Virus record (IMG/VR): IMGVR_UViG_3300021500_000037
Direction: 5' to 3' (one strand)
Source of the DNA: a virus
Length of the DNA stretch: 22,710 bases
A program made the position numbers and the translations under genes. Shown here piece after piece: positions 1 to 22,710 of this stretch (position 1 is the stretch's first letter; every line of letters starts with the position of its first letter). Below the pieces are notes generated by a model. It searched no databases. It worked only from the letters and a program-made list of their open reading frames with translations, and had not been told where the DNA came from.

Positions 1-141
1 ACAAGATTCAGACACAGTGGTACATCCCATGAGGCTTCATACCGATACAAGATTCAGACACAGTGGTACATCCCATGAGGCGTCATACCGATACATCCCA
101 TGAGGCTTCATACCGATACAAGATTCAGACACAGTGGTACA
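1..141. repeat. Modular tandem direct repeats A-B-A-B'-B-A
   Basis: A=ACAAGATTCAGACACAGTGGT (21 bp) at 1, 47, 118. B=ACATCCCATGAGGC(T/G)TCATACCGAT (25 bp) at 22, 68, 93. May continue left of the window. Confidence 0.95.
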
Positions 142-157
142 AAACCAATGAAGGTGA

Positions 158-3100
158 TCAATCGATTGTGTACTTGTCACCCACTTTTTTAATAGGTTTT
201 TCGCGCAATCGGAACATGTTTATGTTATCGTCGATCACCTGTTCGACAATTTCGGTGGTGAGCCCATCTGGCACGTCCATGCCTTTTAGCTCCAATAAGA
301 CGTGCATTGGGCTGAATTCTCTAAGCCCCTTACTGTAACCGAGGTAGAAAATACGTGACCTGATGGCATTAACAAGTTTCTGTGATTCTGTATCCGAAAA
401 ATCACCGACACGAACAACACGCTTTTTTCTAGCTGTTGTGTTTACTTCGTTTTCATCTCTTTTCCTATTAAATTCAACAAATAAGGGAAATGCGTGTTGT
501 TCGTGTAAAGAAGAAATGTCCTTTTTCTCGGTACCAGACAAGTTATCTCTTACCTTTATGAATCTCCATCCCCTCATTTTTTTACCATTTTCATCAAAAA
601 GATTCTCTGTGTAGTCCAATCCAGGTTTTGACATCATCTGCGACGTAAAAACCCTTCTTGTTTGTATTTTAGCCGTAGTGTTTCCATCTTCACAATATTT
701 TAGATATCGTTTATATATCTCATTCCCACCGATCTGATCATCCTCATCTGTTGTTACAGTAACCATGTCCATAAAAAACGATTCGATTGAATCCGCCCCT
801 TTGATATACATCCTCTCCACTTTTTTATAATCATCTGTGGTAAGGATGGTTCTATCTTCTTTTATGCGCTGCACGCCATCAAGAGCGTGATTCAGTATCC
901 CAGAAAGTTCTTCTTGCGTGGTTAGCTTTTTAAAAATGCCACGATCTTCTTTTTTACCAATGAACGTCTGTTTAAATTCCAAAAGCACTACCCGCCTCCA
1001 GAACGCGAGCGTTTTGTCCCTCGTTTGTGGCAGTTCATTCGCCGCATATATCAGTTTAGCGTGATTTACAAACGTAAACGGCTGTCCGTATTTCTTTTGA
1101 GCCTGTATTATATCTGTTCCTGACGATAGTGACTTCAGGTGACCTGTCTGGTACAATTCCTTGCTCGATAGATCACCAACCACATTAGCCAGCTTTCCAT
1201 ACAACTCAGCTGGTAGGAACGGATCATCGAGCCGCTGTAGTTCTACTCCTGATATGTTTTGGTGCCCTAAAAATTCTTTTAAGACATCTAACAACGTGCC
1301 CTTCCCATTTGCGCCGGAACCATGAAACATAAACCATTTCTGGATGTGATAATCACGTATCAAACAATAACCGAACAGATCGATGACCCTGATCCGGTCA
1401 TCCTCATCTGGTAGCACTTCTGATAAAAAATTATCAAACACAGGACATTTTGCCCCTGGATCATATCTAATCGATACCTGTGTGGTTGAATAATAATCCG
1501 GTGTATGTGGCATGAGTTTACGTGTGGTGATATTGAGGAGTCCGTTCCCGATGTTGATGATGTTCTCGTCCGCATCGATCTCGTCACGGTCCACATAAGT
1601 CAGTCGCTGGATGTGTCCAATTACCTCAGCGACAGAGTTCCTTGTGACTTTGACCCCTTCCATGATGTTCTCAAGCATCCTCTTGATGTAAACCTCTCCT
1701 CTGGGCTTGTACACGCCACCATCATAGTAAAAAACCTCTTCCGTGTCGGTTAGAGTGATGAAACGTTCACCAGATTCGTTGATAACCCAGCGTGCGAACG
1801 CATTCGGGTCAAACCCGATCACCTTGCCTGTGGTCTCATTGTAAGTTATAAAACTGTCCCCATCCACGTCCCATTTCTTCTTTTTTAGTGTTTTAACCGC
1901 ATTGATTATTTCACTGACAACGTGATCATCGAGTTGGTAATGCCGTGCCACTGCCGACTGTATGAACGCCATCCGTTCGACCGGTTCCATCGCAGCCAGT
2001 TCTTTGACAACAAATGATCTCGCTGCCCGTGCGCTGTCGGTAACGCTGGTCGGGACCTCCTGCTGTGTGAGTTTCATGTCCCAGACCGACATACCTTCGT
2101 CACACAATTGTTTAAATTCCTCGAAAGTATGTGTGCGAAGATACTCGGCGATGTCCATCTTCTCATCGCCGTTTTCAACCGGCAGCCTAACGACCTTTGT
2201 GTTTACTCCGTTAACTGTGAGATACTCGGCGGTCTGTATTGATCCCTTGATGCCAGCAGCGTCGGTGTCGTTGCATACAAACACCTCCTTGAACCGCTTC
2301 GCGATCTTGAGGAGCCTCATACAGTCCGCTTTTCTGAACTTGGTCGTGACCGGGCTGATGCACGCCATCCCTCCGTTCAGCACGGCTATACAATCGGTGA
2401 CTCCCTCCGTGATAACGAGCCGGTCATTCACGCCCCTGGTCGAGTCCATACCATACAGGTAACGGTTTTCAACCTGTGGACTTATGTAATCGTTTTTGGG
2501 ATCGTTTGTTTTTAGTTTTTTGTATTTCCCTGACTCGTATTTGTTTTTAGGAGTCCATTTTGACTGCCTGGCTATAAAATACACAACGTGACCGTTGTAC
2601 CAATATGGGAATATGATCCTCCCGATAAACTGGTCCATCCATCCTCGTGACGTGCGTCTCACGAGACCGGATTTTTCAACGAGTGTATGATCGAAGACCT
2701 TTACCATTTCTCTGTATAACGCATCCCCTGTGGTCTTGGATATGCCGATCTTCAGCTCGTCTATAGTATCATCCGTGATACCCCATTTGTCCCGTATAGC
2801 GGCTCTATGGACGTCCAGCAGGTTACTGTGATAATACTCTGCAGCAGCCGTGTAGAGTGTCCGTATCTCCTGCAGTTCAATCCGTGCCTCTATGTCGCCT
2901 CTATCGATCTCGATACCCGCCTTATGTGCAGCGATCTCCAACACCTGTTGGAACTGTGTCCTGATATCGAGATCGTTCGCATCAGCGATCCAGTCCAGTA
3001 CGTCCCCGCCGGCGCCACAGTTCCAACACTTCCAGACCTGCTTCTTCTTGTTAACATTCAGGCTGCGCCCAGACTTGCTCTCGTGTTTTGGATGCTTTCC

Positions 3101-3208
3101 TACCCATTCATCACCGATTTGTGTTAGGTCAACAGTCTCCTGCACGACCTCAACAATGTCGAGTTTGTCTTTTATTTCATCAATAGTTGTGTCACGATGA
3201 TCTAACAT
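158..3208 (-). CDS. DnaG-type primase / D5-like SF3 helicase fusion (P4 alpha-like), 1016 aa
   Basis: N-terminal Zn finger (HPKH...CWNCGAGGD); DnaG core (FIGRIIFP...VYFIARQ); TOPRIM (ITEGVTD, NDTDAAG); D5_N-like region (INIGNGLLNI...PHTPDYYST...YDPGAKCPVF); SF3 Walker A GSGANGKGT, LANVVGDL, LIYAANELP; C-terminal winged-helix-like region. SD GAGGT upstream. Confidence 0.92.
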   Translation of the reverse strand: MLDHRDTTIDEIKDKLDIVEVVQETVDLTQIGDEWVGKHPKHESKSGRSLNVNKKKQVWKCWNCGAGGDVLDWIADANDLDIRTQFQQVLEIAAHKAGIEIDRGDIEARIELQEIRTLYTAAAEYYHSNLLDVHRAAIRDKWGITDDTIDELKIGISKTTGDALYREMVKVFDHTLVEKSGLVRRTSRGWMDQFIGRIIFPYWYNGHVVYFIARQSKWTPKNKYESGKYKKLKTNDPKNDYISPQVENRYLYGMDSTRGVNDRLVITEGVTDCIAVLNGGMACISPVTTKFRKADCMRLLKIAKRFKEVFVCNDTDAAGIKGSIQTAEYLTVNGVNTKVVRLPVENGDEKMDIAEYLRTHTFEEFKQLCDEGMSVWDMKLTQQEVPTSVTDSARAARSFVVKELAAMEPVERMAFIQSAVARHYQLDDHVVSEIINAVKTLKKKKWDVDGDSFITYNETTGKVIGFDPNAFARWVINESGERFITLTDTEEVFYYDGGVYKPRGEVYIKRMLENIMEGVKVTRNSVAEVIGHIQRLTYVDRDEIDADENIINIGNGLLNITTRKLMPHTPDYYSTTQVSIRYDPGAKCPVFDNFLSEVLPDEDDRIRVIDLFGYCLIRDYHIQKWFMFHGSGANGKGTLLDVLKEFLGHQNISGVELQRLDDPFLPAELYGKLANVVGDLSSKELYQTGHLKSLSSGTDIIQAQKKYGQPFTFVNHAKLIYAANELPQTRDKTLAFWRRVVLLEFKQTFIGKKEDRGIFKKLTTQEELSGILNHALDGVQRIKEDRTILTTDDYKKVERMYIKGADSIESFFMDMVTVTTDEDDQIGGNEIYKRYLKYCEDGNTTAKIQTRRVFTSQMMSKPGLDYTENLFDENGKKMRGWRFIKVRDNLSGTEKKDISSLHEQHAFPLFVEFNRKRDENEVNTTARKKRVVRVGDFSDTESQKLVNAIRSRIFYLGYSKGLREFSPMHVLLELKGMDVPDGLTTEIVEQVIDDNINMFRLREKPIKKVGDKYTID

Positions 3209-3268
3209 GCACGACCTCTATCCGTTTATGATGTTCGGAGCGGCGGCTATATGTGTTTCCTTTCGTGT

Positions 3269-3359
3269 TCCTTCACCACCGATGTTCATGGTTTCGCGAT
3301 CCTTCGTCACCATCACCACCGTCCACAGTGGTGAAGGACCGGCGGCGATCCACCGCCGG
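3269..3359. promoter_or_regulatory. Structured intergenic region between divergent genes
   Basis: 11-bp inverted repeat TCCTTCACCAC (3269-3279) / GTGGTGAAGGA (3328-3338), immediately followed by hairpin CCGGCGG-cgatcca-CCGCCGG (3339-3359). Confidence 0.4.
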
Positions 3360-3430
3360 CGAGATCAAAAGAGATCGCGTTAACATCTCTAAAACGAATG
3401 TACTTAAATGTTGTGCGCATTATCACCACT

Positions 3431-4093
3431 ATGGTTGTGATCATCCTTCCAACGAAAAACGAGGCAGCATCGATCCACACTGTCATTACAGACATCAGGA
3501 ACGTTTTCAACAGACGGATAATCGTGGTTGATGGTCATTCAGTAGATGGTACTCGCAAGATAGCACGTAAGTTGGGAGCCGATGTGATACTCGATCATGG
3601 TAAAGGCAAGGGTGACGCGCTCCGGACTGCGTTTGATTATGTTTTCGAGTATTCCAATGAAAGCGTTGTTTTCGTTGACGCTGATGGGAGCTACCCGGTT
3701 GATCGGATACCGGATTTGGTCAACGCGCTCAAAGATTGTGATATGGTGATCGGTGATCGGGTTGAATTCGCACCGGGATCATTATCATTTCTCTTCAGAT
3801 TAGGTGACTGGGTATCCAGAGCATTGTTCAGACTCCTCTACGGGCGAAAGCTCGATAACCTGTCCGGTTTCCGTGGTATGACCCGCAGCGCAATAGAGAA
3901 GATGAATCTCACAGAAGATGGTTTTGGCATCGAAACAGAAATCACAGCAAAGGCTGCGCGATTGGGTCTGCGGATAAAAAGTGTCCCGATAGAGTATTGG
4001 AAGCGCGATGGTAGATCGAAGTTCCGACCGGTCAGGGATGGTCTCACGGTCTTGCGGGCGATGATCCGGTACCGCTGGTGGAAGCCCGATTAA
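3431..4093 (+). CDS. GT2 glycosyltransferase, DPM1/polyprenol-phosphate glycosyltransferase-like, about 220 aa
   Basis: VIILPTKNE, VVDGHSVDGT, GKGKGDAL, DxD motif FVDADGSY, LSGFR, GFGIETEI. Start 3431 preferred over 3398 because it gives the canonical GT2 N-terminus and lies about 25 nt after TATA-like CTTAAAT (3403-3409). Confidence 0.9.
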   Translation: MVVIILPTKNEAASIHTVITDIRNVFNRRIIVVDGHSVDGTRKIARKLGADVILDHGKGKGDALRTAFDYVFEYSNESVVFVDADGSYPVDRIPDLVNALKDCDMVIGDRVEFAPGSLSFLFRLGDWVSRALFRLLYGRKLDNLSGFRGMTRSAIEKMNLTEDGFGIETEITAKAARLGLRIKSVPIEYWKRDGRSKFRPVRDGLTVLRAMIRYRWWKPD

Positions 4094-4673
4094 TTTTTTC
4101 CTCGATCTCTTTTTTGATGGTGGAATATGCGTTCGTTTCTGTGAACTTGATGTGTGATATGTACATCCCGTCACCATTCAGGTTCGTTGGCACCCAGATG
4201 AAATCTGATGAGCGTTTGGTGTATGCTCGCGTTGCTGCAACCATCGACATCTCAAACCCGTTTATTGTTCGTCCGCGCAATTGATACAGGTCGAAACTCA
4301 ATAAGACACGAGTGACTTTCTTCGATTCGTTGTATATTTTACGGGCGACGAATTCGTTTACAATGTCCGGTATCGCCGATTTTTTTACATCGTATAACAA
4401 ACCGAGAAACCTCACGTCGCTGAATGGTCTGTCCACGATCCTGCTGTTCCATTTAATCAACAGGTTCATAACATCGTCTGCTGAAAGGTCACACGTACCG
4501 AGTTTTATCTGCTCTGGTCCGTACCACAAGGTTGCTTTACCGGAATCGAAATCGGTTTCGATGGTGTAGAAGAGAACCTTTAGTTTTGGGTAGTGCCCTC
4601 TCAACTTGATATTCTGCTGGCTCAACCGTTCTTCAATATTCTTCCCGAATGTTGTTTTGTCTTCAGATGGCAT
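4044..4673 (-). CDS. Hypothetical protein, 209 aa
   Basis: Long ORF with SD-like GTGGTG, third gene of the JAB operon. Overlaps the GT2 3' end convergently by 50 nt. No family recognised with certainty. Confidence 0.75.
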   Translation of the reverse strand: MPSEDKTTFGKNIEERLSQQNIKLRGHYPKLKVLFYTIETDFDSGKATLWYGPEQIKLGTCDLSADDVMNLLIKWNSRIVDRPFSDVRFLGLLYDVKKSAIPDIVNEFVARKIYNESKKVTRVLLSFDLYQLRGRTINGFEMSMVAATRAYTKRSSDFIWVPTNLNGDGMYISHIKFTETNAYSTIKKEIEEKINRASTSGTGSSPARP

Positions 4674-4676
4674 GTT

Positions 4677-5405
4677 TTAGCACCACTGCACCACAATGCT
4701 GAAAGAACGCTTTAAATATTCTATCTGCTTATAGAATTGTCGGCGCTGTGTAGCGTCATCATATACAGGAATTACCCCCACATGTGCCGACACATTGGCT
4801 CCTCGTGAATCGGATGGTACCTTCCACATGCAAACAGCGCCTTTTGCTCCCTCCCAAATATCCCCCGGATATGGATCGATCTTTTGTTCCATTTTGTACT
4901 TCACCAAACTGCTATCGAATGATCCGTAACCAACTATCACGTCTCTATCCCCGACTTTACCACCTATGAAATCAACTATGCTCTCACCACGAAGTTGATT
5001 ATTGATATCGGCTGCAGATGGGAGGGGCAGCATGAACGGATGTGTGTGGTATGATCCGATTGGATTGCCGCCTGCCTCAATACATGTGGTCTTTGAGATG
5101 GTGACATGTGTACCTGAAGACTCCTGTCTGCGACAGTCTGTTAGTTTCACACCGTTCTCACCCAGATAGCAGACTGTGCAGCCGTACTCGGAAAACCATT
5201 TATTCACTTCTTCAAAAGGCATTATTTTTTGGTATGTTCCCTCTCGTTTTTTCACAATATCGATTACTGACTTGAGATCGACTACCCAATCCCGAATTTC
5301 CTCGTACGCTGGAACATTGTCAGCGATCATCTGACACATCGGGTCTTCAAGTTCGTCCAGAATGCCGAGAAGAAGATTTTTCGGAGAAATCTCTTCCTCC
5401 GTCAT
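4677..5405 (-). CDS. JAB/MPN+ (JAMM) domain protein, paralog 1, about 242 aa
   Basis: Upstream Glu (EYGC) and HxHx7Sx2D motif (HTHPFMLPLPSAAD). ATG at 5405 overlaps the upstream TGA (TGATG); ORF track GTG start at 5414 is less likely. Confidence 0.8.
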   Translation of the reverse strand: MTEEEISPKNLLLGILDELEDPMCQMIADNVPAYEEIRDWVVDLKSVIDIVKKREGTYQKIMPFEEVNKWFSEYGCTVCYLGENGVKLTDCRRQESSGTHVTISKTTCIEAGGNPIGSYHTHPFMLPLPSAADINNQLRGESIVDFIGGKVGDRDVIVGYGSFDSSLVKYKMEQKIDPYPGDIWEGAKGAVCMWKVPSDSRGANVSAHVGVIPVYDDATQRRQFYKQIEYLKRSFSIVVQWC

Positions 5406-6253
5406 CAGCACCACCGAATTATAACATCAAAAACATTCGATAGAGCAGTTACCTGTTCAGCGAACCCCACACGCTGCACATCTTCAGAATACACCGAAAG
5501 TTCATCCACCTCGCCTTCGCTCTCGTAATTATCCCAAAACACGTCAGGTATCTCTCCTGACTCCAGCTCCTCCCTGAATTCTGCGCGTTCGTCTTCGTCA
5601 TACATATCAGAAGAGAAAATGTAGTCGAAGTCTTCCAGTAGGTCTGATGCCATCGGACCCGGATTCTCCCGGTAGAATCTGATGACACCGATGGGCTCTC
5701 CTGGCATATCTCCCCACACTGTCCCACCAGGTCTAAAAATAGACATTGCTGCAAGGTGTCCGTATCGCATCTCGCTCGTCGGTCGCGGTGTGTAACCAAC
5801 AATCACATCCCTGCCACCGACCTTACCCCCGATAAAATCATAAGATGTCTTCCAGTTGAAGCCGCATAAGAGATCATCGTGACTCGGTATCGGCAGTCCA
5901 GTTGGATGTGTGTGGAAAGTCCCAACGCGTCTCCCCCCCTGGTGCACACAATCAATGATATCGATGGTACATCCAGCAGCGGTGTGTCCAGTATCGCAAT
6001 CGGTTAGTCGATATGCCTCACCGATCTTACATATCGTGCACCCGTGCTCTGCGAGATATTTCTCTGCCTCAAACATATCCATCATTCGATAAGACTGTGC
6101 TTCATCATCCATGTCTGGAGTAATAATCCAATCTTCGATCTCTTTATTCGGTACACAATGCCGCTCGATTCGATCACACATAGCATCCTTCATGGTGTTG
6201 AGGATGTGTTCGAGTATCTCCAGCCGTGAAACCATGTGTAACCATTTCTGCAC
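5405..6253 (-). CDS. JAB/MPN+ (JAMM) domain protein, paralog 2, about 280 aa
   Basis: EHGC and HTHPTGLPIPSHDD. Shares DFIGGKVGxRDVIVGY and a terminal WC with paralog 1; has an acidic insert. Start is GTG 6253 or ATG 6235. Confidence 0.8.
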   Translation of the reverse strand: MQKWLHMVSRLEILEHILNTMKDAMCDRIERHCVPNKEIEDWIITPDMDDEAQSYRMMDMFEAEKYLAEHGCTICKIGEAYRLTDCDTGHTAAGCTIDIIDCVHQGGRRVGTFHTHPTGLPIPSHDDLLCGFNWKTSYDFIGGKVGGRDVIVGYTPRPTSEMRYGHLAAMSIFRPGGTVWGDMPGEPIGVIRFYRENPGPMASDLLEDFDYIFSSDMYDEDERAEFREELESGEIPDVFWDNYESEGEVDELSVYSEDVQRVGFAEQVTALSNVFDVIIRWC

Positions 6254-6263
6254 CTTCTGGTAA

Positions 6264-6290
6264 AAACTTTCCTGACCAAAAGTTTATATA
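6264..6290 (+). promoter_or_regulatory. Archaeal BRE/TATA promoter with overlapping inverted repeat
   Basis: CCAAAAG (6276-6282) then TTTATATA (6283-6290). Inverted repeat AAACTTT-N8-AAAGTTT (6264-6285) overlaps it. Lies between divergent operons. Confidence 0.65.
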
Positions 6291-6368
6291 CCATTGATGA
6301 TGATGATAGCATTGGTGATACATTATGACCACTAAACCAAAACCAAGAATACCGGAGGCGTTGTCTCT

Positions 6369-6560
6369 ATGACGGTCAGTCTCAGCGCCCATATCAGTCA
6401 ATCCTCGCGGGATAAGTTGAGATTGTACCAGGAAGTACATGGTTTCCGCAATGTGTCAGATGCTCTTGAAAACATACTGACAGAGATGCCGGTGCCAAAT
6501 AGAAGGAATAGGGCTATGAATGACCCTAACCAGACAAAACTTCCTGGGGGTATAGAATGA
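6369..6560 (+). CDS. Small ribbon-helix-helix-like DNA-binding protein, 63 aa
   Basis: Alternating beta strand (SLSAHIS), helix, G-x-x-N-V-S-D-A-L turn and helix. SD GGAGG; ATGA overlap with PCNA. Confidence 0.6.
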   Translation: MTVSLSAHISQSSRDKLRLYQEVHGFRNVSDALENILTEMPVPNRRNRAMNDPNQTKLPGGIE

Positions 6561-7294
6561 AATTAGAAGCTGTGATCGAAGCACGCACCCTAAACGCGGT
6601 GTTGAAAGCCGTGCAGAGTGTCAGTCGTGAATGTGCCCTCGGCGTATGGTCTGATGGATTACATACTAGGGCGGTTGACCCCTCTATCGCTACGATGGTT
6701 GATGTGGAGATACCGGCAAGCGCGTTTCTGGAATATAGCGCAGATGAAGGTACGATCGGTATCAACGTCGACGCTCTTGCCGGGAAAACAAACACCTTCT
6801 CTGCCGGGGATGAGGTGAGCATCGTTTGGGATGATATCAACAAGAAAATAAACATCTCGTGTGACGGTGCCAAATGGGGTGTACGTGCAATCGATGCTAA
6901 CACCGTGCGAAAACCTCCTGAAATGCCGAACTTGGATTTGCCGCTCAACGTTGAAATTGACGCAGAAAGGTTTAAACGTATGTTGAAGAGGGCAGGGATG
7001 GTCAGTGAGTACATAACCATCGGGTTCGACGCGGATAAACTCTCTGAAGATACCTTCTATATATCAGCAATAGGAGAGATAGACGACTTCCGGGAAGATG
7101 TATCAGGCGCAGATATCACAATCAATGCAGCTGCCCCTCTTGAGACATTGTACACATACGAGATGATGTCATCTCTCGCAAAGAACTTCAGCGGTCTGGT
7201 ACGTATCCGTCTCGGCAGGGATCTCCCTATTGTATTCGACCTCAACATCGGTGTGCCGGTTACATTCCTCCTGGCACCACGGCTTGAGAGGTAA
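6557..7294 (+). CDS. pcn: PCNA sliding clamp, 245 aa
   Basis: RAVDPSIATMVDVEIPASAFLEY, GINVDAL, LGRDLP and C-terminal FLLAPRLE are PCNA signatures; length is typical. Confidence 0.95.
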   Translation: MKLEAVIEARTLNAVLKAVQSVSRECALGVWSDGLHTRAVDPSIATMVDVEIPASAFLEYSADEGTIGINVDALAGKTNTFSAGDEVSIVWDDINKKINISCDGAKWGVRAIDANTVRKPPEMPNLDLPLNVEIDAERFKRMLKRAGMVSEYITIGFDADKLSEDTFYISAIGEIDDFREDVSGADITINAAAPLETLYTYEMMSSLAKNFSGLVRIRLGRDLPIVFDLNIGVPVTFLLAPRLER

Positions 7295-7300
7295 TGTACA

Positions 7301-7903
7301 ATGCCAGAAAAATACGTGCATAAAATCCCTGCTGAAATCGTATCTGATGCCGCGACATACGCAGCATATCTGCTACGCGACACTGCCGAACAGGGATTCA
7401 AACCTCGTTTCGGAGGAGACTTGTGCAGTCACATAATCGGTAAAATCGGCGAGCTGCTCTTCATGGATGAACTGATTGAATCTGACATAGACGTCGGAGC
7501 AACGCCGTTTCGTGCACATTATGAACACCTGCACCCGACAGACGATTTCGTGTTGAACGTGGATGGTGATGAAATCCAGGTCGAGATCAAGACCGCGAAT
7601 GTTTTAAAACCGCTTGATGACATAGCAAGCGGTTTTAAATTTTTCCTAAACGCTGCACAGGCTCGAAAGCAGCCGTCGTCAGGTCACGCCGATGGCGACA
7701 GGTTGTACAACTGGGATTGGGTCGTTTGTATCTTCGTGAACCTGACCGACCTCACCTATCGCATCATGGGGTGTGTCGAGGTTGATCATGTTGATGTGTA
7801 TCCGATTGCCGGCAGCCGGCAGAGCAGGCACTACGAGATACCGATTGAGTTTCTGCTGCCAATACAATGCATCTGGGAGGATTGCCCATGGAAGGATCAG
7901 TGA
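7301..7903 (+). CDS. PD-(D/E)XK restriction-endonuclease-like nuclease, 200 aa
   Basis: GKIGE (motif I), PTDDF (acidic motif II), VEIKT (ExK motif III). Confidence 0.65.
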   Translation: MPEKYVHKIPAEIVSDAATYAAYLLRDTAEQGFKPRFGGDLCSHIIGKIGELLFMDELIESDIDVGATPFRAHYEHLHPTDDFVLNVDGDEIQVEIKTANVLKPLDDIASGFKFFLNAAQARKQPSSGHADGDRLYNWDWVVCIFVNLTDLTYRIMGCVEVDHVDVYPIAGSRQSRHYEIPIEFLLPIQCIWEDCPWKDQ

Positions 7904-8283
7904 AGATCGAATGTGATGATCATGTCCCCCATGTGATGTATGCGAACTCACACTGGTTCTTCGCCTACATTGATATAGGTTCGTCTGATCTGGTACACTT
8001 CATCACCCTACCTCCGGGTGAGAAGAACCCACGCCCCACATTTCGCGCTGGTGATAGAATCCGCGTGGATGGCGATCTCTACACAGTGATGAACTATCAG
8101 CTCGTGGTGTTTCCACGGGTATCCCCCGACCCGGATCAACCGTCCCCTCCAACATCTACATTTGTATTCGTGTACCGGGTCGCCCCTGTATCGGACACAA
8201 GTGACACAGAGCGGTGGATTGAGGTACCCGGGGAAGCTTACCGTATGCCGGATAACGACTCCCGTATAATTGAATCGGTATAA
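7888..8283 (+). CDS. Hypothetical protein, about 131 aa (paralog of next gene)
   Basis: SD GGAGG before ATG 7888; motif TFRAGDRIRVDGDLYTV. Confidence 0.7.
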   Translation: MEGSVKIECDDHVPHVMYANSHWFFAYIDIGSSDLVHFITLPPGEKNPRPTFRAGDRIRVDGDLYTVMNYQLVVFPRVSPDPDQPSPPTSTFVFVYRVAPVSDTSDTERWIEVPGEAYRMPDNDSRIIESV

Positions 8284-8308
8284 AAGCGTGTATTTTGGAG
8301 GATTGCCT

Positions 8309-8845
8309 ATGGAAAGACGCGTAAAAATAGAATATCAGAATCGTGGGTCTTATCGTACCGATCGGGGCACAATTGTAAAGACAACGATAATTCGATCAAT
8401 CTGCCCCGATCAATGCTGGGAGATCGATCCCGACCGGACAGTGTTGACCCAGTACATCGCACGACATCCAGACGCAATCTCAACCACCGAGACTTTCGCG
8501 GTTGGTGATATTGTGAGGATTGATGGAATAGTGTATACGATCAAAGACACGCTCTCCGGATATTTCGGAGTAGGTGATGGTGAGTGGTATGTGAGCTCCA
8601 TCTGCTATTACCTGGAACCACTCCCACCTGATACAGTAATGGAGGGTATAATAGGGTGGAAACTCATGCCAGGCAATATTATCGAGCCAATGGCTGTTCC
8701 CGCCCCAACAACAAAGGCTTTATACAATCAGAGAGTCAGGAAGAAGGACGAGGTGTACGACATCGACGCTGAATTGGAGGAAGCCCGACACCGGTTCTGG
8801 TTGGTTGTAACCGAGCTGGGAAAAATCCGCAGGAGGAAACCATGA
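8309..8845 (+). CDS. Hypothetical protein, about 178 aa (paralog of previous gene)
   Basis: Same leader GGAGGATTGCCYATGGA; motif TFAVGDIVRIDGIVYTI. Confidence 0.7.
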   Translation: MERRVKIEYQNRGSYRTDRGTIVKTTIIRSICPDQCWEIDPDRTVLTQYIARHPDAISTTETFAVGDIVRIDGIVYTIKDTLSGYFGVGDGEWYVSSICYYLEPLPPDTVMEGIIGWKLMPGNIIEPMAVPAPTTKALYNQRVRKKDEVYDIDAELEEARHRFWLVVTELGKIRRRKP

Positions 8846-9159
8846 CTGAAGATAAAAACAATGTCGACGAGATGGAGGAGAAATTAGAACATCTCCTAAG
8901 GGAACGGATTACCGATCTCACAAAAACAGCATCGCTCCTCGGATCATGGATGTCTGATCAGAGGTTGACACTAGCTGAACAGCTTACCGTGGTCGAGTTG
9001 TTACGTGCATCGCTGTTGGTGAACTACATGGAGAGGGTGCGAACGAGCAGTGTGGAGAAGTTCGTGAGCGAGCATCCGAACTTAAGGGTTGTTGTGGTCG
9101 ATGGTTCAAAAAAACCATCATCGACGCCGCCCCGCACATTCAAACCGAGTGAGAGTTAA
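8842..9159 (+). CDS. Hypothetical helical protein, 105 aa
   Basis: SD AGGAGG; ATGA overlap with the upstream gene. Confidence 0.7.
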   Translation: MTEDKNNVDEMEEKLEHLLRERITDLTKTASLLGSWMSDQRLTLAEQLTVVELLRASLLVNYMERVRTSSVEKFVSEHPNLRVVVVDGSKKPSSTPPRTFKPSES

Positions 9160-9162
9160 AAT

Positions 9163-10248
9163 ATGAGCGCAAGTCAAGAAATAAAAAGGCTGATAACAGC
9201 ATTTGATTTTTATGAACACCCGACGAAGTCCGACCTGTTCAGAAAAAAAATCAATGTACAGGTCGAGGATGAGGGTTCGGGTAGGATGGAACGTATCGAT
9301 GTGACCGTGTACGCGGACTTTCGTAAGACCGACACAGGTCAGTTTTACTCTGATCCGGCTGTACCGAACGAAGACATCCCACTGATACAGGAGGTTAAGG
9401 ACGCTATTGCAAAGCTGCCTGGGAACGGTGATGGTGGTAGCGACAGCACGCCCCCAGAGCCTCCAGGAGAGACGAAGGCAAGTAGCACTGATACTGATAC
9501 AGTTCCAAAGAGATCGAAGCAAGAGACGGCGGTTTCGACACGTCAGTCAAAAAAATCAATGGTCAATGGATTGGATACACCGGTCCCGGTGATCGGGATG
9601 ACCATGCGAGAAATGGGCTTTCATGTCGACATCGATTATTACCTCTCGCCAGATGGATCACAGATTATGCTGGCGAAAGAAGGTATCACGAAACTCGCTG
9701 CTTTCGCCAGCCGGCTTCCTGATAACCCGATCGTGATATCAGATGATTATGAGGAGGTCGAGTTTGATCGAGACGAGAATGGACAGGTGCGAAAGATTCG
9801 GCTCATGGGTACGGCGTGGATCGGCTCTAAGGATAATCCGGTCCGCGTGATAAAAGATGAGATCGATTGGGACTGGTCTTCAGCGGTGACCCGTGCTGTT
9901 ATCAAGAACGTGCAAAATGGTGAGCGTCTACGGAGGGATGCCGAACACAAGAAGTTTGGTCTGCCACAAAAAGACAAGATCGCTCTCGAAAACGCACTGA
10001 CCCCTGATGAGGTCGAGTACAACACAAACGGTATGCTCGTGCCGAAGGAGGGTGTTCCCATGCACAAGATCATCCCGCTGATGTCCTACCTGGCAGACGT
10101 GCGTGAGTTCGCTCTCCGGACGTGTATCGGGAAGCTCAGGTCGAGGATGTGGTCTGAACTACTGGGTATCCGGTCGATATCCGCTAAAGAGGCTAAGATC
10201 ATACAGGACAGTCAACCATCCCATGTCAACCACGACGATATGTTGTAG
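9163..10248 (+). CDS. Hypothetical protein, possibly a Rad52-superfamily-like single-strand annealing protein, 361 aa
   Basis: ORF clearly in the operon. Function guessed only from LAKEGITKLA and the C-terminal helix ALRTCIGKLRSRMWSELLGI, which resemble phage annealase motifs. Confidence 0.35.
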   Translation: MSASQEIKRLITAFDFYEHPTKSDLFRKKINVQVEDEGSGRMERIDVTVYADFRKTDTGQFYSDPAVPNEDIPLIQEVKDAIAKLPGNGDGGSDSTPPEPPGETKASSTDTDTVPKRSKQETAVSTRQSKKSMVNGLDTPVPVIGMTMREMGFHVDIDYYLSPDGSQIMLAKEGITKLAAFASRLPDNPIVISDDYEEVEFDRDENGQVRKIRLMGTAWIGSKDNPVRVIKDEIDWDWSSAVTRAVIKNVQNGERLRRDAEHKKFGLPQKDKIALENALTPDEVEYNTNGMLVPKEGVPMHKIIPLMSYLADVREFALRTCIGKLRSRMWSELLGIRSISAKEAKIIQDSQPSHVNHDDML

Positions 10249-10258
10249 AGGTGTGAAA

Positions 10259-10672
10259 GTGAATAAGAGAACCCCCCTGCTGATATTGGTAACAATATCA
10301 CTGATGCTATCCGGTTGTGTCGGTCCGGATGTGGAGAACGACACAGCAGGATTGACGCCTGCGAGCAGTGAAGTTGCCCCCACACCTACACCTACGCCTG
10401 CACAAACACCGACACTGACGCCTACCCGATTAAACGAGACCGGTGATGACGTATCCACCAACGAAACCAACGATTCCAGTGAAACGTGGTCGGTCTGCGA
10501 TCCTCGACATAACGAATCGTGGCTGTATGCGCATAAGTGTGGTATGTATGCACATGGCGGCGGTGGTGGTGGGAATCATTTTCCACCCCCACCCGTGCCT
10601 GAAATGCCGAGTATTTACATGGTCGTGATCGGGTTATTCGGGTTGAAGGTACTCCAGTGGTACAGGGGGTGA
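10259..10672 (+). CDS. Secreted lipoprotein with PT linker and PEF-CTERM-like C-terminal anchor, about 137 aa
   Basis: GTG start after SD GAGGTG; signal MNKRTPLLILVTISLMLSGC (lipobox LSGC); PTPTPTP linker; five N-x-S/T sequons; tail VPEMPSIYMVVIGLFGLKVLQWYRG. Confidence 0.75.
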   Translation: MNKRTPLLILVTISLMLSGCVGPDVENDTAGLTPASSEVAPTPTPTPAQTPTLTPTRLNETGDDVSTNETNDSSETWSVCDPRHNESWLYAHKCGMYAHGGGGGGNHFPPPPVPEMPSIYMVVIGLFGLKVLQWYRG

Positions 10673-10676
10673 TGAC

Positions 10677-10937
10677 GTGAAGGACGCAATTATGGTGCTG
10701 ATGAAGCCGTACGAATGGCGGATGGTGATAGACGCCCTGATGCTGATGCGTCAATCCATATTGGACGGCGAAGACCGGTTTACGTGGAGCGAGCACGAGG
10801 TCAAACGTTTTATGCGGATGATCTTGTTGCATGTCGGATTGCCGGATGCAAAGAGGGTTGTCCCAGAGGCATACGAGGTCTGTTTCCCAGAGGGAGCACC
10901 GGTGATCGTCGATGCGTATGAAACGTACGTGGAGTGA
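10677..10937 (+). CDS. Hypothetical protein, 86 aa
   Basis: GTG start after GGGGTGA; tight operon spacing. Confidence 0.6.
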   Translation: MKDAIMVLMKPYEWRMVIDALMLMRQSILDGEDRFTWSEHEVKRFMRMILLHVGLPDAKRVVPEAYEVCFPEGAPVIVDAYETYVE

Positions 10938-10941
10938 TGTG

Positions 10942-11130
10942 ATGATCTTGAGCGATATTTTGTATGGCACTGTTTCTGCTGTTATGAGCCTCTTCCTGCT
11001 TTTCGTAGCGTGGGAAGGGGCGCATACACACAAAAACGATCAGATCGCGATCATCGCGGCGGTGATCGTGGCAGTGTTCGGCGTGGTGCTTGGGTTGGCG
11101 GCATTGGAGTGGATATGCACTGGTTTATAG
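10942..11130 (+). CDS. Small two-TM membrane protein, about 62 aa
   Basis: Two hydrophobic stretches; SD-like GGAGTGA before ATG 10942. Confidence 0.65.
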   Translation: MILSDILYGTVSAVMSLFLLFVAWEGAHTHKNDQIAIIAAVIVAVFGVVLGLAALEWICTGL

Positions 11131-11141
11131 GAGGAAGTCAC

Positions 11142-11327
11142 ATGATAATCGATTTGATACTCGGTCTCGCTGAAACCATCATGTGTATTGCTTTCCTTGT
11201 GATCGCCTGTAAGATGTGGGAAGAAAGAGAATACGACATCCTAACAAGAATCATCCTATCCGCGTATCCAGTGATGATCGCGGTGTTACTGGCGCTGCTG
11301 GCGCTTAAGCGGATAAGTTGTTTATAG
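11142..11327 (+). CDS. Small two-TM membrane protein, about 61 aa
   Basis: SD AGGAGG before ATG 11142; two hydrophobic stretches. Confidence 0.65.
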   Translation: MIIDLILGLAETIMCIAFLVIACKMWEEREYDILTRIILSAYPVMIAVLLALLALKRISCL

Positions 11328-11338
11328 GGGTGAAAGAT

Positions 11339-11527
11339 GTGATACAACCAAGAAAGATAGAAAGACAGGATTTCAAAGACGATTTGCGGTTCATTGTCCG
11401 CAAATTGCGTGATATGCGAGCAGATTCAGAATTATTTGATTTTAACGCTCATGATAATCTGATTGCTGCACAGGTAAGCCTTTCCAATCTGTTGAAACGG
11501 ATGAATGACGAAGACGAGGTGGAATAA
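11339..11527 (+). CDS. Hypothetical helical protein, about 62 aa
   Basis: GTG start after SD GGGGTGA. Confidence 0.55.
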   Translation: MIQPRKIERQDFKDDLRFIVRKLRDMRADSELFDFNAHDNLIAAQVSLSNLLKRMNDEDEVE

Positions 11528-11529
11528 CC

Positions 11530-11691
11530 ATGAAAATAGCCGTAACCGTTAATCTCGGCAACTACGAGAACATACGCGTGGAATCATCGGAATATGATGA
11601 CGCTGATACGTGTATCGACGAGATCAGAGAGGCTCTCGTGAAGATACGTGAGCCGAGAGTCGATGACTTTATAAGGCGCGTATTTAAATAG
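11530..11691 (+). CDS. Small hypothetical protein, 53 aa (not in ORF track)
   Basis: MKIAVTVNLGNYENIRVESSEYDDADTCIDEIREALVKIREPRVDDFIRRVFK; SD GAGGTG; fills the operon gap. Confidence 0.7.
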   Translation: MKIAVTVNLGNYENIRVESSEYDDADTCIDEIREALVKIREPRVDDFIRRVFK

Positions 11692-11710
11692 AACATGGAA
11701 TAGAATATGC

Positions 11711-11787
11711 GACACCCCCACCACCCGCAATCGGTTTCTTGGTATAGCTATTTCTGCCCCAGGGGAGGGCGGTCAGTGGTGGGGGTC
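11711..11787 (+). ncRNA. Candidate structured ncRNA or pre-tRNA leader
   Basis: 11-bp closing stem ACCCCCACCAC (11714-11724) / GTGGTGGGGGT (11776-11786) with internal hairpins; TATA-like TTTAAATA at 11683-11690. Confidence 0.3.
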
Positions 11788-11791
11788 TAAT

Positions 11792-11866
11792 AGCGGGGTA
11801 GGGCAGCCAGGTTTCCCCGTCGGGCTCATAACTCGAAGATCGATGGTTCAAATCCATCCCCCGCTA
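11792..11866 (+). tRNA. tRNA-Met(CAT), archaeal initiator type, no encoded CCA
   Basis: Full cloverleaf; A1:U72, G11:C24, anticodon loop CTCATAA, T-loop TTCAAAT. Anticodon stem TCGGG/CTCGA has G30.U40. Confidence 0.95.
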
Positions 11867-11889
11867 TACCTACCAACGGAGATACGTAC

Positions 11890-12096
11890 ATGGTAAAAAC
11901 AATCGTTGAAATAGACCTGCCTGAACCAGGCAGTGCACAGGAACTGTACCGGAGCACCGACCCCCCGATGGTCATAGTGCTCCGTGATAACGGCGACGTC
12001 GTCTTAACTCGGTACAGCGATAGAAAAGATGCCGAACGGCTCAGTCCGGTAGAACGTCGCTCAAAAAGGATACTCTGGATGAAAAAAATAAAGTAG
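11890..12096 (+). CDS. Hypothetical protein, 68 aa
   Basis: SD-like GGAGA; last gene before the convergent terminator. Confidence 0.55.
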   Translation: MVKTIVEIDLPEPGSAQELYRSTDPPMVIVLRDNGDVVLTRYSDRKDAERLSPVERRSKRILWMKKIK

Positions 12097-12106
12097 GTTT
12101 CCCGTT

Positions 12107-12156
12107 AAAAAAAACACATCGCCCCGTGATCATTCACGGGGTGATTGGTTCTTTTC
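12107..12156. terminator. Candidate bidirectional terminator between convergent operons
   Basis: 12-bp hairpin ATCGCCCCGTGA-tcat-TCACGGGGTGAT (12118-12145), flanked by an A-run (T-run on - strand) and TTCTTTT on + strand. Confidence 0.65.
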
Positions 12157-12267
12157 CATGTCATCCATGTACGATTCGAGTAACCTGTTTACCAGCTCGG
12201 GTAGATTTTCATCGATGCCGAGTAGAACGGCTCGTCTGTAGTTGTGTAGTTTTATGTAGACATTCAT
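12130..12267 (-). CDS. Small RHH-like protein, 45 aa (not in ORF track)
   Basis: MNVYIKLHNYRRAVLLGIDENLPELVNRLLESYMDDMEKNQSPRE; SD AGGAGG; ATGA overlap with the MCM-like stop. Confidence 0.6.
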   Translation of the reverse strand: MNVYIKLHNYRRAVLLGIDENLPELVNRLLESYMDDMEKNQSPRE

Positions 12268-13241
12268 GCTGTTTCCTCCTGTATGATCTTCTCAAGTAGT
12301 TTCATCTTTCCACCGTTGAGATCCGGGTGACGTATCTTTATCGCCCGCAACATGTCTTCGGGTATTGCATCCCTGTGGTGCATTTTAGCTAGCGTCGTTG
12401 CGATCCGTATCATGCTTTCTTCTTCTCTGATGCTTGCATCTGATTCGGTGAGCACCAGATACATTTCCATCAGTTTCATCCAGATATCTCGGACACTGTT
12501 GCTGATCCCGGGCTCGAATCTCTGTATCCAGTGCAGATAGTTTTTAAGGTTGATCCCGTCGTATCCCTCTTTTTCTCTGAACCAGTACTTGATCCGAGAT
12601 CGCATGATTTTACGCTTGAATTCCAGTTCTGGTTTATGTACCTCGATCTTAAAATCGAACCGATCCATCAGTTCACGGGATAGTTTTCTTGTGTCGTTCG
12701 CACATGCCAGGCATCGAACTTTCGCATCGATGACTGTGTGTGTTTTACCGACATCGATATGGATTCGACCTTCTTCAAGGGCTTCGAGTAGTCCCTGTAG
12801 TGACTTCTGGTCAAACTTCTCTATCTCATCGATGCAGATGATGCCGTTGTTTGCTCTAGGCAGTGCACCGAGTGTGACCTCATTACCTGATGCATCTGCA
12901 GTCAAACCAACCTGTGAACTTCTCATGGATGCCCCTATCGCACCGAGTTTAAAGACCGCCCAGTCCAGGATAAGTGTCTTCGCGGTACCGGGATCACCGT
13001 GAAGTAATAAGTGCAACCGCCCCCTGTCACCAAACTTATCGTTGTGTGATGCAAGGCACAGTGCAGTCGCTCGCTTCTCCTCCTCCATCCCAACTACCTT
13101 TGGGTTAATGCGTGATGCCCAATAATCAAGCATATCTTCAGATTTAGCAAGCGCTGCGAACTTCTCATCAAGTTCATCACTGCTATAGAAGTTCAAATCG
13201 TCGTCTATGAACTTTTCAAGTGTTTTGTCAGCTTCCGCCAT
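12264..13241 (-). CDS. mcm: MCM-family AAA+ ATPase lacking the N-terminal domain, 325 aa
   Basis: PKVVGMEEEK, Walker A GDPGTAKT, SSQVGLTA, GAL...ANNGIICIDE (Walker B), LACAN, Arg finger DRFD, sensor-2-like REEESMIR. Confidence 0.85.
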   Translation of the reverse strand: MAEADKTLEKFIDDDLNFYSSDELDEKFAALAKSEDMLDYWASRINPKVVGMEEEKRATALCLASHNDKFGDRGRLHLLLHGDPGTAKTLILDWAVFKLGAIGASMRSSQVGLTADASGNEVTLGALPRANNGIICIDEIEKFDQKSLQGLLEALEEGRIHIDVGKTHTVIDAKVRCLACANDTRKLSRELMDRFDFKIEVHKPELEFKRKIMRSRIKYWFREKEGYDGINLKNYLHWIQRFEPGISNSVRDIWMKLMEMYLVLTESDASIREEESMIRIATTLAKMHHRDAIPEDMLRAIKIRHPDLNGGKMKLLEKIIQEETA

Positions 13242-13916
13242 TCAATCCACCTCTGTGTCCATGTTGCGTATCGATGCCAGCAGAGCCTCGCCATCATCCT
13301 CAACAGGACTGCTGTACGCATGTCTCTGAAGTTCGTTGATAGCCGCTCTCATGTCGCCATCACAGTTCCTTGCGATTTCTTCTATCTCGCCGTTCAGTGA
13401 TAACCCTTCCTGCTCTGCTATGTACTCAAGTCTTTCCTGGATCGCGTCTTTATCGATTGGTTGGAACTCGAATACGACACATCGTGACCTGATCGGTTTG
13501 ATGAATATGTCCTGGTTCGCCGATAGGATGAATCGAGTCGATCCCCGATTCTCAAGTGGTTTCCGCAACATGTTTTGCGCTTGTGGTGTGAGCCCATCCG
13601 ATTCATCCAGAAATATCACCCTGATCGGTGTAAACATCGGCTGGTGGAGTGAACTTTTGATCACGTCACGTATCGTGTCGACGCCTCTTTCGTTCGATGC
13701 ATTGTACTCTACAAAATTCATCTCGAAGAACTCTTTGAGTAGTTCCTGTCCGATCAAGTATGCCACCGTTGTCTTACCGGTTCCGGGCTCGCCGATCATC
13801 CGGATGTTTGGTATGTCGCCATCGCGATCCAACATCCCTTTGATCGTGCCCACAATCTCATCCTGTCCTATGACCTCATCGAATGTATGTGGTCTGTACT
13901 TTTCAGTCCAGTTCAT
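13242..13916 (-). CDS. rfcS: Replication factor C small-subunit-like clamp loader ATPase, C-terminally short, 224 aa
   Basis: WTEKYRP, GEPGTGKTT, EYNASNERG, IFLDESD, AQNMLR, FILSAN, SRC motif, GDMRAAINELQ. Confidence 0.9.
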   Translation of the reverse strand: MNWTEKYRPHTFDEVIGQDEIVGTIKGMLDRDGDIPNIRMIGEPGTGKTTVAYLIGQELLKEFFEMNFVEYNASNERGVDTIRDVIKSSLHQPMFTPIRVIFLDESDGLTPQAQNMLRKPLENRGSTRFILSANQDIFIKPIRSRCVVFEFQPIDKDAIQERLEYIAEQEGLSLNGEIEEIARNCDGDMRAAINELQRHAYSSPVEDDGEALLASIRNMDTEVD

Positions 13917-13990
13917 TGACCTTCGCCACCTGTTCTGTTATACTGTATTCCATAATTTTACGACCTCTTGTGTCTTTTGTAACTGATTAG

Positions 13991-15295
13991 TTACTGTAAT
14001 AACTCTTTTACGGTTTTCAATTCGATATTGATACCGTATTTAGATTTGGCGTCTTCCACCTTCTTTATCGCTCCTGATGTGAAACCGAATGCTATGATTA
14101 TGCCTCCCATCCGGTTGTCGTCCTGGATCACTGTCTGAAATTCCCTTACGACCTTCACACCCACGCGGTCACTACGTTTAACCTGTATCGGGTCACCAAC
14201 AATCGTCCACCCGTCTATACCGCCATCGGCGGATAGTTTTCGATTCATCCTACCCTGAACTGCCTTGACCGCCCACGCCTGGAACAGTGCCGGTTTCATA
14301 TCCCGTAACTTCGCTTCGGTCATCAACTCCACTTCATCGATGATCTCTGGTCTGCTGCCCAATTTATCCAGTCGCTGTTGCATCACCACACAGGCAGGCA
14401 TTTCTGCATCGATACCAATCCATCGCCTGCCGAGTCGTTGTGCAACCGCAAGGGCAGTGCCGCATCCACAGAACGGATCAAGGATTAGATCACCCGGCTT
14501 GCTGCTGGCTTTTATTATGCGCTCCAACAGGGCTTCTGGCTTCTGTGTGGGGTATCCCAGGCGCTCGCCTCCCTTTTTTGGTACTGGATTGATTTCCCAC
14601 CAATCAGATAGGGGTTTATCGGTTTGTGTCCTGTATATTATTTTACCGTTGGCGTCTCTCTTGCTTACCTTTTTTCCGTCTACTATTTCTACCAGATTCC
14701 GTTTTCTCGGTTTCTCCAGTGGTATACGGATTTCATTGAATGTAGATGCCGTTCCTTTGGTATAAAAAAGGATTGTATCATGCATCCTCTGAAAAGAATT
14801 TGAAACATTTGACCACCGGTTGTAACACCACACAATCTCATTCCTAAAGTTCCCGTATCCAAATATCTCATCCATCGCCACCTTTACATAATGAACCGCG
14901 TGCCAGTCCAGATGCACGTAGATACTGCCGGTTGGTTTGAGCACCCGGTAACATTCTTCCAGTCGAACCTTGAGCCATCCAACATAAGCCTCGATGTCGT
15001 TCATCCGAACATCTCTTGCCTTATGCACAGATTCGCCGCAATGCGGGCAAAAGAGATATCCCTCCATGAAGTCTTTCCCGCACTCTGGATTCCCACAAAC
15101 CTTCTTGTAGAATTTGGTGTCCTCGAATGACCGTATGGTGTTTTTGTTATCGCCGTCCCATATCAGATCATAGTTTTTCCCTGAAAAGAATGGTGGATCA
15201 AGGTAGATCAGATCGACCGATTCATCAGGGATGTACTGCCGCATCTTATCCCGGCAGTCGCCACAGATTATCGAATTCGTTATCAACGCTTGCAT
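13991..15295 (-). CDS. Beta-class N6-A/N4-C DNA methyltransferase with Zn-ribbon insert and C-terminal Mrr-like nuclease domain, 434 aa
   Basis: Motif IV DLIYLDPPF precedes motif I LDPFCGCGT; YPTQKPEALL; insert CGNPEC...CPHC; tail FQAWAV...DGGIDG...IQVK...GIIIAFGFT. Confidence 0.9.
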   Translation of the reverse strand: MQALITNSIICGDCRDKMRQYIPDESVDLIYLDPPFFSGKNYDLIWDGDNKNTIRSFEDTKFYKKVCGNPECGKDFMEGYLFCPHCGESVHKARDVRMNDIEAYVGWLKVRLEECYRVLKPTGSIYVHLDWHAVHYVKVAMDEIFGYGNFRNEIVWCYNRWSNVSNSFQRMHDTILFYTKGTASTFNEIRIPLEKPRKRNLVEIVDGKKVSKRDANGKIIYRTQTDKPLSDWWEINPVPKKGGERLGYPTQKPEALLERIIKASSKPGDLILDPFCGCGTALAVAQRLGRRWIGIDAEMPACVVMQQRLDKLGSRPEIIDEVELMTEAKLRDMKPALFQAWAVKAVQGRMNRKLSADGGIDGWTIVGDPIQVKRSDRVGVKVVREFQTVIQDDNRMGGIIIAFGFTSGAIKKVEDAKSKYGINIELKTVKELLQ

Positions 15296-15365
15296 AGTTT
15301 TGTGACCTCTTTTAGTTCTTTACCCCCGTTAGCACGTAACTAATGGGGTTTGTAAAAAATAAAGA
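15293..15365 (-). repeat. Divergent copy of the T-tract/hairpin/SD intergenic element
   Basis: - strand: CTCTTTATTTTTTACAAA CCCCATTAG-ttacgtg-CTAACGGGG GTAAA...AAGAGGTC...ATG. Confidence 0.7.
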
Positions 15366-15376
15366 GTATCGGGGGT

Positions 15377-15700
15377 TCATTCATCGTCCTCGATAGTCTT
15401 CCTGTACACTTCTTTCGCCTTCTCGAATGCCTCTTCAATCTCGATCATTCCCATGTTCTCGGATTCCAACATATCCTGCAGGAATGCGATCTTAAGCGAC
15501 ATTTGGCTCTTGTAGGTATCCGGTGTCCTGTGCACCACAGCCGGGTGTATCTCATACCCACCCGATAGAAAACCTCTCACAAACTCATCGGTGTTTCTAC
15601 CTTCAAGTGCGTCTGTGATCAGTTTAATATCGTCTGTGGGTAGTTTTATCATAAGTTCCCGTGCCCGCTGGTAAACTGTATCGTGTTCCATTGTTATCAC
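15377..15700 (-). CDS. Hypothetical protein, about 104-107 aa
   Basis: Coupled to the upstream ORF by a GTGA overlap; start is GTG 15700 or ATG 15691. Confidence 0.65.
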   Translation of the reverse strand: MITMEHDTVYQRARELMIKLPTDDIKLITDALEGRNTDEFVRGFLSGGYEIHPAVVHRTPDTYKSQMSLKIAFLQDMLESENMGMIEIEEAFEKAKEVYRKTIEDDE

Positions 15701-16086
15701 AGATGTCCTGCGGCATATCTCACCGCCACTGATACGACCATTGACCAGTCATCCAGTCCGCTCTCAACCCCTTTTTTGACTGCGTGCATCTCCTCTGGGG
15801 TCAGTTCCCTGTTGAGTATATCTTTCGCTATGATTTGTGCGTCTTCTTCGGTGATGATGAACAGTGGTTCAGCCTTCCCATCCCAATCGCCCACCTGTGC
15901 TCGGTATACAGCCATGAAAGCGGCTTTTTCAGGGAGTCCATTGACCACATTCTTGATAAACTCTCTCTGCTCCGCCGTGAGCCTGTTCAGGATGTCAGCC
16001 GATTGCTTATAATCATCCCCTATCTTATCCATCGTCTTTACGTCCTCTGCATTGCGCAGTTCTCCGATGTTTAATTCCTGGTTCAT
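15697..16086 (-). CDS. Hypothetical protein, 129 aa
   Basis: ATG supplied by repeat copy 1 with SD GAGGTCG; N-terminus MNQELNIGELRNAEDV. Confidence 0.75.
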   Translation of the reverse strand: MNQELNIGELRNAEDVKTMDKIGDDYKQSADILNRLTAEQREFIKNVVNGLPEKAAFMAVYRAQVGDWDGKAEPLFIITEEDAQIIAKDILNRELTPEEMHAVKKGVESGLDDWSMVVSVAVRYAAGHL

Positions 16087-16163
16087 GTTTACGACCTCTT
16101 TATGGTTTCACCCCTGCGATACGGTTTTAGCCGCTCACAGGGTTTATGAAAAAATAAAGAAAT
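16084..16163 (-). repeat. 80-bp intergenic repeat, copy 1
   Basis: Identical to 20074-20153; one mismatch to 17655-17734. Confidence 0.97.
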
Positions 16164-16176
16164 TATGAGATTTTAA

Positions 16177-16557
16177 CTAAAACCACTTTAGTTTAGCAGC
16201 CTCCATAGCATGTTTCGCAACATGTAGGGTGATCTCACCATCTGGCGAACTTCCGTTCGTTGTATACTCTTTCCATATCTCTGCTGCGATTATGTGCCGC
16301 GTTGCAGTTGGAAGACTGTCGAACTGCATCCATCTCACCCCTTCACCACTGTAATGGCGAATACCTCCTATATCTTTGCCCCATAGGTAATCAGCCAGTT
16401 GCAGTTTTGTAAACACCGCCCCAACATGGTATCTCTCCGAGTTGCCGAGTTTCGCATACAAATAATTCACCAGTGCGGTTTTACTGCTGGCGGATATTCT
16501 GTGAAACGTTTCTTCACCGGTTTTTTTCGATACCAGTTGATATGCGAACATGGTCAT
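16177..16557 (-). CDS. Hypothetical protein, 126 aa
   Basis: SD-like AAGGAG; ends just before the T-tract of repeat copy 1. Confidence 0.7.
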   Translation of the reverse strand: MTMFAYQLVSKKTGEETFHRISASSKTALVNYLYAKLGNSERYHVGAVFTKLQLADYLWGKDIGGIRHYSGEGVRWMQFDSLPTATRHIIAAEIWKEYTTNGSSPDGEITLHVAKHAMEAAKLKWF

Positions 16558-16596
16558 ATCTCCTTCGCCTCGTTTTCTCTGGTGGGTTGTCCCGAT

Positions 16597-17106
16597 TCAT
16601 TCGGTCTCATCATCCTCCCCTGTCTCATCATAGAACCCATTGATAGCCTCGTCGACCGCCGCCGCAACCTTATCGATCGCTGGTGTGGTCATGTCGTCCA
16701 GATACTCCAGTGCACACCCCATAGAACAGAACGTGTTTACAACCCCTGTTTTTGTGCCTGTCCACATCCGGATCGCATCAGTGTAGATGATTCCGCCACA
16801 CCACACACATCGCGGCATTAGATCGACCTGTACCGCCGCCCATACCCGTAACCCATGTGCATCCATTGGATGGTATTCTGTCGCGTTACCCACTGCCATA
16901 GTGATGTTCACGTCCTTCCTGTCGCGTTGCCATAGGTTACGTATCAGTATCGCTGTCTCTACTGCAGCCTGTGGGTCAATCCAAAGATCGCCCTCGCCTT
17001 TATACTCTGGTTGTAGCATATCGCCGTTTATTACGTCCTTCTCATTAGTAATCTCAACGATATGGCTCGCATCCATCCGTGCCTGCCTTGTTATGTAGTA
17101 TCCCAT
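16597..17106 (-). CDS. Hypothetical protein with C-terminal TRASH/treble-clef-like Zn finger, 169 aa
   Basis: CVWCGG...FCSMGC; SD GAGGTAA. Confidence 0.7.
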   Translation of the reverse strand: MGYYITRQARMDASHIVEITNEKDVINGDMLQPEYKGEGDLWIDPQAAVETAILIRNLWQRDRKDVNITMAVGNATEYHPMDAHGLRVWAAVQVDLMPRCVWCGGIIYTDAIRMWTGTKTGVVNTFCSMGCALEYLDDMTTPAIDKVAAAVDEAINGFYDETGEDDETE

Positions 17107-17137
17107 AATATTACCTCATAAATAAATGGATAGAGTG

Positions 17138-17230
17138 TTAAACACCCATCCAAAGTTCTTTCGATATCTCTTTACCGTCTATGGTGATTCTCTGTGTGTC
17201 CGGGTTATCTAACTCATTCATCCGGTTCAT
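17138..17230 (-). CDS. Mini-gene, 30 aa, homologous to the C-terminus of 18926..19444
   Basis: MNRMNELDNPDTQRITIDGKEISKELWMGV versus ...GNTDTQKITIDGKEIPTELWRGV. Confidence 0.5.
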   Translation of the reverse strand: MNRMNELDNPDTQRITIDGKEISKELWMGV

Positions 17231-17234
17231 CTCA

Positions 17235-17657
17235 TCACTTCTCTCTGTACTCGATCAACGCCGCGTTGAAATCGTCGAGATACATATCCAGTAAGTCGAG
17301 TTCCTCCGCCCTGTCAAGTGCCGCCACACACTGGATGAAGATCATCCGATCTTTAGGGTTATCAAATTTATCCAGTGACCGGCTGTAGAAGTCCTTAACC
17401 GCCTCTACCCGCGGCTGTGGTGCAACCCAACTTGCCATCTCACCGCGTGCCTTGATACTTTCCATGAGATTTACAAACTCACGGTTAAAGTAATCAAGTG
17501 AACATCCGTTAACGACCATCTCAACGCGTGCGATATGGTTCACTATCACCCTGCGGGTGTATTGTAGTTCTTTCAGATACCCTTCTATCGTATCGAACGG
17601 TTTCTGCCTTACGTCCTCCGCCTTGAACAGTGCTTTAATGCTTAATTCCTGGTTCAT
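17235..17657 (-). CDS. Hypothetical helical protein, 140 aa
   Basis: ATG supplied by repeat copy 2; N-terminus MNQELSIKALFKAEDV. Confidence 0.75.
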   Translation of the reverse strand: MNQELSIKALFKAEDVRQKPFDTIEGYLKELQYTRRVIVNHIARVEMVVNGCSLDYFNREFVNLMESIKARGEMASWVAPQPRVEAVKDFYSRSLDKFDNPKDRMIFIQCVAALDRAEELDLLDMYLDDFNAALIEYREK

Positions 17658-17734
17658 GTTTACGACCTCTTTATGATTTCACCCCTGCGATACGGTTTTA
17701 GCCGCTCACAGGGTTTATGAAAAAATAAAGAAAT
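17655..17734 (-). repeat. 80-bp intergenic repeat, copy 2
   Basis: 79/80 identical to copies 1 and 3. Confidence 0.97.
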
Positions 17735-17919
17735 CAGAGAACGTCCTTGACTAACTCCCTGAATTTCTCTGTTGGTATACTGAAAGACCTTGATACCACT
17801 GTTTTATCATTTACTTCTGTCTCTATCTCGATAAAGACATAATCGCCCGCCTGGTTCTTAAACACGTTAATCGTGTTCATCACAACACCGGTTTCTCCTC
17901 TGCTGTATGTTCCTGTCAT
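17734..17919 (-). CDS. Small hypothetical protein, 61 aa
   Basis: SD GAGGTAA; stop abuts repeat copy 2; paralog of 20153..20236. Confidence 0.7.
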   Translation of the reverse strand: MTGTYSRGETGVVMNTINVFKNQAGDYVFIEIETEVNDKTVVSRSFSIPTEKFRELVKDVL

Positions 17920-17933
17920 TGTTTACCTCATTG

Positions 17934-17967
17934 AATAAAGAAATTATGAGAGGGTTCTCACCCTCTC
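17934..17967 (-). terminator. Hairpin plus T-rich tract
   Basis: - strand GAGAGGG-tgagaa-CCCTCTC then ATAATTTCTTTATT; the upstream stop codon is in the loop. Confidence 0.5.
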
Positions 17968-18896
17968 CGGTTGTGGGTAAACACCCACCCTGTACCTTCA
18001 TTGCGACCATCTGCTATCTGCCTGGCTATCTCATGGAGTTTCGTTACAATCTCACCCCATTGATCGGCTTCAAGTTCAACCGTCACCGCCCATTCTTTCT
18101 TTAAGGCTTTCTCCAGTTCGATTATACGCTTTTTTACGTCGTCGATGTATTTACCGACCATTGAAGGCAACTTTAGGCGTGCTTCACAGTCGTAATCATA
18201 GAACTGTTTTATATTTGGCATACTGTACCCGATCCCGCACCGTGCATCTATGTACACACTACCGAGTGGATACCCGCCCCATGTGCCGGCATTCTCTGCA
18301 AGGTTTACCCATTGCTTCAATACAAACAGTTCATCAGCCCCGCCGGTTTCGATTGGCTCAACGGTGTGTTCGCTTATGTATTCGCTCCATATCTCATCTA
18401 TGTTCCCGCGTCCCTCTGTAACCTCAAGTCCTAACTCTCCGTTGGGATCATTCCTTTTAACGCTGTCTTCTGCCTCATCTTCATCACTGAAGGTTTCGAC
18501 CTCATTACCGTCGGCATCGATCACGATCCAGGATGGTTCAAACATGTCACATAACGCCTCATATTGGCTTGTGACCTCCGCCCATACGTCGTTAGAACGG
18601 CTATACGCTGCACATATCCGTATCGCATCTTCTATGTCGCTGTTGTACCACAAACCATCATCGGTTTCCTTCTCATTGCAGTTTGCGATTATGTACGCGG
18701 CATCTTCAAGAGTGCACCCCTGATCTGTAACCTCTGTTGTGAAGTATTCCCGGATGTCTCCATATCCGCTTTCATCGAGATATAGATCATCAATGCATTC
18801 CTCACCGTCGATTATTGCCTTCTTTATATCTGGTTCGATCTCTGATATAAACTCGAACGCTGCCTTTTTAATGTCTTTAGCATATTCATATTCCAT
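17958..18896 (-). CDS. Highly acidic protein, about 312 aa, N-terminal region resembling the Ocr DNA mimic
   Basis: ATG 18896 after SD GAGGTTG; 32 D/E versus 9 K/R in the first 120 aa (hand count); ETDDGL...DAIRICAA resembles recalled T7 Ocr FEDSGL...DVIRILQA. Confidence 0.4.
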   Translation of the reverse strand: MEYEYAKDIKKAAFEFISEIEPDIKKAIIDGEECIDDLYLDESGYGDIREYFTTEVTDQGCTLEDAAYIIANCNEKETDDGLWYNSDIEDAIRICAAYSRSNDVWAEVTSQYEALCDMFEPSWIVIDADGNEVETFSDEDEAEDSVKRNDPNGELGLEVTEGRGNIDEIWSEYISEHTVEPIETGGADELFVLKQWVNLAENAGTWGGYPLGSVYIDARCGIGYSMPNIKQFYDYDCEARLKLPSMVGKYIDDVKKRIIELEKALKKEWAVTVELEADQWGEIVTKLHEIARQIADGRNEGTGWVFTHNRRG

Positions 18897-18911
18897 TTTT
18901 ACAACCTCTTT

Positions 18912-18934
18912 AAAGAAAAAAGGGGTTAAACCCC
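18912..18934 (-). terminator. Short hairpin plus T-tract
   Basis: - strand GGGG-tttaa-CCCC then TTTTTTCTTT; the upstream stop is in the loop. Confidence 0.45.
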
Positions 18935-19444
18935 CCTCCATAGTTCTGTTGGTATCTCTTTGCCGTCTATGGTGATTTTCTGTGTATCGGTGTTACCCGC
19001 CCATGAGTAAAACCACTTAACGACCTCTGGCAGTGTCTCCGGTGTGTAATCCAGTGACATACATCCGCGTGGATACCGGTCATGACACTGAAAGAAACCG
19101 CCCTTAAACCCCTTATCGTTGTAATGATCAAGGGTAAAATGCGCTCTCCAGTTCCAGATAGTGCCTTCACGTTCTCCAATGAATTCGCCTGATACAACCC
19201 GCATGAACGTTCTTACTTTTTCAAGTATCGCGCTCATACTGTTGTTTTCCTGTGCCCACCCGATATAAACGCTCGAACCCGCTCCAAACGCTTTAGAGAT
19301 ATCGTTTTTCACGATATCAACAATAACAGGATGTGTATCGATGAATTCAATAACTTTAATGTCGTGCTCATCCTGTGAATAGATATCGGGGTATTCGCTG
19401 CTCTGATATGTCTTTACTTCAACTGTGCGAGAAGTTGTTTCCAT
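18926..19444 (-). CDS. Hypothetical protein, about 172 aa
   Basis: ATG 19444 after GGAGGTCGTAAAC, the same leader as the 80-bp repeats; the ORF track extension to 19516 runs through a promoter. Confidence 0.75.
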   Translation of the reverse strand: METTSRTVEVKTYQSSEYPDIYSQDEHDIKVIEFIDTHPVIVDIVKNDISKAFGAGSSVYIGWAQENNSMSAILEKVRTFMRVVSGEFIGEREGTIWNWRAHFTLDHYNDKGFKGGFFQCHDRYPRGCMSLDYTPETLPEVVKWFYSWAGNTDTQKITIDGKEIPTELWRGV

Positions 19445-19462
19445 GTTTACGACCTCCATATA

Positions 19463-19512
19463 ATACTTATATGTATACGTATAAGTATCACCACCTACCT
19501 TATAAATGTTCC
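19463..19512 (-). promoter_or_regulatory. TATA promoter with palindromic operator
   Basis: TTTATAAG (19499-19506, - strand); 26-bp near-perfect palindrome ATACTTATA-tgtatacg-TATAAGTAT (19463-19488). Confidence 0.6.
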
Positions 19513-19538
19513 GCATGGTGATACCTATACATACCCAT

Positions 19539-19718
19539 TTATCTGTACATCATCCCGGTATCGCTGCCTGCACCATCATCAATAGCCAACAAGTATGTAC
19601 CATCGTCTGATAGTCTTATCTCTACATCCAGTGCGTCCCCGTCCGTCCACAGTGATTTAAAGAATATCACTGCGAACCTGATCTTATCGTATACTCTCAT
19701 CCGCATGTGTGACCTCAT
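19539..19718 (-). CDS. Small hypothetical protein, about 53-59 aa
   Basis: ATGA overlap at 19718 or SD-preceded ATG at 19700. Confidence 0.55.
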   Translation of the reverse strand: MRSHMRMRVYDKIRFAVIFFKSLWTDGDALDVEIRLSDDGTYLLAIDDGAGSDTGMMYR

Positions 19719-19897
19719 AGATGATCGAGTTTTCCGGACTCCAGGCATGATATGATTGTACGCACCTCGTTTATGCGTATATTCATTGCAATCTCTTGTT
19801 TGGTGTCATGCCTGCGCTGTGCGTCGTCTATGTTCTGCTCCTGTGCTCGAACCCTTCTTTCCAGGGCTTCTATGATCTTCTGATATCTCTGACTCAT
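19715..19897 (-). CDS. Small coiled-coil protein, 60 aa
   Basis: ATGA overlap with the upstream ORF; helical heptad pattern. Confidence 0.6.
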   Translation of the reverse strand: MSQRYQKIIEALERRVRAQEQNIDDAQRRHDTKQEIAMNIRINEVRTIISCLESGKLDHL

Positions 19898-20076
19898 GGT
19901 TCTCTCCAGATGATGCTCCCGCCCAATGCTTCAACTATTTCCGTTACTTCTGCTATCATCCGGGCTGCCTGTAAATCTACCCGGTGCCTGAACCCCTGCC
20001 TTCTCAACCGCTCTACCGCTTTGTTAAGTGCGGATTCTGGTATTTGGGTGTTTATCGATGTTCCTGGGTTTTCCAT
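19894..20076 (-). CDS. Small hypothetical protein, 60 aa
   Basis: ATG supplied by repeat copy 3. Confidence 0.65.
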   Translation of the reverse strand: MENPGTSINTQIPESALNKAVERLRRQGFRHRVDLQAARMIAEVTEIVEALGGSIIWREP

Positions 20077-20153
20077 GTTTACGACCTCTTTATGGTTTCA
20101 CCCCTGCGATACGGTTTTAGCCGCTCACAGGGTTTATGAAAAAATAAAGAAAT
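20074..20153 (-). repeat. 80-bp intergenic repeat, copy 3
   Basis: Identical to copy 1. Confidence 0.97.
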
Positions 20154-20236
20154 CAGAGAACGCCCTTAAATAGCCCCCTGATTTTTTCTGTTGGTATAAC
20201 GATACCGGTTTCGCCTCTGCTGTATGTTCCTGCCAT
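20153..20236 (-). CDS. Mini-gene, 27 aa, internally shortened paralog of 17734..17919
   Basis: MAGTYSRGETGIVIPTEKIRGLFKGVL; SD-like GAGGC; in-frame 102-nt length difference. Confidence 0.55.
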   Translation of the reverse strand: MAGTYSRGETGIVIPTEKIRGLFKGVL

Positions 20237-20244
20237 TGTTTGCC

Positions 20245-20457
20245 TCATTGGTCTACCGCATCCGTTTGATGTGGTTTATTCCAATTTTCCACTATTATTA
20301 CATGGTACGTCCGGTTGTTAACGGTTATCATTCTACCCATGTTCAGATGTGGATATATGCCCTGCAGATTGCTTATCGCAGCCGATAAAACTTTATCACG
20401 CCTCGCTCTCTGCTGATTTATCCACTCACATGTTTTATTCCAATGTTCTGATGTCAT
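20245..20457 (-). CDS. Hypothetical protein, about 70 aa
   Basis: ATG 20457 avoids overlap with the upstream gene; SD-like GGTG. Confidence 0.55.
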   Translation of the reverse strand: MTSEHWNKTCEWINQQRARRDKVLSAAISNLQGIYPHLNMGRMITVNNRTYHVIIVENWNKPHQTDAVDQ

Positions 20458-20480
20458 TGTTTGCCACACCGTCCAAAAGG

Positions 20481-21440
20481 TCACACGGATTCGGTGACCC
20501 CAAACGTAACCTCTTTTCTGCAGTCCATGCACATAACGCGGTTGTTATCCTGGTCATACCACCAGTCTATGGGTTTCGATGGTGCACAACCATCAAAATA
20601 CCAGTTATACCCGGCATCATCTGATAACCACTCACCGCAGCCACAGTATGCCATTATGTCCGTCTGTGCCATACTGAAGTAGTCCGGGTGATTCAAACTG
20701 AATATCTGTGGCACAGTGTAGCCACCTCTCACGTCACACCCGCCATGTATCTGAAGGATAATATAGGGCTCACCGTCCACTTCAAATATACCATACTGCA
20801 GCACCTGTGAGATTATGTTATCATAGTTGTACGTATTCACGATACCACCGCACGCGTATCCGTCTATATCGACCTCGTCACGCTCTAAAAACTCTTCCAT
20901 GTCCTGAAGGTACGACCTATTGCCTGATGTCTCAACGATATTCTTTAATATCGCATTTAACCGCTCGGATTCGTCTGTTATGTCCAGGAACAGGGTTAAG
21001 TATCGGTATACATCGTACGATATGGTAACCTCTCCATCTCTACCGTGACCATATACGGTAACATGGCACGCGTCCCGTTTATCCCATTCATCCATAGGGA
21101 TATGTCGGTTGCGCTCCCATGCTCTACCGTACGCACCGCCCGAATCCAGGATATCGCACCCGGTGTTTTCTGTTAACATCCTGATTATCCGTGCTTTTAC
21201 CGGATCAGTTTCTGTTATCTCTGGTTGTGGGTTCTTTCGTTCGCTCTGTGCGCATTCTGCATCAGATAGTACGCTTGCAATCCCTCTAACCAGTGCATCC
21301 GTGCAATCGGTTGTTTCGCCTGTGGTTGTTGGTTCTACTTCTGTATCCAATAATCCAGGCGAACCGTTCGATTTAAACCGCTCATCGACGTAAGCCATCG
21401 CCCGGCACCATTCGTTTATGTCCTGTTCTATGTCTACCAT
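20481..21440 (-). CDS. Acidic hypothetical protein with C-terminal Cys cluster, 319 aa
   Basis: SD GAGGTC; motifs ENTG..ILDSGG.YGR.W, YNYDN..SQ..QY, IHGGCDVRGGY; CGC...CMDC. Confidence 0.8.
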   Translation of the reverse strand: MVDIEQDINEWCRAMAYVDERFKSNGSPGLLDTEVEPTTTGETTDCTDALVRGIASVLSDAECAQSERKNPQPEITETDPVKARIIRMLTENTGCDILDSGGAYGRAWERNRHIPMDEWDKRDACHVTVYGHGRDGEVTISYDVYRYLTLFLDITDESERLNAILKNIVETSGNRSYLQDMEEFLERDEVDIDGYACGGIVNTYNYDNIISQVLQYGIFEVDGEPYIILQIHGGCDVRGGYTVPQIFSLNHPDYFSMAQTDIMAYCGCGEWLSDDAGYNWYFDGCAPSKPIDWWYDQDNNRVMCMDCRKEVTFGVTESV

Positions 21441-21514
21441 TTTTATGACCTCTTTACCCCCATAAGCCTGAACTTATGGAGTTTATAAAGAAAAAGAGGG
21501 CTGTTAACCCCTCT
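21438..21514 (-). repeat. Divergent copy of the T-tract/hairpin/SD intergenic element
   Basis: - strand: AGAGGG-N8-CCCTCT TTTTCTTTATAAA CTCCATAAG-ttcagg-CTTATGGGG GTAAAGAGGTC...ATG. Confidence 0.7.
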
Positions 21515-21631
21515 TTAATCACCATGCCTTAAAGGTATAATATCGATACCCAAATACATGAATATGCCTTTTGGTGTCATATACGGTATCGGGTAATCGT
21601 ATATCTCTGCAGGCGTCTCATTCATCATCAT
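21515..21631 (-). CDS. Possible 38-aa ORF
   Basis: Starts 2 nt after the upstream stop with SD-like GGTGA; fills the gap exactly. Confidence 0.35.
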   Translation of the reverse strand: MMMNETPAEIYDYPIPYMTPKGIFMYLGIDIIPLRHGD

Positions 21632-21633
21632 GG

Positions 21634-21804
21634 TCACCATTCAACAGTTACCTTGATCTGTTCTGGTACGTTGCCGGTGATAGCCTTCTTTTGTAGGTAT
21701 ATCGACCCCATAATAGGGCTGTCGTCCTCTGCACCATATCGCATGGTGTTTTTGGTCTCTTTATTGCGGATAAATACCGCCTCTCTCTTATCGTTCTTTA
21801 TCAT
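21634..21804 (-). CDS. Small beta-rich hypothetical protein, 56 aa (not in ORF track)
   Basis: MIKNDKREAVFIRNKETKNTMRYGAEDDSPIMGSIYLQKKAITGNVPEQIKVTVEW; SD GAGGTG; first gene after a promoter. Confidence 0.7.
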   Translation of the reverse strand: MIKNDKREAVFIRNKETKNTMRYGAEDDSPIMGSIYLQKKAITGNVPEQIKVTVEW

Positions 21805-21825
21805 GGTTTATTCCACCTCTTTATA

Positions 21826-21886
21826 TATACGTATGCAGTTACGTATAAGTATAAGTATCGGCTTTATCCGATATAAAGGTATCGTT
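21826..21886 (-). promoter_or_regulatory. TATA promoter with palindromic operator
   Basis: TTTATAT (21871-21877, - strand); inverted repeat TATACGTA-N6-TACGTATA (21826-21847); shares TACGTATAAGTAT with the 19463-19512 promoter. Confidence 0.55.
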
Positions 21887-21905
21887 AGCTAAAAAATTTC
21901 ACATA

Positions 21906-22067
21906 AAAAAATTTATAAAAACATTTAAGATATAAAGCAACAAAAACTCAAAAATCGGTACAAAAGTGTGTGTAGTAAGCCCATACTTAACCAACTAAGT
22001 TCGTGTATGATACCCTATTTTTTGTTTGTATTCGTGAGCGTTTTTAAAATTTTTTTATAAATTTTTT
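21906..22067. repeat. AT-rich region with 16-bp inverted repeat
   Basis: AAAAAATTTATAAAAA (21906-21921) / TTTTTATAAATTTTTT (22052-22067). Confidence 0.6.
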
Positions 22068-22080
22068 AAATAAAAACGGA

Positions 22081-22169
22081 GAAGGCTTGTTTTTCCAAAA
22101 GGAGGCTTTAGGGGGCTTCTTTTAGCAAAAGGAGGCTTTAGAAGGCTTCTTTTTGGAAATAAGGCTTTA
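22081..22169 (+). repeat. Three imperfect 29-30 bp direct repeats
   Basis: GAAGGCTTGTTTTTCCAAAAGGAGGCTTTA / GGGGGCTTCTTTTAGCAAAAGGAGGCTTTA / GAAGGCTTCTTTTTGGAAATAAGGCTTTA. Confidence 0.8.
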
Positions 22170-22210
22170 GAGCGCTTATTTCTGAGAATAGAGCACTATT
22201 ATACCCCCTT

Positions 22211-22383
22211 TTTTAGGTTACCTAAAATCGCCAATATTGCGAGTTAGGTTACCCATTTAGGTAACCTAAACAGCAAAAACGCTATCTATAGGCTGGTTAC
22301 CCACATCCATGCTGGTTACGCAGGTTACCCGCCGGGTAAACAAAATGTGCATATTTGACGGTGTGGGTTGAAACATGGTTACC
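22211..22383. repeat. Cluster of GGTNACC palindromic sites
   Basis: Exact sites at 22216, 22247, 22260, 22295, 22323, 22377, near-sites at 22314 and 22335; two sit in longer palindromes (22211-22227, 22256-22270). Confidence 0.85.
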
Positions 22384-22454
22384 CCAATATCTCCCGGAAC
22401 CCCACTGGAAACGTTAATATGATAGAAGGATATTGATATTTTTACCTGTGCCAT

Positions 22455-22527
22455 GCCTCGATAGCAGAGTTGGTAATGCGCCTGGCTGTTAACCAGGAGA
22501 CTACCGGTTCGAGTCCGGTTCGAGGCG
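22455..22527 (+). tRNA. tRNA-Asn(GTT), no encoded CCA
   Basis: Acceptor GCCTCGA/TCGAGGC, discriminator G, anticodon stem CCTGG/CCAGG with loop CTGTTAA, T-arm ACCGG-TTCGAGT-CCGGT. Confidence 0.95.
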
Positions 22528-22536
22528 TATCATTCG

Positions 22537-22710
22537 TCACCTCACCAGTTGCCTCACGTCGTCGTACCCCTTCTCTCGTGCGGCTGCCTTAAGTTCTGCG
22601 AGTTCCTGTCGCAATGTCCTCAATTCTTCCATCACGTCAGCCCCCACCGGTTGTTCGAGTATCTGCACGTCTCTCTCGATCTCACCGTATCTTTTCGTGT
22701 ATTCTTTCGG
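22537..22710 (-). CDS. 3' end of a gene entering from the right; possibly the tail of a tyrosine recombinase
   Basis: Open frame PKEYTKRYGEIERDVQILEQPVGADVMEELRTLRQELAELKAAAREKGYDDVRQLVR*. Pattern P-x-E-x4-Y-x3-E-x4-ILE plus coiled coil recalls archaeal integrase tails; catalytic residues not in the window. Confidence 0.3.
   Translation of the reverse strand, partial: PKEYTKRYGEIERDVQILEQPVGADVMEELRTLRQELAELKAAAREKGYDDVRQLVR

Follow-up and report, generated by a model that had tools for sequence, protein, structure and literature searches.

We consider it somewhat probable that the repeated units between the small genes of an ANME-2 element act both as intercistronic punctuation cassettes and as crossover points, which would make them an archaeal counterpart of the promoter-early stem-loop (PeSL) cassettes of T4-like phages. 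The window, that is, the whole 22,710-nt stretch of DNA that was analysed, carries an array of such genes. The element that hosts the array encodes an integrase and is mobile, and its nearest genome is an ANME-2 MAG. From its sequence it appears to be a mobile genetic element (virus or plasmid) of methane-oxidising ANME-2 archaea. The archaeal origin proposed in the preliminary description is borne out by this nearest genome and by the ribosome-binding motif GAGGT, which is complementary to the 3' terminus of the MAG's 16S (...GGATCACCTCCT). The array lies on the minus strand, the one that codes throughout the region 12130-21804, and its genes are, as already described, short, co-oriented and mostly without family assignment. 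The units split the array into tightly packed groups of one to three genes. A tyrosine recombinase gene is located just upstream of the array, with a 650-nt non-coding region between them.

The units and their parts are the following.

20074..20153, minus strand: unit A, copy 3; T-run 20133-20152, inner hairpin 20101-20132, GAGGT 20084-20088, ATG (20074-20076) of a 60-aa gene.
17655..17734, minus strand: unit A, copy 2, with one mismatch; inner hairpin 17682-17713, ATG of a 140-aa gene.
16084..16163, minus strand: unit A, copy 1; inner hairpin 16111-16142, ATG of a 129-aa chimeric gene.
21438..21516, minus strand: unit B; T-run, second hairpin 21457-21481 (a different stem), SD box, ATG of a 319-aa gene.
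21493-21516, minus strand: terminator-like hairpin of unit B, directly 3' of the preceding gene's stop codon.
15293..15365, minus strand: unit C; T-run, hairpin 15323-15348, SD box, ATG of a DNA methyltransferase gene.

The three copies of unit A (16084-16163, 17655-17734 and 20074-20153) share 79-80 of 80 nt, in agreement with the earlier count of three 80-bp copies with at most one mismatch. Units B and C, which had been called divergent copies, retain the layout of unit A (T-run, A-rich linker, hairpin, SD box, ATG) with different stems. The stem of unit C is a third version, related to that of unit B with one compensatory pair, and one A-rich linker precedes all three stem types. The composite of stop codon, oligo-T, hairpin, SD and ATG thus recurs in the same order in all five units, which supports reading the unit as a cassette that combines several expression signals and stands between small genes. 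Each unit forms an imperfect nested palindrome of ~65-75 nt, conserved in shape and not in sequence. Their edges are a stop codon and an ATG, with the SD included, as expected for expression signals. The stop codon sits in the outer stem in two copies, and its distance to the 5' arm ranges from 0 to 24 nt across the units. The sense strands fold far more stably than shuffled sequences (z = -7.0, -5.5 and -3.6 for the three unit types).

The sharp edges and the imperfect terminal inverted arms of unit A (14 nt, 86%) could suggest a self-mobile MITE-like element, and identical repeats of 80-125 nt are able to confuse short-read assemblers into multiplying one intergenic region. Either origin is highly improbable. 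Target-site duplications are absent, unit A ends in the in-frame ATG of three different genes, and the 1.7-Mb nearest host MAG holds a single copy of the unit, on the element's own contig; a MITE assignment was rejected on these grounds. The unit was not found in IMG/VR, JGI metagenome contigs or GenBank phages. The exact products of five array genes (61, 140, 129, 169 and 60 aa) recur on 5-7 contigs (JGI, Logan and ENA), of which the longest has 38,750 nt. An NCBI MAG contig bears the units at 21438 and 20074 with 99% identity, and copy 3 of unit A is found identical in the ANME-2 MAG contig. The copies therefore hold up against the suspicion, raised in the preliminary description, that they are assembly artefacts.

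Related signals are found at other junctions in and around the array. Three 'open' junctions (18894, 17917 and 17104) carry a T-run and an SD box without the second hairpin.

18894..18939, minus strand: open junction; hairpin with a stop codon in its loop, T6 run, SD box, ATG of a 312-aa gene.
17917..17967, minus strand: open junction before a 61-aa gene; hairpin, TTTCTTTAT, SD, ATG.
17104..17152, minus strand: open junction before a 169-aa gene; hairpin, stop codon in the loop, weak T-run, SD, ATG.
13953..13968, minus strand: SD box with 3 mismatches; it lies where 74 nt separate the methyltransferase gene from the RFC-like gene, and a mini-ORF follows.
19445..19538, minus strand: promoter-like junction P2; TATA-like TTTATAA between 26-nt inverted arms, then a palindromic motif common to P1, an SD box and the ATG of a 172-aa gene.
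21805..21900, minus strand: promoter-like region P1, ahead of the array's first gene; TATA-like TTTATAT and the palindromic motif shared with P2.

By their sequence, P1 and P2 look like canonical TATA promoter regions. For the 16-nt SD/start box AGAGGTCGTAAACATG, 9 matches with up to 3 mismatches occur, compared with 0.31 expected; they span 13953-21453 and are confined to the minus strand. Two of them (16033 and 16732) are within coding sequence. Seven SD boxes precede start codons, five with a hairpin upstream. In each unit GAGGT is followed by a fixed 7-nt spacer and the ATG. The motif TTTCTTTAT has five exact matches (0.22 expected), all within the array.

In the accessory-gene arm of the integrase-bearing element, each unit would place an oligo-T tract directly 3' of the upstream stop codon, followed by a stable stem-loop and a strong ribosome-binding box with its ATG. 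An archaeal terminator or attenuator is a likelier role for the T-run than a promoter; the run is possibly a weak TATA-like element as well. The T5-T6 runs resemble the hairpin-plus-T8 terminator that closes the operon. At two junctions the T-motif is merely 19-21 nt from the ATG, too near to be that gene's promoter, and the T-tract lacks the purine-rich BRE found ahead of host tRNA genes. Transcripts starting ~25-30 nt past the TATA-like box would begin within the loop of the hairpin in unit A and downstream of the hairpin in unit B, and the hairpin position is inconsistent relative to any TATA-derived start site. These observations argue against a reading we find unlikely, in which the units are plain repeated viral promoters (a TATA-like CTTTAT... 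with an operator-like inverted repeat) selected for co-regulation, with no role in shuffling. The three different stems also speak against a single sequence-specific repressor, and the reassorted flanks and relics described below require recombination anyway. In favor of repeated promoters, the unit B sequence CTTTATAAAC is close to the TTTATAA and TTTATAT of P2 and P1, and the SD is predicted to be open (0.4-0.6) in an RNA starting inside the unit.

Repeated promoters also have precedents among archaeal viruses. The intergenic repeats of halovirus HF2 have been proved to be promoters: all of the class I and II AT-rich repeats drove a reporter, and their positions are genus-conserved, with shuffling not reported (Russ 2021, PMC8707807). 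They resemble the ANME units in being intergenic-only repeats with AT-rich motifs, but they lack an SD box and, in general, a hairpin, and the positions of the ANME units are not kept in five relatives (L023, L024, L025, L026 and L004, all short contigs). In the haloarchaeal myovirus HGTV-1, a PeSL-like motif lies ahead of most ORFs in one genome arm (Sencilo 2013, as relayed in PMC3950731). The conserved motif combines a TATA-like box with an inverted repeat, which fits a promoter, as do the repeat families observed in HGTV-1, and its authors proposed it for both transcription and shuffling (PMC3950731). The HGTV-1 repeats that were examined are about 27-42 nt long, 70-80% alike and ~30 nt from the ATG, without an SD, in the haloarchaeal leaderless style. 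In contrast, the ANME unit A copies are 80 nt long and identical, with an SD and a T-run, and the stems vary among units.

Signals acting in the RNA have also been considered. Folding predictions have the T-run base-pair with the SD in read-through RNA and so mask it. Accessibility of the SD is predicted at 0.03-0.20 for each of the five genes that follow a hairpin unit, compared with 0.34-0.89 for most other array genes. Such pairing might form a gate that restricts downstream translation to two cases. In the first, the ribosome ending the upstream gene melts the stem, giving structural translational coupling; in the second, cleavage in the A/U-rich linker puts the inner hairpin at the new 5' end, where it would protect the RNA. 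We regard this gate as a rather doubtful explanation. The stop codon within the outer stem in two copies and the A-rich linker common to all three stems are in line with it, and a near-identical strain (the MAG) has a U.G to C-G change in the unit B stem. The sense strand also folds better than the antisense strand in units A and B (-34.5 vs -24.2 and -29.6 vs -21.6 kcal/mol), because of G.U pairs, but unit C shows no strand preference, its antisense fold being as good. The support consists of thermodynamic predictions only, two array genes without units are likewise predicted to be masked, and the stop codon lies at a variable distance from the 5' arm. Shuffling or deleting the inner hairpin leaves the predicted masking in place; the masking may therefore be a by-product of a U-rich terminator near a purine-rich SD, and it does not account for the conserved shape of the hairpin. 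Our best guess is that the inner hairpin may be a 5' stabilizer or a processing mark for the downstream message.

The RNA-level gate has an analog in the SAS/ESAS of Cluster K mycobacteriophages, a ribosome-binding box just before the start codons of a subset of non-structural genes, for which a link to translation, in its initiation, is suspected (Pope 2011, PMC3203893). About half of the SAS boxes have, just upstream, an imperfect inverted repeat whose spacer varies (PMC3203893). Both systems keep one orientation and place the box before the ATG, and the seven boxes of the ANME array, five with an upstream hairpin, recall this arrangement. On the other hand, the SAS host is bacterial and SAS has no T-run. 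SAS arms share a consensus, which suggests a protein site, whereas the ANME stems have no common consensus. SAS sites are conserved with gene families, whereas ANME units are identical between unrelated genes. No sequence relation was found between SAS/ESAS and the ANME units.

The case for crossover points comes from the flanks of the units and from partial gene copies. Copies 16084 and 20074 have nothing but the unit in common, and in 20-nt bins their identity drops to chance (3-8/20) at either unit edge. The 17655/20074 pair shares ~45 nt of further similarity upstream of the unit (125 nt at 94%) and another 55 nt at 89% past a 102-nt in-frame indel, and the 16084/17655 pair shares ~40 nt downstream. 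The flanks of copy 17655 are thus a mosaic, with the left flank like that of 20074 and the right flank like that of 16084; the right-flank genes of 17655 and 16084 have 38% amino acid identity over 53 aa. Three further traces have been identified.

16153..16170, minus strand: empty-site footprint, 18 nt identical to 17934-17951.
20153..20250, minus strand: 27-aa copy of the 61-aa gene (17734-17919), with the 102-nt in-frame internal indel.
17138..17230, minus strand: 30-aa ORF, of which the 3' 71 nt (17137-17207) copy 18925-18995 at 85% identity.

At the left edge of unit A copy 1, the unit found downstream of the 61-aa gene abuts the flank found upstream of that gene. The footprint is what deletion of the 61-aa gene between two TTTCTTTATT repeats would leave. 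The 27-aa gene copy was duplicated along with unit A. The segment 18925-18995 is the 3' end of the 172-aa gene with its stop-codon hairpin, and the 30-aa ORF is a relic of the C-terminus of that gene. The 129-aa gene is chimeric: its N-terminus resembles the 140-aa gene and its C-terminus resembles whole proteins of 59 and at least 63 aa in relatives. Reassorted flanks, footprint, relics and chimeric gene fit recombination at or beside the units, and we infer recombination as the cause of the flank and relic pattern. Gene conversion by homologous recombination would keep the 80 nt near-identical, a step proposed because the same 80 nt stand between unrelated genes. The units could then act as crossovers that duplicate, delete and reassort the adjoining small genes. 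Since only three identical unit copies are present in the genome, one or two recent duplications with purifying selection could mimic gene conversion.

The form of the footprint, a 10-nt direct-repeat deletion and not a site-specific joint, also bears on the comparison with integrons made in the preliminary description. The units are structured palindromes of conserved shape between promoterless ORFs, with a tyrosine recombinase gene adjoining, and might be read as attC-like sites of that recombinase in an integron-like archaeal platform. This reading is highly improbable. The recombinase scores 26.8 bits against the archaeal XerA/integron-integrase model (cut-off 220) and E = 2e-4 against Pfam Phage_integrase, with no IntI model reported. 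Neither R''/L''-L'/R' arms nor the GTTRRRY core of attC were found at the unit edges, which consist of the T-run and the SD/ATG. The units instead carry translation signals, running from stop codon to ATG with the SD inside. The integron comparison therefore fails on both the recombinase, which is not of the IntI type, and the core sites.

Comparison with the five relatives, whose MCM identity is 66-83%, gives a mixed answer on cassette shuffling. Gene content of the array region differs among them: the methyltransferase is absent from L023 and L004, L025 has a homologue of the array's 55-aa gene between RFC and MCM, and L023 and L024 have similar-looking small ORFs there. The unit itself is absent from these short contigs, where junctions are compact and genes overlap, and thus no inter-genome breakpoint falls in a unit. 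The only examined relative with the unit is the near-identical strain, in which the array is unchanged over the 2.4 kb covered, with 2 substitutions. The proposal of shuffling is therefore upheld by the traces within the genome and by variable gene content, but no repeat-bounded indel was seen between genomes.

The PeSL cassettes of T4-like phages (Arbiol 2010, PMC2839356; Comeau 2014, PMC4122927) are the closest known counterpart. Both motifs combine an AT-rich stretch with a stem-loop, an SD and a start codon, and both are concentrated among small ORFans on one strand. Copies lie beside unrelated genes and separate small gene groups (PMC2839356, PMC4122927), and for the PeSLs the pattern of insertion, deletion and replacement suggests homologous recombination between copies. 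The ANME units share two PeSL features, a composite repeat from stop codon to ATG enriched among small ORFans and a stable stem-loop with SD and ATG at its 3' end. With an archaeal host, they differ in having no sigma-70 -35/-10 promoter; sigma-70-like sites number 14 against 21.4 expected and so show no enrichment. An oligo-T tract, better read as an archaeal terminator, makes up their AT-rich part, and their stem-loop comes after the T-run and is itself no terminator. The ANME element has five hairpin units as opposed to dozens. The suggestion that the array represents an undescribed system was too strong, since PeSLs are known, a PeSL-like motif has been proposed in HGTV-1 and repeat promoters have been shown in HF2 (PMC3950731, PMC8707807). 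By analogy, the units would be an archaeal variant of the regulatory cassettes of T4-like phages and not a new type of system.

The array, the minus-strand region of small genes, contains five copies of a repeated unit of three types, as follows.

16084-16163, minus strand: unit A
17655-17734, minus strand: unit A
20074-20153, minus strand: unit A
21438-21514: divergent unit B, same order of parts with another stem
15293-15365: divergent unit C, same order of parts with another stem

The three copies of unit A are identical at 79-80 of 80 positions. On the minus strand, the 5' edge of unit A lies at the upstream stop codon or at most 14 nt from it and is followed by a T-rich tract (TTTCTTTAT and a T6 run), an A-rich linker, a 12-bp stem with a 6-nt loop, the SD box, and the ATG. 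The stems of units B and C are related sequences that differ in one compensatory pair and one mismatch. The unit A stem is unrelated to them in sequence, and the three stem types cannot be aligned in register with MAFFT. The SD/start box has nine matches (0.31 expected), confined to the minus strand and the array region, and two of the nine lie within coding sequence. The T-motif has five matches (0.22 expected), on the same strand and in the same region only. When compared with shuffles, the folding of the three unit types gives z = -7.0, -5.5, and -3.6. The repeated units of the preliminary description are thus confirmed, with motifs far above chance. The exact products of five array genes are found on 5–7 contigs from several sources, and two of the units recur on a MAG contig, so the copies do not result from misassembly, a possibility that the same description had raised.

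Other junctions of the array are built differently. Three have a hairpin, a T-run, and an SD box but no second hairpin, and two resemble canonical archaeal promoters and have a palindromic motif in common. The latter two, P1 (21805-21900, minus strand) and P2 (19445-19538, minus strand), share this operator-like motif around GATACTTATACGTA, and the TATA box of P2 is enclosed by 26-nt inverted arms. P1 and P2 may act as regulated promoters for the array.

Flanks have been reassorted among the copies of unit A. In 20-nt bins, identity is 19–20/20 within the units and drops at once to 3–8/20 in the flanks. Copies 16084 and 20074 have only the unit in common. The left flank of copy 17655 is that of copy 20074, the end of a 61-aa gene (94%), and beyond a 102-nt in-frame indel both left flanks also share the start of this gene (89%). 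The right flank of copy 17655 resembles that of 16084 over the first ~40 nt and by 38% amino acid identity over 53 residues. An 18-nt string at the left edge of copy 16084 (16153-16170) recurs at 17934-17951, the junction upstream of the 61-aa gene, and would be what a deletion of this gene between its two flanking TTTCTTTATT repeats leaves behind. A 30-aa ORF duplicates the last 71 nt of a 172-aa gene, stop-codon hairpin included (85%). The 129-aa gene is a chimera, with an N-terminus similar to the 140-aa gene and 54 C-terminal residues that match whole proteins of relatives (59 and at least 63 aa). Because the units are identical and the adjoining paralogues share at most 38% amino acid identity, we infer gene conversion or recent recombination, over one old duplication, as the source of the unit identity.

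The host 16S rRNA ends in ...GGATCACCTCCT, so that GAGGT with its 7-nt spacer is a proper Shine-Dalgarno site. Oligo-T is an archaeal termination signal; the T5–T6 runs of the units match it and also resemble the hairpin-plus-T8 at the operon end. Alternatively, the T-run could be a promoter, as the intergenic repeats of HF2, which have a similar CTTTAAGT motif, are proven promoters (PMC8707807). However, the T-run has no purine-rich BRE, unlike the region ahead of the host tRNA genes; the same T-motif lies only 19–21 nt from the ATG at two junctions; and a start 25–30 nt past the TATA-like box would fall at a differing place relative to the hairpin among the units. For these reasons the promoter reading is the weaker, and a role of the T-run as a terminator is favoured.

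In read-through RNA, base pairing is predicted between the T-tract and the SD box. The predicted accessibility of the SD box is 0.03–0.20 behind all five units, compared with 0.34–0.89 for most other genes, and the masking is predicted to be lost when the RNA begins at the hairpin. The idea that the inner hairpin is a clamp required for masking was dropped, since in a folding control the predicted masking persisted independently of it. The inner hairpin occurs in three sequences at one position, always preceded by the same A-rich linker. Our best guess is that it serves as a protective 5' stem-loop after processing. No known analogue explains a constant hairpin position combined with three different stems.

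The window is the entire contig (22,710 nt) and encodes a DnaG-primase/D5-helicase fusion, a glycosyltransferase, two JAB proteins, a PCNA homologue, an MCM-like AAA+ core, an RFC-like ATPase, an N6/N4 DNA methyltransferase, and a tRNA-Met. From 21804 down to 12130, every gene is coded on the minus strand. No virion gene has been recognised in the window; therefore, the element is described as a virus or plasmid. Its right end carries a tRNA-Asn and the 3' end of a recombinase gene, which a 99%-identical contig continues to a 408-aa tyrosine recombinase. At the extreme start of the contig (21-141), downstream of the primase-helicase gene, are exact 50-nt direct repeats with a 25-nt sub-repeat present three times. 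The first large gene of the array encodes a 319-aa protein (20481-21440) with a Cys-rich C-terminus. Its family is large and uncharacterised (1,464 database hits, phrog_11344) and includes members carrying names from Nitrososphaera, bacterial MAGs, and viruses. For neither of the two large array genes did the protein atlas offer a lead.

The closest genome is the NCBI MAG 'ANME-2 cluster archaeon', two contigs of which match the window at 99%. Over 2.4 kb of the array, this near-identical strain differs by two substitutions, one of which changes a U.G to a C-G pair in the unit B stem. In the MAG contig L002, an unrelated 268-nt segment (4104-4370) replaces the tRNA-Asn gene and the last recombinase codons (window 22454-22572), and strain substitutions cluster beside this replacement, at 22334-22449. 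L002 also carries a 476-aa transposase-like gene (659-2089, phrog_506) upstream of the recombinase gene. The tRNA-Asn shares only 74–79% identity with the host tRNA-Asn genes, so that the element itself may carry it or it may form part of an attachment site. In contig G001:C105 of the MAG, a non-matching 293-nt patch stands in place of a 269-nt methyltransferase patch (14567-14834) between flanks of 99.6–100% identity; the target-recognition part could have been swapped here.

Relatives of the MCM-like protein are many (65–94% identity). The short contigs L023, L024, L025, L026, and L004, the last from a second ANME-2-family MAG, differ in the set of genes that surrounds RFC and MCM: the methyltransferase is absent in L023 and L004, and L023, L004, and L026 have an additional 49–55-aa gene. 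From these differences, the gene region is plastic among relatives. None of the five contigs contains a unit, and their genes overlap or abut. In the window, the interval that separates the methyltransferase from the RFC-like gene (13917-13990) contains an SD box and a mini-ORF in a frame other than that of RFC, which may be a relic of the 49–55-aa gene found there in relatives. The RFC-like and MCM-like genes abut in the window; between them, L025 has a homologue (678-851) of the 55-aa array gene (19539-19706; 40% over 42 aa), and at this position L023 (1346-1579) and L024 (212-412) have small ORFs whose N-termini are similar. In L026, a short match to the RFC-like N-terminus (1475-1546) overlaps that to MCM-like residues 102–165 (1529-1720), so either a deletion has fused these genes or the contig is chimeric. 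There are also longer foreign contigs on which the 319-aa and the 312-aa gene both have homologues.

The exact 32-nt hairpin of the unit has no match in IMG/VR and, among GTDB genome contigs, matches solely the contig of the element itself within the ANME-2 MAG. A degenerate T-run...SD pattern is absent from JGI metagenome contigs, and the 12 single matches of a degenerate three-part pattern in IMG/VR are read as chance-like. The unit has no blastn match in GenBank phages, and Rfam, at gathering thresholds and at E <= 1, finds nothing in the window beyond the two tRNAs. A DNA search for the array in 201 Methanosarcinales genomes returned near-identical MAG pieces only. The MCM-like protein has two matches in the 27 genomes of the family, both on short contigs, and alignment searches with it gave relatives at only 24–32% identity in IMG/VR and four short relatives in metagenome contigs. 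A similar search with the 312-aa gene found none in IMG/VR and 284 Methanosarcinales genomes.

The nearest functional analogue of the unit is the PeSL (promoter-early stem-loop) cassette of T4-like phages, which combines a composite terminator/promoter, a stem-loop, an SD, and an ATG in ~100 bp among ORFans and mediates indels and mini-circles (PMC2839356, PMC4122927). The SAS/ESAS of Cluster K mycobacteriophages have the same layout as the units, an RBS box with, in some cases, an inverted repeat upstream of it (PMC3203893). According to a review, a motif of TATA plus inverted repeat precedes most ORFs in one arm of the archaeal virus HGTV-1 and has already been likened to PeSLs (PMC3950731); the HGTV-1 genome (NC_021328) has repeat families of 27–42 nt. 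Membership of the units in integrons or MITEs was considered and rejected. With PeSLs and the archaeal HGTV-1 motif already known, calling the array an undescribed system was an overstatement. The PeSL-like reading, with its cassette shuffling, is partly upheld, solely by traces within the genome. Gene content differs among relatives, but no breakpoint inside a unit is seen across the five contigs of relatives, none of which has the unit.

A more far-reaching and rather unlikely proposal is that the 80-nt unit serves an archaeal mobile element as a self-homogenising 'gate' module, jointly providing transcription stop, SD masking, a hairpin RNA mark, and cassette exchange. The U-tract would end or attenuate upstream transcription and, in read-through RNA, mask the next ribosome-binding site, while the variable-stem hairpin would mark the RNA for processing or stabilisation. 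Because identical copies stand between unrelated genes, they would also drive excision, duplication, and exchange of cassettes, circles included, among ANME-associated elements. ANME archaea are uncultured, and to our knowledge gene gain and loss in their viruses and plasmids is largely unknown. If true, the gate module would be a recombination-plus-insulation system for accessory genes in these methane-cycling archaea. A PeSL-like unit, even short of the gate proposal, would extend the modular gene shuffling of phages to a methane-cycling archaeal lineage with SD-led translation, and would supply three compact and testable regulatory parts for Methanosarcinales genetics, namely an oligo-T stop signal, a stem-loop, and a strong ribosome-binding box.
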